Of a DNA stretch of 62,727 nt, positions 1 to 62,727 are shown piece by piece. The notes under the pieces were generated by a model. It saw only the letters and a program-made list of their open reading frames with translations. It had not been told where the DNA came from and ran no database searches. The stretch is from positions 1-62,727 of IMG/VR virus record IMGVR_UViG_3300009703_000018; one strand, written 5' to 3'. Within the stretch, counting starts at the first letter, position 1, and every line of letters begins with the position of its first letter. Position numbers and translations under genes: made by a program. Source of the DNA: a virus. Its lineage: Duplodnaviria; Caudoviricetes.

Positions 1-203
1 CAGTCAACGTCAACCACGCCGACCCTGTCCATCGTCTCCTGCGTGAAGTTGCCCCTGTATTCAGGTTTCCAAGGGACATGGACGACGACCCTGTTCATCG
101 CCTCATCGAGGTCTAGCACCTCAATGGAGTCACGCTCAGGGTTAAACCCCTTGGCGTAAGCGGTAGCGTTGGCGGCGGTGTCAAAGAATATTTCAAAATG
201 CAT
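1..203 (-). CDS. Small early-type hypothetical protein, truncated at the window edge (MHFEIFFDTAANATAYAKGFNPERDSIEVLDLDEAMNRVVVHVPWKPEY...)
   Basis: Manual translation; not in the ORF track. Open frame from ATG at 203, GGAGAGAACAAG-ATG leader, promoter at 240-268. Confidence 0.75.
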   Translation of the reverse strand, partial: MHFEIFFDTAANATAYAKGFNPERDSIEVLDLDEAMNRVVVHVPWKPEYRGNFTQETMDRVGVVDVD

Positions 204-239
204 CTTGTTCTCTCCAGATCAATTAAGTGTTATGCCTTA

Positions 240-268
240 AGTATATTATATAGATCGGCAAATGTCAA
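240..268 (-). promoter_or_regulatory. Sigma70-type early promoter TTGACA-N17-TATACT
   Basis: Minus strand TTGACA (263-268), 17-nt spacer, TATACT (240-245), AT-rich upstream tract. Confidence 0.8.
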
Positions 269-471
269 TAGTTATATCAAAGAAATGTATATATTTTATA
301 GAAAAATATTTGTGTAATTATTAGCAAGTTCCACTTGACACGCGCGCTGAGCAGCATAGGTATCATAATACATGCTGCTGGCGTGCATTACCTCATCTAT
401 AATGCTGCCTTGCTGCGCTTGTCTTCACTCGTTTATACCTACTATCCTGTAGCGTGCTGGATAGAGTGATA

Positions 472-693
472 CTAGGCAGGCGGTAATACTTTCGTTTTGT
501 GTGGGTCTAGTCTATCGGATAGCCTAAGTTTTAACATGGCTATCTTATTCCAATTACGTTGCATCTCTTCATGGGCAACGTTACTACCTAAGTCTAGTAG
601 TGTTCGATTAGTATCATACAATCGCTGTATCTCTGATTTAATATTAGCAATGATTGTCATCTGATTCTTAGCTGTAGTAATAGTTCTATTCAT
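472..693 (-). CDS. Small hypothetical protein (helical, 73 aa)
   Basis: ORF with GAGAGAAAACAAG-ATG leader matching its neighbours. Confidence 0.75.
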   Translation of the reverse strand: MNRTITTAKNQMTIIANIKSEIQRLYDTNRTLLDLGSNVAHEEMQRNWNKIAMLKLRLSDRLDPHKTKVLPPA

Positions 694-750
694 CTTGTTT
701 TCTCTCGTTAAAGGGTGCAGTGTTATATCGTGCTGGATGGGGTGTTACCA

Positions 751-954
751 TTACATCCCATGCAATCCATACATGTCATGTCGAGCATCCCATGCATCGC
801 ATGAGCGATTCCATTCTTCGACTGTACAGCCGAATATTTCATGAATCGGACGGGAAGCCTCTGCCTCCTGTACTTGATGGGACGCTTCCATTAGCTCTCC
901 CATCTTATAGGCTTCGGTTTCTTCAACGCTGATATTTTCATTAAACTTAGTCAT
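751..954 (-). CDS. Small acidic hypothetical protein (67 aa)
   Basis: GGAGAAAACAAG-ATG leader directly downstream of the promoter at 993-1021. Confidence 0.8.
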   Translation of the reverse strand: MTKFNENISVEETEAYKMGELMEASHQVQEAEASRPIHEIFGCTVEEWNRSCDAWDARHDMYGLHGM

Positions 955-992
955 CTTGTTTTCTCCAAAAGAAACTTAATTGTTATACTAAT

Positions 993-1021
993 AGTATATA
1001 CTAAACAATACTATTTGTCAA
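993..1021 (-). promoter_or_regulatory. Sigma70-type early promoter TTGACA-N17-TATACT
   Basis: TTGACA (1016-1021), 17-nt spacer, TATACT (993-998). Confidence 0.8.
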
Positions 1022-1028
1022 TAGGTAT

Positions 1029-1127
1029 TTACTCATTTATTACAAAGAAGTAAATATTTAATCCTACTAACGCCAACGCTTGAACAACGCTAATCGAAAC
1101 AACTAAAGTAGTAAGCATCATCAACAT
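1029..1127 (-). CDS. Small single-TM peptide (MLMMLTTLVVSISVVQALALVGLNIYFFVINE; start may be 1121 or 1118)
   Basis: Manual translation. AAGGA upstream of the alternative starts; lies just downstream of the promoter at 1164-1191; almost entirely hydrophobic. Confidence 0.55.
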   Translation of the reverse strand: MLMMLTTLVVSISVVQALALVGLNIYFFVINE

Positions 1128-1163
1128 CCTTTATCAAATAGTAATTAAACTCTCAATATCCTT

Positions 1164-1191
1164 ACTATAACATATATCGACATAATGTCAA
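1164..1191 (-). promoter_or_regulatory. Sigma70-type early promoter TTGACA-N16-TATAGT with extended -10 TG
   Basis: TTGACA (1186-1191), TGn-TATAGT (1164-1169). Shares the AACTATTGACATT context with the 240-268 promoter. Confidence 0.7.
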
Positions 1192-1421
1192 TAGTTATTT
1201 AGTTATTATATTAAAATATATCTATTTATTATGATGTACTATAATCCTTTATTAGATTAGTAGTTCGATGTTAAGAAACATGACGGACGGATTAGTTCTA
1301 CTGATACATAGTATCAATAGGGTAGTGGGGGTTTTCTGTTCGTCTTATTGATACTTAATCTCAACCAAAAATCGCGGGGTGGTCTAGACAAAATTAGCGG
1401 GACATTCACCCGTTGTACTAC

Positions 1422-1613
1422 CTAAACTACCTTCTTGGCTAAGATCTTTGCGACAACTTCGATTAGGTACGGCGCAAGGTACATGAGTGCGACCATAAAC
1501 ATCACAAAAGCGAAGTCGCACCAATCGGTTGTTGGTGGACGATAGCGTTCGCCCCAACTGTCTGAGTCTTCTTGGTGCGATTCTTCTTTAGGTGGTTCGT
1601 ATGGATTTCTCAT
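1422..1613 (-). CDS. Small membrane protein with N-terminal NPYxPP motif
   Basis: C-terminal hydrophobic helix FAFVMFMVALMYLAPYLI; ATGA overlap with the upstream gene. Confidence 0.7.
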   Translation of the reverse strand: MRNPYEPPKEESHQEDSDSWGERYRPPTTDWCDFAFVMFMVALMYLAPYLIEVVAKILAKKVV

Positions 1614-1978
1614 CTTTCCACCATCACTGTGTTTGAAGCTCCGACTACAGTGATTCTATTTTGCTTCATGGTCGCGCACAGAACGGTCGCTAGATTCATT
1701 ATGAAGCTATTAAGCTGCTTAGGGGTTCTGTTGATTCTGGGATAGTTTATAGTTGAAATCCTCCATCCCTTCTCACGGTACTCAGAACCGCATACAAACT
1801 CTATACTTGTTATGCAGACAGGGACTATATAAAGCTGATCGTCTTGAAATAGTTGTACTTCTCGTACTAGATCCTCATACGAGATTGGATCTTTCGTTTC
1901 TTCGTTAATAGAACCTAGATAAAGCTCTATATTATGCGTTTCCCTGACTTTCACTCGTGATCTCCCGCTTGTTGCCAT
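1610..1978 (-). CDS. Hypothetical protein (likely GTG start at 1954)
   Basis: ORF; GGGAG RBS upstream of the in-frame GTG at 1954. Confidence 0.7.
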   Translation of the reverse strand: MATSGRSRVKVRETHNIELYLGSINEETKDPISYEDLVREVQLFQDDQLYIVPVCITSIEFVCGSEYREKGWRISTINYPRINRTPKQLNSFIMNLATVLCATMKQNRITVVGASNTVMVER

Positions 1979-2408
1979 TCTTCTTCATAGCAGTTTCGGG
2001 GTCAATGCCCTTATTAAGCCTGTTATAAAAAGCGGCGTAGGATACTTCACATCGAGAGTCTTCTACCCACTGCCCAATATTCTTTTCCTCTCCGAACGCG
2101 CTGATCTTCACATTCGACTTCATATTGTTGGCGTTTTCTTTTGGAGTAAGCTCACGTAGGTTATTGCGGGTGTTATTAAGCCGGTCTTTATCAATATGGT
2201 CAACAAAGACATAGGGGTTAGAGGTTCCCAATACCATCCTGTGCATTGCTTTATGTCGGCCTTTAATCTTGGTTACGGCATAACCGGCTTTATTTAGGTG
2301 CCAGCTATACTGACTAATGAGAGGATAGTCCTCAAGGCTAACCTTTGCGAACTTACCAGCCCCCAAAACTCCACCAAGATATACTTCTGTATATTTTTCA
2401 TTCGACAT
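1932..2408 (-). CDS. HNH homing endonuclease (HNH_3-type) with C-terminal DNA-binding helix domain
   Basis: MHRMVLG...VDHIDKDRLNNTRNNLR...EN motif; C-terminal AFGEEKNIGQW...FYNRLNKG. Confidence 0.85.
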   Translation of the reverse strand: MSNEKYTEVYLGGVLGAGKFAKVSLEDYPLISQYSWHLNKAGYAVTKIKGRHKAMHRMVLGTSNPYVFVDHIDKDRLNNTRNNLRELTPKENANNMKSNVKISAFGEEKNIGQWVEDSRCEVSYAAFYNRLNKGIDPETAMKKNGNKREITSESQGNA

Positions 2409-2619
2409 CTTTTCTATTCCTATCTATATGGCACTTACCACGGCCTTGTACTTTGTGAATTCCCATCCTATATCTAGCTTTACGGACTTGGTCTATAGTT
2501 ACGATCTCTTTATTACCAAGATCATATCTGATTCGAGTCAATTCATGGGCTACATCAGCATCTTTCATGATGTTTGCCATTCCTTTAATAAACTCTTTTT
2601 CGTTGTTGTTTAGCTTCAT
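2398..2619 (-). CDS. Small basic HTH-like protein
   Basis: EKEFIK...MKDADVAHEL...VRKARYRMG pattern; GAGG RBS. Confidence 0.6.
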   Translation of the reverse strand: MKLNNNEKEFIKGMANIMKDADVAHELTRIRYDLGNKEIVTIDQVRKARYRMGIHKVQGRGKCHIDRNRKDVE

Positions 2620-2686
2620 ATTCGTTTTCCTCGTATAATCATAATACCGGCGACTTTTATTTTAAGCTCATAGAAAGGGGTAATAC

Positions 2687-2923
2687 GTGACCAATATTTA
2701 CGATGTACTCAGTCAACTGCACACAAAGGCTACAGCAGCCACAGAAGAAGCTGTAGCAGAGGAACTGAAAAGGGAAGACCCACCAGCAGAAGAAGCTGCT
2801 GCTGTACTCCAAGGGGGAATACCTCTTGATGTTAAAGTGAAATACGAAGCAAACCTATCAGAAGAAGTCGATGAAAGTACCCAAGGGGATGACTCAAAGC
2901 GAAGTTCTCGACGTAATAAATAA
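2687..2923 (+). CDS. Acidic hypothetical protein
   Basis: First gene of the rightward operon; AAGGGG RBS with GTG start. Confidence 0.55.
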   Translation: MTNIYDVLSQLHTKATAATEEAVAEELKREDPPAEEAAAVLQGGIPLDVKVKYEANLSEEVDESTQGDDSKRSSRRNK

Positions 2924-3416
2924 AATATGTGACAGATACGCTTACAAATTCAAATTTGGTTACTTTGAACCGGACGACATTCGCCAAGAAGCTTTCATAA
3001 TTGCTATTGATGCACTTGAAAGATATGACGAAAGCCGTCCTTTAGAAAATTTTCTCGCTGTTCATGTTAAAAATCGCTTAAACAACTTTAAGCGCGACAA
3101 ATATTATCGTCAGAACAAGAAAAATAACGATGATAAACAACAGCAATTGAACAATAGCAAAAAATTCTTGATGGAACCCCTCGATATTACTAATATTCGG
3201 GACGAACAAGAAAAGAACATGCGAGTCTCAGACGACTTTATTGAGAGTATCGCTAACCAAGAGCTGTTGGACATCATAGATGAACACCTAGATGTAAGCC
3301 TTCGGTCAGATTACCTACGTGTTAGGGATGGAACATACGTCCCTAAGCCAAGAAGAGAGCAAATCATAGAAGAAATCGTAGAAATACTAAGAGAGCATGG
3401 CTATGAAGAAGGGTAG
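2871..3416 (+). CDS. Sigma-70 region 2-like (ECF-type) phage sigma factor
   Basis: EPDDIRQEAFIIAIDALERYDESRPLENFLAVHVKNRLNNFKR resembles the sigma region 2 pattern (DL.QE......A..RYD......F.....N......R). Confidence 0.65.
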   Translation: MKVPKGMTQSEVLDVINKICDRYAYKFKFGYFEPDDIRQEAFIIAIDALERYDESRPLENFLAVHVKNRLNNFKRDKYYRQNKKNNDDKQQQLNNSKKFLMEPLDITNIRDEQEKNMRVSDDFIESIANQELLDIIDEHLDVSLRSDYLRVRDGTYVPKPRREQIIEEIVEILREHGYEEG

Positions 3417-4197
3417 ATTTTCTAAGACAGAACAAGAGTTCATCAAAGAAAACCACAAAAAGATGTCAAATCTGGAAATTGGCACTCATCTAGACCGAGA
3501 TCCTGTTTCCATAGAGTCTTACGTGAAGGAGAAAATCGGGACAGCCATACTGGACGACCGTGAAATCGAAGCTTTGCACGATTTACAAAACCGTCCTTTC
3601 TGGAAAGACCTTAGAAAACAGTTTTCAGAAGAAGAATTACAGTCTTTGCTCTACCACTGGGGCCGAATCATCACTCAATTTCGTGATGACGTACTTCCAA
3701 CGGAAGAATTACAGATAATTGATGCCATCAAACTCGAAATTTTAATGAACCGTGCCTTAATCGGCCAACAAACCAACATGAAAAGCATAGATCAGTACGA
3801 ACAACACGTCACTGATGAAAAAGGTAAGCCCCTAGAGATACAAGACAAAGACTATATCTTTAATCTAGAACGACAAATCGCCGTCTGTAGAGCCGCCCAA
3901 GACTCCTTGACTAGAGAATACAAGGACTTGCAAACTAAAAAAGCCGCCATGCTAAAAGATCTGAAGGCTACTCGTGAACAACGCATCAAAAGACTGGAAG
4001 ATTCCAAACAAACCTTCATTGGCTGGGTAAGAAACCTCATGACCAACCCTGATGCTCGCCGGGAGATGGGAACAAACATGGAAAAAATGCGTCTAGCAAC
4101 CAACAAAGAGGCTGAAAGGCTATCCGAGTACCATAAATATGAAGATGGATTATTAGACCAACCATTTTTAACGCCAGACAGCGTTAAGGATGACTAA
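3397..4197 (+). CDS. HTH plus coiled-coil protein, possible terminase small subunit
   Basis: N-terminal HTH/Myb-like segment (GRFSKTEQEFIK...EIGTHLDR), long coiled coil, located in the packaging operon. TerS function is inference. Confidence 0.4.
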   Translation: MAMKKGRFSKTEQEFIKENHKKMSNLEIGTHLDRDPVSIESYVKEKIGTAILDDREIEALHDLQNRPFWKDLRKQFSEEELQSLLYHWGRIITQFRDDVLPTEELQIIDAIKLEILMNRALIGQQTNMKSIDQYEQHVTDEKGKPLEIQDKDYIFNLERQIAVCRAAQDSLTREYKDLQTKKAAMLKDLKATREQRIKRLEDSKQTFIGWVRNLMTNPDARREMGTNMEKMRLATNKEAERLSEYHKYEDGLLDQPFLTPDSVKDD

Positions 4198-5003
4198 TGA
4201 ATGATGAACTAAAAAATTTAATCAACGCTATAAACAGCTCTAGTTATAACGACAAGCCATACGAACACTTCTACATGACAAATGTATTTTCAGATGCATT
4301 TTACAATAAGGTTATTCAGTCATTACCAGATGATAGTGAGTACACACCTTTGCCTCATATACAAGCAATGATGTATAACCCTAAAAATAAGGATTCTTTG
4401 TTTTCTGGTAGAAGCAGATTAAAAAACAAACCTGTCGTTAGCACACGAGGAGACTGTTTAGTAGACAGTAAATTTGTTGATAATCACAAGGGGCCGTGGA
4501 AGAAGCTTGCAAATATACTATACTCATCACAACTTAAGGAAGTCTTGTTTCAAAAATTTGAGAAAACTTTACAACAAAGAATGAGAGATGTTTCTTATTT
4601 CATTCCAAAAATGCTAGAAGCAAAACCTACCGTACTTTTAACACGAGACAAAAAAGGATATAGAATACATCCTCATCCAGATTCTATAAAAAGAGTAATA
4701 ACTTTTCAAATATATCTACCAGAAGATAATTCTCATTCGCATCTTGGAACTGTATTAAACAAACCAAAAGGAAAGCTAAAACCATCAATCAAAAAGCCTG
4801 ACTACTTAATCGAAGGCTATGAACATAAGAAGCAGTTTAAAGAATATAAACAATTAGACTATAATAGGAATTCTGGTTATGCTTTTCCGGTCTCTTCCAA
4901 TAGCTGGCATAGTGTAAATGAGATACAGGAAAATTATAATAGAAACTCAATTATGGTTATGTATATTGCACCAACACAAAAGATTAGCCGGGACGACCAA
5001 TGA
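4197..5003 (+). CDS. 2OG-Fe(II) oxygenase superfamily protein
   Basis: HxD motif (IHPHPDS), distal His (SWHSV) and 2OG-binding Arg (NRNSIMV). Confidence 0.85.
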   Translation: MNDELKNLINAINSSSYNDKPYEHFYMTNVFSDAFYNKVIQSLPDDSEYTPLPHIQAMMYNPKNKDSLFSGRSRLKNKPVVSTRGDCLVDSKFVDNHKGPWKKLANILYSSQLKEVLFQKFEKTLQQRMRDVSYFIPKMLEAKPTVLLTRDKKGYRIHPHPDSIKRVITFQIYLPEDNSHSHLGTVLNKPKGKLKPSIKKPDYLIEGYEHKKQFKEYKQLDYNRNSGYAFPVSSNSWHSVNEIQENYNRNSIMVMYIAPTQKISRDDQ

Positions 5004-5740
5004 AAGCCGATTTTATTATCAGTATGCACCGCACTGGTCATCATGCGGTTGCGATTTGGCTATTACACCAAAAACAAGGCATAACAGATTTCTCTATCAC
5101 AACCGTATCTAGCTGGCTGTTTGCTGTTGGTGATAACAGAGAGTTGTTCATGTACGCCAACAATCCTTTTAAGACTGGCCCCAATGAACATCCTGACAAA
5201 CCAAAACTCCCACGAATTATCGACGATGTAAAACCAGAAAGTTTAATCGTATCTCACGAACAAGACACTATCAAAGGCTCTATCGAAAAAGCCGGTCAAT
5301 CTCCTTACTTATTTAATAAACCCATAGTAGTGATTCGTGACTTTAGAAACTGGGTAGCAAGCTGTCTCAAGATGGCTTTACGCGATAACAAAATTATAGA
5401 AGACATTATCAACAACGATAAAGTGGCAGAATATAAAAACCACCTGATTAACTATTCTAAGTTTGACTGTTATTACATTTTGTTTAATGACTGGGCTACT
5501 AACAAAGCTTATGGAGAGGCTATTTGTAATGATCTAGATTACGTATTCACTGATGCCGCCAAAAACCAACTATCTATATTTGGAGGTGGAAGTTCTTTTG
5601 ATGGAATGCAACATCTCAAGACCGCATCACAGATGGACGTAAACAATCGCTATAAAGAGTTAGAGACACACCCATACTTTGAAATGATGATGAGTAAACA
5701 CGATGAAGTTCTCAAACTAAGCGATACTATATTCAAATGA
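5000..5740 (+). CDS. Sulfotransferase-like P-loop protein
   Basis: 5'-PSB-like SMHRTGHHAV and 3'-PB-like IRDFRNWVAS. Confidence 0.65.
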   Translation: MKADFIISMHRTGHHAVAIWLLHQKQGITDFSITTVSSWLFAVGDNRELFMYANNPFKTGPNEHPDKPKLPRIIDDVKPESLIVSHEQDTIKGSIEKAGQSPYLFNKPIVVIRDFRNWVASCLKMALRDNKIIEDIINNDKVAEYKNHLINYSKFDCYYILFNDWATNKAYGEAICNDLDYVFTDAAKNQLSIFGGGSSFDGMQHLKTASQMDVNNRYKELETHPYFEMMMSKHDEVLKLSDTIFK

Positions 5741-6762
5741 AAAAAGCAATCATATACGGTGTAACAGGACAAGACGGCTCATACCTATCTGAATTACTAT
5801 TATCTAAACAATACACAGTGTATGGAGTAGCCCGTCGATCTTCCCTCCCAAACACCACCAGAGTAAACCATTTACTAACACAAAAACAGTTTCATGTGGT
5901 TCAGGGTGATGTTACAGATCCTTCTAGTATCTACCGACTCCTGAATGAAGTTCAACCAGACGAAGTATATAATCTTGCGGCACAATCTCATGTTGGTACA
6001 TCCTTTGGACAACCACAATTAACATGGTCAGTCACAGGTCAAGGATGCCTCAATATACTCGAAGTGATACGGCAGATGGCGAACCGTCCACGGTTCTATC
6101 AGGCGAGTAGCAGCGAGATGTTTGGGGATCAGTATAATCTCGATAATAATCGTGAGAAATATCAGGATGAGAAGACTCTGTTTAAACCTCAGTCTCCGTA
6201 TGCAATAGCAAAGCTGGCCGCTCATCACTCTGTAAGGCTCTACAGGGACTCCTACGACATCTTCGCCTGCGGAGGTATTCTGTTCAACCATGAGAGCGAA
6301 AGGCGTGGAGAACGCTTCGTGACGCGAAAGATAAGCCGCTATGTTGCAGACCTCTACTGGGCGACCCAGACGGGTCGTAGTATTCCCAAACTTAAACTTG
6401 GGAATCTAGCCGCTAAGCGTGATTGGGGACATGCAAAAGATTATGTAAAAGCTATGTGGCTAATGCTACAGTACGAAGAACCTATGGACTTTGTAATAGC
6501 CACTGGTAAGACATATTCTGTAGAAGATTGTGTAAAACAAGCTTTTCAGTGTATAAATATTAATGAGTACACTAATTATGTAGAAATAGATCCAGCTCTC
6601 AAAAGACCATCCGAGGTTCCATATTTGAGAGGTTTAGCGAATAAAGCTAAAAGAAGACTTGACTGGGAGCCAGAAATAGACTTTGAAGGCTTAGTCAACA
6701 GAATGGTGCAGCATGATATACAAGGTAGTAATAGATGCAAAGAAGGCTTTAAATGCACTTAA
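5737..6762 (+). CDS. gmd: GDP-mannose 4,6-dehydratase
   Basis: GVTGQDGSYL, NLAAQSHV, QASSSEMFG, SPYAIAK, GILFNHES, RDWGHAKDYV. Confidence 0.96.
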   Translation: MKKAIIYGVTGQDGSYLSELLLSKQYTVYGVARRSSLPNTTRVNHLLTQKQFHVVQGDVTDPSSIYRLLNEVQPDEVYNLAAQSHVGTSFGQPQLTWSVTGQGCLNILEVIRQMANRPRFYQASSSEMFGDQYNLDNNREKYQDEKTLFKPQSPYAIAKLAAHHSVRLYRDSYDIFACGGILFNHESERRGERFVTRKISRYVADLYWATQTGRSIPKLKLGNLAAKRDWGHAKDYVKAMWLMLQYEEPMDFVIATGKTYSVEDCVKQAFQCININEYTNYVEIDPALKRPSEVPYLRGLANKAKRRLDWEPEIDFEGLVNRMVQHDIQGSNRCKEGFKCT

Positions 6763-6970
6763 TAAATTAGGTATAACAGCCGCTAAGAAAGAATACTTCT
6801 TTTGGCAAGACGCAGACAATCCAGATGCGGCATGTTATGAAGCTGTTGAACAGTTGAAGGATCTTATAATTAGAATCAATCTTACCGAAGAGGTGGTAGA
6901 TTATTTAGAGGAAGAATTGATACACGAAATTAAAATAGTAAAATTGGTTAAGATAAGACCCTATGCGTAG
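6713..6970 (+). CDS. Hypothetical protein
   Basis: 85-aa ORF in the operon direction, overlapping the gmd 3' end. Confidence 0.6.
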   Translation: MIYKVVIDAKKALNALNKLGITAAKKEYFFWQDADNPDAACYEAVEQLKDLIIRINLTEEVVDYLEEELIHEIKIVKLVKIRPYA

Positions 6971-6979
6971 ACATTAGGT

Positions 6980-7387
6980 TTGGGGAGGACTATTAGAACT
7001 CCAAAGAAAGTTTTTATTATGTTTAAAAAAAATATTTTTATTAAGTTCCTCTTGTTATTAAATTTAGCCGCTTCAATAACGCTTGGTGTTATGTTTCACC
7101 AAGACAAAGAAGAAACAAAAGTTTTAATGTTAAAAATGGCTTCTTCACAAAAGCCTAATGATTTGTTGTATGAAAACATCGAGATACTAAAAAGAGGAAA
7201 CGAGCAAGCTTTTCGTATGTTGATGGATAATCAACAATTCTTAAACCTAGCCTTGCTAAAGATTCATCATTTTGTGGAACCGCATGGCGATAAATTTTAT
7301 CGCAACTGCCCAGACTGTCAGGAAGAAAAAGGAGAAATAGAGGGAGATAGAGAATCCATAACCCTTGTTATAGCGGGAGAAGAATAA
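6980..7387 (+). CDS. Membrane-anchored protein with C-terminal His/CxxC motif (start possibly ATG 7019)
   Basis: N-terminal TM segment FLLLLNLAASITLGVMF, coiled coil, HHFVEPH...CPDC. Confidence 0.6.
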   Translation: MGRTIRTPKKVFIMFKKNIFIKFLLLLNLAASITLGVMFHQDKEETKVLMLKMASSQKPNDLLYENIEILKRGNEQAFRMLMDNQQFLNLALLKIHHFVEPHGDKFYRNCPDCQEEKGEIEGDRESITLVIAGEE

Positions 7388-7590
7388 TGGATCTTGCTGC
7401 TGTAACAAAAGGTTTGATAATACTCGTCTTCTGCTCTATTCTCATATGGGATTTAGCAGTGATGTCAATTTATAATAATGTAGAAGCTACAATAAGTGTT
7501 GTTTTATATGACTTGGCTAAGCAACATCCCATGATACCGTTTATAATAGGTGTTTTATGTGGGCATGTGTTTTGGCCGCTAAAAGGTTAA
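7387..7590 (+). CDS. Small two-TM membrane protein (holin-like)
   Basis: Two hydrophobic helices in 67 aa; TAATG coupling to the upstream gene. Confidence 0.55.
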   Translation: MDLAAVTKGLIILVFCSILIWDLAVMSIYNNVEATISVVLYDLAKQHPMIPFIIGVLCGHVFWPLKG

Positions 7591-7593
7591 TTA

Positions 7594-7881
7594 ATGGCAC
7601 GAGACTATAATGACCCCGTTTATGCAGAATGGCGTAAAAGGGTTTATAAAAGAGATGGGTATAAATGTCAGATGCCCGGATGCGGATACAAAAAAGCGTT
7701 AAACGCTCATCATATAAAAAGATGGGCAGACGCATCATATCTGAGATATGATACTAACAATGGAATTACATTATGCTGGAAGTGTCACAAAGAAATAACA
7801 GGACATGAGGCTCAATACGAGCCTCTTTTTATGGACATAGTAAGAGAAAATAATGGAAAAAATACCAGCACTGATATTTAG
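7594..7881 (+). CDS. HNH endonuclease, packaging-associated type
   Basis: WRKRVYKRDGYKCQMPGC...AHHI...NGITLCWKCH, upstream of the terminase. Confidence 0.9.
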   Translation: MARDYNDPVYAEWRKRVYKRDGYKCQMPGCGYKKALNAHHIKRWADASYLRYDTNNGITLCWKCHKEITGHEAQYEPLFMDIVRENNGKNTSTDI

Positions 7882-8719
7882 CAAAAACAGGGCTTCGCAA
7901 TTAAGGCTCTTGGTAGAGAGTCTTCATTTTAATGCGACTGGAATATTTCAGCCGTATGTGGTTTGGCAAGCCAACACTCCAGAATTTGAGCAGGGTTATC
8001 ACAAGCTGTTTTCTGAACAGATGGACATCTTTCATGTTAGAGAGTCTTATATGTTGGATAACCTTTATGCCTTTTTAAATAATTTTAAAGACGGTCATTT
8101 TGCTTTGTTTATGGATGATTGCATTTTTTACAAGCCTCTCAGAGTTTCTCCTGAAGATTTAATATCTAAAATAGATGACGATACTTGGTGCTTGAGTTTG
8201 AGACTGGGATATAACACCACGGAGAATACAGAAAAGCCAATAGTTTCAGTTTCTGAAGACGGAGACTTTATAAAGTATAAATTCAAAGAGCATGGCCCAC
8301 ATGATAACTACGGTTTTTGTTTTAGTTGGGATGGTGTCATATACAAAACCCAAGATGTCTTAGATCTATTTAATGGAAACACTTTTACGCAAACTCATAA
8401 CCAGTGGGCTATATTACCACAGAAGATAGAGAATTTTACATCACATAATAGAGATGAGATTAAAAAAGATTTGATTTGTTGCTCAAAAGAAAGCCATGTT
8501 GTTTGCATGAACTATAACTCTACTCACCCTATGGCTCATTTTAATATAGTTTCACTTGAGTCATTAAATAGCAGCTACCTAGCTGGAGAAATTATTGATT
8601 TTAACAGCATTAATTTTGATGGAATAAAAGGCACTCACGAAACAAGACCGTTTAGCTTAAGATATACAGGAAAACCTCCAGTGTTCGAGGGGGAAGCAAG
8701 TATGAATATTAAATCATGA
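7853..8719 (+). CDS. GT-A fold glycosyltransferase (GT2-like)
   Basis: IFSKNRASQLRLLVESL N-terminus; FMDDCIF acidic motif. Confidence 0.7.
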   Translation: MEKIPALIFSKNRASQLRLLVESLHFNATGIFQPYVVWQANTPEFEQGYHKLFSEQMDIFHVRESYMLDNLYAFLNNFKDGHFALFMDDCIFYKPLRVSPEDLISKIDDDTWCLSLRLGYNTTENTEKPIVSVSEDGDFIKYKFKEHGPHDNYGFCFSWDGVIYKTQDVLDLFNGNTFTQTHNQWAILPQKIENFTSHNRDEIKKDLICCSKESHVVCMNYNSTHPMAHFNIVSLESLNSSYLAGEIIDFNSINFDGIKGTHETRPFSLRYTGKPPVFEGEASMNIKS

Positions 8720-9204
8720 GTCAAAAATATGTAATACTAAAAGACACAAGGGAAAAAAACGGCTGGAATTTTGAGTCTTCAGATAGATGCTTGGCTGTTG
8801 CCAATTGGGGATTAAAAACTGGAGACTATACAGCTAAAGGTTTAGAAAAAGAACTTGTCATAGAGAGAAAAGCTTCTACTGGTGAGTTAGCTATGAATCT
8901 TGGCAAAAAGCGAAAAGCTTTTGAAGCTGAGATAGTAAGAATGTCTAAGTTTCGCTGGAAGTATGTCATTATGGAATTTAGCATAGATGACCTTATGAAC
9001 TTTCCAGAAAACTCAGGAATCCCGAAAAAACAAAGACAGTACGTTAGGATGAACGGAAAGTTTATGTGGAAGAAACTGCGCGAATATGAAGAGCAATATG
9101 GCGTTGAACTTATCTTTGCTCAAGACAAGAATAATGCAGAGCAAAGAGCCATGATTATATTTGACGAAGTTACGGAGATATTACTGCGTGAACAAGCAGA
9201 GTGA
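8716..9204 (+). CDS. ERCC4/XPF-domain nuclease
   Basis: DTREK, LKTGDY and IERKAS motifs. Confidence 0.85.
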   Translation: MSQKYVILKDTREKNGWNFESSDRCLAVANWGLKTGDYTAKGLEKELVIERKASTGELAMNLGKKRKAFEAEIVRMSKFRWKYVIMEFSIDDLMNFPENSGIPKKQRQYVRMNGKFMWKKLREYEEQYGVELIFAQDKNNAEQRAMIIFDEVTEILLREQAE

Positions 9205-11161
9205 GAACATAAAAGCAATCAATGATGCTTGGTTAAACATAGATCCTAATACTGACATCATTAATCCCTTCAGCGTGCAAACTGAAGAAGAGTTCACAAC
9301 AAAGTTAACATGGTTAATGACCAACCCTGAATACTTTTCTTTTATCTGTAAAGAGATATTGAATATAGATATCCTGCCTACCCAAGCTCTTATGCTCAAA
9401 GAGATGTGGAGCAGGAAGTTTCCAATGCTTATAGCGAGTCGTGGTTTTGGTAAGTCTTTCATACTTTCTGTATACGCTATACTTCGCGCTCTTCTAATGC
9501 CGGGAAGAAAGATTGTTATTGTTGGTGCAGCCTTTCGCCAGTCTAAGGTTCTCTTTGAGTATATGGATACCATTTGGCGCAACTCTCCACTGCTTAGAGA
9601 CATTGTTGGAGGAGATGGTGGCCCAAGAAGAGACGTTGACATGTGCAGATTAAAAATAGGCGAAAGTACTGTAACTTGCCTACCTCTTGGTGACGGTAGT
9701 AAGATTCGTGGTCAACGTGCCAATGATATTATTGCAGACGAATTTGCATCTATACCTAGAGAGATATTTGAAAATGTCGTTGCTGGTTTTGCTGCTGTTA
9801 GTGCATCTCCTATTGAAAACGTAAGAAGAGTAGCCGCTGAAAAGAAAGCTATTGAACTTGGGGAAATGTCAGAAGACGAACAAGACTTTCACGAAGAAGG
9901 CGCAAACCAAATTATCCTTTCTGGTACTGCGTATTATGATTTTAACCACTTCGCTGAATACTGGAAGAAGTGGAAAGCTTTTATCAATAGCAAAGGCGAT
10001 CCAAAAAAACTTGGAGAAATGTTTGGCGAGGACGGTGTTCCTGCTGGTTTTGACTGGAGGCAGTATTCTATTATTCGTGTTCCGTTTGAACTTTTGCCTG
10101 AAGGCTTTATGGACGCAGCACAGGTTGCTCGATCAAAGGCCACAGTTCATTCAGGAATCTATCAAATGGAATTTGGGGCATGTTTCTCTACCGATAGCAA
10201 CGGGTTCTTTAAACGCTCTCTTATCGAGTCTTGTGTGGTTTCTCCTCAAAAGCCAGTCAACCTCCCTAGCGGAGAAGTAAATTTTCAAGCGGTTCTTAGA
10301 GGGAATCCTAATTGCAGATACGTTTACGGTATTGACCCAGCTTCCGAAGTAGACAATTTCTCGATTGTCGTTATGGAAGTGCATGAAGACCATAGCCGAA
10401 TTGTTCATTGCTGGACAACAAACAGAGGTAGACATAAAGAGCAATTGAAGGCTGGTGTAGCTGATGAAACTGATTTTTATTCTTACTGTGCTAGAAAAAT
10501 TAGAGATCTAATGAGGGTCTTTCCTTGTCAAGAAATAGCTTTAGATGCTCAGGGTGGTGGTATTGCTATTATCGAAGCTCTTCACGATAAAGACAAAATT
10601 AGAGAAGGCGAGCTTCCTATATGGCCTACTATAGATGACAAAAAAGAAAAAGACACCGATGGTGAACCCGGACTACATATAGTAGAAATGGTTCAGTTTG
10701 CTAAGGCTGATTGGGTTGCAGAAGCTAATCATGGTTTAAGAAAAGACTTTGAAGATAAGACTGTTCTGTTTCCCTACTTTGATTCTGCAACTTTGGGTCT
10801 TGCTGTATCTGACGATAAATTAAAGAATAGGATTTATGATACATTAGAGGATTGTGTAATGGAGATAGAAGAGCTTAAAGATGAGCTTTCTATGATTATC
10901 ATGACACAAACGACTTCTGGTAGGGATAAATGGGATACTCCAGAAGTTAAACTTCCCGGTGGAAGAAAAGACCGCCTAAGAAAAGATAGATACTCTTCTT
11001 TAATCATGGCTAACATGTCTGCAAGAAAGATACTAAGAACACCAGCGCCTCATGTGTATGACACTATTGGTGGTTTTGCAGGAGGTATAAGAGGCAAAAT
11101 AGAAGGCCCAGAATACGTAGGGCCATCTTGGTTTACCGAAGGAATGAAGGATGTTTACTAG
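9161..11161 (+). CDS. terL: Terminase large subunit (likely GTG start at 9188)
   Basis: Walker A ASRGFGKS, Walker B IIADEF, IRGQRA, RNase H-like YGIDPA and C-terminal KDRYS. Confidence 0.92.
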   Translation: MTKLRRYYCVNKQSENIKAINDAWLNIDPNTDIINPFSVQTEEEFTTKLTWLMTNPEYFSFICKEILNIDILPTQALMLKEMWSRKFPMLIASRGFGKSFILSVYAILRALLMPGRKIVIVGAAFRQSKVLFEYMDTIWRNSPLLRDIVGGDGGPRRDVDMCRLKIGESTVTCLPLGDGSKIRGQRANDIIADEFASIPREIFENVVAGFAAVSASPIENVRRVAAEKKAIELGEMSEDEQDFHEEGANQIILSGTAYYDFNHFAEYWKKWKAFINSKGDPKKLGEMFGEDGVPAGFDWRQYSIIRVPFELLPEGFMDAAQVARSKATVHSGIYQMEFGACFSTDSNGFFKRSLIESCVVSPQKPVNLPSGEVNFQAVLRGNPNCRYVYGIDPASEVDNFSIVVMEVHEDHSRIVHCWTTNRGRHKEQLKAGVADETDFYSYCARKIRDLMRVFPCQEIALDAQGGGIAIIEALHDKDKIREGELPIWPTIDDKKEKDTDGEPGLHIVEMVQFAKADWVAEANHGLRKDFEDKTVLFPYFDSATLGLAVSDDKLKNRIYDTLEDCVMEIEELKDELSMIIMTQTTSGRDKWDTPEVKLPGGRKDRLRKDRYSSLIMANMSARKILRTPAPHVYDTIGGFAGGIRGKIEGPEYVGPSWFTEGMKDVY

Positions 11162-11163
11162 TT

Positions 11164-11174
11164 TGGTGTATAAT
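11164..11174 (+). promoter_or_regulatory. Putative late promoter TGGTGTATAAT
   Basis: Same 11-mer recurs in the intergenic gaps at 16677 and 34035, with variants at 13498 and 26768. Confidence 0.65.
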
Positions 11175-11225
11175 CAATTAGATTAATTATCCAATCATTC
11201 CAATTACAATTCAATAGGTAAAAAA

Positions 11226-13472
11226 ATGGCTAAAGATCCAATTCAAGATCAGCAAAAAGTTCAAGCGTTTGTCACTTGGTCTGATGATTCTGGAAAGAGA
11301 CAAGCTCTTGCCGATACGTCAGATAATATTGACTCTTATGATGGAATTCAAAAAGCCGTAGCCTATAATCGTAGGTCTTTTTTAGATCTTGAGCCTAATC
11401 GCTCAGTAAGAACTGGATTTAATAGAGAAGACTATAATCGCTTTCGTGGAACTGAAGCTGTTCCGAAGATTCAAAAAGAAGCGATAAAGATGTGTATGTC
11501 TGCCTATGACAAGGTTGGCATAATCAGAAACGTCATTGACCTTATGGCAGATTTTGCTGGTCAAGGGATTACTATCGTTCATCCCAATAAGAGAATTGAG
11601 AAGTTCTTCCGTGCGTGGTTTCAAAAAATCAACGGAAGAGAAAGAACTGAAAGGTTTTTAAATACCCTCTATAGATGTGGAAATGTAGTTGTAAAAAGAA
11701 GAACAGCTAAAATAAACAAAAAAACAGAAAAGCAACTTCGGTCTATGGGAGAGACTGATACTGAGATAATTGATCTTAAAGTCCCGAAAAGAGAGATACC
11801 TTGGAAGTTTGATTTCTTAAACCCACTATCTATTGAAGTTGTTGGAAATGAGTTAGCTACATTTGTTGGACAACCACAATACGCCCTAAAGGTGTCTAAA
11901 CTTGTTAGGGGTTTAGCCAATAGAGGTCTTTCTGGCAATACTCCCCACCATAGAAATTTAACCGCCATGCTTCCTCCAGATATTCTGGAGGCCATAAGAA
12001 ACGGACAGACCACCGTTCCACTAGATCCTGAAAAGGTATCAGTATACTACTACAAGAAAGACGATTGGCTTGTTTGGGCTAATCCTATGATTTACGCTAT
12101 ACTTGACGATATTGTTATGTTAGAGAAGATGAAACTAGCAGATATATCAGCTCTTGATGGTGCTATTTCTAATATAAGATTATGGAGCCTTGGAGATCTG
12201 GATAATAAGATACTTCCAACTAAAGCCGCTATTAATAAGCTAAGAAATATATTAGCTAGTAATGTTGGTGGTGGTACAATGGATTTAGTATGGGGGCCAG
12301 AACTAAAGTTTACAGAATCTAGCACACAAGTATTTAGATTTTTAGGTAAAGAAAAATACGAACCAGTACTTACTAATATTTATGCTGGACTTGGTATTCC
12401 TCCTACGCTTACTGGTATGGCTAGTACTGGTGGTGGTTTTACTAATAACTTTATTAGCCTAAAAACCCTAGTGGAAAGACTGGAGTATGGTCGTCAGATA
12501 TTGGTTAATTGGTGGAACCAAGAACTAGAGATAGTTCAAAAAGCGATGGGCTTTAGATTGCCCGCTAAAATTCACTTTGACCAGATGGTGCTTTCAGACG
12601 AGGCTTCTGAAAAGAACCTTCTTATTCAGCTTGCTGATAGGAATATTATTAGCTCCGAAACTGTTGTCGAAAGATTTGGCGAAATACCTGAAATAGAAAA
12701 AATTAGAATTAGGCGCGAAGAAAAAGATAGAAGGGGCGAATCTATGCCTCAAAAAGCTGGCCCTTATCACAATCCTCAACATCGTAATGATCTTGAGAAG
12801 ATTGCTCTTACTAAGGATTCTATGCAACCAGAAGACTTCGGTTTAGTTCCCTCTCCTGATACTGGTAACCATCCTCTTACAGACCCGCAAGACAGAAGAG
12901 ACAAAATTAGTATTGATAATCAAAAAGAGGAAAAAGAAGACAAGAAGTTTGATAAAGAGCAAAAGAGAATGGATCTAAAGAAAGAAAACGAACCAGCTCC
13001 TCCGCAAGAAAAGTTTAACCCAACTGGTAGACCGGAAGATGGTAGGCCGAAAAATGCCAAAGACAAGGAGAAGAGAAAACAGAAGGAAGTTAAACCCAGA
13101 CAGTCTGTAAGCTCTGAATTCGTGAATATTTCTTTATGGGCAACAAAAGCTCAGGGTCAAATATCAGAAGTCATCAATCCTGCTATATTATCCCACTTTG
13201 GAAAGGGTAGTCTGAGATCCTTAACTAAGAGTGAAACAGAGCAATTGGAACACCTGAAGCTTTGTATACTTTGCAATATGGAGCCTTTTATTGAGATAAC
13301 CCCTGATGTTATAAGCGATTTGCTGAAGAGGCCAATTTCTGTTGCTTCAGGTACGGTTTCATTACTTGCAAAATTAAAAGAGGACTTCTTGGGTAGAAAT
13401 GGAAGAGAGCCTAACATTGACGAGGTCAGACAAATCAACGTTTCCAGTTATGCTTTAAGTAAAACAGGGTAA
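11226..13472 (+). CDS. Portal protein with charged C-terminal extension
   Basis: Directly after terL; helical content; IIRNVIDLMADF and GLGIPPTL motifs typical of portals. Confidence 0.8.
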   Translation: MAKDPIQDQQKVQAFVTWSDDSGKRQALADTSDNIDSYDGIQKAVAYNRRSFLDLEPNRSVRTGFNREDYNRFRGTEAVPKIQKEAIKMCMSAYDKVGIIRNVIDLMADFAGQGITIVHPNKRIEKFFRAWFQKINGRERTERFLNTLYRCGNVVVKRRTAKINKKTEKQLRSMGETDTEIIDLKVPKREIPWKFDFLNPLSIEVVGNELATFVGQPQYALKVSKLVRGLANRGLSGNTPHHRNLTAMLPPDILEAIRNGQTTVPLDPEKVSVYYYKKDDWLVWANPMIYAILDDIVMLEKMKLADISALDGAISNIRLWSLGDLDNKILPTKAAINKLRNILASNVGGGTMDLVWGPELKFTESSTQVFRFLGKEKYEPVLTNIYAGLGIPPTLTGMASTGGGFTNNFISLKTLVERLEYGRQILVNWWNQELEIVQKAMGFRLPAKIHFDQMVLSDEASEKNLLIQLADRNIISSETVVERFGEIPEIEKIRIRREEKDRRGESMPQKAGPYHNPQHRNDLEKIALTKDSMQPEDFGLVPSPDTGNHPLTDPQDRRDKISIDNQKEEKEDKKFDKEQKRMDLKKENEPAPPQEKFNPTGRPEDGRPKNAKDKEKRKQKEVKPRQSVSSEFVNISLWATKAQGQISEVINPAILSHFGKGSLRSLTKSETEQLEHLKLCILCNMEPFIEITPDVISDLLKRPISVASGTVSLLAKLKEDFLGRNGREPNIDEVRQINVSSYALSKTG

Positions 13473-13497
13473 CGTTTTTTACAATTATTTTTGTTTA

Positions 13498-13508
13498 TGG
13501 TGTATATT
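13498..13508 (+). promoter_or_regulatory. Putative late promoter TGGTGTATATT
   Basis: One-mismatch copy of the motif, just upstream of the protease RBS. Confidence 0.55.
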
Positions 13509-13523
13509 CTTTTGAGGTGATAC

Positions 13524-15047
13524 ATGAAAATATATCAAAGTGAAATAGATTCTGGTCTTGAAGAGAAGATTAAAGCGAGCGCAAGCATTGCTTATTCTTC
13601 TCCTGTAAATACTTACATTCCAAGCAAAAGGCAAAAAGAGAGCATTCAACAGTTGGTTGTTGCTCAAGAAAAGTCTGTAGCCGAAGATCAAGATCAGTTT
13701 GATCTTTACTATTTGAATTCTATCTTGGTTTCAACAGGATGGAACAAGAATGATGATGTTTTCGCAACAGAGGAAGTGTGGGCTGCAAAAGATACTCCGG
13801 TAGATAAGCAGTTCAATTTTATGCACGACGAATCCGATATTATTGGTCATATAACAGGAAGTGTTGTTATAGATCAAGAAGGCAATGAGATAAATAGTAT
13901 TGCCGGAAGTGACAAGTTTGACATTGCAACAAGCGCTGTTCTTTACAATAGCTGGACTACTCCAGAACTAAGTAGTAGAATGGAAAAAATTATCTCTCAA
14001 ATTGAAGAGGGAAAATGGTTTGTTTCAATGGAATGCTTGTTTAATGATTTTGATTATGCTGTAGTTACACCTGATGGTGAGAAAAAAGTTATAGCAAGAG
14101 ATGAATCTTCGGCATTTTTGACGAAATACCTTAGAGCATATGGAGGAGAAGGTAAGTATGATGGATATACGATAGGACGACTTTTAAGAAATATTGCGTT
14201 TTCTGGTAAAGGTCTTGTTAGCAATCCCGCTAATCCGCGAAGCGTTATTCTTAATGATGTTGATCCTTTCCAATCTTCGCAAGCAGAAGAAATAAATAAC
14301 TATAGTTTTACTAATATGGAGAATGAAGATATGTCTGATGTTCTCAGAGAACAGGTCGAAGAGCTTAAGGCTGAACTGGCCACCGCTAAGAAAGCCTCTG
14401 ATGCTCTTAAGGCTGAAATTACCAAACAGAAAGACGAAGAATTTCAATCTAAGATTGAAGCTTTTGAAGCTACTGTTTCTGAAAAAGACGAAGCTGTTAC
14501 TGAAGCACAAGCTGCTATTGAAGCCGCTCAAGCTAAAGTTGCTGAGTTAGAAGAAGCAATTGCTAAGAAGGACGAAGAATTGGCTACGGCCAATGAAAAA
14601 ATCGAAGCTCACGAAGCTGAAAAGAAATTGCTGGCTCGCAAGACCGCACTTCTCGAAGTTGGCGTAGAGGGCGAGGAAGCTGAAGCAACTATTGAGAAGT
14701 TTGCCGAAGCAAATGACGAAATGTTCGAGGAAATTGTCGCTTTGATGAAAAAGAAGGGCGAATTTCCCCCGAAGAAAAAGGACGAAGACGAAGAAGAAGA
14801 AAAGAAGCCAGAAGCTGGAAAGCCCAAAGCTGAAGAAGTAGAAGCTACCGAAGCTGATGAAGCTACGGAAGAAGAAACTGACGAAGCAGAAGCTGAAGCA
14901 GAGGCTGAAGTTCTTGAAGATGTAGAAGAAGAAGTTGAAGCTGCATTGGCCGACGCTGGTGATGACTCTAGTGATGAGTTACGAGCAAGTGCTAGCGAAT
15001 GGCTTGAATCCAACGTTCTTCGTTCAACGGCAACTCTTAATAAGTAA
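13524..15047 (+). CDS. Prohead protease/scaffold fusion
   Basis: NKNDDVF, NFMHD, IIGHI, VSMEC, FSGKGLVSNPAN followed by an acidic coiled coil; lies between portal and capsid genes. Confidence 0.8.
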   Translation: MKIYQSEIDSGLEEKIKASASIAYSSPVNTYIPSKRQKESIQQLVVAQEKSVAEDQDQFDLYYLNSILVSTGWNKNDDVFATEEVWAAKDTPVDKQFNFMHDESDIIGHITGSVVIDQEGNEINSIAGSDKFDIATSAVLYNSWTTPELSSRMEKIISQIEEGKWFVSMECLFNDFDYAVVTPDGEKKVIARDESSAFLTKYLRAYGGEGKYDGYTIGRLLRNIAFSGKGLVSNPANPRSVILNDVDPFQSSQAEEINNYSFTNMENEDMSDVLREQVEELKAELATAKKASDALKAEITKQKDEEFQSKIEAFEATVSEKDEAVTEAQAAIEAAQAKVAELEEAIAKKDEELATANEKIEAHEAEKKLLARKTALLEVGVEGEEAEATIEKFAEANDEMFEEIVALMKKKGEFPPKKKDEDEEEEKKPEAGKPKAEEVEATEADEATEEETDEAEAEAEAEVLEDVEEEVEAALADAGDDSSDELRASASEWLESNVLRSTATLNK

Positions 15048-15069
15048 TATGTTTTAAGGAGACATTAAA

Positions 15070-15576
15070 ATGGCTTTGAAAGCTGATAGAAATGAACTCG
15101 ATGTAGACATTAGCTATTTCTACAATGCTGGTACAGCAGAGCGCGGAGGGGTTGTTGCCCTTTCAAGCGCTGGGTCTGGTGCAGCTATGGATCAAGCTGG
15201 TGCAAAAGTAGCATATACAGCCGCAGCGGATAATGTTATTCCTGTGGGCGTTCTGCTCAATGATGTAGTTAACCTTGACCTCACTCGCCAGCACATTAAC
15301 TGGCATAAAGATGAAGTCCAAAAGGGTGGTAAAGTAGCTGTCCTGAAGAAGGGTTATGTTGTAACTAATATGATTACTGGTACGCCTACTGCTGGCGCGC
15401 TGGCTTATCTTGATGACGCTACTGCTGGTAACCTAACCATCAAATCCCAAGTTGACACAACTGAATATATTCATGTTGGTCGTTGGATGTCCACCAAGGA
15501 CGAAGATGGTTACGCCAAAGTAGAAATTAATCTACCTGCTGGTGTCATGAACACCGATGCTGGTGCATTAGAATAA
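15070..15576 (+). CDS. Capsid decoration/cement protein
   Basis: Gly/Ala-rich beta protein immediately upstream of the major capsid gene; strong AGGAG RBS. Confidence 0.65.
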   Translation: MALKADRNELDVDISYFYNAGTAERGGVVALSSAGSGAAMDQAGAKVAYTAAADNVIPVGVLLNDVVNLDLTRQHINWHKDEVQKGGKVAVLKKGYVVTNMITGTPTAGALAYLDDATAGNLTIKSQVDTTEYIHVGRWMSTKDEDGYAKVEINLPAGVMNTDAGALE

Positions 15577-15603
15577 TCTTAACCCTTAAAGGAGACTTTA
15601 ATA

Positions 15604-16611
15604 ATGAGTAGAATGACTAAACCTGATGATCATTTTATTGAACTCATTCAGCGCTCCGGTAGCGCCGAAAAGAATGAGGCTCTCGCTGCACAGCGAGAAC
15701 TGGCGGTTGCTCTCGAAACTCCCCTCCGTAAGGGTGTTTTGGTAGGCGACGTTCTTGATGGTATCTTTGAAAAGATCCAGATGGCTCCCGGCTCTGCCGC
15801 TGAATTCCCACTTGACCTTCTTTCCCCCGGAACAGAAGGCGATCATGTGGCTTACACCAATCCCGGTCACGGTCGTATTCCCGAACGTGCTGTTGAAGGC
15901 GATTACGTCATGGTTCCGACTTACTCAGTCGCATCCTCGATTGATTACCTTCTTCGCTACGCTCGTGAAGCCCGTTGGGATGTTGTGGGTCGCGCAATGC
16001 AAGTTCTTGAAGCTGGCTTTGTAAAGAAGATGAATGATGACGGTTGGCACACATTGTTGGCTGCTGGCGTTGACCGAAACGTTTTGGTCTATGACGCTGA
16101 CGCTGCTGATGGTCAGTTTACCAAACGTATCATTTCTTTGATGAAAACCGTTATGCGTCGAAACGCTGGTGGCAACTCCGGTTCTTTGAACCGTGGTAAG
16201 TTGACAGACGTTTACCTTTCGCCTGAAGCTCTTGAAGATATCCGCAACTGGGGTATTGATCAAGTTGACGAGATCACTCGTCGTGAAATCTATCAGGCCG
16301 GAGATGATGGCGCTGCAATCACCCGTGTCTTTGGTGTGAATCTTCACGACATGGACGAACTGGGTGAATCTCAGGAATATCAACTGTTCTTCAGCGACCA
16401 GCTTTCTGGTAGCTTGAACGGTACTGATCCTGAGCTTGTGGTTGGCCTTGACTTGTCTGCTAATGACAGCTTCATTATGCCTGTCAAGCAAGATGTTCAG
16501 ATCTTTGAAGACGATGCACTGCACCGTCAGCAACGAGCTGGCTTCTACGGTTGGGCTGAAATTGGGTTTGCTGTTCTGGATAACAGACGCATCCTTCTCG
16601 GTTCTTTCTAA
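15604..16611 (+). CDS. Major capsid protein (HK97-fold presumed)
   Basis: Synteny, strong AAGGAG RBS, biased codon usage, followed by a terminator. Confidence 0.85.
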   Translation: MSRMTKPDDHFIELIQRSGSAEKNEALAAQRELAVALETPLRKGVLVGDVLDGIFEKIQMAPGSAAEFPLDLLSPGTEGDHVAYTNPGHGRIPERAVEGDYVMVPTYSVASSIDYLLRYAREARWDVVGRAMQVLEAGFVKKMNDDGWHTLLAAGVDRNVLVYDADAADGQFTKRIISLMKTVMRRNAGGNSGSLNRGKLTDVYLSPEALEDIRNWGIDQVDEITRREIYQAGDDGAAITRVFGVNLHDMDELGESQEYQLFFSDQLSGSLNGTDPELVVGLDLSANDSFIMPVKQDVQIFEDDALHRQQRAGFYGWAEIGFAVLDNRRILLGSF

Positions 16612-16636
16612 GAATTGACTTAGATAGCCACACATT

Positions 16637-16669
16637 AACCGTCCCTAGATTTCTAGGGGCGGTTTTTTT
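16637..16669 (+). terminator. Rho-independent terminator
   Basis: AACCGTCCCTAGA-TT-TCTAGGGGCGGTT stem followed by a T-tract. Confidence 0.9.
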
Positions 16670-16676
16670 GTATATA

Positions 16677-16687
16677 TGGTGTATAAT
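16677..16687 (+). promoter_or_regulatory. Putative late promoter TGGTGTATAAT
   Basis: Exact motif immediately after the capsid terminator. Confidence 0.7.
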
Positions 16688-16723
16688 ATATTGGAATTAC
16701 AGTCGTAATTGGGAATTTTATAG

Positions 16724-17005
16724 ATGACCAAAAGAACCAAAACAGAACTAACTAGCCAAGTTAGCACGTTATTACCAGATAATAACTCAGCACAAATTAC
16801 TCCAGAAAATATAAGGAGTGTATTTACTGATGTTGGTGATTCGTTGGTGTTTTGGGATGATACAATACCATCCAGTGCAACTGAGTCTTGCACAAAAGGT
16901 GAAGTAAAGATTGGTAGTACAACTATTGATACAACCACACTACATCACCTATACGTTTGTGTAGATACAGATACTTGGAAGCGAATGGAGCTAATAACTT
17001 TCTAG
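16724..17005 (+). CDS. Small virion/fibre-associated protein
   Basis: LPDNNSAQITPENIR N-terminal module; C-terminal LYVCVDTDTWKR motif seen in fibre-like proteins. Confidence 0.6.
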   Translation: MTKRTKTELTSQVSTLLPDNNSAQITPENIRSVFTDVGDSLVFWDDTIPSSATESCTKGEVKIGSTTIDTTTLHHLYVCVDTDTWKRMELITF

Positions 17006-17023
17006 AAAAAGGAGACATGTAAT

Positions 17024-17428
17024 ATGTCAGCTATGTCAACATATCTCGAAAACGCGCTGGCCAGCCACGTTTTGAGAAACACTGCATTTACTACACCGGG
17101 AACTAGTATATATGTAGGTCTTATTAAATTTTATGAAACCACTAAGCTTGAAGCCGGAACTCTTACTCAAGAAGCTAGTGGTGGTGCTTATGCCAGAGTT
17201 CAAGTAACCACATGGGATGCTCCTAGTGATGGTGCAACTCAAAATACTGGTGCTATTACTTTTCCAACAGCTACTGCTGATTGGGGTAATATTTCTGGCG
17301 TAATTGTTGCAGACGCAGCAAGTGCTGGAAATGTTCTACTTCATGGTTCTTTGACATCCACTAGAGATGTTCAAAACGGCGACGTATTCAAATTCAACGC
17401 TGGTGATTTAGATATTACATTTGCCTAA
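17024..17428 (+). CDS. Conserved phage virion protein (tail-fibre-associated)
   Basis: MSTYLENAL...GGAYARV...NTGAITFPTATADWG...FNAGDLDITF, a recurrent phage structural family. Confidence 0.7.
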   Translation: MSAMSTYLENALASHVLRNTAFTTPGTSIYVGLIKFYETTKLEAGTLTQEASGGAYARVQVTTWDAPSDGATQNTGAITFPTATADWGNISGVIVADAASAGNVLLHGSLTSTRDVQNGDVFKFNAGDLDITFA

Positions 17429-17455
17429 TCACCTTTATTAATTAAGGGGTGACTC

Positions 17456-20400
17456 ATGGCTCTAGTAATTAAAGATAGAGTAAAAGAAACAACTACCACT
17501 ACCGGCACTGGCAATCTTAATCTTGCTGGTGCTGTTAGTGGTTTTCAGTCGTTTGTTTCTGGTATTGGTGATACCAATGACGTATATTATGCCTTGATAG
17601 ATGATAATGGTACTGCGTGGGAAATTGGTCTTGGGACTGTTTCTGATGGTGATCCAGACACTCTATCCAGACCTGATAACGCTAGTGTCATTGCTAGTAC
17701 CAATAGCAATAATAGAATTAACCTCTCTTCAGGCACGCATACAGTTTTTGCGACTTACCCTGCTGGCAAAGCTGTATATCTAGATTCTAGTGGCGTTTTA
17801 TCTCATAGTATTGTCAATGCCGATATAAGCGGTAGTGCTTCCATAGCAAACTCTAAGCTGGCCAATAGTTCTGTTAGCTTTGGTGGGGTCAGTGTTGCTT
17901 TAGGTGCTTCTGACGCTACTCCAGCTTTTGACCTTTCAGACGCTACTAGCTACCCAACGTCAAGTCTTAGCGGTACAATCACAAACGCTCAGTTGGCCGG
18001 AAGTATAGCTAATGCTAAGCTTGCTAACGACGGTATTACGATTGCTGGAACTGATACGAGTCTTGGTGGTAGTATTACCGCTGATACAATAGCGGGTCAA
18101 ATAAGCGCTAATACTATAGCTTTCACTCAAATAGCAGACCTAGCACAAGGTAGTATTTTATACGGTAATGGTTCCGCAGCAACCGCTGAGCTTACAAAAG
18201 GAAGTGCTAATACCGTACTACAGTCTGATGGAACAGATATTTCTTGGGCTACGGTTACTAATGCTATGCTGGCAGGTTCTATAGCCAATGCAAAACTTGC
18301 AAACGATTCGGTTAGTTACGGAGGAGTTAGCCTTGATTTAGGAGGCAGTGATGCTACTCCAGCCTTCGATCTTTCGGATGCGACTAATTATCCAACATCT
18401 AGTCTTAGTGGTACTATAACAAACGCACAACTTGCTGGTTCTATTGCTAATGCTAAACTTGCAAATGCCTCTGTTAGTTTCGGAGGAGTTAGCGTAGCTC
18501 TTGGAGCCTCTGATGCAACTCCGGCTTTCGATCTTGCAGATGCTACAAATTACCCGACTTCAAGCCTTAGTGGTACAATTACAAATGCCCAACTTGCTGG
18601 GAGTATAGCTAATGCAAAACTAGCAAACTCTGCCATTACTGTAGCAGTAGGTTCAGACAGCACCGCTATATCGCTTGGTGGAACCATGACGTTTGCAGGG
18701 ACTGCTAATGAAGTAGAGGTCGCTGAATCTTCGGGAACGGTTACTATTGGATTGCCTAGCAGTATCACTGCAAATCTCACTGGAAATGTAACAGGTAACA
18801 CTAGTGGCAGTTCCGGCAGTTGTACTGGAAACGCCGCTACCGCAACAAAATTAGCAGCTACTGTAAATATTAACAGCGTAGCCTTTGATGGTTCGGGAGA
18901 TATAACTATAACTGCGGCAGGCAGCACCCTGTCTGATACGGTTACCGTTGCTAAAGGTGGTACTGGAGCAACCTCTCTTACTGATGGTGGTATTCTTTTA
19001 GGTAGTGGAACTGGTGCTGTTACAGCCATGTCAGTTTTAGGCGATGGCGTTATTGTAGTTGGTGATAACTCCACAGACCCCACAACAATCACCGCATTTA
19101 CTGCTTCAGATGGAGTTCTTAAACACGAAGTTGGCGGGCTGGAACTCGACATATCCGGCATTGCTATTGGCGATGTAATAGCAGGAACAGGCACTGGATC
19201 GGTTGGTATTATCACCTCTACTGGACATAGCGATGGTGACGTTCTTACCATACAAGCCGATGGAACCGTTGACTGGGAAGCCGTTTCTGCTGGTGGTAGT
19301 GGTGACATTACAGCGGTGGTGGCTGGTGATGGCTTGAGCGGAGGTGCTACTTCTGGAAGTGCAACCGTAACCCTTGATTTAAATGAGCTTACCGCAGCAT
19401 CCGTAGCAGACGGTGACTCTATCGCAATTATAGACGCTAACGATGGTAATGCCAGTAGAAAAGAGGCTGTTCACGACTTAGCAACGTTGTTTGCGGGTAC
19501 TGGTCTAACAGCAACGAATTCTGTTATAGCAGTAGACGCTTCTCAAACTCAAATTACATCAGTAGGAACTATTGGCACAGGAACTTGGCAAGGAACCGCT
19601 ATTGCTACCGCATACATTGCCGACGATGCAATAACCTATGCTAAAATGCAAAATGTTTCTGCTGATGAAAGAATATTAGGCAGAGTGTCTGGTGCTGATG
19701 GAGTCATTGAAGAATTAACTAAAGCACAAGTATTGACATTTGCTAATGTAGAAGATGGTGCAGATGTAACTGATGCTACTAATGTAGCCGCAGCAGGTGC
19801 ATTAATGGATTCAGAAGTAACAAATCTCGCATTTGTAAAAGCCTTAGCTAAAGGCATTTCAGATGGAAATGTTTTAACAGCTAATGACGCAGTAGCAGAT
19901 AACGATTTTCTCAGAATTGATGGTACAGAAGTAGAAGGTCGCACCGCTTCGGAAGTTCTCTCAGATATCGCAGCAGCACCAGCGGCGGGTAGCTCCAGTA
20001 TTGTTACCGTAGGAACTGTTGGCACAGGCACATGGCAGGGAACAGCGATTGCTACTGCGTACATTGCCGATGATGCAGTTACGGGTGCTAAAATCGCACT
20101 ATTTGATGATAGCTTGGCGGCAACCACAACCCACTTCTTGATTGCAGATGGAACGGATTATAGTTCTTTTGCTTTGAGTGGCGATGTAACCTGTACCAAT
20201 GCTGGGGTGGTATCAATAGCTGACGATGTAATAAGCTCTGCTGAATTAGCTGACGCATGTAGTGCTGTTACTTCCTTTACCGCTCCTCTTATCGAAGGCA
20301 GCACATCTGTACAAACTCCTTTGATTGAATACACAGATGGCGATGACGCTATCACTATTCATGATGGCGGTTCTATAAGTGTGGCTCAAGCTGTTTATCA

Positions 20401-20782
20401 TCCTATAGCAAACGCTGAAGCAGAACCTGAAGACGCCACAGTAAACATAGATTTAAGAAAAGCTAATTACTTTGACGTAGAACTAAATGCTAATGTAACA
20501 GACATAGACTTTACGCATGGAAAAGTTGGTCAAAGATTCATGATAAGGTTTGAACAGGACGCTAGTTCAGGCCCATACACTATTGCTTGGAATGCAGTAA
20601 CTATGGACTTTGATCCCAGTAGTGGAAGTCCAGCAGCTGTTACGATCAGTTGGCCCGGAGGAACCGCCCCAACCATGACTGCTACAGATGATAAAGCCGA
20701 CACTTATGGATTTATTGTTAGAGCTGAAGGTCACATGGACGGTTTTGTGATCGGTCAAAACATGCCTGTAAACGATAACTAA
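17456..20782 (+). CDS. Long tail/head fibre protein with internal repeats
   Basis: DRVKETTTTTGTG N-terminus, A/S/T/G-rich repeats, VAKGGTGATS fibre motif, C-terminal WPGGTAPT...DTYGF domain. Confidence 0.85.
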   Translation: MALVIKDRVKETTTTTGTGNLNLAGAVSGFQSFVSGIGDTNDVYYALIDDNGTAWEIGLGTVSDGDPDTLSRPDNASVIASTNSNNRINLSSGTHTVFATYPAGKAVYLDSSGVLSHSIVNADISGSASIANSKLANSSVSFGGVSVALGASDATPAFDLSDATSYPTSSLSGTITNAQLAGSIANAKLANDGITIAGTDTSLGGSITADTIAGQISANTIAFTQIADLAQGSILYGNGSAATAELTKGSANTVLQSDGTDISWATVTNAMLAGSIANAKLANDSVSYGGVSLDLGGSDATPAFDLSDATNYPTSSLSGTITNAQLAGSIANAKLANASVSFGGVSVALGASDATPAFDLADATNYPTSSLSGTITNAQLAGSIANAKLANSAITVAVGSDSTAISLGGTMTFAGTANEVEVAESSGTVTIGLPSSITANLTGNVTGNTSGSSGSCTGNAATATKLAATVNINSVAFDGSGDITITAAGSTLSDTVTVAKGGTGATSLTDGGILLGSGTGAVTAMSVLGDGVIVVGDNSTDPTTITAFTASDGVLKHEVGGLELDISGIAIGDVIAGTGTGSVGIITSTGHSDGDVLTIQADGTVDWEAVSAGGSGDITAVVAGDGLSGGATSGSATVTLDLNELTAASVADGDSIAIIDANDGNASRKEAVHDLATLFAGTGLTATNSVIAVDASQTQITSVGTIGTGTWQGTAIATAYIADDAITYAKMQNVSADERILGRVSGADGVIEELTKAQVLTFANVEDGADVTDATNVAAAGALMDSEVTNLAFVKALAKGISDGNVLTANDAVADNDFLRIDGTEVEGRTASEVLSDIAAAPAAGSSSIVTVGTVGTGTWQGTAIATAYIADDAVTGAKIALFDDSLAATTTHFLIADGTDYSSFALSGDVTCTNAGVVSIADDVISSAELADACSAVTSFTAPLIEGSTSVQTPLIEYTDGDDAITIHDGGSISVAQAVYHPIANAEAEPEDATVNIDLRKANYFDVELNANVTDIDFTHGKVGQRFMIRFEQDASSGPYTIAWNAVTMDFDPSSGSPAAVTISWPGGTAPTMTATDDKADTYGFIVRAEGHMDGFVIGQNMPVNDN
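17840..18601 (+). repeat. Three 54-aa (162-bp) coding repeats at 17840-18001, 18278-18439 and 18440-18601
   Basis: SIANxKLANxSVS(F/Y)GGVS..LG.SDATPAFDL.DAT.YPTSSLSGTITNAQLAG. Confidence 0.9.
19553..20083 (+). repeat. Two 28-aa coding repeats at 19553-19636 and 20000-20083
   Basis: VGT(I/V)GTGTWQGTAIATAYIADDA(I/V)T occurs twice. Confidence 0.85.
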
Positions 20783-20783
20783 T

Positions 20784-21437
20784 ATGAAACCTAAAAAGTG
20801 TGCGATAGTAAGCACGCCTAGATCTGGTACGCATTATTTAAGACTTACATTAGACAACCATCCAAAAATGAGATGGATTGGAGAATTTTTTCGATCAAAA
20901 AAAGCAAACAGAAAGTATCCAACTAAAAAACACGAGGAAAGGATAAGAAGTTATATATACAACAACTTGTCCAGCACAGCAATAAATCATTTTGATTGTG
21001 TTGGCTTTGTTTGGCATTTGACTCTTGATAGCGACCTACCTACCTCTAACGTTGATAAATTTATTTTATTGAAGAGAAGAGATATTTTATATCAACTGAT
21101 ATCGTTACTTATAGCAACCAAAACTGGAAACTGGAGAGATACAAAGTCAACTGAACAAATAGAACTAAACATAGCGCAGTTGAGATATTTTATAGATCGT
21201 CAAGAAAAGCTTTATAATGACTTTGAAAACTGGGGAGTAGATTATAAGACAGTTTTTTATGAAGATCTGTGTGACAATTTTGAAGAAACACACAAGTCGA
21301 TACAGGAATACTTAGAGTTAAAACATTTCAAATTAAAACCCTCCTCCTTAATAAAGCAGGAAACACGACCAATACAAAAAATTATATCTAACTACGAGGA
21401 AGTCAAATGGACTTTGGAAGATATGAATTTACTCTAA
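20784..21437 (+). CDS. Sulfotransferase (Stf0-like)
   Basis: STPRSGTHYL, LKRRDILYQLIS, FYEDL, KQETRP...ISNYEEV. Confidence 0.85.
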   Translation: MKPKKCAIVSTPRSGTHYLRLTLDNHPKMRWIGEFFRSKKANRKYPTKKHEERIRSYIYNNLSSTAINHFDCVGFVWHLTLDSDLPTSNVDKFILLKRRDILYQLISLLIATKTGNWRDTKSTEQIELNIAQLRYFIDRQEKLYNDFENWGVDYKTVFYEDLCDNFEETHKSIQEYLELKHFKLKPSSLIKQETRPIQKIISNYEEVKWTLEDMNLL

Positions 21438-22027
21438 ACTGCGACCGCCCCAACTGGCTAACAGATATAAGACATATAAAAATTATATACGAATTTTTGA
21501 TGGCAAGCGATTTTAAAAAAGTTGCTGAAATAGGTTCGTACTCTGGGGCTTCAACCGCAGCTTTTATTGAAGCTATTAATCAAGGTAAAGATTTTAAGTT
21601 TCATATCTCTGAGCCTAACCCAACAAAGCAATTAAAAGCTTTGCTTTCTATGTGCAAAAAACCTGACAATGTTGTGCTACACAGGCAACTAGGAGAAGAG
21701 ATGTTAGGTTATTGGAAAGGCTTTGACTTTGTTTTTATAGATGGTAATCACGATATAGGCGGTGCTGGTGCAGAATTATTAATGGTTCTTAGACATGATA
21801 TTCCAAATGTTATGGCTCATGACACAAACCTTTCTGTTGTTGAAGGTGAACATACCGGAAAGGGTACTGAACTGCTAGCCAGAGTATTGAAATCGCATAG
21901 AGACTATTATTGGCTAGAAGACAAAGAAGAAAGACCCAAGGAGAGAACAGATAGAGGGTTGTTTTTTGCCACTAAAGAAAAAGAAAAACACAAGATAGCA
22001 GAGGAAGTGTTTAGAGAGTTATGCTGA
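21407..22027 (+). CDS. Class I SAM-dependent methyltransferase (Methyltransf_24-like)
   Basis: EIGSYSGAST, FDFVFIDGNH, AHDT. Confidence 0.85.
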   Translation: MDFGRYEFTLNCDRPNWLTDIRHIKIIYEFLMASDFKKVAEIGSYSGASTAAFIEAINQGKDFKFHISEPNPTKQLKALLSMCKKPDNVVLHRQLGEEMLGYWKGFDFVFIDGNHDIGGAGAELLMVLRHDIPNVMAHDTNLSVVEGEHTGKGTELLARVLKSHRDYYWLEDKEERPKERTDRGLFFATKEKEKHKIAEEVFRELC

Positions 22028-22701
22028 TATACCTAACGAATATTGGTCAGATGCCTCGCTGGACTAAAATTTATGGAAACCTAGAAGGTGTGTTTGATTA
22101 TGGATCTAAACAAGAATACAACGACATACAAGACCTAAAACTTTTTGGTCTCTACAAAGATGAAAAACGGAATGTAAGACATAATGTTTATCATCCAATT
22201 GACTACGTTTCTCATGATGTGAGAATAGTCATAGGAGAGTTCGACTCTTTAGAGCATTTAGAAAAGTTTAAACCAGATAATTCAAAGGTAGTTAAAGAAC
22301 TAGACAGAGAAAAAAATACATCCATACTAAAAGTAAAATTTCCAATAATGCAGCAGAAGCACAAAGATCATTGTGATGATGCATACACAAACAAACTGTT
22401 CAACAAATTAAGCCAAGACGATAGGGTGCTTTTTTGTTATGTAACAACCAGCGGAAAGGGTATAAGATTTGGCTTTGAGCTAAACGAAAGAGTTAATAAT
22501 GATTTGGAGTACATTTCAAATTACTACTTTTATGGCAAAGAGTTTTTAAAGCACGATGAGGAAAATAAGTTTGGGATTGAATATAACTCTAGTACTACAG
22601 GTGCTTTTTATGAGCTTGGTAGTATTAGTAGCGTATATTGGTTCTTGCCTATTACAGATAAGTGGCATGTTAAGGACTCTATAAAGCTTAAGAAAATATA
22701 A
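22021..22701 (+). CDS. Hypothetical protein, weak BT4734/VirE-N-like similarity
   Basis: IVIGEFD and VLFCYVTTSGKGIRFGF resemble the DxD and SPSG.GLK motifs of that family. Confidence 0.4.
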   Translation: MLIYLTNIGQMPRWTKIYGNLEGVFDYGSKQEYNDIQDLKLFGLYKDEKRNVRHNVYHPIDYVSHDVRIVIGEFDSLEHLEKFKPDNSKVVKELDREKNTSILKVKFPIMQQKHKDHCDDAYTNKLFNKLSQDDRVLFCYVTTSGKGIRFGFELNERVNNDLEYISNYYFYGKEFLKHDEENKFGIEYNSSTTGAFYELGSISSVYWFLPITDKWHVKDSIKLKKI

Positions 22702-23291
22702 TGGATTATGAATTTACAGAAGATTGGTTTTCTGAAAACAACCCAGAAAAAGTTGTTCTTCAGTTTGATGAGTTCTTGTCTGAGTTCAAAGGTAAACCAT
22801 GTATGTTTCTTGAAATTGGTTCGTTTGAAGGAATGTCAACAATATGGATGCTGGAAAACATACTAACGGAAGAAAGATCGCAAATTTTTTGTATTGACGC
22901 ATGGGCTGAATGGACAGGAGATGCTTTTGTAAGATTTGTTTCAAACATAAGCAAGACAGGACTTAAGGACAAAGTTCATATTGTTAAAGGAGATTCTTCA
23001 GAAGAGTTAAGGATATTTCCAAATGAGTATTTTGATTTTATTTACGTAGATGGAAATCATGATGAGAAGGCTGTTATTAAAGATGCAATAAGCTCTTTTA
23101 GAATTCTTAAAAAAGGAGGAATAATGGCCTTAGATGATTATCTATTAGGGATAAGATACCCAAACACTCCGGGTTCAAAAGCCATGAATGGTTCGGCAAA
23201 AAGAGCGATTGATTATTTTATTAATGTTTTTGAAGATGAATTAGAAGTCATACATAAAGATTATCAATTATGGATTAAAAAAAATGCATGA
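22701..23291 (+). CDS. Class I SAM-dependent methyltransferase (Methyltransf_24-like)
   Basis: FTEDWF, LEIGSFEGMS, FDFIYVDGNH, LKKGGIMALDDY. Confidence 0.9.
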   Translation: MDYEFTEDWFSENNPEKVVLQFDEFLSEFKGKPCMFLEIGSFEGMSTIWMLENILTEERSQIFCIDAWAEWTGDAFVRFVSNISKTGLKDKVHIVKGDSSEELRIFPNEYFDFIYVDGNHDEKAVIKDAISSFRILKKGGIMALDDYLLGIRYPNTPGSKAMNGSAKRAIDYFINVFEDELEVIHKDYQLWIKKNA

Positions 23292-23967
23292 CTTTTTACT
23301 TTCAAATGGATGCTCGTTTTTAACCAAAAGAGCAGGGGTAAATAAGCACACAGGAATATTACTTGCGGAAAAACTGGGATTAAATCATATAGGTCTTGCT
23401 CAATCAGGAAAAGGAAACGACAGATTAATACTTAGTACTAAATTATTTTTTTATGAAAACCCAGAAAGAATAGAAGACACGTTTGTTTTAATTGGTTGGA
23501 CTAATCCAGCTAGAATTGATTACATAAACAACTATCGTGAAGATTGGATTTGTGCAAAAAAGTGGGGAGAGTCTTGGTTTTCTTTAAACAGAGAACCAAC
23601 TAAACCTCCTACTTGGGATACTTACAAACAAGTTAAGAACTATGGAAATCTAGTTGCAAAGATGCTTAGGCAAACACTTGAACTTCAAGACTTTTTTGAG
23701 AACTTGGGAATAAAGTATTGCATGTATCATTCATTAAGTGTTTTACCGTATAACATAAAAGTCAAACTTGAAAAGTTACAATTGCTTAAAGAAAGAATTA
23801 ATCACAAAAGGTTTTATGAGTTCAATAAGGAAAGCCAGCAAATTTTTGTTAATTCTGACAGATCAAAATTTGTTGTAAGCAAAACAGACTTACACCCTAA
23901 CGCCGAGGGGCATTACGGTTGGTACAAGAAGATAGAAAATTTTATAGAAGAAAATAAACTAGTATGA
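23284..23967 (+). CDS. SGNH hydrolase-like protein
   Basis: NGCSF, GKGND, IGWT and DLHPN..GH blocks. Confidence 0.7.
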   Translation: MHDFLLSNGCSFLTKRAGVNKHTGILLAEKLGLNHIGLAQSGKGNDRLILSTKLFFYENPERIEDTFVLIGWTNPARIDYINNYREDWICAKKWGESWFSLNREPTKPPTWDTYKQVKNYGNLVAKMLRQTLELQDFFENLGIKYCMYHSLSVLPYNIKVKLEKLQLLKERINHKRFYEFNKESQQIFVNSDRSKFVVSKTDLHPNAEGHYGWYKKIENFIEENKLV

Positions 23968-24068
23968 AGTACCTGTTAGTCTTGTTATTTTATGTGGCAT
24001 TTTACTTATATAGATATTATAAGAATAAGAAAGATAACGATAACGATCCGTTTATTTACCCTACATAA
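23964..24068 (+). CDS. 34-aa membrane peptide (MKYLLVLLFYVAFYLYRYYKNKKDNDNDPFIYPT)
   Basis: Manual translation; fills the gap exactly, with ATGA and TAATG overlaps on either side. Confidence 0.6.
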   Translation: MKYLLVLLFYVAFYLYRYYKNKKDNDNDPFIYPT

Positions 24069-24832
24069 TGAAAATAGCAATAGCACAACTACACACAGAA
24101 AATTTTGATGACTGGGCCTATATAGCCATAAAAAATAAAGAAGCCTATTGTAGGCTATATGGATATGATTTAGTTGACAGGAGAGGTCTCTATAACACTA
24201 AGTTTGAAACTAGACACCCTAGTTGGCATAGCGTTAAGTTAATACTAGAGATTTTAGAAACCACAAATGTAGACTGGGTTTTTTGGTCAGATGTAGATGC
24301 CTTAATAATGGACTACACAATAAAACTAGAAGACTTTATTAAACCTAACTACGACATGATTATACCCAATCAAGGACAGGGAGAGTACTGCGGAATAAAA
24401 ACTAGTAACTGTCTTTGTTGCGGTCACTACTTCGTCAAAAATACAGAATGGTCAAAACAATTTTTAAAAACCCTTTGGCAATGGCCAGAGGGAGAATTTG
24501 AAAAATACAAAGAAGACAATTATTGGGAGCAATGTGGCATGAACTATCTCTATAATAAAAATGAGATGGATTTTGACAAGCATGTTTATATAGAGCCAAG
24601 AAACAGAGCGTTTAACTCATTTTATTACCAGACAAAAGACGGAGACCCAATGGAGTTTTGTCAATGGGGTGAGGGATGGTTTAGAACAAAGAAATCACAA
24701 AAAGTTTTAGACGATGGCTTAGGGTCTTCTTATGTTAAAGGTGATTTCATAGTTCATTTTGCAGGAGCGCACTGCGCTCTTCAAAGAAAAGAACTCATGG
24801 AAAAATATTCAGAGAGAGTAAAATGGAACTAA
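24068..24832 (+). CDS. Glycosyltransferase, GT34 (GMA12/MNN10)-like
   Basis: NKEAYCRLYGYD, RHPSW, DWVFWSDVDALI, WEQ, GDFIVHFAG. Confidence 0.85.
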   Translation: MKIAIAQLHTENFDDWAYIAIKNKEAYCRLYGYDLVDRRGLYNTKFETRHPSWHSVKLILEILETTNVDWVFWSDVDALIMDYTIKLEDFIKPNYDMIIPNQGQGEYCGIKTSNCLCCGHYFVKNTEWSKQFLKTLWQWPEGEFEKYKEDNYWEQCGMNYLYNKNEMDFDKHVYIEPRNRAFNSFYYQTKDGDPMEFCQWGEGWFRTKKSQKVLDDGLGSSYVKGDFIVHFAGAHCALQRKELMEKYSERVKWN

Positions 24833-25650
24833 TAGTAAAAATAAAATCTAATGGGGCTAATCCTCGCTATCAAGACGGCGATGTAGTAGATGCTATGTCT
24901 CTTAATCGTATTTATTTAGCTCATGCAGAAATGATATGCCACCCTAACAATTTTGGTTTTAACACTAATGGAACTAGAGACTTAAACACTTTGTTGGAAA
25001 AGTTTCAAGAAGCCACCCATACTTATAAGTTTGAAAGGCTTAATAGTAATGATGTTAAAAGAACCAATTTATTAACTGGTGAAGAAGACATTCTTAACAC
25101 TGTCCCAAATGCAGACGGTGAAGCTATTAATGTGTATCAATATATAGCCAGAAGGTTAACAAGTCCTAGACATAAAATATTTGGGCCTACTGGCGGTGAA
25201 GTATGGTATGGCAAAATGAGAAATGATGCTGAAGTTTTCATTCCAGTAGCTTGGAATCACATAGAGACCGAAAGTGACAATTTGCAAAGTAATCACAATA
25301 ATTGGCCTTTTAGCGATTTAGAAAAAAGGCATTTTATTTGCATTAATACTTCGGGAAGAAATTACGATGGGGATTCGTTTACTAGAGTTGAGCTATCTGG
25401 AGGTACTGTGACAGGAAAGGTTTTACCTGCTGTAGAAGATGTCCCCGAAGATCCTCCAGAAGATTATAGCCCAGTTATATTAGCCAAAAGAAAATGGTTT
25501 GTTCCATATTGGGACTTGGCGACTGAGCTTGGAAGTTCTGTAGATGATTTAAGAAATCCAGATCACATGTGCGATTGCAGAAAAGCAATGAATGAGAGAG
25601 AGCATATTGATATTTTGACTTACGACAAAGTCTCAGAAGGGGTGTTGTAA
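24823..25650 (+). CDS. Hypothetical protein
   Basis: 275-aa ORF translationally coupled to its neighbours. Confidence 0.7.
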   Translation: MELIVKIKSNGANPRYQDGDVVDAMSLNRIYLAHAEMICHPNNFGFNTNGTRDLNTLLEKFQEATHTYKFERLNSNDVKRTNLLTGEEDILNTVPNADGEAINVYQYIARRLTSPRHKIFGPTGGEVWYGKMRNDAEVFIPVAWNHIETESDNLQSNHNNWPFSDLEKRHFICINTSGRNYDGDSFTRVELSGGTVTGKVLPAVEDVPEDPPEDYSPVILAKRKWFVPYWDLATELGSSVDDLRNPDHMCDCRKAMNEREHIDILTYDKVSEGVL

Positions 25651-26756
25651 TGACTACTGTAACAAAAACTATAGGAACAAGCTCTAGAAACTATTCTACT
25701 ATCAATGCGTGGGAAGCAGATTTAAACGATGCCTCCATATACAATCATGGAGATACTGCTATTGGTGAAATGTATGCAGACTCTACATTTACAGGTGCTA
25801 CTAGCACTATAGAAAATGGAAGCGCTTTAGGCGGTAGTGCCGCACAGGATATTGCACTAATTAAACTTACTGTTCATGCAGATAGTAGACATGATGGAAC
25901 TGCTGAAAGTGGAGTGTTATTAAAACCAACAGCGGATTCTGGGCATGATCAAGGTATTATTAGAATAAATGTAGACAACGTAATAGTTGAGTGGTTAGAT
26001 ATAAGTTTAGACAGTCTAGACTCTAAAAATACAAACAAAGCAATAGTTCTTACTGGGACTAACGATGACTGTATTCTTAGAAATATGCTTATACATGATA
26101 AAGGGGGAAATCCGGGGGATGAAGGCCCATGTATGGTTGATGTAGTGGGAGCTGGAGCTTCTAGTGACACGTTAACTATACAAAATAATATTATATATAA
26201 TGTAGTTGAAACTGATGATGATACAGCAAATGGCATAAAGGTAGATCAATGGGCTGGAACAGTAAATATATACAACAACACTATTTACAATATTAATTCT
26301 CATGGGTCGAACACAGCAACCGCCTATATGTACAATGGAAATTCAAATCAAACCGCTAATGTAAAAAATAATATCGCAGCTAAACTTGTTGCAGATAATA
26401 CTACAAACCAAAGAGCTTTTGTGGACACTGGAACAGGAACAGCAAATGAAGATTATAATTTGTCAGATGATACAATAGGCGCTTCGGCTAATAAAGCTAC
26501 TGGTTCAAATTCTTTAGTAGATAAAACATTAGCCCAAATAGATTTTGTTTCTACTGTTACTGGTTCTGAAGATTTACATATATCACAGAGTTCTGTTTGC
26601 ATAGGAGAAGGGGTAGATTTGGGAACAACTAATGGCGTAGAGATAGATATAAACGGAAGAGATAGAGATGCTAAGGGGGATACTTGGGACATAGGAGCGC
26701 ATGAATTTACTGCGGTTGCGCGCTATGCAAGTGCTTTTGTTATGTTTGTAGACTGA
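25650..26756 (+). CDS. Right-handed beta-helix (pectin-lyase-like) virion protein
   Basis: Asn-ladder repeats (IQNNIIYN, IYNNTIYN, VKNNI); C-terminal DINGRDR...WDIGAHEF. Confidence 0.7.
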   Translation: MTTVTKTIGTSSRNYSTINAWEADLNDASIYNHGDTAIGEMYADSTFTGATSTIENGSALGGSAAQDIALIKLTVHADSRHDGTAESGVLLKPTADSGHDQGIIRINVDNVIVEWLDISLDSLDSKNTNKAIVLTGTNDDCILRNMLIHDKGGNPGDEGPCMVDVVGAGASSDTLTIQNNIIYNVVETDDDTANGIKVDQWAGTVNIYNNTIYNINSHGSNTATAYMYNGNSNQTANVKNNIAAKLVADNTTNQRAFVDTGTGTANEDYNLSDDTIGASANKATGSNSLVDKTLAQIDFVSTVTGSEDLHISQSSVCIGEGVDLGTTNGVEIDINGRDRDAKGDTWDIGAHEFTAVARYASAFVMFVD

Positions 26757-26767
26757 TAACTAAAAAT

Positions 26768-26778
26768 TAGTGTATATA
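26768..26778 (+). promoter_or_regulatory. Degenerate late promoter TAGTGTATATA
   Basis: GTGTATA core in a 76-bp intergenic gap. Confidence 0.4.
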
Positions 26779-26832
26779 TATTATATGGGAGGATTGTCGG
26801 ATTAGTTAAACTTATGTAAATAAGGTTGTATT

Positions 26833-28188
26833 ATGCTTGGTTTTGGAGCAATAGGCGAACTTCCTCTCTCTACCCTACCTACTACAACGGGTACTGAAGC
26901 TACAGGGAGTGCTAATCTATCAGCATCCGCATCTGTGTCTAGTGCAGGCGTGCTACACATGGTTGGTGCTGGAAATCTATCTGCATCTGGAACCACTCTT
27001 AATGCTGGAATGGTTAATATAGCCGCTGCCAGCTTGTTGGCTGATTCTGGAACCCTTACGGCTTCTGGTGTCACTACTATGGTAGGGGCTTCTGCTAAAT
27101 CAGCGTCTGCAACATTATCTGCTTCTCCTGAGTTAACAATCTTAGTAAGTAGCTCTGCTTCATCCTCTGGTACAGTTACGCCAAGTCCAAAGTTAACAAT
27201 TAAAGCAGTATCTTCGCTAAGTAGCGCAGGAACTGTTTCTGCTGATGGTTATGCGATAAAACTAGGCGTTAGCTCGCTTTCCACCTCTGCTACTCAGTCC
27301 TCTGCTCAAACCTTGAATATTGGGGCTGTTTCTTCGTTATCTTCTTCTGTCACAATGTTGTCAGACGAGGATATGATTTTCATTCCTGCTATCGCAATAT
27401 CTGCTTCCGCTACGCTTTCTGCCGCTGGCGTAGTTACTAGACATGGATCTGCCAGCCTTTCTGCTTCTGGAACAACCTTAAATGTTGGCGTGGTTCATAT
27501 GGTTTCTGCCAGTTTGTTGGCTGATACCGTAACGCTGTCTGGTGGTATAGTAGGTACATTTACACCTAGTAAAGAGTTGTCTGCTAGCGCTAGTATTTCT
27601 AGCACTCCAATTCTAAACATTAATGAAGCAAAGGGAATAGTTGGATCTGTTTCAGTTTCTTCTAATGGAATAGTTGAAAAAGTTGGACAAGCTCATTTAT
27701 CTACCGTAGGGCCATTTGATACAGGTTTTACACAAGGTTTTAATAGAGGGTCTGTATTAAGTGGTAAGGGAACAGTAACTCAAGAGATTTTAAGTGCTAG
27801 GGCCTCTATGCACGGCTTTGGTACTGTCGAAAGATTAGCCTCTGCCAATCTAGCGACAAGCGCTACCTTCACCGCTGGCGTTGTTGCCTTCCGAAGTACA
27901 GCATCTTTGACTGGAAATAGTGTATTATTACTTGGAGGGGCTGCTAATCTTAACGCATTAGCCGCGATAACACCCGTACTCTCCACCGACTATGATAACC
28001 CAGACGTAGTAAAAATAACGCTTTATATAGACAAATCTAGAAGTGTTGATTTGTACATAGATAAGGTAAAACCATTTACAAACTACATAGACAAAGAATT
28101 TAGCTTAACTGCAAGTATTGACAGGTCAAAAAGCAAGATTGGATACATAGATAAAATTGTTAGCAAAACACTTGTAAGAGAGAGATAA
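26833..28188 (+). CDS. Ser/Ala-rich repetitive virion protein
   Basis: MLGFGAIGELPLS start, ~20-aa beta repeats, C-terminal (Y/S)ID(K/R) repeated five times at 10-aa period. Confidence 0.7.
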   Translation: MLGFGAIGELPLSTLPTTTGTEATGSANLSASASVSSAGVLHMVGAGNLSASGTTLNAGMVNIAAASLLADSGTLTASGVTTMVGASAKSASATLSASPELTILVSSSASSSGTVTPSPKLTIKAVSSLSSAGTVSADGYAIKLGVSSLSTSATQSSAQTLNIGAVSSLSSSVTMLSDEDMIFIPAIAISASATLSAAGVVTRHGSASLSASGTTLNVGVVHMVSASLLADTVTLSGGIVGTFTPSKELSASASISSTPILNINEAKGIVGSVSVSSNGIVEKVGQAHLSTVGPFDTGFTQGFNRGSVLSGKGTVTQEILSARASMHGFGTVERLASANLATSATFTAGVVAFRSTASLTGNSVLLLGGAANLNALAAITPVLSTDYDNPDVVKITLYIDKSRSVDLYIDKVKPFTNYIDKEFSLTASIDRSKSKIGYIDKIVSKTLVRER

Positions 28189-28189
28189 A

Positions 28190-28501
28190 ATGCCAGCAAA
28201 TGAAATACATATGAATGACGTTGGTACAAAGTTTTTAGTAACTGTAACTGACGGCTCTAGCGCTGTTGATATTTCCAGCGCTACTTCCACAAAACAGATC
28301 ATCATTAAAAAACCATCTGGAACTAAAATGGAAAAAGCTGCTGTTTTTAATAGCGATGGAACAGATGGAAAAATGTATTACAACATAGCATCTGACGACT
28401 TAGATGAAGCTGGTACTTACAAGCTTCAGGGGAAAGTTGTTATTTCCGATGGTACATTCTTTACAGATATAAGCACATTCAAAGTTCATAGAAATTTATA
28501 G
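28190..28501 (+). CDS. BppU-N/Ig-like virion protein
   Basis: KKPSG...DGTDGKMYY...DLDEAGTYKLQ motif. Confidence 0.7.
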   Translation: MPANEIHMNDVGTKFLVTVTDGSSAVDISSATSTKQIIIKKPSGTKMEKAAVFNSDGTDGKMYYNIASDDLDEAGTYKLQGKVVISDGTFFTDISTFKVHRNL

Positions 28502-28510
28502 GAGACGATT

Positions 28511-29020
28511 ATGCCTTGGCAAAATGAAATGACTCTAATAGTTCGTCACCTAGTGAACGATTTAGATTCTAGCAATTACACTTTTACCGACGATAGACTT
28601 GAAGAGTCTGTTTTGGTTTCTGCTCAGTTAGCATCTTTAGAAATTGATTTTGAGTCTACATACACAATAGACGTAGATTCTTTGACTTTAAGCCCAGATC
28701 CAACTACATCATCTGACAAAGATGATTCTTTTATTAATTTGGTTTCGCTGAAGACAGCCCAGATGTTATTGGGTAGTGAGCTTAAAACACATTCGCTTAA
28801 TGCTATCTCTCTTAGAGATGGGCCATCAGCTTTGGATCTTAGGGGTATTGTTACTGGATTAAAGATTTTATTTGATGATATCAATAGAAGATTTGAAGAA
28901 GCTAAAACTCAATACAAACTCAACGGTGTTGTTGGACAGGCTATACTTGGGCCTTACTCACCGGGAAGTGATGCCGTAGCAAGAACACACTTAACAAATA
29001 GGTCAGGATGGTTTGAATAA
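28511..29020 (+). CDS. Head-tail adaptor-like protein
   Basis: VRHLVND...YTFTDDRL helical pattern; position in the neck region. Confidence 0.55.
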   Translation: MPWQNEMTLIVRHLVNDLDSSNYTFTDDRLEESVLVSAQLASLEIDFESTYTIDVDSLTLSPDPTTSSDKDDSFINLVSLKTAQMLLGSELKTHSLNAISLRDGPSALDLRGIVTGLKILFDDINRRFEEAKTQYKLNGVVGQAILGPYSPGSDAVARTHLTNRSGWFE

Positions 29021-31227
29021 TGGCTGAGTATAAAAAGGCAGATTTAAAAACTAAGCTAGAAGCTGACTTAGCTGATAATGATAAAGGTAATATTACAGCT
29101 AAAGTGCTTAGAAATAGCATGCTTCATATTGTTGATTCTATTACCCCAATTGTTGGTAGTGGAACACAAAACTTTTTTAAGTTTGATTTAGCTATACGCG
29201 ACAGCGGTATTACCACGGCTAACACTACGATAAACAGAATTAGTTCTAAATGGGGTACAAATAGTGTAGCTTCAATAGACTTCCAATCTGGAATTGATGC
29301 CGCTAACAAGGGAGATGGCGGCATAGATATTTATACTTCTTCTTCTGGGGTCGCTTTAGGTGGCTCAGGAAGAATGAAAAGAATATCAATAGAACCCGAA
29401 GGTCAATTTCATATATATGGAAGTGGTGTAAACCCACCTTTGAGAATTGATAGATCTCATCCAGACTCTGGCGTTGCAATGCTTGTCAGAACTAGCCCAA
29501 ATTTACTTGCTGCTAGTAGTGGAAATAGAATGTATTTTGGTCACCTTGACGAAAGAACTAGAGTCTTTGACAAGAGAATGACCATTGATCATGATGGTAA
29601 GTTTGGCTTAAACATTGAAAAACCAACAGACCCTGTGCATGTTAGGGCTTCTGGAAACGCAATAAGATATGACGTACAAAGCGCCCCAACGAATACCGCA
29701 GACATTGTCATATCAAAATACAAAGGCAATGAAGCCTTTGAGCAAGACAGCTTACTAGCAACCTTTGGAATGGGCGTTGATACAAGCGCTAGTGGAGCAG
29801 CTAGATTCTTTATTGGTTACGACGACGATAGAAAACATAGAGTAAACTTTGACGAAGCTATGTTCGTTATGACCAGCGGTGGCAAAGCGTCATTTGGATC
29901 TCTCTATCCAAAAGAACAGCTTGTTGTTGGAACTGACTTAGGAAAACACACCGTAGCGAGTGGTGACAGAGCTTTAGTGGTTGGCGCTCAATATGGTAAT
30001 GCAGAACTGTTTATAGGTTCTGGTAATGCTAATACTAATATATCTAACTTCACGCGATTTAGATGGAACAGCTCAACTAAACAACAATTTATAGAAACAA
30101 GATCAAATGGAATTACAAGACATAATCAAGTTGTCCTAGATTCCACAAACAACAATATTGGTTTTGCAAGTTCTGGAGTTAGACGAACAGATTGGCGACC
30201 TTTATTTAACACACATGTCTACTCTAGTGGAACTGTGAATGTTGCTTTAGAAAACCCAATGGGTAGCCAGTCTGCAATTTTGGTTGGTTCTAATACTTCT
30301 GGCAGCGGTGATGTTACGATTGGTAACTGGTCTTCTATTGGTTACAAATCTGCAACTGATGTATTAAAGATAAATAACTCTGGGTCTTTTATTCCTAATC
30401 ATTTAACCATTGACCGATTGGGTCATGTTGGTGTTAACACAGATTCACCTTACGATAACTTTGCTGCCGGTACAAATTACCTACACGTTAAAGGAAACAA
30501 TGCTTCGATTATGGTGGGAGACAATGCCACCTACTCAGCGATCCGTCTGTTTGGTTCTAGAAGTACAACAGACACAGCCTATATCCAAGCAGGAACTAGT
30601 GCCGCTGATACTGGAGCAAAGCTTGCTATTAGTCGATTTGATAGTGATACAAATAATATTTCTGAATTCTCTATCAGATCCGACAAAACAACTATGTACG
30701 GAAACATTGCCCTCAATGATAAGTGGGTAAGTAACGATGGCGGTGACGAAGGTATCAGAGTTGCCGATGATGGTAAGGTCGGAATCAATGTTGCATCCCC
30801 AACACACGAACTTCAGTTAAGTAGCAACTCGGCTGGTAAACCAGTTAGTTCTGTTTGGACTGTTGTTTCTGACTCTCGTGTTAAGGAAGACATAAGTGAT
30901 ATTACTGGAGCTTTAGACAAGATTGATGCGCTGAGACCAGTTAAGTTTAAGTATACACATGATTATTGCAATTGTGATCACTCTGGAAACATAGATGACG
31001 ACACTTATTACTACAACTTTATAGCGCAAGAAGTTGAGACGCATCTTCCTGAAGCTGTTACGACAACTAATATTGACGTACACAATCATGATACCGACGA
31101 AGTGTTGGTTGAAAACATAAAAACTCTAGATGCACATATTATTAACGTTTACTTAGTTTCCGCAATCAAAGAGCTTAAGACAGAACTTGATGCGGCTAAA
31201 GCAAGAATCACTGAATTAGAATCCTAA
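29020..31227 (+). CDS. Tail fibre with C-terminal intramolecular chaperone (peptidase S74)
   Basis: GxVGIxxxxP fibre repeats; SDSRVKEDI (30868), FIAQEVE, LVSAIKEL coiled coil. Confidence 0.9.
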   Translation: MAEYKKADLKTKLEADLADNDKGNITAKVLRNSMLHIVDSITPIVGSGTQNFFKFDLAIRDSGITTANTTINRISSKWGTNSVASIDFQSGIDAANKGDGGIDIYTSSSGVALGGSGRMKRISIEPEGQFHIYGSGVNPPLRIDRSHPDSGVAMLVRTSPNLLAASSGNRMYFGHLDERTRVFDKRMTIDHDGKFGLNIEKPTDPVHVRASGNAIRYDVQSAPTNTADIVISKYKGNEAFEQDSLLATFGMGVDTSASGAARFFIGYDDDRKHRVNFDEAMFVMTSGGKASFGSLYPKEQLVVGTDLGKHTVASGDRALVVGAQYGNAELFIGSGNANTNISNFTRFRWNSSTKQQFIETRSNGITRHNQVVLDSTNNNIGFASSGVRRTDWRPLFNTHVYSSGTVNVALENPMGSQSAILVGSNTSGSGDVTIGNWSSIGYKSATDVLKINNSGSFIPNHLTIDRLGHVGVNTDSPYDNFAAGTNYLHVKGNNASIMVGDNATYSAIRLFGSRSTTDTAYIQAGTSAADTGAKLAISRFDSDTNNISEFSIRSDKTTMYGNIALNDKWVSNDGGDEGIRVADDGKVGINVASPTHELQLSSNSAGKPVSSVWTVVSDSRVKEDISDITGALDKIDALRPVKFKYTHDYCNCDHSGNIDDDTYYYNFIAQEVETHLPEAVTTTNIDVHNHDTDEVLVENIKTLDAHIINVYLVSAIKELKTELDAAKARITELES

Positions 31228-31241
31228 CAAGGAGATAAAAA

Positions 31242-31811
31242 ATGGCTGATGTAGCTACAAATGTAAGACCAACCGCAGATGCCGCCTCAAGAAATGGCAG
31301 TGTTGTAGTTGGCGCACCAAGAGGTGCTAATACCAATGCGATTGGAACTCAGTATAGAATACGAGCTGGTGGAGAACATGCTACCGCAACGATTACTTTT
31401 ACTGGTGCTGCAAGCGTTGACGAAACAATTGTAATCATTGATGCTGATGGTGTTTCTAAAACCTATACAGCAAAATCAGGAACAACGGCGGGAAGTCTTC
31501 AGTTTATTAATACTGACAAGAATGCTGCTGCCACAGCTTTAAAATCTTGTATCGAGAATGCTGCCGGTCACAATGGATCAATCGCTGTTGCTGATGACGA
31601 AGCTGGTGTTTTAACTTTGACGCAAATGCAACCCGGAGCTAAAGGCAACACAACCATTACTGAAGGTCTTAGCAATTGCACAAAGACAGATTTCAGTGGT
31701 GGAACATCAGAGTCTGGTGTAAACGATGCAAGAATTGTTTCTGGCTTAGAAACTAAGTACACAAACAGATTTGATGATCCTCGTTACTATTCCGGTGATG
31801 CAGTTGGTTAA
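31242..31811 (+). CDS. Virion protein with inserted beta-sandwich domain
   Basis: ATATITFTG...VLTLTQ..PGAKGNTTI...FSGG; strong AAGGAG RBS. Confidence 0.55.
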   Translation: MADVATNVRPTADAASRNGSVVVGAPRGANTNAIGTQYRIRAGGEHATATITFTGAASVDETIVIIDADGVSKTYTAKSGTTAGSLQFINTDKNAAATALKSCIENAAGHNGSIAVADDEAGVLTLTQMQPGAKGNTTITEGLSNCTKTDFSGGTSESGVNDARIVSGLETKYTNRFDDPRYYSGDAVG

Positions 31812-31821
31812 GGTTTAAAAA

Positions 31822-32313
31822 ATGGCTCTTAATTTACCCCCAAGTGCGTTTACAAAATTAAACGAAGCAATTCTTCTGTTTAATCGTACATGCACTTTAG
31901 TTTATCCAGAAAGACGACAAACGTGTGAAAACTGTGTTACTAACACGTTTGGAGGAAGGTCTACTAATACATATAAGTCTGGTGGCCCTGCTCCTTTTAA
32001 TAGAGGTGTTAACTGTCCGTTATGTGGTGGTGAAGGATATAAGGATGTAGAAACTACAGAATCGGTAGAATTAAGAATATATTACAACAGAAGAGATTTT
32101 ATTGATGTTGGCTTTAACGCTGATATACCAAATAACGTTATACAAACTGTTGGGTATATGGACGACTACGCTAAGCTAACAAAAGCTAAAGAGCTTTTAG
32201 TTGATGTTGGATCGCATAACCAAGGTAGGTACAAAAGGGCATCTGAACCTTACAACCAAGGCTTTAAACAAAACCCTACTCAATATATTGTTATATTTTG
32301 GGAGAGGGTTTAA
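31822..32313 (+). CDS. Head-closure/neck protein with Zn finger
   Basis: CENC...CPLCGGEG; position in the neck region. Confidence 0.55.
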   Translation: MALNLPPSAFTKLNEAILLFNRTCTLVYPERRQTCENCVTNTFGGRSTNTYKSGGPAPFNRGVNCPLCGGEGYKDVETTESVELRIYYNRRDFIDVGFNADIPNNVIQTVGYMDDYAKLTKAKELLVDVGSHNQGRYKRASEPYNQGFKQNPTQYIVIFWERV

Positions 32314-32999
32314 TGGTTAAGGGAAATTTATCAATAGATCTTCTTGGCACTGCCTCTGATTTTGAAAAATATATCATGAGAGCCATAGAAAAACAGATGG
32401 ACAAAGCTGTTAATAAATCAATAAAGATTATTCAATCAAAAGCTAGACCTATTATTGAGTCAGCCATAAGCCAGTGTGACGAAATGCAGGCTTTACTAAG
32501 TGGCCCACTAAGGGGTGAACTTGGGTTGTCTTCATCTGCTGCAAAAAATGCCGTTGATAATATCTCAGAGGCTATTGGTCAAGCCATTTCATTTACCAAC
32601 ACAAGCTCTAAAACCAAAAAGGGAACTGGTGGTCTTGAGGTTCATTTTCAACCAATGTCTTTTTTAAATGTTTTATCTTTGTCAGATGGTTCATATTCCT
32701 ACAGAAAAAGGGCAACGCTTTGGGGGCAGATTGTTTCCGCTAATGTACAAATTGATTGGCTTAATTGGTTATTACTTAAAGGTGATTCGGTTATAGTTTC
32801 AAATTTTACCTTTAAGCCGCAAGTTGGAAAAGGTAGAAGTGGTGAGGGTAAAATGCAAAAAGGTGGGTCTTGGAGAATAAGTCCATCGTATGCAGGAACA
32901 GCACAAGATAATTTTATCACCAGAGCTTTACAGTCACAGACGACTGTTAAAGAAATATCCAAAGTTATTCAAGACGCAATAAAAAAGAACTGGGATTAA
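32313..32999 (+). CDS. Neck/tail-completion-region protein
   Basis: ATG at 32313 coupled by TAATG; WLNWLL..G and GTAQDNFITRA motifs. Confidence 0.55.
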   Translation: MVKGNLSIDLLGTASDFEKYIMRAIEKQMDKAVNKSIKIIQSKARPIIESAISQCDEMQALLSGPLRGELGLSSSAAKNAVDNISEAIGQAISFTNTSSKTKKGTGGLEVHFQPMSFLNVLSLSDGSYSYRKRATLWGQIVSANVQIDWLNWLLLKGDSVIVSNFTFKPQVGKGRSGEGKMQKGGSWRISPSYAGTAQDNFITRALQSQTTVKEISKVIQDAIKKNWD

Positions 33000-33000
33000 A

Positions 33001-34020
33001 ATGTCAAAGTATCTAAATAAAGTAGAAAATATTGCTGACAGTACAACGTCAGGATTAATACAAGATAATTTAATTGAATGGCTCGACTGGGGTTTCATGG
33101 ACTCTGGAGGGTTTTTTAATGTTGATATTCCTACCTCTGGTTTGTTTGGTGGAGATAAACATAAACTAAGATTGGTAGATGATCCTAGATTTACTTCGGG
33201 TCAAATCTGGGAAGGCTTTAGATCTAATTGGGTATGGCAAAGCGGTCTAGGTACAGAAAACCAACCTAATACACTCAAAACACACGTTCCAAGTGCAACA
33301 TATCCAAATCAAAAAAATAAACCCGGAGTTTCTGGGGTATTTGTTAATGGAACATTTCAGCCTACTTCTGGTGTAGGCACTTACAAACACTATATTGATT
33401 ACCCTAATGGAAGGGTTGTTTTTGATAGCGCGATCAGTACTTCAAGTACGGTTACGGTTGAGCATAGTTATAAATGGGTAAAAGTAACAAAGGCTAATGA
33501 TGATTTCTTTAGAGAAGTACAATATAGATCACAACGCGCGGATGGTGATTTTACACTTGTCGGATCTGGAGACTGGTCACAATTAGCAGAAACTAGGTTG
33601 CAGTTACCTACTGTAGCTATTGAGGTTGTAAAAAATCGAAGAATGGAACCCTACGCTCTAGGTGCGTTAAATCACTACATTAATACAGATGTTTTATTTC
33701 ATGTATTAGCTGAAGATGATTATACGCGGGATAAATTGATGGATGTAATTACGTATCAAGAGGAAAAAAATGTATCAATATTTGATAGCGATATGATAGG
33801 AAGGAATAATGCTTTTCCTCTAGATTACAGAGGTATGACTAATGAAGGAGCTTACCAATACCCGAAATTTATAGATGCAAGCGGGGATGGAGGATTTAGG
33901 TACGACAAAGTGTATGGTGGAGCAATGACATTAAATAATGCTAGAATTTCACTATCGGAGGCAATTTCGCCTAATTTACACCACGGAGTCGTAAGAATGA
34001 ACACCGAGGTAATTAAGTAA
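33001..34020 (+). CDS. Tail terminator-like protein, Ser-Gly rich
   Basis: LQLPTVAIE...FHVLAEDDYTRDKLMD motif directly upstream of the tail tube gene. Confidence 0.6.
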   Translation: MSKYLNKVENIADSTTSGLIQDNLIEWLDWGFMDSGGFFNVDIPTSGLFGGDKHKLRLVDDPRFTSGQIWEGFRSNWVWQSGLGTENQPNTLKTHVPSATYPNQKNKPGVSGVFVNGTFQPTSGVGTYKHYIDYPNGRVVFDSAISTSSTVTVEHSYKWVKVTKANDDFFREVQYRSQRADGDFTLVGSGDWSQLAETRLQLPTVAIEVVKNRRMEPYALGALNHYINTDVLFHVLAEDDYTRDKLMDVITYQEEKNVSIFDSDMIGRNNAFPLDYRGMTNEGAYQYPKFIDASGDGGFRYDKVYGGAMTLNNARISLSEAISPNLHHGVVRMNTEVIK

Positions 34021-34034
34021 GTAATTACTGTAAT

Positions 34035-34045
34035 TGGTGTATAAT
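34035..34045 (+). promoter_or_regulatory. Putative late promoter TGGTGTATAAT
   Basis: Exact motif upstream of the major tail gene. Confidence 0.7.
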
Positions 34046-34088
34046 ATGTTAGAAAGACAACCTTTTTCCATCGAGGAGAGATATAAAA

Positions 34089-35183
34089 ATGGCCAATAAA
34101 AGAATTTTTTGGGCTTGCACGGCGATTGGTATTACAGCAGATAACGCTACCTTGCCGACATCCCCAATTAGCAAAAGTCCCACGTTTGTACCGGGCGTAC
34201 AAAGCGTAGGCATTAGTACGACTTTCAATCTTGAACAAGTTTTTGAACTTGGTCAGTTGGAAATCTACCAAGACGTTGAAGAAGTTCCTGATGTTGAAAT
34301 CACCATTGAGCGTGTTCTTGATGAACATCAAGCTTTATACCAGCGTGTTATGGGGCAGACAACTGACGGTTCACCTGCCAGAACTGCACACGGTAGTGTG
34401 ATTAAAATTTCTGAAAATCAGAACAATAGATGCGATGTTATTTTTGAAGTCCATGATGATAATAAAGATAACGTTGGTGACTCATTAAACTCTTCGGCAG
34501 CTGGAGACGGAGAAAGTCCACGACAATGTTGGATCTGGTGTTCTGGAATGTACGCTTCTAGTGCATCCTTTAGTATGGCTACCGATGGTAACTTTACCGA
34601 ATCTATTACCTTAGTTGGTAATCATAAGAAATGGTATAGTATCGGTCTAGATGCAAATGCAATGACAGGATCGCCAACACAAGACGATCTTCACACAGGC
34701 TCTATTTCTAGAAGACAAAATGTTTACTTGTCATCGGTTCCTTCTTCGATTAATCCGGAGGCTGGTGCTGAACTAGCTGTTAATAGTATATCTATCAGTA
34801 CAGACTTTGGTCGTGAAAAGATTAACGTACTTGGTAAGAGATTGCCTTATCATAGATATGTTACCTTCCCAGTCGAAGTTACATGTGATATCGAAGTTAC
34901 TATCACAGATGCTATTAGTCAAGATATTGATGCTGATCCAAACAAAGATAACCTTTCCGAAGAAAGCATTGTAGCTGTTGTTACATCAACTCCGGTAGAG
35001 GACATTGACTCTGCGGGTGGCGCATCTGCGCTTCATACGTTTGATCTTGGATCTAAGAACAAGGTAACCTCGGTTACATACGGTGGTGGTGATACTGGTG
35101 GTGCTAATGCTACTATGAGTTACTCATATCGTAACTTTAATAGATTGAACTACACCTATGGTGGTAGCACTCTGCATGACTAA
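34089..35183 (+). CDS. Major tail (tube) protein
   Basis: GVQSVGISTTFNLEQVFELGQ; own promoter, GAGGAG RBS and terminator; upstream of chaperones and the tape measure gene. Confidence 0.75.
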   Translation: MANKRIFWACTAIGITADNATLPTSPISKSPTFVPGVQSVGISTTFNLEQVFELGQLEIYQDVEEVPDVEITIERVLDEHQALYQRVMGQTTDGSPARTAHGSVIKISENQNNRCDVIFEVHDDNKDNVGDSLNSSAAGDGESPRQCWIWCSGMYASSASFSMATDGNFTESITLVGNHKKWYSIGLDANAMTGSPTQDDLHTGSISRRQNVYLSSVPSSINPEAGAELAVNSISISTDFGREKINVLGKRLPYHRYVTFPVEVTCDIEVTITDAISQDIDADPNKDNLSEESIVAVVTSTPVEDIDSAGGASALHTFDLGSKNKVTSVTYGGGDTGGANATMSYSYRNFNRLNYTYGGSTLHD

Positions 35184-35203
35184 GAGATGATTAGCTGACT
35201 TTT

Positions 35204-35229
35204 AAGGGGCTGGAAAACCAGCCCCTTTT
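35204..35229 (+). terminator. Rho-independent terminator
   Basis: AAGGGGCTGG-AAAA-CCAGCCCCTT-TT, with an outer CTGAC/GTCAG extension. Confidence 0.8.
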
Positions 35230-35299
35230 GTCAGTTCAATGCGATAGCCAAATATTTAGGATAGGCAAGTGTGAACTGACTTTATACATAGGACTATGC

Positions 35300-36337
35300 A
35301 TGGAACTTTATGAGAGAGAACTTTTATTATCAAAGGTGCTTCTTGGAAGCTCGGTAATAGAAATTGGTGATGGTAAATACATTTATGTAAATCCATTAAC
35401 TGTAAAGCAAAACTTTTTTGCCCAAAGACTTTATAAAAGGGTTTATGAAGAAGCTCTTCTTTCTGGTGTACTAACTAGAAAAGAGAGGTTAGACCTGATG
35501 ATACAAGAAGGAATTTGGAGCGAAGAATATCAGCAGCTATTAGATAAGAACACAAAGTTAATTGAAAATACAAAAATAGAACTTTTTGAAAACTTTTTGA
35601 GACCAAGCGCAAGAGAAAAAATTAGGAAAAAAATAAGAACGCTAGAAAAAGAACAATTTGATTTACACAAAATTAAACACGAATCTGATCACCTAGACTG
35701 TGAAGGAATTGCAACTTACGCTAGGTGGAATTGGACAATAGAAAATACAACAACCCATGAAGATGGAACTGTTTATGATTTTGAATCTTTAAGCGTAGGT
35801 TCAGTTTTATCTAAGCATCATGATCAACAAAATTTTGAAGCAGACGATTTAAGGGAATTGGCAAGGAGTAGCCCTTGGAGAAACATTTGGAGCATGTGTA
35901 AAGATGTTGGAAAAATATTTGAACGCAGTGTTTCAGAACTTACCGAAGGGCAAGAAAATTTAGTGGGATGGTCTAAACTTTATGACACTGTCAATGAAGC
36001 TAGTGAACCCCCAAAAAGCGAAGTAATAGAAGACGACGATGCTTTAGACGGCTGGTTAGCCAAACAAAGAAGAGAAAGAGAAAAAGAACAGGGTCAACGA
36101 GCAATAAGCGAAAAGCACGGAAACGCTGATGAAGTTATGCTAATGGCTCAATCTAGAGAAGAAATTGATGAAATATCTTCTTTGAATGACCCGCACAGCA
36201 AAGGCGTTAAAAAAGCAAGAATGGCTAAATTAAATAGCAAAGCAGCACATAGTGGTAGAGGATTAGAGTATCACAAATTTACGGATAGAAAGCAACAGGC
36301 AATGATAGAAGCAAACAATGCAGGGATGTCAAAATAG
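35300..36337 (+). CDS. Tail-assembly-region protein (chaperone-like)
   Basis: ATG at 35300 with AGGA RBS; charged and helical; between the tube and tape measure genes. Confidence 0.55.
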   Translation: MELYERELLLSKVLLGSSVIEIGDGKYIYVNPLTVKQNFFAQRLYKRVYEEALLSGVLTRKERLDLMIQEGIWSEEYQQLLDKNTKLIENTKIELFENFLRPSAREKIRKKIRTLEKEQFDLHKIKHESDHLDCEGIATYARWNWTIENTTTHEDGTVYDFESLSVGSVLSKHHDQQNFEADDLRELARSSPWRNIWSMCKDVGKIFERSVSELTEGQENLVGWSKLYDTVNEASEPPKSEVIEDDDALDGWLAKQRREREKEQGQRAISEKHGNADEVMLMAQSREEIDEISSLNDPHSKGVKKARMAKLNSKAAHSGRGLEYHKFTDRKQQAMIEANNAGMSK

Positions 36338-36343
36338 GAGTTT

Positions 36344-36742
36344 ATGATGGAAGAATCATATGCAGAATTAGTTAGAAAATCGGAAAATTACAAATCCGAA
36401 AAAAATACAAAATTTAAAGAGATATCAAAAGACAGGTTGCTTAAGATATCCAAAAAGAAAGTACAAACTACCATGATTGGTGCTTTAAGCACTATAGAAA
36501 AACATCTTGGTTTTTTGTGGGGTTATGAAAGTTCTGAACCTTTAACACCAGAACAAGAACACCTCAAACAATTATATGAAGAAGTTAGGTCGGAAATACT
36601 TGACAGGGGCAATAACCAATCTAGAAATCTAGAAGCGGAATTTGCTAATTATGATATCAATTGGCTAAGGTATCAAATTACATTACCTGTTAAGAGCATT
36701 AACAAACAAGGAGAAGAAGATGGCAGTTCCAAAGAGAATTGA
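36344..36742 (+). CDS. Hypothetical tail-region protein
   Basis: AGGAG RBS; helical. Confidence 0.65.
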   Translation: MMEESYAELVRKSENYKSEKNTKFKEISKDRLLKISKKKVQTTMIGALSTIEKHLGFLWGYESSEPLTPEQEHLKQLYEEVRSEILDRGNNQSRNLEAEFANYDINWLRYQITLPVKSINKQGEEDGSSKEN

Positions 36743-37661
36743 AATAAAAGGAAAAGATTTAGACGGTAATGATAAGGTTGTTTATTTACAACTACCTAAT
36801 TCAGAAACAAACAAAGAAGCTCAATTAGCCTACAATAGGGCTTTTAGAGACGCCTTACAGTCTGGAGCTATACTGCGACAGAAACTTAATAAGGTAATGG
36901 AAGAGCAAGGTATTTGGGATCAAGAAAAAGAGCAACAATACAACGCGATTCTAGAAAAAATAAACGAAGGGGAAAAGAAACTAAGCAAAGGTGGTATCTC
37001 CCTTTCGGAAGCTAGAAGTTTAGCAATTGAAATGAGAATAAACAGGTCTGAATTCAGAAGCCTAATTGCCGAAAGAAATTCTATGGATGGCAACACAGCA
37101 GAAGGTCAGGCAGATAATGAAAGGTTTTCTCATTTACTTTACCTTTGTTTAAAAAACAATGAAGGAAAAAAGTTATTCAAGACAAAAGAAGATTATGACA
37201 ACAGTGCTGCTCTTCCTTATGTTATTGAAGCTGCTGGAGAACTAGCAGAAAAGCTTTACGGCCTTGACCCAGACTACGAAAAGAACTTACCAGAAAATAA
37301 GTTTTTACAAGCATACAAATTTACAGATCAGGCTTTACGACTTATTAACGATGACGGCCATTTAATTGATATTGATGATAATGGTGTTCAAAGACTGATT
37401 GATGAAAATGGAAGATTTATTAATTATGACAAAGAAGGTGAAAAATTCTTTGTTGATAAAGATGGAAATCGTGTAACAGAAAAAGGGGATTACGAAGAAG
37501 AGTTCTCTCCATTCTTAGACGACAAAGGAAAACCAGTAGCAATTCCGGGCGAAGAAGAGGAACAACCGGAAGAAGAGGTGGTGGCTGAAGAAGCTAAGCC
37601 AAAAAGAACGCCTCGAAAAAGGACAACTAAAAAAGCTCAATCAAAAGCAACAACCGAATAG
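36720..37661 (+). CDS. Probable tail assembly chaperone
   Basis: Acidic, directly upstream of the tape measure gene; DxxG hairpin repeats in the C-terminal part. Confidence 0.55.
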   Translation: MAVPKRIEIKGKDLDGNDKVVYLQLPNSETNKEAQLAYNRAFRDALQSGAILRQKLNKVMEEQGIWDQEKEQQYNAILEKINEGEKKLSKGGISLSEARSLAIEMRINRSEFRSLIAERNSMDGNTAEGQADNERFSHLLYLCLKNNEGKKLFKTKEDYDNSAALPYVIEAAGELAEKLYGLDPDYEKNLPENKFLQAYKFTDQALRLINDDGHLIDIDDNGVQRLIDENGRFINYDKEGEKFFVDKDGNRVTEKGDYEEEFSPFLDDKGKPVAIPGEEEEQPEEEVVAEEAKPKRTPRKRTTKKAQSKATTE

Positions 37662-37670
37662 AACATGGAA

Positions 37671-37716
37671 AGTGGGTGTATCGTTAGATCTGTCTATCGG
37701 TATGCCCATTTTTTTT
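37671..37716 (+). terminator. Long G-U-rich hairpin with U-tract abutting the tape measure RBS
   Basis: AGTGGGTGTATCG-T-TAGA-TCTG-TCTA-T-CGGTATGCCCATT followed by TTTTTT. Confidence 0.65.
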
Positions 37717-37727
37717 AGGTGTCCCTA

Positions 37728-40700
37728 ATGGCAGAAAAATTTTCCTTAACAGCTCAGCTAAATTTACAAGCTCCTAAAAACGTAAAGCAAGTATTTAGTC
37801 AAATACAAAAGCAGTTGTCTGGAGCTACTGTAAATGTCAATGTAGCTAAGTCTGCACAAGCAGTAAAAGACTTAAATAAAGTTGCGGTTGCTACAAAAAA
37901 AATAGAAACGGAATCTAAGAAAGCGGCTAAAGGCGCTGACGTAATGGGTAAAGCTTTTGGCTCTGCTTTAAAGAACGTTCTTAGATATGACTTAGCTAGA
38001 AGAGTATTCTCTGCTTTTACAAACACTGTTGAGCAGGGCATCAAGGATGCTATTGATTTTGAAAGAGCTATGATCAGAATTGCTCAAGTTTCTGGTCGAA
38101 CGATGCAACAACTTAAAGGTCTTGAAGCCACCATAACAAGGTTGTCTACCACTCTTGGTGTCTCCTCCTCAAGTCTTGTCAAAGTTGGTTTAATTCTTAA
38201 ACAAACGGGTTTGTCTGTTAGAGACACAGAGCTTGCTATGGCTGCTCTTGCCAAGACAGAACTCGCCCCTACCTTTGACAATATCACAGATACTGCTGAA
38301 ACCGCTGTCGCTGCCATGAGACAGTTTGGTTTAGAAGCTAGTAGACTTGAAGGCTTATTGGGTAAGATCAATACGGTTGCTGCTAACTTTGCTGTTGAAT
38401 CTTCTGATATTGGTGTTGCTATTAAACGTGCCGGTGGTGCATTCAAATCTGCCGGTGGTCAAGTAGAAGAACTTATTGCGCTGTTTACTTCTGTGCGTGC
38501 TACTACTCGTGAAACCGCAGAAACTATTGCTACGGGTTTTAGAACAATCTTTACTAGATTGCAAAGACCCACAACGATCAAATTCTTACGTCAATTTGGA
38601 ATTGAATTAACAGACTTAAATGGAAAGTTTGTTGGGCCTTATGAGGCGGTTAATAGATTAAACAACGCTTTGCAAAATCTAGATCCTAGAGATCTTAGAT
38701 ATTCTCAAATAGTTGAACAGCTTGGTGGTTTTAGGCAAGTGTCTAAAGTTATTCCATTAATTCAACAATTCAATACTGCTCAAGCTGCCTATAAAGCTCA
38801 AATGGAAGGGTCGGATAGTTTAGCTCAAGATGCTGCTACCGCTCAACAATCTCTCGCCGTCCAGCTTCAGAAGCTGACTGAAAATGTAAAAGAACTATTT
38901 AGAGAAATAACGCAATCAAGCGCTTTCCAAGCTTTAGCTAAGATGGCTATTGGTCTTGCAAATGCCATTACTAAAATAGGCAAAGCCCTTGCTCCTGTTC
39001 TTCCTATTCTTGGAGCCTTTGTTGCCGCTAGAGCCGCTGCTTGGGCTGGTGGAAAATTGTTCGGTGGTGGAGTAGGTGGGTTAAATAATGCCCTTGGTAG
39101 TGCAATGGGTGATACCAGCGATGTCTACAAAGGTAATCGTGGTGGTAGAGTTCCCAAAAGATTTAGTCGTGGTGGCTGGGTTCCCGGTACAGGTAATGGG
39201 GATACTGTTCCGGCTTTGCTAGAACCGGGAGAATTTGTAATACGCAAATCAGCAGCACAGGCTTTTGGCCCAAAACTAAGTGGTATTAATAAATATGGTA
39301 GAGGTGGCGCTACAATGCACTCGGTGGGTTATGCAGGAACCCACGATGGCGATAGTTACCATGCTAGTATTACACCCACAGGACAGCCCTACACAACAAC
39401 CACAAGATTAATGGGTGCAGATGCTGTTGAAAAACCCGGAACTGGCGCTAAAGGTAAAGCAGCAAGAGATGCTTGGGCAAAAAAATACGGAGACATGCCT
39501 CATCCCGGTGATTTGGCTACAAGCATAGCTAAGAGCCATATGCGAGGAAGAGGTGGAGCAGCCTTTAATAATATGTTCTTTGATCCAAGCAAAGTAGATG
39601 ATCAGGGAAATAAAAAACAATATGGATACGATAGCACGGGTCGCAGACCACTTTTCAATGCTCCCGGCCTTGTAGAGAAACTACTAAATACCTACAGCGC
39701 AGATGGAAAACCCCTTGCTAAAAAAATGGCCAAAGGCGGCTTAGTTCCCTCCCTCCTTACTCCCGGTGAATTTGTTGTTAATAAAAAATCAGCACAAAGC
39801 ATGGGTTATGGCAAACTCCGAAGCATGAACCGTTATGCAAACGGTGGTGTTGTTAGTGGTGGTGGTGGAAATTCAAACGTTCCAATTAGTCAGGTGACTG
39901 GAGCTGGTATAGCTCTTGATCAATTAAGAGAAAGCGCTGTTAGCGGAGCGGGAGGCTTATACCAAATGGGCGAAGCCGCTACTATCGGCTACGCAAAAAC
40001 TGCTGGTATGGTAACTGGTATAGGCGCTGTTGCTGAACAGCTTGGTATGGGTGGAAAAGCTTTAGATTTCTGGACTGAAACCCTCGCAACATCAGGCGGG
40101 ATTTTATCTGGTTTTAACTCCATGATGGATCAAGCTCAATCAAGTGGATTTATGGATCAGCTTAGTGGCTTTGCCGACATGCTTGGAGACAAGAATAGTA
40201 AAGTTGGTGGCATCCTTGATAGCTTTGGAGGTAAGCTTTCCCAAAAAGGTGGAATCCTTGGAAAAGTTGGTAAAGGCATTCAAGGTGGTGGCGGCTTGAT
40301 GCAGAAGGGTTTAAAAAATGTGCAGGACTTCCGAGAAAAAGGGTTCATGTACAAATCTGTTAATAAGCAAGAAGCTAAGTTGGCACAGGTTGATCGCATA
40401 AAAGCTCAACCCGCAAAATTTAAAGCAAAAGCATTAGAACAAGCAAAAAGAGCAGAAGCTTTCAAGGGGACTGCAAGCAACCTAGGCCAAAGAGCTGGAC
40501 AAGAATTTGGCAAAGCTAAATCACTCAGAGCGCAGCAGCAAGCGTTAGTCACAAAACGTACAACCCCAATGGGTAAGGCAGGAAGGGCAGAATATCACAA
40601 GCTTGGTAAGATGGCAGACGAAGCTGAAAAAGCAGGAAAAGCTTTAAAGGCGCAAGGCCAAGCAGCAAGTGATGCTGCCAAAAAATTCGCAAAAAGCTCT

Positions 40701-43700
40701 GCTACAAACATGTCGAATTCTGCCAAGGCTACTAAAACAGTTAAAGCAATGGCTCCACAATTAACCAAGGCAGCAAAGGGTGCTAAGTTTGCTGCTATGG
40801 GATTAAAAGCGTTAAACCCCGTTGCTATTATAGCAGAAGTGGCTATAGGTAAACTAGGAAATGCAATTGAACAAGACGCCCTTAAGACAATTCAAAGTGG
40901 AGAATTTGAAGCAGAGGACGAAACTGGCCTCAAAGCAAAGGCTGCTGGTGGTAGTGCATTGAAAGGAGCCGCTACTGGTGCGGCTATTGGTATGATACTT
41001 GGCCCCTTTGGTGCTGCGGCTGGTGCTGCGGTTGGTGCTTTATGGGGTGCTGTTAAGGGTTGGATGAACGCTGCTAAAGAAATTGAAAAGGCTAAGTTTG
41101 GAAAAGCGCTTAAGAGTTTAGAAGGCTCAATGAAAGGGCTGGAAGAAGGCACATCATCTACGATGGAAGTCTTCACTGAAATGAAAAACATGAAGTCTGC
41201 CATAAAAGATTTTGGCGACTCAGTAGGTAGCGTAAAGACGGACGAAGCTAATAACAAAATAAGAGAAGCTGGAAACGCTATTCTTGATCATGCTAAAAAT
41301 AACGCTACTAGTGTAGAAGATTTTAGGGCAAGAATTAAAGACACTGTTGATTTAATGAATGAAGATGGATCTACTAGGAAAGACCAAATAGCAGCTCTAG
41401 AAAGAGAACTTGCTGCTCGACTTAAATCAGAAGCTGCCATAAAAGCAGCAGCCGAGGCACAAAGAAAGTTAACAAGAACGCTTGCTGACCTAAGAAATCT
41501 TTCAGGCATATTTAATGAAGTTAGCTATAGAGTTAAACATTTTGGTGAAATTATACAGGGAATTTCAGATCCACTGTCTGGTGGTGCTATAGCATCAATC
41601 ACTGACAGAATGAGACCAGAACAAGGGGATAAAAGGTCTATAGAAAGATTTGAAAGCACAATAGATGGTTTAAGTAATATAGCTGGAGAAGCCGGTGGTA
41701 AAACTCAGGGTCTGGGAAGGGTTGCTGGCAGAGCAAAAGAAGCAGGTTTCTTAAATAGAAATTTAGTACAAGCCATTACTTTAGCCTCAGAGTCAGGTGG
41801 TATTGAGGAAGAAGGTGGTGCTGCTAAAGCAATAATTGATCAGCTAACAAACGCCGCAACAGGAGAAGGGGGTAAATTTGATACTACTACTGGTTTAGGA
41901 AAACGTATTCAAGATCAACTCATGAAAGAAATGGATGAAGCTGATCTTAAAGAGGCGATGAAAGATCCAGCTGCTTTGGCTGAAAAACTTTCAGGAGCCG
42001 CAGATGAATACATAGAAGTATTTAAATCAGCAGGAGAGATGACAGATAAACATCTCCAGCAATTGCAGGCTGCTTATGCTCAAAAAGTAGCTATGGAACA
42101 AAGCTATATAAGCAAGATGAATTCTATTGCAGATCAAGAGTTTGCAATGGAAGAAAGATCAAGAGCAAGGCTTGGTAAAGACCCAGCAACTAATGCAGAA
42201 GTGCAAGCTCAATTCGGTTCAAAGGTCGGTAGAATGACCGCCGGTGTTGGTGGAATTGGTGGATTGAAGACGGGTGTTGCAAAAACGACTCTCTCAGCAG
42301 GGGGTGGCGTAGGTGATGTAGGAGCCGTAGGCGCAGCTTTTAGTGAAACTAGTGCAGCATTGGCTGAAAGCAACGCAGAGATGGCATCATTAGGCTTATC
42401 ATTTAGCGATTTAGCAGATAAGGGAAAAAGCCTATCAGACTCCCAAAAAGAACTTATACAAAAAAACTCAGATCTTAAGAGCGACTACGGAACTCTTCAG
42501 GGCGTACTGAATGAATACGCTAACTCACAACAAAGACTGACCGCTCTTAATAAAGAAGCCGCAGATGCCAGCAAGAGAACAGGAACGCTCAAAGACCTTG
42601 CCATACAGTCTCAGTACGGAACAGCAGAAGAAAAAGATTCAGCTAATAGACTTATCAATGCTGTTGCCATAGCTCAAACAGAAGGCTTGGATGCCGTTGC
42701 TCCCGAATTACAAAAACAAGTAATTGGAATACTTGAAAATATGGGAGAAGGGGACATAGTCAATAAAGACCTTGAAGCTAAAGGTTTTGGTGGTGCAGGA
42801 ATTACTACAGCAAGTGCTGAACAAGAAAGAATTGACAGTGAAATTAAAGATGTCGAAAAACAAGGAATAGATGCTCAAAAAGCATTAGCTGCTGAAGAAA
42901 AAAGTCGAATTGAAGAAATGTCAAAGACCATTGAAGATCTTCATAAAACTTTTATCAAAGAGCTTAAGTCTTTGTTTATTGCAGCAGACAGTAGGCGCGT
43001 AAAAGCAGAGTTAGCAGCAGCAGATGTGGCAGTTGATAAACAAACAGGCCAAATGGAAAAGCTTGTCAAGATTGCTGAAGCACAGACTGGTAAAAAGGGT
43101 CAAGAAGCTTACGATCAGTTCTTTGGTAGTAAGAGTGGTGGAAAAGGTCAAGCACGATTAGATGTAATTACCAGTGGAAAATTGAGAGAGGACAGAGCGA
43201 AGGTAGTTCAGGCTTCTAAAATGAAAACGCTTTTGGGAGGAGATGTCAAAAGAACCAAAGGCATGAGTAGTGGTGATGCCTTAGATACTGGCGATGCTAA
43301 TATCAAACAAAGCTTGATTGCGAAGAAACTTCTTGGTGATGAGCTTAGCACTTTCCAAAACCTAAGAAATGTCAGCACGCTTGATTTTGAAGCAACGCTT
43401 GATCAAAGTGGTGGAGAAGCCGGTGGGGTTGACGACTATAGACAGTCGATGGCTGACATCGAAGCGAACATGAAGAAGAACTACGAAGCATTAGGTCTTG
43501 GCGGTAAATATGACGAAAAAACTGGCAAAATGACCGCTGATGGTGAAGGATTTGAAAAGATAAAAGCAGCTGCCAAAAAAGAACTAATGGATGAAAAGGA
43601 AATCAAAGCAGATGAATTTGATTCAACTGTCACAGCCACAGAGCTTTATGGAAGAATTTTGTCTAAGATAGAGTCAGAAGCCATAACTGCTCAAGAAATG

Positions 43701-44636
43701 GGTACTAGAAAAGCCAAATCTGCTGGAGGTTTAGGATTCAAGGTCATGTCGGGTGGGGGAGCGACAAGCACCACCGTAGCCAAGTCCTTACAGGGTGTAA
43801 AAGTTGGTGGTGGGGAAAATGATATAGCAAATACTCTTGCGGCTTCCCAAGCAGATCAAGCAGCCGCTAAAGCTTCGTTAGATACATTAGCAACAGAAGC
43901 AACAAATGGTAATAGTCTTGATACGCATGATCATACAGCAGAAAGTTTATTAAAGGCTATATTAGACACACTTCAGGGTAAAAAAGTTAAGGGAGCCGCC
44001 GAAAAGACAGGCGAGACAATGAAGAAATCTCTCTCAGACATAGCCAAACAGGTTCATGGCCAAAAAGTTGAAACTGCTCCCATCACTAAAATGGATGAAA
44101 AGATAAAGGCGGCTATCGACAAAATGGGTGTATATGTTGGGGGTACTACAGCTCTGAACGAAGACATGGCGCAGACTATAAGTGGTGGTGGCCCGTTCAT
44201 GGGCGGTTTTTCTGGAGGTGGTGATGCGGCGCAGATGATAGCGGCTGCTGCTGCTGCTATCAACCCACAAGAACTCCGTCCTGATTCTTCGGGCGAGGGT
44301 ACTGTGGATTGGTCGGCAGATACTGAAGGTCTAAATGATAGTATTTCAAGATTCTCAAAAGCAACAGAAGAGCTTGGTGGAGTTATGGGTAATGCGCTTT
44401 CTGTCGAAGTTGGTGGTACTATAGATGTAAACGTTAATATGAATGGTGCAGAATTCCTAAAGGGTGCGCAAGATTCTCTAGGAAAGTATGCTTCGCAGCA
44501 AGTAAGTAAGGGTATTAATAACTTTATTACCCAAGGATTAAAAAACAATAACGTAAAAACAAGGCCAGACTGGGTTAATGAAGGTGGAACAAACGGCATT
44601 CCCGGTAGTAGTAATAATGAATCTGGGAGCATGTAA
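37728..44636 (+). CDS. Tail tape measure protein (TP901-like core) with embedded nuclease domain
   Basis: FERAMIRIAQVSG, ETAETIATGFRTIFTRLQR, GGFRQ core; A/K/G-rich helices; glycine-zipper hydrophobic segments; ATG 37728 behind AGGTG. Confidence 0.92.
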   Translation: MAEKFSLTAQLNLQAPKNVKQVFSQIQKQLSGATVNVNVAKSAQAVKDLNKVAVATKKIETESKKAAKGADVMGKAFGSALKNVLRYDLARRVFSAFTNTVEQGIKDAIDFERAMIRIAQVSGRTMQQLKGLEATITRLSTTLGVSSSSLVKVGLILKQTGLSVRDTELAMAALAKTELAPTFDNITDTAETAVAAMRQFGLEASRLEGLLGKINTVAANFAVESSDIGVAIKRAGGAFKSAGGQVEELIALFTSVRATTRETAETIATGFRTIFTRLQRPTTIKFLRQFGIELTDLNGKFVGPYEAVNRLNNALQNLDPRDLRYSQIVEQLGGFRQVSKVIPLIQQFNTAQAAYKAQMEGSDSLAQDAATAQQSLAVQLQKLTENVKELFREITQSSAFQALAKMAIGLANAITKIGKALAPVLPILGAFVAARAAAWAGGKLFGGGVGGLNNALGSAMGDTSDVYKGNRGGRVPKRFSRGGWVPGTGNGDTVPALLEPGEFVIRKSAAQAFGPKLSGINKYGRGGATMHSVGYAGTHDGDSYHASITPTGQPYTTTTRLMGADAVEKPGTGAKGKAARDAWAKKYGDMPHPGDLATSIAKSHMRGRGGAAFNNMFFDPSKVDDQGNKKQYGYDSTGRRPLFNAPGLVEKLLNTYSADGKPLAKKMAKGGLVPSLLTPGEFVVNKKSAQSMGYGKLRSMNRYANGGVVSGGGGNSNVPISQVTGAGIALDQLRESAVSGAGGLYQMGEAATIGYAKTAGMVTGIGAVAEQLGMGGKALDFWTETLATSGGILSGFNSMMDQAQSSGFMDQLSGFADMLGDKNSKVGGILDSFGGKLSQKGGILGKVGKGIQGGGGLMQKGLKNVQDFREKGFMYKSVNKQEAKLAQVDRIKAQPAKFKAKALEQAKRAEAFKGTASNLGQRAGQEFGKAKSLRAQQQALVTKRTTPMGKAGRAEYHKLGKMADEAEKAGKALKAQGQAASDAAKKFAKSSATNMSNSAKATKTVKAMAPQLTKAAKGAKFAAMGLKALNPVAIIAEVAIGKLGNAIEQDALKTIQSGEFEAEDETGLKAKAAGGSALKGAATGAAIGMILGPFGAAAGAAVGALWGAVKGWMNAAKEIEKAKFGKALKSLEGSMKGLEEGTSSTMEVFTEMKNMKSAIKDFGDSVGSVKTDEANNKIREAGNAILDHAKNNATSVEDFRARIKDTVDLMNEDGSTRKDQIAALERELAARLKSEAAIKAAAEAQRKLTRTLADLRNLSGIFNEVSYRVKHFGEIIQGISDPLSGGAIASITDRMRPEQGDKRSIERFESTIDGLSNIAGEAGGKTQGLGRVAGRAKEAGFLNRNLVQAITLASESGGIEEEGGAAKAIIDQLTNAATGEGGKFDTTTGLGKRIQDQLMKEMDEADLKEAMKDPAALAEKLSGAADEYIEVFKSAGEMTDKHLQQLQAAYAQKVAMEQSYISKMNSIADQEFAMEERSRARLGKDPATNAEVQAQFGSKVGRMTAGVGGIGGLKTGVAKTTLSAGGGVGDVGAVGAAFSETSAALAESNAEMASLGLSFSDLADKGKSLSDSQKELIQKNSDLKSDYGTLQGVLNEYANSQQRLTALNKEAADASKRTGTLKDLAIQSQYGTAEEKDSANRLINAVAIAQTEGLDAVAPELQKQVIGILENMGEGDIVNKDLEAKGFGGAGITTASAEQERIDSEIKDVEKQGIDAQKALAAEEKSRIEEMSKTIEDLHKTFIKELKSLFIAADSRRVKAELAAADVAVDKQTGQMEKLVKIAEAQTGKKGQEAYDQFFGSKSGGKGQARLDVITSGKLREDRAKVVQASKMKTLLGGDVKRTKGMSSGDALDTGDANIKQSLIAKKLLGDELSTFQNLRNVSTLDFEATLDQSGGEAGGVDDYRQSMADIEANMKKNYEALGLGGKYDEKTGKMTADGEGFEKIKAAAKKELMDEKEIKADEFDSTVTATELYGRILSKIESEAITAQEMGTRKAKSAGGLGFKVMSGGGATSTTVAKSLQGVKVGGGENDIANTLAASQADQAAAKASLDTLATEATNGNSLDTHDHTAESLLKAILDTLQGKKVKGAAEKTGETMKKSLSDIAKQVHGQKVETAPITKMDEKIKAAIDKMGVYVGGTTALNEDMAQTISGGGPFMGGFSGGGDAAQMIAAAAAAINPQELRPDSSGEGTVDWSADTEGLNDSISRFSKATEELGGVMGNALSVEVGGTIDVNVNMNGAEFLKGAQDSLGKYASQQVSKGINNFITQGLKNNNVKTRPDWVNEGGTNGIPGSSNNESGSM
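39309..39725 (+). other. Staphylococcal nuclease (thermonuclease)-like domain within the tape measure protein
   Basis: HDGDS / RLMGADAVE / YDSTGR match SNase IDGDT / RLLLVDTPE / DKYGR. Confidence 0.75.
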
Positions 44637-44648
44637 TAAGGTTAGGAC

Positions 44649-47291
44649 ATGGCAACTTATGAAGCAAAAGCTACATTAGCAACAAAAGCTTACTTTGGTA
44701 GAAACGGTGTTGCTACCCTTGCATCTGTAGCTCACATTAAAGGCTCTTTACATAAATCGGGAGAAACTAACTCCATCGGTCTTGTAATGCTGGGTGCTGT
44801 AGAACTTAACGCATCCAGAGATGTAATACCTAGCGGAACCAATAGGGAATATGGCTATTGGCGTGGCGGGTATAATAAGACCTTTCTTAATAAATTCGAT
44901 CAAGCATTTTTCCCTTTAGAGGGAAGTGGTCTATATGCTGGCGTTCCACAAGTTACCGTAACCCAAAAATCAACAGGAGGAGGAGACGAATCCGAAGGTG
45001 GCACTTGTGCCGATGGCGTAGGTGAGGGTGGCTGTGTCTGGATGTGGGACGGAGCTGAGTGGGATCTGTATGCTGATATGTGTGCAGACGGTGGTAAACC
45101 GGGGTGTGGTTGTGAAGGTACAAACCCAACCTACGCTGGAACCATGATGATGGAGATGGTGTCCATTGATTGTGTAGGAGGAAGCACTTCCTCAAGCGCG
45201 GGTGGTGTTGGTAATAATGTGGGTTACGCAGAGTGGGCTAAGGCCGGTACTCTAACTGAAAGTCTAGGCCAACAGGCTCCACAACAAAGAGCGTTATTCT
45301 TATCTAAGAGATCTTTCGTCAGTGCTGGTAGCGGAGTCGATTTAACTCAAAGTACAGGCTATTCAGTTTACGCTAAAGTTGTTCCTAGTGGTGATATTAC
45401 AGGAACAGTAATAATAGCTCAACATAGAGAAGACCCAGCTCAGTTCATTCTTGGTTGTGATTATGATGGTAAATATTACATTAGGTCTGACCACGTAGTG
45501 TCTGGCGTAAATAACGCTGTTTACGCTAAATCTAACAAAGGTTTTGAAGATTACGACCATCCAGCGCACGTAATTGGAGTTTATGCATCTGGAGATTCAA
45601 AGTTAAAAATATATGTTAACGGCCAAAAAGAAGGTGAGTCTCATGCGTTTATTAGAGATAAAAAGAGAGGCTCAAATAGCAATGTTGTATTAGGAAAAAG
45701 AGAGTTTGGTCTAGCCGAAAGAGGTTTCACGGGCTGGGTTGACGAAGCAGGGGTTAGCTCCCAAAGTTTTAAATCAGAAGATATTAAAAAGTTTCGTAAT
45801 AACACATTTAACATCACCGATCTTATATTTAATGCGAAGGTCACCCCAACAGGCGATAGTGGCTTTTCTGGATCGGACTTTGGCGATCTTGGTATAGACG
45901 CTCTTAATGATACCTTTATTGAATTTGTTGTTGATTCTGGTGTAGTAGGTGATCTTAATCCAACCGGAGCAAGAGGCGGTGCTTACGAAAAGGAGTTGTG
46001 GGGGCAAGAAAACTTCGCAATATCATCAGTTTTAACCTTTGACTTAACAGAAATTCCAACCAGATTTTATTCACTGCAAGACTTGTCTGTTGATGTTTGG
46101 GTTGAACACCTTACTAACCATCCAAGTGGCGCTGATTTGTCTGCAAGGTTAATACACAAAGATAAACACGCAGACGATAGAAACCTAATGTGGCATGCTT
46201 CAGGCGTGTCAGTTCCTTCCGGCTCAAAAAGATTCATACAATTTACACACCCATTAAAACACTCGCAGCACTATAGAGGTGGTTCTAGAGACTTTAGACA
46301 GGATTTTGATGATCATCAAATAGAGCTTATTGTTAAATACCCTAAGACTACTTTACCTTATGATGCTCACTTCAAGGTATTTTCTAGTAAGTTAAGCTTC
46401 ACTAGTTATGACACTCTAGCTTCGTTTAACACAATTCAAGGTTTGACGGAAAAGGGCGTTGTTAAGGGTCACGGTGCTTTAGACATCGACGGAAATCTTA
46501 TCTCTCTTACAACGGGCGATAGAAGCCTAACCTTGTATTCGCTTGGTGCTTCACCAATACCTTCAAGCACCACGATGAATATGTTCGTCGATGTCGGCAC
46601 CGCTGATCAAGCCCTAAACTTGGTTCTGAACCATGATTTAGAAACAGACATGGGTAACAGTGCTGTAGCTATAATGTCTGGAAGAGGTTCTGTATCTAGC
46701 AACTATGATATGAACCTGTTCACCAAAGGTGGTTTATTTGACAGAAGAATAACCCTTTTCCTTAAAACAAATGATCCAGCTTCAGCCTTTTCTCCAACAC
46801 TCCCTCTGGAAATAGCTGGTACGGAATTAGCGTACCCAAGAGACCAAAAGCTGATGGATTTGTACTTGTTTGCTAGTACGGGTCGCGGATCTCCTTCTGG
46901 TGAAATGAATTTGGTTATGCCAAAAACTATGTCTGGGCCATTCTTTGATAAAAGACTTTTGTTTGTTGAGGGTAGACAGCCTGCATCAGACATACCTTTA
47001 TATGTTCAGGTTAATGAGTCTGGAATAAAAACTATACCACTTTATACCGTAGGCCCAGACCTTTATAATGGAAGTGGTATAATGAATTTATTTGTAAAGC
47101 AAAAAACTTATTTTGGAACCTCAAGTATAAATGCAATACCTACAATAGTTGGCACTGGCCATATACCACTATATATTCAAGGTCATGGATTCTTGGGTTC
47201 AACAAGCACAACATCAACAAATTTTGTAATTCCAAACACTTTAGGTTCTGGAACGAACACAACAACACTTACTACAAGAGGGTATTTATAA
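44649..47291 (+). CDS. Tail protein with LamG/ConA-like domain, 6-Cys module and C-terminal beta repeats
   Basis: HVIGVY...LKIYVNG...LG...FTGWVDE LamG motifs; repeated [MIL]xL[FY] units. Confidence 0.7.
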   Translation: MATYEAKATLATKAYFGRNGVATLASVAHIKGSLHKSGETNSIGLVMLGAVELNASRDVIPSGTNREYGYWRGGYNKTFLNKFDQAFFPLEGSGLYAGVPQVTVTQKSTGGGDESEGGTCADGVGEGGCVWMWDGAEWDLYADMCADGGKPGCGCEGTNPTYAGTMMMEMVSIDCVGGSTSSSAGGVGNNVGYAEWAKAGTLTESLGQQAPQQRALFLSKRSFVSAGSGVDLTQSTGYSVYAKVVPSGDITGTVIIAQHREDPAQFILGCDYDGKYYIRSDHVVSGVNNAVYAKSNKGFEDYDHPAHVIGVYASGDSKLKIYVNGQKEGESHAFIRDKKRGSNSNVVLGKREFGLAERGFTGWVDEAGVSSQSFKSEDIKKFRNNTFNITDLIFNAKVTPTGDSGFSGSDFGDLGIDALNDTFIEFVVDSGVVGDLNPTGARGGAYEKELWGQENFAISSVLTFDLTEIPTRFYSLQDLSVDVWVEHLTNHPSGADLSARLIHKDKHADDRNLMWHASGVSVPSGSKRFIQFTHPLKHSQHYRGGSRDFRQDFDDHQIELIVKYPKTTLPYDAHFKVFSSKLSFTSYDTLASFNTIQGLTEKGVVKGHGALDIDGNLISLTTGDRSLTLYSLGASPIPSSTTMNMFVDVGTADQALNLVLNHDLETDMGNSAVAIMSGRGSVSSNYDMNLFTKGGLFDRRITLFLKTNDPASAFSPTLPLEIAGTELAYPRDQKLMDLYLFASTGRGSPSGEMNLVMPKTMSGPFFDKRLLFVEGRQPASDIPLYVQVNESGIKTIPLYTVGPDLYNGSGIMNLFVKQKTYFGTSSINAIPTIVGTGHIPLYIQGHGFLGSTSTTSTNFVIPNTLGSGTNTTTLTTRGYL

Positions 47292-49744
47292 TGCCTATTA
47301 GATTTATAGACAGAGATGAAAAATATAGATATCTAGAACCAGCACCATTTGTTAACTTAAGTAAAAGTTATCAAAAACAAGGTGATGGTGAAATTGTAGG
47401 TTCTAGCTACTCAATAACATTAACCGGCAAACTTCTTGCTACAAGAGGTTCTCCATTTCATGAAGGTACGGATCACGCAAAAGTCCAAACAGATAGTGGT
47501 TGGTGGAGTGGGGCAACAAATCCTGTTAGAAATGGAACCACTGAGAAGTATCCCCTTCATGGAACGTATGATGCCACCCTAGATGAAGACGGGAATCCTA
47601 AAGGAACTACCGTAATAGGTGAAAATAAGTGGTACAAAGCATTACAATTTAAACAAAAATTACTATCAAACTTATTCTCTAAAGAAAATGAAGGATTAAG
47701 ACTTGAGGTTATTCCACCATCTGAAGATGGAGAAGGTGGTTTTATTGCATTTGTTAAATTTGAGAGTCTTGACTTACCCGGACATGCACCCGGAAATCCA
47801 AATATCATTGACTATACTATTAACCTAACCGCTGACTATTTACTTGGCCCAGATGGTCAGCTGCTTGATCGTGATGATTGGGAAGCCGGAAGTCAAGATG
47901 ATAATCAAGGATATAGAGGGTGGTTGATTTCATCCGCTAGTGAGTCTTATGATATAGCAGAGGGTGATGCATCTTCAATGGTGTATGATCGCAAATTAAT
48001 GTATGGAAGAGGTACGGGTAGCACTGCTGGTGAGTTAATGGCTCAAAGAAAAACCTTTACTCTCACTAGAACAATAAGCGCTACAGGTAAAAGTAAATGG
48101 AATAGAGAAACCACTAAAGCAGATGGTCTAAAGGGTTTTGGTGATGCTACTGGAAATAGATTCGATCAAAAGTATGCTCATAATGGACGAGCTTGGCAAC
48201 AAGCAAGAGGGTTTATTTATAACAAAATTACTTATGGTTGTAACTATCTTTTTGGTACAGATAACTCAAGCGCTTTGCGTAAGGGTGGAACTGAATACGA
48301 AACTGACGAAGATTCTTCTGGTAAGAACCAACCACCAACTGGTGATAGTAGAGTCAGCGAACAACCCAAAGATCCAGATGATATCCATTTGTTTGGTCTT
48401 AATCTACCAGTACCTACTAATACTAATGACGAAGAGATAGATCAATATAAAGCATATAATTATACAAGAACTCAACAGGCTGATGTTAGAGGTGGTAACT
48501 TTAGCGTAACAGAAACTTGGGTTCTTGCTCCCAAAAACATTAGAGCTTTAGAGTCTGTTGATTTTAGTATATCAGAAGACACAAACACTGGATTAGCAAG
48601 CGTTACTATTAATGGAACTATTGTTGGTCTTCTTGATAATGCCGATATGTGGAGTGCGAGTGGCACAACTGGTGTTGGAAAATCAACCAATCCAGACAGA
48701 GACCCTCTTAGGCCAGCAGATGTCGATGAAAATTTTGGTGGCGTAGATGGTGATGGCACTGGATCAATAGGAACTGGTGGCCCTGATCATGCAATAAAAA
48801 ATCAGCCAGTAAGTAAATATCATAATGCGCTACGTCATTATCATTTGATATTGCCGTTCATGGCTACAACGGCTCAGAAGCTGATGGATGATGTTCCAGA
48901 ATATTCAGGGTTAACTATCAATCCTGTTCCAAGAGCCAAAACAGTAGCACAACAAATTGGTACTGGGACTATTACTTATTCATTAAGCTATGAACTTAAA
49001 AATAGAAATATAGTTCCCTATGTTCGTAACGAAACGCTTACGGTGAATGAAACCTATCCGGGCCATGTTGCTGCTCAACATGTAGTTCTTGGCAGGAGGC
49101 TAGGGCCAGTACTTCAAACCATAGGAACTCAAACCCAGTGGCAAAGAGATATTAGTATTACATTAAATGTAGATGTTCACAGGGAAAAGATATGCGTAGA
49201 TTCTCATAATCAAATACAGCCAAATATTGGGGATGAGGATACATGTACAGGAACGGCTGGAACCAAACCAGCAACAGACGAAACCATACCTGATTCTAAA
49301 GACATGTATAATGACAATTATAGATGGGTTGAAAATCCAAATTATGTGTCGGCTCAGGGAGGTAGTACAGCCTTTACTTCTACAAGGGATATATCATTAT
49401 CAAAACCCTCTGCTGGTATGATATATGTTAATGGCGCTGCGGGTGTTGGTGGAGCAGGCACTAAAAGTTTTGCTCTTAAACAACAATCATCTGCCATAAA
49501 AGCTCTAATTGATTCTTTTAACCCATCCAGTTTTTACGAAAAGGGTGGAGCGGTTCCCAACATTACAAGAAAGTCATATTCAAATGCTCCAAGCGAAAGC
49601 TGGAATCCAAAGACTGGAGAATATAGTTATAATATTAGTTGGGTTTATGAAATAAATGATCCTTGGCAATTCCCAACTACAGATTACTTGGCTGGGCTTA
49701 ACAATGATTACCTAATTCAAGACCAGCCCGGAACGGAGATATAA
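47291..49744 (+). CDS. Tail-tip structural protein (distal-tail-like)
   Basis: Beta-rich (YSITLTG, SYNISW); downstream of the tape measure gene; TAATG coupling. Confidence 0.55.
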   Translation: MPIRFIDRDEKYRYLEPAPFVNLSKSYQKQGDGEIVGSSYSITLTGKLLATRGSPFHEGTDHAKVQTDSGWWSGATNPVRNGTTEKYPLHGTYDATLDEDGNPKGTTVIGENKWYKALQFKQKLLSNLFSKENEGLRLEVIPPSEDGEGGFIAFVKFESLDLPGHAPGNPNIIDYTINLTADYLLGPDGQLLDRDDWEAGSQDDNQGYRGWLISSASESYDIAEGDASSMVYDRKLMYGRGTGSTAGELMAQRKTFTLTRTISATGKSKWNRETTKADGLKGFGDATGNRFDQKYAHNGRAWQQARGFIYNKITYGCNYLFGTDNSSALRKGGTEYETDEDSSGKNQPPTGDSRVSEQPKDPDDIHLFGLNLPVPTNTNDEEIDQYKAYNYTRTQQADVRGGNFSVTETWVLAPKNIRALESVDFSISEDTNTGLASVTINGTIVGLLDNADMWSASGTTGVGKSTNPDRDPLRPADVDENFGGVDGDGTGSIGTGGPDHAIKNQPVSKYHNALRHYHLILPFMATTAQKLMDDVPEYSGLTINPVPRAKTVAQQIGTGTITYSLSYELKNRNIVPYVRNETLTVNETYPGHVAAQHVVLGRRLGPVLQTIGTQTQWQRDISITLNVDVHREKICVDSHNQIQPNIGDEDTCTGTAGTKPATDETIPDSKDMYNDNYRWVENPNYVSAQGGSTAFTSTRDISLSKPSAGMIYVNGAAGVGGAGTKSFALKQQSSAIKALIDSFNPSSFYEKGGAVPNITRKSYSNAPSESWNPKTGEYSYNISWVYEINDPWQFPTTDYLAGLNNDYLIQDQPGTEI

Positions 49745-49745
49745 A

Positions 49746-52700
49746 ATGTCTTGCGGATTTGATCCAAATACATACCCGCCAAAAAATCCTGTTGTTCAGC
49801 AAACCTTTATGGGTTTGTCGATTATGGATTTTAGTATCAATCTTGGTTTTAATTCTAATAGCTCTTCGCTATCTGTTAACCTAGTTAAAGATGATGCTAA
49901 CTACCATACATGGTTGGATTTAAATGGTTGTAGAGATGCTGTAACTGAAGGGTATCACCCTTGGGACAAAAAAGCCTATCCTAAAGACCTCATTGCTCTT
50001 TATGGTGGAACTCCTCCTTACCCATTACACAAACAAGATATAAGTGGAGACCTTCCGTATTTTCCACTACCGGGATCTCCAGTGTATTTTAATTACTATG
50101 ACGGTAATGCCTTAACGTCATCTTGTACTGGAGCTGTCTATAGAAACTGCGAGCCTGCTTTTAGTTTTCCCGGCATCTTGACTAAATATGATAGAGCTTG
50201 GAGTTCCTCTGGAGAAACTTATAGCGTATCAATAACTGATCCAAGACAAATACTAGAAAACACAAAGATCATATTAGATGGTTATGCTGGTAGATCTGCT
50301 CCTGCTGATGGATGGTTCAATGTTGATTCTACTAGAACGTTTGATGAAGGTTGGAATGGGTATTACAACATAATCAATGTTTTTGGATACTACGAAAACC
50401 ACAGGTTTCAGGTTTCAGGAAAAACAAGCGGTGGTATGGAGTGGTTTGCTCCCGGTTCAGGCCCGCTTACAAATGAATATGGAGCAAGCACTTTTAGAGG
50501 TATTTTACCAGCCGTAGACTTTTTGATTAGTGGTACAAATAAAAACTATATAGAAGCAATGGAGCCTTTTGGTGGCCCTATTTATTACAACGAAGATGTT
50601 AGGCAGCTAGGGTTCGGAGGTTCAACAAACCCACCATTTGGATTGCAAAAAAACCTTAGTACAGGCTTACCATACAATGTTCATAGATACGCTGTGGATC
50701 TAAGTGATCTATATAATCTTAGCGCTTATTGGAATCCAAACCCACCAGCGCCGGGAATTTTGCCAGATGATTTTAGAATATCTGGTGAAAGCATGTCTTT
50801 ACTTCAACTTGTTCAGCAAGTGTGTGATCAAGCCGGATGTGATTTCTTTGTCTGGCTTTATGTGCCGAGACATCCCGGTATGAATTTATGGAATACCCAT
50901 AGAAACTATTCTGGCATTATCAAAGTAACGCCAATTCGCAAAGATCTAAATATTAGAACAGGCATTCTTAGGGATGCATTTGATCAATCTATAATGGTTC
51001 CTCCTAAAGGCCCGTGGGTAGACGGAGAACAAAATTCAACTCTTGTAAGTGCCAATCTTGGGTATGAATTTACAGATCCAATGTCAGGACAAATGTTATT
51101 GGGCGCACCAAGAACAAGAGTCGTTGGTGTTACCCCGTTGGGTAATTATAAACATAGACCAGAGCTTTGGTTTAAAAAAGCCACAAACGCATACCTAGAT
51201 GGAGTTCCAGATAAAGACGTTGATGATGTTTTAAAAGAGTTTCTGCCATCTTCAGAAAACGATGGTGTTCACTTACATCTTAATCAGTTCCCAAAGGATG
51301 AATTTTCTGACAAAGAAGAACGTGGTTGGAATCCCTACAGCGATACATCTGCTAAAGGTATAGATGGTAGGCCAGACTTCAAGCAAAACCTGCCAATGAT
51401 AAGCAATGATGATTATTTGCCGTGGGGTGGTCTTTGGGATGATTATGGCGGGGGAAATGGTGCTGACCCATTCCAACTTAATAGAATTAACTCTAAAGAG
51501 TGGGAAGAGGATGAGGAAGAAACAACTTCTGGAATGATAGACCTATATCCATGTTGGGGATTTACATCAGAAGAAAGTTCCATGCTTAGTGTGAGTCTTA
51601 ATGATATTATTGATCGTAAAACAACAGGAAGACCAATTAAGGGTCTTTGGTGGGATGACGATCCTTATAGAGACTTCCATCCAACAGATGGTATTTTTGG
51701 AACGTTAGAATTTTATAATCCCGGTCTTGGTAAGTGTGTAGCTATAAAAAATCCAGATGCTGATAAAGATGGCCAAGGAGAGAATTCAACTCAAGACGGA
51801 AACGCTACAACAATAAACTACACGGTAGGGCAGGTAATTCCCGGTTTAGCAAACAAACCCAAGCTCTGTGAATGTAACTATCGCGCCGCTTTAGAAACCA
51901 ACAATCCTGATGATCCATGTCTAAAACACGGAAACCCAATACCGGGGAAATTTATATCTCATTGCAAAACACATTCAACATGCACAACCCACGAGGGTGA
52001 AGAGGTTCAATCGTTTGGCAATGCTGCTGGTACGGGAAACAAATATCACCTATCAGAATTTGGTTGTACGAAAGGTTGTTTTGTAAAAGACAACAACGGT
52101 AAAGCAACTGGCGCACCAATTGTGGCTTATTACACAAGGGATTATGGTGAAGGAGCTAACAAGAAAACAAAAGGCTCACCCGCCTCGGCTAGCGATGAAG
52201 CTTGGTCAAAAACACCTCCCGGTTTGCCGGGATCTGCAATTAAATTTATTCTAAGTGATGAAGCATGTGCAGATTCTGCGACTTTATCTGGTACAGACAG
52301 AATAGTTGCTGGTGTAGACAAAACTGGAACAGCACCAGAAACAGACGTTTTTAAAATGAATATGTTTAAAAAATCTGGTGGCTTATACAGTAGCCAATGT
52401 ATAGGAGTTGGTAGTAGAAAATTGTGTCTCAGTCATTGTCATGATGCTCAAGGGAAAATGACAACTGAATTAAATCCAACAAAATGCAAAGAACAAGGCA
52501 ATACATGGTTTGATGCTTTAACAGAAAACTGCAATGGTTTTACTGACAATATAACTGGAAAGTCAATAACGAAAGATCAAAACCCCTCGCCCGGATACTC
52601 TAATGTAAGAACAAGAGCCGTAAAAAATTCTAAAGACGAACTAATACCTATTCAACCTAGAACGGCAACAATACCAATTGATCTGAGTAAAATAGGATTT

Positions 52701-54764
52701 GAAGGCGGGCCGAATGGCAATCGGAATTACGGTGCAGGTGGGGCAAGGTACTGGTACTATGCAACGGTTTCAGAACTTAGACACGCCGCTGTGAGTAAAG
52801 ATTCTTGGATTTCCTATCTTTCTCAACTAGGTCAGTTCCTTCCTTGTCAGATGTTTTCTCAAAATCCAGACCCTACAAGTAAATGGAAAGAGCTATGCAA
52901 GCAACATCATAATCTTGCAATCAAGGGCGGCGCTAGTGAAACCGATATGGCAGCACAAGGAAATCTCCAAAACTATGGTCAGGGGGCTAATGGTAGCATA
53001 ATCACAACAGCCACTAGATCACATTCTGGAAATCAAACAACGGCAGCGGGTCATGCCGCTGGTGGATTCCCCTGTGGGGAAGAAATGAAGTGGCAGCAAC
53101 TGAGTCCCTATGAAAAAACTACAATGGAGCTGGATATTGCATATAAAAAAATCCAAGAGGTTGCTACGCAATACTACGGCAGAAAATACTTAATGCCACT
53201 CCCTTTTAATCCACCTACAAATCACACATGTTCTAAACCTAACTTAGGTGAAGATGATTGTGAAGAGCAGGGGTTTGATTGGGGGCCACATGGAATGCTT
53301 AGCGATTGGTTTGCTAAGTTCGGAGTTGGTTTTTGCGATGGTGGTAATGGTTTTGAAGCAGATCGTGCAACTTGTTCGGCTAATGGTGGTTTTTGGAACG
53401 ATCCAACAGAAGAGATAAACAAGTGGGAAATTGTTGGTGCTGGATGGCCCGGAGAAGATAATCCTTTAGACTCTAGAAAATATGATTCCAGTTATCCTAA
53501 AAATATGAACTTTTGGTCAGCAGATGGAAATTTAGAATCATATGTTGTTTACCCCGAATATCCACGGCAGCACTTTTCCGGTCTCAGCCATGATCTTGAT
53601 TTTAGAGGTGTAGATCCAGAATCAACGTCAGTTGAAGGCAATTTCACGGCACTGAATGATAAAGTAATGGAAATCCCCTACTCGCGTCGATTTGTTAAAT
53701 CGCAAGTAGATCCTAAAACCCATTGGTTGCCAACAAGAGCAGATTGGGAACTTCAAAACGAAAAACAGTATTATATGTTTAGAACTGGAGATCCAAATAG
53801 CAAAGAAAGAACAGTAGAAATTGGTGATGACCAAAACGGTAATACAGTTACGCTTAAAATAAATACACCAGAAGATTACGCTAAAATAGGCCCAGAAGAC
53901 AACATAAAAGAACTTAAGGGTATGGGAGAGGAAGAAAGACCTGTATTTATTAAGGGTGAGGATGCTTCAGACGAATATAAAACTTTTCAGGCCATGAAGC
54001 CATATGCTCTTATAACTATACCGGCTGCTGTTTATTATGGAAGTGTAGACCGGAGAATATTGAGTACACATTTAGGAGGTGGTAAAAACGAAATATGTAT
54101 ACCTTTAGCAAAGTGCAAGAATGCAAACTGCTTAACTAGTGGGTGGTTGCAAGGACAAGACCCAAATGGAATTGCCATGCAACAATTACAAAGAATGGCT
54201 AAGAACGTAAAATCAATGCCTTTATTAGCCCCGGATTTAAGTAGAGGATCTTTAGCACCGGCTGCTTATAAACCTTGGCATGCAGCGGTTCCACAACAAA
54301 GTAAACACTATAAATGGGGGCCGTGGGCTTTGGGAGTACATTTTGGAAAGCCAGAATTCCAAATAGATGAAAGTGTTCATCCAGCAGCCTATGGTGGGGA
54401 AGCGAGAATGTCTCACTTTGCGATGAACAAAGTAAAGATGGCATTAAGCACAAGCCAAAGATATATAGAAACTGGAAGTGTTACTTTGGCTGGTTTACCA
54501 GCATATGCTTTTGGGAGTCAAATGCTTTTAAACATTAATGGTACAATAGAAGCTGGGCCATATGTTACAGACATGTCGATATCAATGGGAAGCAGTGGAT
54601 TAAACACAACCTATAACTTCTCAACAGAACGAAAATTTGGTGATCTTAGTAAGATGTATGAAGACAAAGTCAAGGATACTCAAAGAAAAATAATTACCAT
54701 GTACAAACGAATTGAAGACGAAACACAAAGAACTAGAAGAGGTAGAGATCAATACCGAAGATAG
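49746..54764 (+). CDS. Large baseplate hub/central tail-tip protein with Cys-rich inserts
   Basis: N-terminal FSINLGF..SSSLSVNLV, SLLQLVQQVCDQAG, C-terminal VTDMSISMGSSGLNTTYNF plus coiled coil; about 31 Cys. Confidence 0.6.
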   Translation: MSCGFDPNTYPPKNPVVQQTFMGLSIMDFSINLGFNSNSSSLSVNLVKDDANYHTWLDLNGCRDAVTEGYHPWDKKAYPKDLIALYGGTPPYPLHKQDISGDLPYFPLPGSPVYFNYYDGNALTSSCTGAVYRNCEPAFSFPGILTKYDRAWSSSGETYSVSITDPRQILENTKIILDGYAGRSAPADGWFNVDSTRTFDEGWNGYYNIINVFGYYENHRFQVSGKTSGGMEWFAPGSGPLTNEYGASTFRGILPAVDFLISGTNKNYIEAMEPFGGPIYYNEDVRQLGFGGSTNPPFGLQKNLSTGLPYNVHRYAVDLSDLYNLSAYWNPNPPAPGILPDDFRISGESMSLLQLVQQVCDQAGCDFFVWLYVPRHPGMNLWNTHRNYSGIIKVTPIRKDLNIRTGILRDAFDQSIMVPPKGPWVDGEQNSTLVSANLGYEFTDPMSGQMLLGAPRTRVVGVTPLGNYKHRPELWFKKATNAYLDGVPDKDVDDVLKEFLPSSENDGVHLHLNQFPKDEFSDKEERGWNPYSDTSAKGIDGRPDFKQNLPMISNDDYLPWGGLWDDYGGGNGADPFQLNRINSKEWEEDEEETTSGMIDLYPCWGFTSEESSMLSVSLNDIIDRKTTGRPIKGLWWDDDPYRDFHPTDGIFGTLEFYNPGLGKCVAIKNPDADKDGQGENSTQDGNATTINYTVGQVIPGLANKPKLCECNYRAALETNNPDDPCLKHGNPIPGKFISHCKTHSTCTTHEGEEVQSFGNAAGTGNKYHLSEFGCTKGCFVKDNNGKATGAPIVAYYTRDYGEGANKKTKGSPASASDEAWSKTPPGLPGSAIKFILSDEACADSATLSGTDRIVAGVDKTGTAPETDVFKMNMFKKSGGLYSSQCIGVGSRKLCLSHCHDAQGKMTTELNPTKCKEQGNTWFDALTENCNGFTDNITGKSITKDQNPSPGYSNVRTRAVKNSKDELIPIQPRTATIPIDLSKIGFEGGPNGNRNYGAGGARYWYYATVSELRHAAVSKDSWISYLSQLGQFLPCQMFSQNPDPTSKWKELCKQHHNLAIKGGASETDMAAQGNLQNYGQGANGSIITTATRSHSGNQTTAAGHAAGGFPCGEEMKWQQLSPYEKTTMELDIAYKKIQEVATQYYGRKYLMPLPFNPPTNHTCSKPNLGEDDCEEQGFDWGPHGMLSDWFAKFGVGFCDGGNGFEADRATCSANGGFWNDPTEEINKWEIVGAGWPGEDNPLDSRKYDSSYPKNMNFWSADGNLESYVVYPEYPRQHFSGLSHDLDFRGVDPESTSVEGNFTALNDKVMEIPYSRRFVKSQVDPKTHWLPTRADWELQNEKQYYMFRTGDPNSKERTVEIGDDQNGNTVTLKINTPEDYAKIGPEDNIKELKGMGEEERPVFIKGEDASDEYKTFQAMKPYALITIPAAVYYGSVDRRILSTHLGGGKNEICIPLAKCKNANCLTSGWLQGQDPNGIAMQQLQRMAKNVKSMPLLAPDLSRGSLAPAAYKPWHAAVPQQSKHYKWGPWALGVHFGKPEFQIDESVHPAAYGGEARMSHFAMNKVKMALSTSQRYIETGSVTLAGLPAYAFGSQMLLNINGTIEAGPYVTDMSISMGSSGLNTTYNFSTERKFGDLSKMYEDKVKDTQRKIITMYKRIEDETQRTRRGRDQYRR

Positions 54765-54773
54765 AGAAACAAA

Positions 54774-56570
54774 ATGCCAAACGAATCGCAACAAGTAAAC
54801 GATCAAAGATCGCAAGATGAAAAGAACGACTTTAGTCATTTGATGATATCAAGTGCTAATTATGTTAATCCCAACGTTGAAATGAGGGATTCAACTAATC
54901 AAACTATGAATTGGAATCAACATCCAGATCATGGCAGTAGCACTATGACAACTCGTGACGCTAATGCTGTAACTGCGACTGGGCCACTTAATACTCATAT
55001 GCAACAGTTTCCTAGTAATGAAGCTTGGCATAGAACTGGTGGTATGTCTATTGATGGTTTGTTTGTTCCGTATTCAACAAACTTTGTAGTTAATAGTGAT
55101 AAGGGTAGAGCGGATAGTCTTAATGTACCATCCGCTGCATCTGCAATGGCTGCTTTTGAAAGACCATACAGTAAGAAAAAAGAAGACGGCGTAGAAGACA
55201 TTATTCCTTGGGCAACAGTTGGCCATGAAAGAGACTTAGGCAAAAACGCACCAAGTCCCACAATTATCACATCTGCTTCTCTTAATCCATTTGCCTCTGG
55301 TCATAATGTTAATTGGATTAATAGAAATAGAGATCTAACTAATCCAAGTATTGAAGAAGCTGGGTATGCTACTGATGCAGCTCCAATTAATAGGGCTGCT
55401 GAAGAGTCATTGGACACCGCTAGACCCGTTGGCCTAAGAGGGCCAATAGTTATGTCTGGATGGGGTTATGATTCTATTACTATGCAGCCGGTTCCAAACT
55501 TAAGGCATGATGCTGAAAATAGATATGATGAATGGGGAAGTTCTAATTATGGTAGACAGCGATATATACCAAATCAGTTAAAGGCAAAAACTGAAGGTGG
55601 TATGCAGCATGATTTCAAACACTTCTCTCCACAGCACATGCGAAGGCCAGATACATGGAAAGTTGGGCCAGTTGATTTAAGATGGGATCATCAGAGAAAA
55701 GTGTGGGTTGGTGGTAAGCATAATGGAATATTTTTATCAAAGGCTGCTAAATGTATACTTCCAAAAGCTGGTCTAGATGGCAATAACTCATTCAATTTTG
55801 GTGTAGGTGGTAATATTAATGCTCCCGGTAGATTATATAGAAACCCATGCGCATCGAATGATTGTACCTATACTTCATATTTTCCAACTAGCGTGTACTA
55901 TCCAGATATAGAAATATATGATCCAGAAGATCATAACTGGTGCGGTGCTTGTATGACAAGAGGTGACCTTACGGCGTGTAATGATTTCAAAGATGGCTGC
56001 GCTCCTTTTTACGATGCTATTATAATAAGACCAGTTGATGAAATGGTAGGAAAGGCTAATACCCTCACCGAATGTACTGATAAGTTTAGAAAAGTTCAAG
56101 GCGGTGCGCCCGGAATGAGAAGGGCTGGCAATCCTTGTCATGGTTGGGGTTCTAGCTATTTTGGTCAAAAAGAATCAATCAATGAAAAAATAGGTAAAGA
56201 TGAGACATGGACACATCAAGCTAAGTCAATAATGTATGAAAAAGTGTTTATTGAAAACCCATTAGGCCAAGGCTTGATGGTAGGAGATGCTTTTTTTAGT
56301 TATGATACTGGTAAGAGAATAATATACGAATATCAAAGATCTACAACTCCTAGTTGTGGAGCAGAAGCTGGAACTAAAATAACCGTAAAAGAAGCTATAC
56401 CAGTTCACATCATACTTCAAGCAGAATTTTACGGCATGGAAATTGTTACACACGCAGGTTGTGATAGGGGCGAAATGGCTGCTTGTTCAAAGAAATTTTT
56501 TGCTCAGGGGTTTGCTACAGCCGAAGACTGTGGCCCAGATGATGATTATCCACAAACAGCAGGATTCTGA
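54774..56570 (+). CDS. Tail-tip protein with Cys-rich C-terminal half
   Basis: GLRGPIVMSGWGYD, WKVGPVDLRWD; 13 Cys, all in the C-terminal half. Confidence 0.65.
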   Translation: MPNESQQVNDQRSQDEKNDFSHLMISSANYVNPNVEMRDSTNQTMNWNQHPDHGSSTMTTRDANAVTATGPLNTHMQQFPSNEAWHRTGGMSIDGLFVPYSTNFVVNSDKGRADSLNVPSAASAMAAFERPYSKKKEDGVEDIIPWATVGHERDLGKNAPSPTIITSASLNPFASGHNVNWINRNRDLTNPSIEEAGYATDAAPINRAAEESLDTARPVGLRGPIVMSGWGYDSITMQPVPNLRHDAENRYDEWGSSNYGRQRYIPNQLKAKTEGGMQHDFKHFSPQHMRRPDTWKVGPVDLRWDHQRKVWVGGKHNGIFLSKAAKCILPKAGLDGNNSFNFGVGGNINAPGRLYRNPCASNDCTYTSYFPTSVYYPDIEIYDPEDHNWCGACMTRGDLTACNDFKDGCAPFYDAIIIRPVDEMVGKANTLTECTDKFRKVQGGAPGMRRAGNPCHGWGSSYFGQKESINEKIGKDETWTHQAKSIMYEKVFIENPLGQGLMVGDAFFSYDTGKRIIYEYQRSTTPSCGAEAGTKITVKEAIPVHIILQAEFYGMEIVTHAGCDRGEMAACSKKFFAQGFATAEDCGPDDDYPQTAGF

Positions 56571-59500
56571 TGGCAATAGGCGATCCGTGGGATTCATCAT
56601 ATAATCCCGACATAAAAAATTTAAAGAACCAAATTACTGGTGAGCCAGTATGGAAACCAGACGCTTCTGATGAAGTGTCTCAAGATAGTCCTATGACTAT
56701 TAAGAACCGTAAAAGGGGTAGGTTTTGTACTGAAGGTTGTGGCTGTATAGATACTGGTTGTAGTAATCTAGGTGATGGAGAATGTAAACTACCTCCAGAA
56801 ATAGCAGTTACCATACTAAGAGATACTAATGGAAGATATTCAGCTAGGGCTGGTATAGCTGGCGGTGAAGGCGAAACAATACATCTAAAATATTCCAACG
56901 GTGCTTGGAGGGGTAGTAGGTGTTGTTCTCATGATACAGATGGCCCACTGGAATATGCTTGTGATCCTTGTAAAGTTACTACCCTACCAAACGGTAAGCC
57001 CTCAGAGTGCCATTATGGTAATAACAAATACAAGCACCTAAACGCCAAAGGTCAAGACAATGACACTTTTGAAAAAAGAGGTAGCTTTGATTATAACCAA
57101 GCTTTAGAAGGTGAAATGTGGCCTAGAAGAGGTGTAGACGCTTGGCTCAAACCAAGTAGTTACGATCAAAATCTAGAAAGTATATCGTCAGATATGCTGA
57201 TTCAAGAAGACGGTAAAGAAAAAACAAAAGGTGTAGTAACGTGGTCTGATGAATACGCTCGCATAAATATGAAGTCTGTTGAAAAAACAATTCAACTTGA
57301 TGACGATGGTTATGTAGTTGGCTTTTCTATTACCAACGGTCACGAACCAACTGAAGATAGCGATTCAACTATTGAATACGATGCAACTGGATCAACTAAA
57401 ACTGGATGTATTGAAGATGGCGCTGTACCAACAAAGAAAAGACCTTACTGTAGAGATTCAATTACTGGATATAGAATTCAACAGGTATGTTCGGACACAC
57501 AATACAAAAACAAAAAAGATTGTGAAGAAGCAGTTGATAGTGACGGCAACAGAGCTGCAACTTGGCTTTACGGCGACGAAAATACATGTCTAGATGCAGG
57601 AAAATGTGAATCCCCAAATGTTGCAGGAAAAGGCGAAGATAAAAGCAGAGACGATAGAACCACTAAACATAACAGCCAAGAAACTTGCGAGGCTGCATTT
57701 GAAAGTGGAGATCCGACTTGTTTTGGTTCAGATGGAAAACCTGTAACTGGAAACGATCAAACGACATGCGAAACCAATGGTGGTATTTGGTACACAAACA
57801 AATTTTACCCCAACACATGGGTTACTTGGGAATATGAAAAAAGATCATGTTGCGGTGGAAGAATATTAGACCAATTCCATCCATACCACACACCCCAAAC
57901 TTCTGGTGGTGGAAACAACACAAGAAAAAGCAGTATATGCTTTACCCCCTACCAAGAGGTTATACTGTCTGCTTCTTATACTAGTGGCTTTGTTGGCCCT
58001 ACTAGTATGGCTGATGGAGGCTGTACTGGAATTACCAATCAATCTGATAGATCGTGGTTTTGGCAAGATGTAGAAAGCTATTGGACTCTTCTTATTAGAC
58101 CTTGTAATTTCTGGGGTTCGTGCCAAGAAGAAGGTAAGCCAAGACCAGACCCAGCAGATGTTATAGATGGCCCAGATAATTACTGGGAAACGACATGCGG
58201 AGAAGAAGTAGTACTCTATCTTCCTGTAGACCAATTTGTAAACTGCTCTAACTTTAATTTAACACTTAGTCAAGAGTCTGGACTAAGGTCTGGATGGCCC
58301 GAATCTTACGATGGTTGGGATAGCAGAATGGGTAGTCATGGACATGGCAATCCTGTAGGCGATCAAACATTGAATGAAGGCTGGACTAATGTTGGTCAAG
58401 TTTCCACTATATGGGGAATACCCGGAGATGCTATAGAAAAAGATCAGTATAGCTGGTGGTGTGGGTATCCTGATGCTAACTTTGATGGTATCCCTGATGG
58501 TGGTGGCGGCACAGAGAATTGTAGTCAATACGTTTATCACGGTTCAGGCGCTCCTAAGCCTTGGCTACAAAATGCAAAAGGCTTTGATAATTTCTATGGC
58601 TTTAATATGCAACCACAGCCCTTTAAGGCTACGGAAGAAAAGCAAAATAGAGCAAAGCCAATGAGACAAGCCAGTGATGATCATAAATTCTGGCAAATGT
58701 GTGGTATATCAGCATTAACTGGTCATGGCGGTGGTGGTCATTGGTTTTGGAATCTCGGCCCAGACTTCTTCTTTTACTATGACTTTGCAGCATATGATGA
58801 AGTTGGCCTTCTTGGAAAAGCCGGATCATCTCTACAGGCTTATATTAAACCCGGAGGTGTTTGTGAAGCAGCCTCTACTAAATTAGAGAACTATATTAAA
58901 TCTCATGTTGGTATGCTCTCAAGGGGAGACTGCGCTCGTAAAGGTGGAAGCGCACCATTGCTCGTAGGTTGGCAAAATACAGAACCGGGACTGTGTCCTG
59001 ATTATAGTGCTTCTTCCAAAAGTGAATGTGGTAAAAAGGGTACTTGCGTAAATAAAGATGATACTTATGGTCAAGAAACACCAGAAGACTGCGCAAATTC
59101 AGGAGGTGAGTTTACAGCATGTGCAGAATGGGAAGATGGATGCACAATTGATGGAACACGAGACGGTATACCAGCTCAAATAATCACCAATCCAAATGAC
59201 GCACAAGGGGAACACAAAACCAGAGATCCAGAAAATAAAGAGGAGTGTGAAGCAGAATCAAGTGAAGGCGGCGCTGGTGGCATATGGTATGAAGGGTGTT
59301 TTTCTGTTGCAGACCCAAATGCAAAAGAATGTCCAGAAGTCGGAGATGTTCCAGAGGCAATAATGTCTATTCTCTTAGGAGAAAGAGAAGGTACTTGCAC
59401 ATTTAAAGAAGATGGTGAAGATGCCTTTCCGATAAGTGGAACAGAAAGTGACTGTGAAGCAAAAAAACAAGAAGAAGGAGTAACTGATGTAGAATTTACT

Positions 59501-62500
59501 CCAGATCAAATTGGTAGCTCAGATTCTTCATACGACAAAAGGGCTGGCAACGGTTTAGTCAAACTGCGTCCTTCTGGCCCAATGTCTACAGAGTTCGCAA
59601 ATGTTGCCGGTATATTAAATGGAAAAAGAGATGGTAGTGATTATTCTCCTTATGAGCTTACCAAATTTGGACTAAAGAGAAACCGAAGATTGCTTAATGG
59701 TTCACAGGTTGGTCATTCTTTAAGCTATTGGCATGAAACAGGACTTTATCCAAGAGGTGAAGTTGCTAGTTTTGTTAATGATTCTTGCATGGGTGTCTCT
59801 AGCGGAAAAAGAATAGAAGATGCAGCCAATACTAATCCAATAATGATAACCTCAAGAAATCATGGGTTAAAGGATGGAGACCTTGTTAACACATGGGGTG
59901 TTATGGGTAACTTTGGCGCAAACGTCATGAACCAAGGTGAGTGGAGTGAAACTCAGTGGGAAGATAAGCTATACAAAAAGTGTACAGGGCCTAATTGCGA
60001 TGAACCGTCTTGGCCTAATGCTAAATGTCCACATGACTCAAAATGTGTAAATAAAGAGACTGGGGAGGAGATAGAAGATAAGGCTAACGATAAGTTTGGT
60101 TGTCTACAAGGAAGTTGTAGCAAAGCAAGAGCGGATGGTTCAGAATGTTCATCAGAGGATTTTTGCACTGGGTCTAAAGATAAATGCGCACAAGAAGGAA
60201 ACGATGGAGAATGTCCAGATGGTTTCACTACTGATCCAAATATTCCTCCCGGTGGAGAATGTAGATGTGTAAACAAATTATGGGCAGGAGACGACGATGA
60301 GCCATTAGGGTGTGAGGGCGAATGGAAAGGTGGGGAAAATATGGAATTCCAAACCTTCTGTGATCACGATAAGTATTACGCCTGTTCTGGATCAATTATT
60401 AGAGGTAAAGAACCTCCACCAGCAGACTTCTTTATAGTACAAAATACAACAATTGATACATTTGATTTATATACATGCGACAAACATCCAGTGGATGGAA
60501 GAATTGCAAATAGAATCAATCTTGACACTACAGAATGCCCAGATGAATCCCCAAAGGTTTGCGTTCAAAATCCAGATATAGGCACATATGAAACAGTTAT
60601 AGAAAGCATTACAACAGCTGTTACGGTCAATCCACTTGAGTCTGGATTTGGAGTTCCAACGGTTACGGCGTTTATCGAAAAATGTGTTACTTCAGCCGGT
60701 GAAGATGTTACACAAGGCGTAGGGAAAAAGTCTAAAGATATATTCACTGGGCATGAAGTTGAAAATGCAGCACTAAGTGCAAGGTATACCTGTGGTGGAA
60801 CATCTGTAACCTGTGCAGAAGAAGACTGCACCGCTCTTGACTCAACCCATAGGTGGGTAGACTCGCAAAACCTTAAAGACGATCCGTTGACTGTAATTGA
60901 AGAGGGTGAAGCTCAATGTGGTAATTATGGTGCTTGTTCCATAATGGGAGGAGAATTGATCTCCACCGCTTCAGCAATCACTAGGGATGAATGTATACTC
61001 TTAGCTAAAACATACAAATCATATAATCCAGAGAAGAAGCCAGATCATAAAGAACAAAAATATGTCAACATGTGTCTTGATTTAGATGGCAATGCTGATT
61101 CTAGCGGAGATATGGTTGCCGCATCAGATGATCCTGATGAATTAGAAAAAAGATGTAAGGAAAAACACTCTGCCTGCTTTGATATGAGCGGTCAAACAAA
61201 GTTGGATTACCTTAGTGATGAGGGATTATGTATTAATAATGGCGCTATATGGAAAGAGCCGCAAGTTATTAAAGGTAATTATCATGAATGTGTAGACAAA
61301 GGCTTAGCTCAAGAAAACAAATGGGAAGAAGCTGTATCGGACTGTTGGTATCAAAACCAATGGAGAGGCTCTGCCTCTGTGATGTCATTAAATGATGATG
61401 GAGCGAGTAACAGTTTTGGAAAACCTAGTGTTGGGGTTTGGAGAGCCTGTCCATTTACTGGCCAATGGGTACTTTATAACAACCAAGATGATATTGGTAT
61501 AGAAGCTGGATATATTGGTCATCTGGGACAAGATGTAATTGATAATAGATATAGGCTTGGTCTTGGTGGGCCGGGATATAAATGGGAAGAAAGAGCAAAT
61601 GATTATTGGGTTCAAATTGAACAAAAAGGTATTTGTCCTGTTTGCTGCGATCATTTTATGCCGAAAAACCTTACGGCAACACTTAATGAACAAAGCAGTC
61701 AAGTCCTTGATATAATTAATTGCGGTCTTGAAAAATGTACGCACAACCCAAGCATGGGTATGAAAGCTAAACATGATGGCTACTGCTGTTCCGATGAAGG
61801 TCATAAGTGCGATATTACCGATGTTGCAAAATGTCAAAATGGCGAAAAATGGAGAAAGTTTGGATTTTGCAAAGGTGAAGATGGTCAAGATATAAATTGT
61901 ATTGGATGTGATATAGATGAAAAACACACTGGTGGAAAACATGAGGGTAAAAACGAATGTGAAATACGTGGAGGAACATTTCAAGCAAGTTTGAATGGCC
62001 CAGAAGATTGCGATGCACATGTTAGACAAAGATTAACTCAATGGGGAACAACAAATTGCAGAAGATGTTCTGATGTTTATTCTTCTCAGCACAAAGTTCC
62101 AATGATTGGTAGTAACCATCCAAATTCTCAAAATACACATGAAGGCGCGTCTTGTTGTCCAAATTGTGAGTGCCTATACAACCATCAAGATCAAAGTAAA
62201 CAGGGCTGTTCGGCAAAATATATGGATTGTCAAACAGCTATAACATGTTTACCTGAATGTAATGCAGATACTGAAGGTCTACGCGAGACACTCGGAGAAC
62301 TAGAGGCTGTATGTGTAGAATATGATTTTGGCGGTAGTGCAATAGTATACAAATGGGATTTTGACCCATGTTCTTGTTTTCCCAATTTTGTTCCTATGTC
62401 TTGTGAAGGCGAAGGTTTGGTTGATGGGGGGGCAGAAAGTTCTTGTGATCGTAATGGAACTCAGAAAAATGGTCAATCTGGACATGACAATACAGGTGGT

Positions 62501-62727
62501 TGTTATGGTGAAGATGGTAAATTAAACGAAGACAAGAAAAGATCAGGTGGTGCTAGTGAATCAGATTGTTCTAGCGATGAAGAGTGGAGGGCAGGAGCTA
62601 GTGGTTGTACAAATAGAGAAATTTCAACAACCGCAGACGCTAGTTGTTATGACATAAACAATTCTGCTAAACCTGTAGGTACAACTTGTCCCGGTTTGGG
62701 ATCTGTGGATGTCCCAATGGAATTTGA
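56570..62727 (+). CDS. Giant Cys-rich acidic protein (>2050 aa), truncated at the window end
   Basis: ATG overlaps the upstream stop (TGATG); MAIGDPWDSSYNPD...FCTEGCGCIDTGC. Spot checks stay in frame to ...SVDVPMEF at the end, and the track lists no terminated ORF in this frame. Confidence 0.85.
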   Translation, partial: MAIGDPWDSSYNPDIKNLKNQITGEPVWKPDASDEVSQDSPMTIKNRKRGRFCTEGCGCIDTGCSNLGDGECKLPPEIAVTILRDTNGRYSARAGIAGGEGETIHLKYSNGAWRGSRCCSHDTDGPLEYACDPCKVTTLPNGKPSECHYGNNKYKHLNAKGQDNDTFEKRGSFDYNQALEGEMWPRRGVDAWLKPSSYDQNLESISSDMLIQEDGKEKTKGVVTWSDEYARINMKSVEKTIQLDDDGYVVGFSITNGHEPTEDSDSTIEYDATGSTKTGCIEDGAVPTKKRPYCRDSITGYRIQQVCSDTQYKNKKDCEEAVDSDGNRAATWLYGDENTCLDAGKCESPNVAGKGEDKSRDDRTTKHNSQETCEAAFESGDPTCFGSDGKPVTGNDQTTCETNGGIWYTNKFYPNTWVTWEYEKRSCCGGRILDQFHPYHTPQTSGGGNNTRKSSICFTPYQEVILSASYTSGFVGPTSMADGGCTGITNQSDRSWFWQDVESYWTLLIRPCNFWGSCQEEGKPRPDPADVIDGPDNYWETTCGEEVVLYLPVDQFVNCSNFNLTLSQESGLRSGWPESYDGWDSRMGSHGHGNPVGDQTLNEGWTNVGQVSTIWGIPGDAIEKDQYSWWCGYPDANFDGIPDGGGGTENCSQYVYHGSGAPKPWLQNAKGFDNFYGFNMQPQPFKATEEKQNRAKPMRQASDDHKFWQMCGISALTGHGGGGHWFWNLGPDFFFYYDFAAYDEVGLLGKAGSSLQAYIKPGGVCEAASTKLENYIKSHVGMLSRGDCARKGGSAPLLVGWQNTEPGLCPDYSASSKSECGKKGTCVNKDDTYGQETPEDCANSGGEFTACAEWEDGCTIDGTRDGIPAQIITNPNDAQGEHKTRDPENKEECEAESSEGGAGGIWYEGCFSVADPNAKECPEVGDVPEAIMSILLGEREGTCTFKEDGEDAFPISGTESDCEAKKQEEGVTDVEFTPDQIGSSDSSYDKRAGNGLVKLRPSGPMSTEFANVAGILNGKRDGSDYSPYELTKFGLKRNRRLLNGSQVGHSLSYWHETGLYPRGEVASFVNDSCMGVSSGKRIEDAANTNPIMITSRNHGLKDGDLVNTWGVMGNFGANVMNQGEWSETQWEDKLYKKCTGPNCDEPSWPNAKCPHDSKCVNKETGEEIEDKANDKFGCLQGSCSKARADGSECSSEDFCTGSKDKCAQEGNDGECPDGFTTDPNIPPGGECRCVNKLWAGDDDEPLGCEGEWKGGENMEFQTFCDHDKYYACSGSIIRGKEPPPADFFIVQNTTIDTFDLYTCDKHPVDGRIANRINLDTTECPDESPKVCVQNPDIGTYETVIESITTAVTVNPLESGFGVPTVTAFIEKCVTSAGEDVTQGVGKKSKDIFTGHEVENAALSARYTCGGTSVTCAEEDCTALDSTHRWVDSQNLKDDPLTVIEEGEAQCGNYGACSIMGGELISTASAITRDECILLAKTYKSYNPEKKPDHKEQKYVNMCLDLDGNADSSGDMVAASDDPDELEKRCKEKHSACFDMSGQTKLDYLSDEGLCINNGAIWKEPQVIKGNYHECVDKGLAQENKWEEAVSDCWYQNQWRGSASVMSLNDDGASNSFGKPSVGVWRACPFTGQWVLYNNQDDIGIEAGYIGHLGQDVIDNRYRLGLGGPGYKWEERANDYWVQIEQKGICPVCCDHFMPKNLTATLNEQSSQVLDIINCGLEKCTHNPSMGMKAKHDGYCCSDEGHKCDITDVAKCQNGEKWRKFGFCKGEDGQDINCIGCDIDEKHTGGKHEGKNECEIRGGTFQASLNGPEDCDAHVRQRLTQWGTTNCRRCSDVYSSQHKVPMIGSNHPNSQNTHEGASCCPNCECLYNHQDQSKQGCSAKYMDCQTAITCLPECNADTEGLRETLGELEAVCVEYDFGGSAIVYKWDFDPCSCFPNFVPMSCEGEGLVDGGAESSCDRNGTQKNGQSGHDNTGGCYGEDGKLNEDKKRSGGASESDCSSDEEWRAGASGCTNREISTTADASCYDINNSAKPVGTTCPGLGSVDVPMEF

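Follow-up and report, generated by a model that had tools for sequence, protein, structure and literature searches.

The window analysed here, the whole of a 62,727-nucleotide Caudoviricetes record (IMG/VR IMGVR_UViG_3300009703_000018) from an uncultured marine phage, contains a long ORF at 37719..44636 (+) whose 2305-aa product is a tail tape measure protein (TMP) of the TP901 type (PF10145/TIGR01760). The product matched PF10145 over aa 137-336 (E 1.5e-28; 100.5 bits against a cut-off of 33.2), TIGR01760 over aa 99-436 (E 1.8e-34; 119.3 bits against 28.8), and the TMP PHROGs (E 2.9e-31). The gene is bordered by ORFs of 313 aa on its upstream side and 880 aa on its downstream side, in a tail-module gene order common to the related loci L003 and L004, and the only ORFs lying within it are antisense. 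An initial annotation had described a nuclease cassette inside a TMP, enclosed by two repeat copies; all of 39162-39854 indeed falls within this ORF, and its translation reproduces exactly the two copies and the ~139-aa insert with its HDGDS, RLMGADAVE, and YDSTGR motifs. The features of the gene are as follows:

37719..44636, + strand: TMP gene (2305 aa from the listed GTG start; 2302 aa in P0003, its database form)
38013..39026, + strand: conserved N-terminal TMP domain, aa 99-436 (TIGR01760/PF10145 domain matches)
38964..39062, + strand: hydrophobic segment, aa 416-448, just 5' of module copy 1 (Kyte-Doolittle, 19-residue window, peak 1.76)
39150..39317, + strand: junction module copy 1 (GG..VP.LL.PGEFV...YGRGG), aa 478-533 (local motif HMM, E 4e-23)
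39309..39725, + strand: predicted SNase-like nuclease domain, the putative cargo, aa 531-669 (profile search against PDB, AlphaFold2, Foldseek)
39345..39353, + strand: D543-G544-D545, equivalents of SNase D19-G20-D21 at the Ca2+ site (profile alignment)
39405..39431, + strand: R563, D568-A569, and E571, equivalents of SNase R35, D40, and E43 (aligned to R-x4-D-x2-E)
39645..39647, + strand: R643, corresponding to SNase R87 (matched with the Arg in ..YGR of SNase)
39732..39860, + strand: junction module copy 2, aa 672-714 (local motif HMM, E 2e-17)
40779..41054, + strand: hydrophobic/glycine-zipper segments, aa 1021-1050 and 1083-1112 (hydropathy peaks 1.54 and 1.72)

The N-terminal domain is conserved at 54-90% identity across 16 relatives. 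From their hydropathy, we infer a membrane role for the segments at aa 416-448 and 1021-1112, the latter region including a 30-residue run free of charged or polar Q/N/H residues. Pfam Gly-zipper and DUF1269 matches to the TMP were also seen, both weak and under their cut-offs.

The 139-aa insert is enclosed by two copies of a ~50-aa GG..VP.LL.PGEFV module at aa 478-533 and 672-714, slightly displaced from the limits first proposed (39162-39308 for copy 1; 39726-39848 for copy 2). An HMM built locally from 399 instances in relatives detected exactly two copies across the window, both within the TMP ORF, and a direct BLASTP comparison aligned them at 20/38 identities (53%, E 2e-12), a repeat far beyond chance. 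At the DNA level, the copies have no common repeat longer than 12-22 nt, indicating that the duplication is old and has been kept at the protein level; a recent duplication or recombination scar as the origin of the pair is thereby ruled out. Copies 1 and 2 are 66-86% and 67-91% identical, respectively, to those of relatives, and the module was present in 120/120 large relatives at 1-7 copies per protein. No Pfam or NCBIfam model covers it. The same HMM recovered a single copy in lambda gpH (aa 727-786 of 853; E 8.4e-10), directly after PF09718 (aa 627-701). By sequence comparison, the module is a general, ancient TMP element and not a private bracket of the SNase cargo.

To characterize the insert, we built a profile from 31 homologous inserts, whose members are 19-53% identical to that of the window save for one 80% fragment, and searched it against 177,635 PDB sequences (E<=10). 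SNase was the best match (E 5.2e-7), aligned over residues 13-136 of its 149, and among the best 60 of 205 matches, 59 were S. aureus nuclease or thermonuclease variants and one was annotated as 'Nuclease A' (8k2t_C). Seven alignment positions (D13, G14, D15, R33, D38, A39, and E41) are invariant in 31/31 inserts, and R113, corresponding to R643 of the TMP, is kept in at least 90% of them. The insert thus keeps equivalents of SNase D19/D21, R35, D40, E43, and R87; of these, D21, D40, E43, R35, and R87 are what we take to be the Ca2+ ligands and catalytic residues of the enzyme. The earlier proposal that these residues retain the local spacing of SNase holds for the R-D-E triad (+5, +8) and the D..GR stretch, but not for the DGD-to-R interval, which is longer by four residues; the extension falls in the first hairpin, where the profile alignment places four gaps in SNase.

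The relationship is divergent at the single-sequence level. Pfam returned no match for the window's insert at E<=10, PF00565 included; PF00565 was detected in only 2/31 related inserts (best E 0.0015), and a PF00565 search of the phage's own record gave no match. Queried as a single sequence, the insert had no match in PDB or in 50,697 phage records, and a search of 1.84 billion representative proteins returned seven matches at E<=1e-3, all of them TMPs or TMP fragments. An ESM Atlas search of the insert (0.88) served as a lead only.

The AlphaFold2 model of the insert (pLDDT 95.1, pTM 0.86) points in the same direction as the profile. Its strands and helices follow the order of those in SNase (PF00565; PDB 1stn, 3d6c), the top 50 Foldseek matches in PDB were all SNase at probability 1.00, and the top BFVD matches were SNase/TNase-like proteins of phages and giant viruses. 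The SNase superpositions are nevertheless weak (best E 1.9e-3, TM 0.41, rmsd 9-10 Å), and none of the Foldseek matches, in PDB or BFVD, attained E<=0.001. Unlike SNase, the model has additional helices separating helix 1 from strand 4 and lacks the C-terminal helix, so the match is best read as a remodelled SNase. The two also differ in setting: SNase is a secreted enzyme, whereas the insert lies embedded within a virion protein of 2305 aa. The SNase identity suggested for the insert is thus borne out, and on profile and model evidence, aa 531-669 is a divergent SNase-fold domain that keeps the catalytic and Ca2+-binding residue set. It is probably catalytically competent.

OB folds often bind nucleic acids, and the domain might accordingly bind nucleic acid without degrading host DNA, or act as an assembly spacer. 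In one version of this idea, it would hold or guide the leading genome end in the head-proximal tail lumen. The weak match to the enzyme fold (TM about 0.4) and the common nucleic-acid binding of OB folds are compatible with such a role, as is the location of the domain in the N-terminal quarter, which would lie near the genome end if the C-terminus sits at the tip, as described for lambda (PMC12617516). However, two Asp, one Glu, and two Arg residues are invariant or nearly so among inserts only 19-53% identical to that of the window, a set that plain binding does not need, and a spacer would not be swapped for unrelated domains, an ADP-ribosyltransferase included, in close relatives, as described below. 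We therefore regard a purely structural or DNA-handling role as quite improbable.

Matches to the region were seen in 2769 large TMP-sized proteins. Among the first slots of 117 such proteins, 41 carry the SNase motif, 46 an unrelated Pfam-dark domain (two have both), and 32 neither, so different domains do occupy the slot in homologous TMPs, as had been anticipated. Altogether, the first slots fall into at least four content classes, and slot lengths range from 41 to ~940 aa. A PF03496 ADP-ribosyltransferase lies within the first slot of P0063, beside the SNase domain, and of P0110, in both cases above the Pfam cut-off. In all 41 TMPs that have it, the SNase domain directly follows module 1, and its motif is found in 0/205 later slots; in 5/5 IMG/VR loci that encode the domain, its start follows a module copy at an offset of -2 to 69 aa. 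Two Ralstonia phage records matched with 97% query coverage, and the one tested, H1, has two modules and no SNase.

Sequence identity to the window TMP breaks at the module edges: relatives are 54-91% identical in the flanks and 17-43% in the slot. Across the N-terminus, module 1, slot, and module 2, identity amounts to 90/84/37/91% in P0005 and 81/79/25/79% in P0037; along the P0005 alignment, it passes from 100% at aa 421-500 to 35-45% within the slot and back to 95% at aa 681-700. These comparisons identify the slot between the PGEFV modules as an exchangeable cassette position, and the fast turnover of its cargo is suggestive of a host-phage arms race. Pfam scans of ten non-SNase slot segments and six whole relatives gave nothing besides PF10145, indicating that most cargo is Pfam-dark; four of the 32 slots in the 'neither' class were scanned as slot segments and had no match.

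The same survey bears on whether the insert is a decayed or neutral passenger, that is, left over from a mobile insertion into a permissive linker and now without function. A slot that accepts many unrelated sequences of 41 to about 940 aa, and that holds neither recognised domain in 32/117 cases, would be expected of such a linker. Against this stand the very confident model (pLDDT 95), the catalytic residues invariant in 31/31 inserts, and the constant position after module 1 in all 41 TMPs and never in later slots. The passenger reading is already disfavoured, and we consider it very improbable.

The commonest alternative cargo shows its own conserved residues: across 30 sequences, G47 and E51 do not vary, while D73 and K97 are conserved in at least 90%, in the E...D...(D/E)xK motif order of PD-(D/E)xK nucleases. 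Its AlphaFold2 model (pLDDT 82) consists of five helices with only two single-residue bridges; Foldseek found nothing in PDB at E<=0.001 (best E 3.7), and a profile search against PDB gave a single match at E 1.5. A PD-(D/E)xK assignment was rejected on these grounds, the five-helix model being devoid of the alpha-beta-beta-beta-alpha-beta restriction-endonuclease fold. This cargo, with its G..E, D, and (D/E)xK residues, remains an undescribed domain, and with no recognisable nuclease fold in it, the slot is not demonstrably 'always a nuclease'.

Taken together, we lean towards an explanation in which aa 531-669 form a folded SNase-fold nuclease cassette, held between two ancient modules and delivered to the host. 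By analogy with other phages, the tail probably carries a changeable enzyme into the host. The TMP would fill the tail tube and, on ejection, precede the DNA into the host envelope, as is suggested by lambda gpH*, T5 pb2, and the TMP-fused RNA polymerase of P23-45; the cassette would thereby arrive in the host periplasm or cytoplasm right at the onset of infection and would cut nucleic acid in that compartment, whether host DNA or RNA or rival incoming DNA.

S. aureus nuclease requires millimolar Ca2+. A cassette with the same dependence would be nearly silent in the low-Ca2+ cytoplasm of the producing cell and active in the Ca2+-rich periplasm of a marine host, in which case no immunity gene would be needed. 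The initial annotation had seen no such gene nearby, and this observation extends to 3/3 loci: neither an immunity gene nor a small ORF lies beside the TMP gene in the window, where the neighbours encode 313 and 880 aa, or in L003 and L004. Some points sit uneasily with the delivered nuclease. By the lambda analogy, a cassette in the N-terminal quarter of the TMP is head-proximal, last out of the tail, and nearest the phage's own DNA end, an awkward place for an unregulated nuclease. A strictly Ca2+-dependent enzyme would, moreover, be inactive in the host cytoplasm, the site of host DNA.

An alternative is an anti-competitor or anti-defence role, in which a nuclease tethered at the channel would destroy the DNA of co-infecting phages or plasmids, or immunity signals or guides. 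Its site of action would be the periplasm or inner membrane and not the host chromosome. Ca2+ dependence would restrict the activity of the enzyme in a marine host to the periplasm, to the exclusion of the cytoplasm; the cassette lies between the hydrophobic segments at aa 416-448 and 1021-1112 and could stay periplasmic in a membrane-inserted TMP; and very fast cargo turnover is typical of conflict systems. However, the phage's own DNA passes the same place, and the argument is inferential throughout. Some SNase homologues reportedly use Mg2+ (PMC3585158), in which case the Ca2+ argument may not apply. On balance, we judge this role unlikely.

A different fate for the delivered cassette follows if the modules are processing sites at which the TMP is cleaved while the tail matures or ejects, in the way that lambda gpH yields gpH* and gpHC, such that the SNase would be freed as a ~20-kDa enzyme instead of remaining tethered. 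This polyprotein reading complements the delivered-cassette explanation more than it competes with it. Every cargo boundary has a module, with 1-7 per protein, and the modules are flanked by glycine-rich sequence on both sides. In lambda, gpH* forms a periplasmic channel and gpHC may be released; the gpH module lies within residues ~690-817 of gpHC, a stretch not resolved by cryo-EM, and adjoins the glycine-rich region where gpH is cut (PMC12617516). However, in lambda the module and the cut are connected by position only; a TMP processed near aa 480 and 715 would have to go on measuring the tail until it is cleaved; and a single-sequence search of solved structures returned no match. We regard release by processing as an appreciable possibility, well short of probable. 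The broader proposition, that the modules are self-contained junctions cut on ejection and that giant TMPs are virion-packaged polyproteins freeing enzymes in the host, appears rather unlikely. The freed enzyme would be the SNase here, and elsewhere the ADP-ribosyltransferase or the G..E/D/(D/E)xK domain. If true, it would represent a phage-borne form of polymorphic effector delivery used by thousands of marine phages, and it would account for the processing of lambda gpH to gpH* and gpHC, for which an explanation has long been wanting.

The likeness to lambda gpH has limits. Both are TMPs with the same module, which in gpH falls in the cleaved-off gpHC region (PMC12617516). Lambda gpH has a single module, close to its C-terminus, and is not known to carry an enzyme domain, whereas the window TMP has two in its N-terminal third, around an enzyme-like domain; their N-terminal families also differ, PF06791 in lambda and PF10145 here. 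For enzymatic cargo, precedents are gp96 of Thermus phage P23-45, a TMP fused to a virion RNA polymerase responsible for pre-early transcription (PMC10770324), and the TMPs with peptidoglycan hydrolase domains, T5 pb2 among them (PMC12617516). In each case, the TMP doubles as the vehicle of an early-infection enzyme, a role that is predicted for the window TMP. Unlike these, the window cargo has a nuclease fold, not a polymerase or muralytic one, and is internal, module-bounded, and swapped for unrelated domains among close relatives.

That TMPs enter the host first was already known, as were a few phages in which they bear an enzyme, either a cell-wall hydrolase or the RNA polymerase of P23-45. 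A search of the literature outside subscription journals, mostly at abstract level, returned no description of an SNase domain in a TMP or of module-bounded cargo slots. What is new here is a nuclease-fold domain in the TMP vehicle; its placement in a defined slot bounded by a module common to lambda gpH; the exchange of slot content for unrelated domains, an ADP-ribosyltransferase among them, by related phages; and the commonness of this architecture, given the 2769 matching proteins. If the cargo is active and delivered, tails would introduce preformed, rapidly evolving enzymes ahead of all phage gene expression, adding a new layer of host takeover or counter-defence. In that event, the module also becomes a candidate element to mutate, opening the site and the purpose of lambda gpH cleavage to direct testing.

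The proposed delivery further invites comparison with polymorphic toxins (Rhs, CDI, T6SS), which likewise combine a conserved delivery part with a fast-exchanged module and include nuclease-fold and ADP-ribosyltransferase variants. The initial annotation had gone as far as to propose a tape-measure-borne polymorphic effector; the conserved carrier, the variable cassette, and the ADP-ribosyltransferase in some relatives sustain this view, but the cognate immunity gene of classical polymorphic toxins is missing beside the TMP in 3/3 loci. The variable module is internal here and C-terminal in polymorphic toxins, the delivery machine is a virion, and toxicity is putative. The T6SS DNase Tde1 depends for its translocation on glycine-zipper/TM segments resembling those of TMPs (PMC10240207).

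A parallel by description for an SNase-related domain on a virion tail protein is the BtI1 element, a relative of Bacillus phage 0305phi8-36. There, the domain sits on the baseplate hub protein, where relatives have cell-wall-degrading domains, and the authors had no explanation for it (PMC2147016). Unlike the window TMP, the BtI1 carrier is a hub protein with no repeated junction module, encoded by a Gram-positive prophage-like element.

The finding rests on a single open reading frame (ORF), whose identity as a tape measure protein (TMP) gene is given by PF10145 (aa 137-336, E 1.5e-28), TIGR01760 (aa 99-436, E 1.8e-34) and five TMP PHROGs (best E 2.9e-31). The record itself, an IMG/VR virus record, is linear, with 62,727 bases, 39.8% G+C and an estimated completeness of 41%, and it encodes a large terminase gene and a long plus-strand structural module. 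The relevant features are as follows.

Features of the TMP gene
37719..44636, plus strand: TMP gene, 2305 aa, holding the whole finding
TMP aa 478-533, plus strand: first copy of the junction module
39309..39725, plus strand: insert, 139 aa, TMP aa 531-669
TMP aa 672-714, plus strand: second copy of the junction module

The initial annotation described two copies of a GG..VP.LL.PGEFV repeat enclosing a ~139-aa non-helical domain, and both copies and the enclosed insert match the translation of 39162-39854 exactly. The copies share 20 of 38 residues (E 2e-12), and a local HMM built from 399 module instances in relatives places two copies in the window, both within the TMP ORF. No DNA-level repeat linking the two copies was found, which argues that the duplication is old and has been maintained at the protein level. 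Immediately ahead of copy 1, a 22-nt direct repeat (39134-39155 and 39164-39185, 82% identical, 30 nt apart) codes for two consecutive ..RGG.VP.. mini-units.

Searched as a single sequence, the insert recovered no match in Pfam or the PDB, and tblastn against 50,697 phage records likewise returned none. Only seven matches at E<=1e-3 were retrieved from 1.84 billion representative proteins, all of them TMPs or TMP fragments still bearing the module flanks. We therefore relied on an alignment of 31 sequences, comprising the window's insert and 30 homologous inserts from related TMPs that are 19-53% identical to it, apart from one fragment at 80%. The resulting profile retrieved Staphylococcus aureus nuclease from the PDB (E 5.2e-7, residues 13-136 of 149), pairing the DGD of the insert with D19-G20-D21 of staphylococcal nuclease (SNase), its R/D/E with R35/D40/E43, and its conserved R113 with R87. 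In insert numbering, D13, G14, D15, R33, D38, A39 and E41 are invariant in all 31 sequences, and R113 is conserved in at least 90%; D13, D15, R33, D38, E41 and R113 correspond to D543, D545, R563, D568, E571 and R643 of the TMP. An AlphaFold2 model using the same alignment (pLDDT 95.1, pTM 0.86) recovered SNase structures as all of its best 50 Foldseek matches in the PDB (probability ~1.00), and SNase/TNase-like viral proteins ranked first in a BFVD search.

The proposal that the insert is an SNase thus holds at the level of profile, fold and catalytic residues, whereas the Pfam SNase model is silent on the window's insert and no Foldseek match reached E<=0.001. Superposition on SNase structures gave a TM of ~0.4 with an rmsd above 9 A; unlike SNase, the model has two additional helices and lacks the C-terminal helix. 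Two of the 31 inserts are within reach of the Pfam model; the window's insert is not a Pfam-level member of the family. Given these limits, we assign it to the SNase superfamily as a divergent and remodelled member whose catalytic set is intact, and we hold with high confidence that an SNase-fold cassette resides in this TMP.

The initial annotation further proposed that the repeats bound a swappable slot, and comparison of homologous TMPs bears this out: different domains lie between the modules, and identity breaks at the module edges. The window's TMP and P0005 are 100% identical at aa 421-500, fall to 35-45% just past the end of module 1 and return to 95% at aa 681-700, while BLAST alignments to P0051 and P0054 break off at aa 530-543 and restart at aa 655-672.

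Identity of four related TMPs to the window's TMP, by segment
P0005: N-terminus 90%, module 1 84%, slot 37%, module 2 91%; slot still SNase, highly diverged
P0037: N-terminus 81%, module 1 79%, slot 25%, module 2 79%; unrelated slot
P0051: N-terminus 66%, module 1 75%, slot 19%, module 2 77%
P0054: N-terminus 67%, module 1 77%, slot 19%, module 2 81%

Across the first inter-module segments of 117 TMPs, a sample biased to query-like sequences, the SNase motif occurs in 41 (34 by a strict pattern), an unrelated ~115-aa domain in 46, both in 2 and neither in 32; none of 205 later segments carries the SNase motif. An independent set of 80 IMG/VR loci, picked by short query patterns and biased in the same way, contains the module throughout (80/80); an SNase-like domain is present in 5 of the loci, the ~115-aa domain in 33, and the two together in 2. 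Each of the five SNase-like domains begins -2 to 69 aa past a module copy. Two of these relatives, L003 with SNase cargo and L004 with the other domain, retain the tail-gene order of the window. The slot is fast-evolving and exchangeable, bounded by an ancient module.

The commonest first-slot cargo in related TMPs is the ~115-aa domain (our alignment A2), which is dark to Pfam and exemplified by aa 661-757 of the L004 TMP and aa ~560-680 of P0115. It has an invariant G..E and a near-invariant D and (D/E)xK. Assignment as a PD-(D/E)xK nuclease was ruled out by its fold, as the AlphaFold2 model consists of five helices (pLDDT 82); neither Foldseek of that model nor a profile search found a match in the PDB, and the domain is an undescribed family. 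Because this commonest alternative cargo is without a recognisable nuclease fold, a nuclease cannot be claimed as the invariable content of the slot. Two relatives have an ADP-ribosyltransferase (PF03496, above the Pfam cut-off) in their first slot: P0063 (aa 689-780), where SNase is also present, and P0110 (aa 1278-1442). The P0110 slot spans 872 aa and opens with a DxDxT-like stretch, presumably reminiscent of HAD phosphatases. In L008, a 238-kb IMG/VR contig, a 1200-aa slot within TMP frame aa 671-1884 carries in order an SNase-like domain, a Walker-A-like GxxGxGKT segment and the G..E/D/(D/E)xK domain, separated by short [FY]xxGG junctions that lack the PGEFV portion. An open frame in the unannotated Ralstonia phage YO026_2 record (aa 1044-1288) has two module copies ~120 aa apart, with contents that are not SNase-like and do not match the ~115-aa profile.

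The module extends well beyond these relatives. With aa 470-730 as query, 2769 matches at E<=1e-3 were recovered among proteins of 1267-4034 aa, and nearly all of the 120 matches listed were metagenomic PF10145 proteins, of marine and other origin. In the 120 large proteins analysed (the window's TMP and 119 relatives, biased to query-like sequences), the module is universal, in one to seven copies, the first always shortly past the N-terminal TMP domain. It also occurs in Gordonia phage TMPs, in T4-like cyanophage proteins and in many TMP PHROGs, mostly near C-termini. In lambda gpH, one copy occupies aa 727-786 of 853 (local HMM, E 8.4e-10), directly after PF09718, in a stretch that falls outside all Pfam and NCBIfam models. 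Its presence in gpH and other TMPs argues that the module is ancient. The gpH copy belongs to gpHC, the cleaved-off C-terminal piece of gpH. According to PMC12617516, gpHC is cut from gpH within a glycine-rich region, and the resolved part of gpHC is limited to aa 818-849, which bind the hub protein gpI. The module lies near a processing site and is at most a candidate for that site itself; release of the cassette by cleavage at the modules would complement the delivery proposed below.

Enzyme-bearing TMPs are already known: some have muralytic domains (PMC12617516), and that of P23-45 carries a virion RNA polymerase responsible for the transcription of pre-early genes (PMC10770324). In 2007, a baseplate hub protein was reported to carry an SNase domain, which was left unexplained (PMC2147016). 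Our literature search, confined to article texts, found no publication describing TMPs with an internal SNase domain or cargo slots bounded by modules.

By analogy with known tails, the TMP would fill the tail lumen and leave first on ejection, and PMC12617516 describes lambda gpH* as a periplasmic conduit. The cassette is flanked by hydrophobic segments (aa 416-448 and 1021-1112). Early ejection, the P23-45 precedent and these flanks together suggest that it should arrive in the periplasm or cytoplasm just as infection begins and would cut nucleic acid there. Its catalytic residues are under strong constraint, and judging from these residues we lean towards an active nuclease; a non-catalytic DNA-handling role and carriage as a neutral passenger are the readings set against catalysis. 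Action on host nucleic acid after delivery, argued by analogy, is a more tentative proposal that falls somewhat short of even odds, with an anti-competitor or anti-defence role as its rival. The classic SNase enzyme requires Ca2+; were the cassette also Ca2+-dependent, it would stay quiet in the producing cell, which would explain the missing immunity gene.

The neighbours of the TMP gene follow an order common to the window, L003 and L004. Directly 5' of it lie two ORFs (36344-36742 and 36720-37661) overlapping by 23 nt; the second has its own ATG and, compared with the first, is in the +1 frame. This position is usually taken by tail assembly chaperones that use a programmed frameshift; neither ORF has a PHROG match, nor do most other structural ORFs in the window. 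Near the TMP C-terminus, the Pfam model for bacterial EndoU nuclease weakly matches aa 2112-2189 (44052-44285), with E 0.15 and 12.9 bits where the cut-off is 25.3; the match is probably due to chance. A tail-fibre-like protein gene (29020-31227; PHROG tail fiber, E 6e-19) is located not downstream of the TMP gene but ~6.5 kb upstream.
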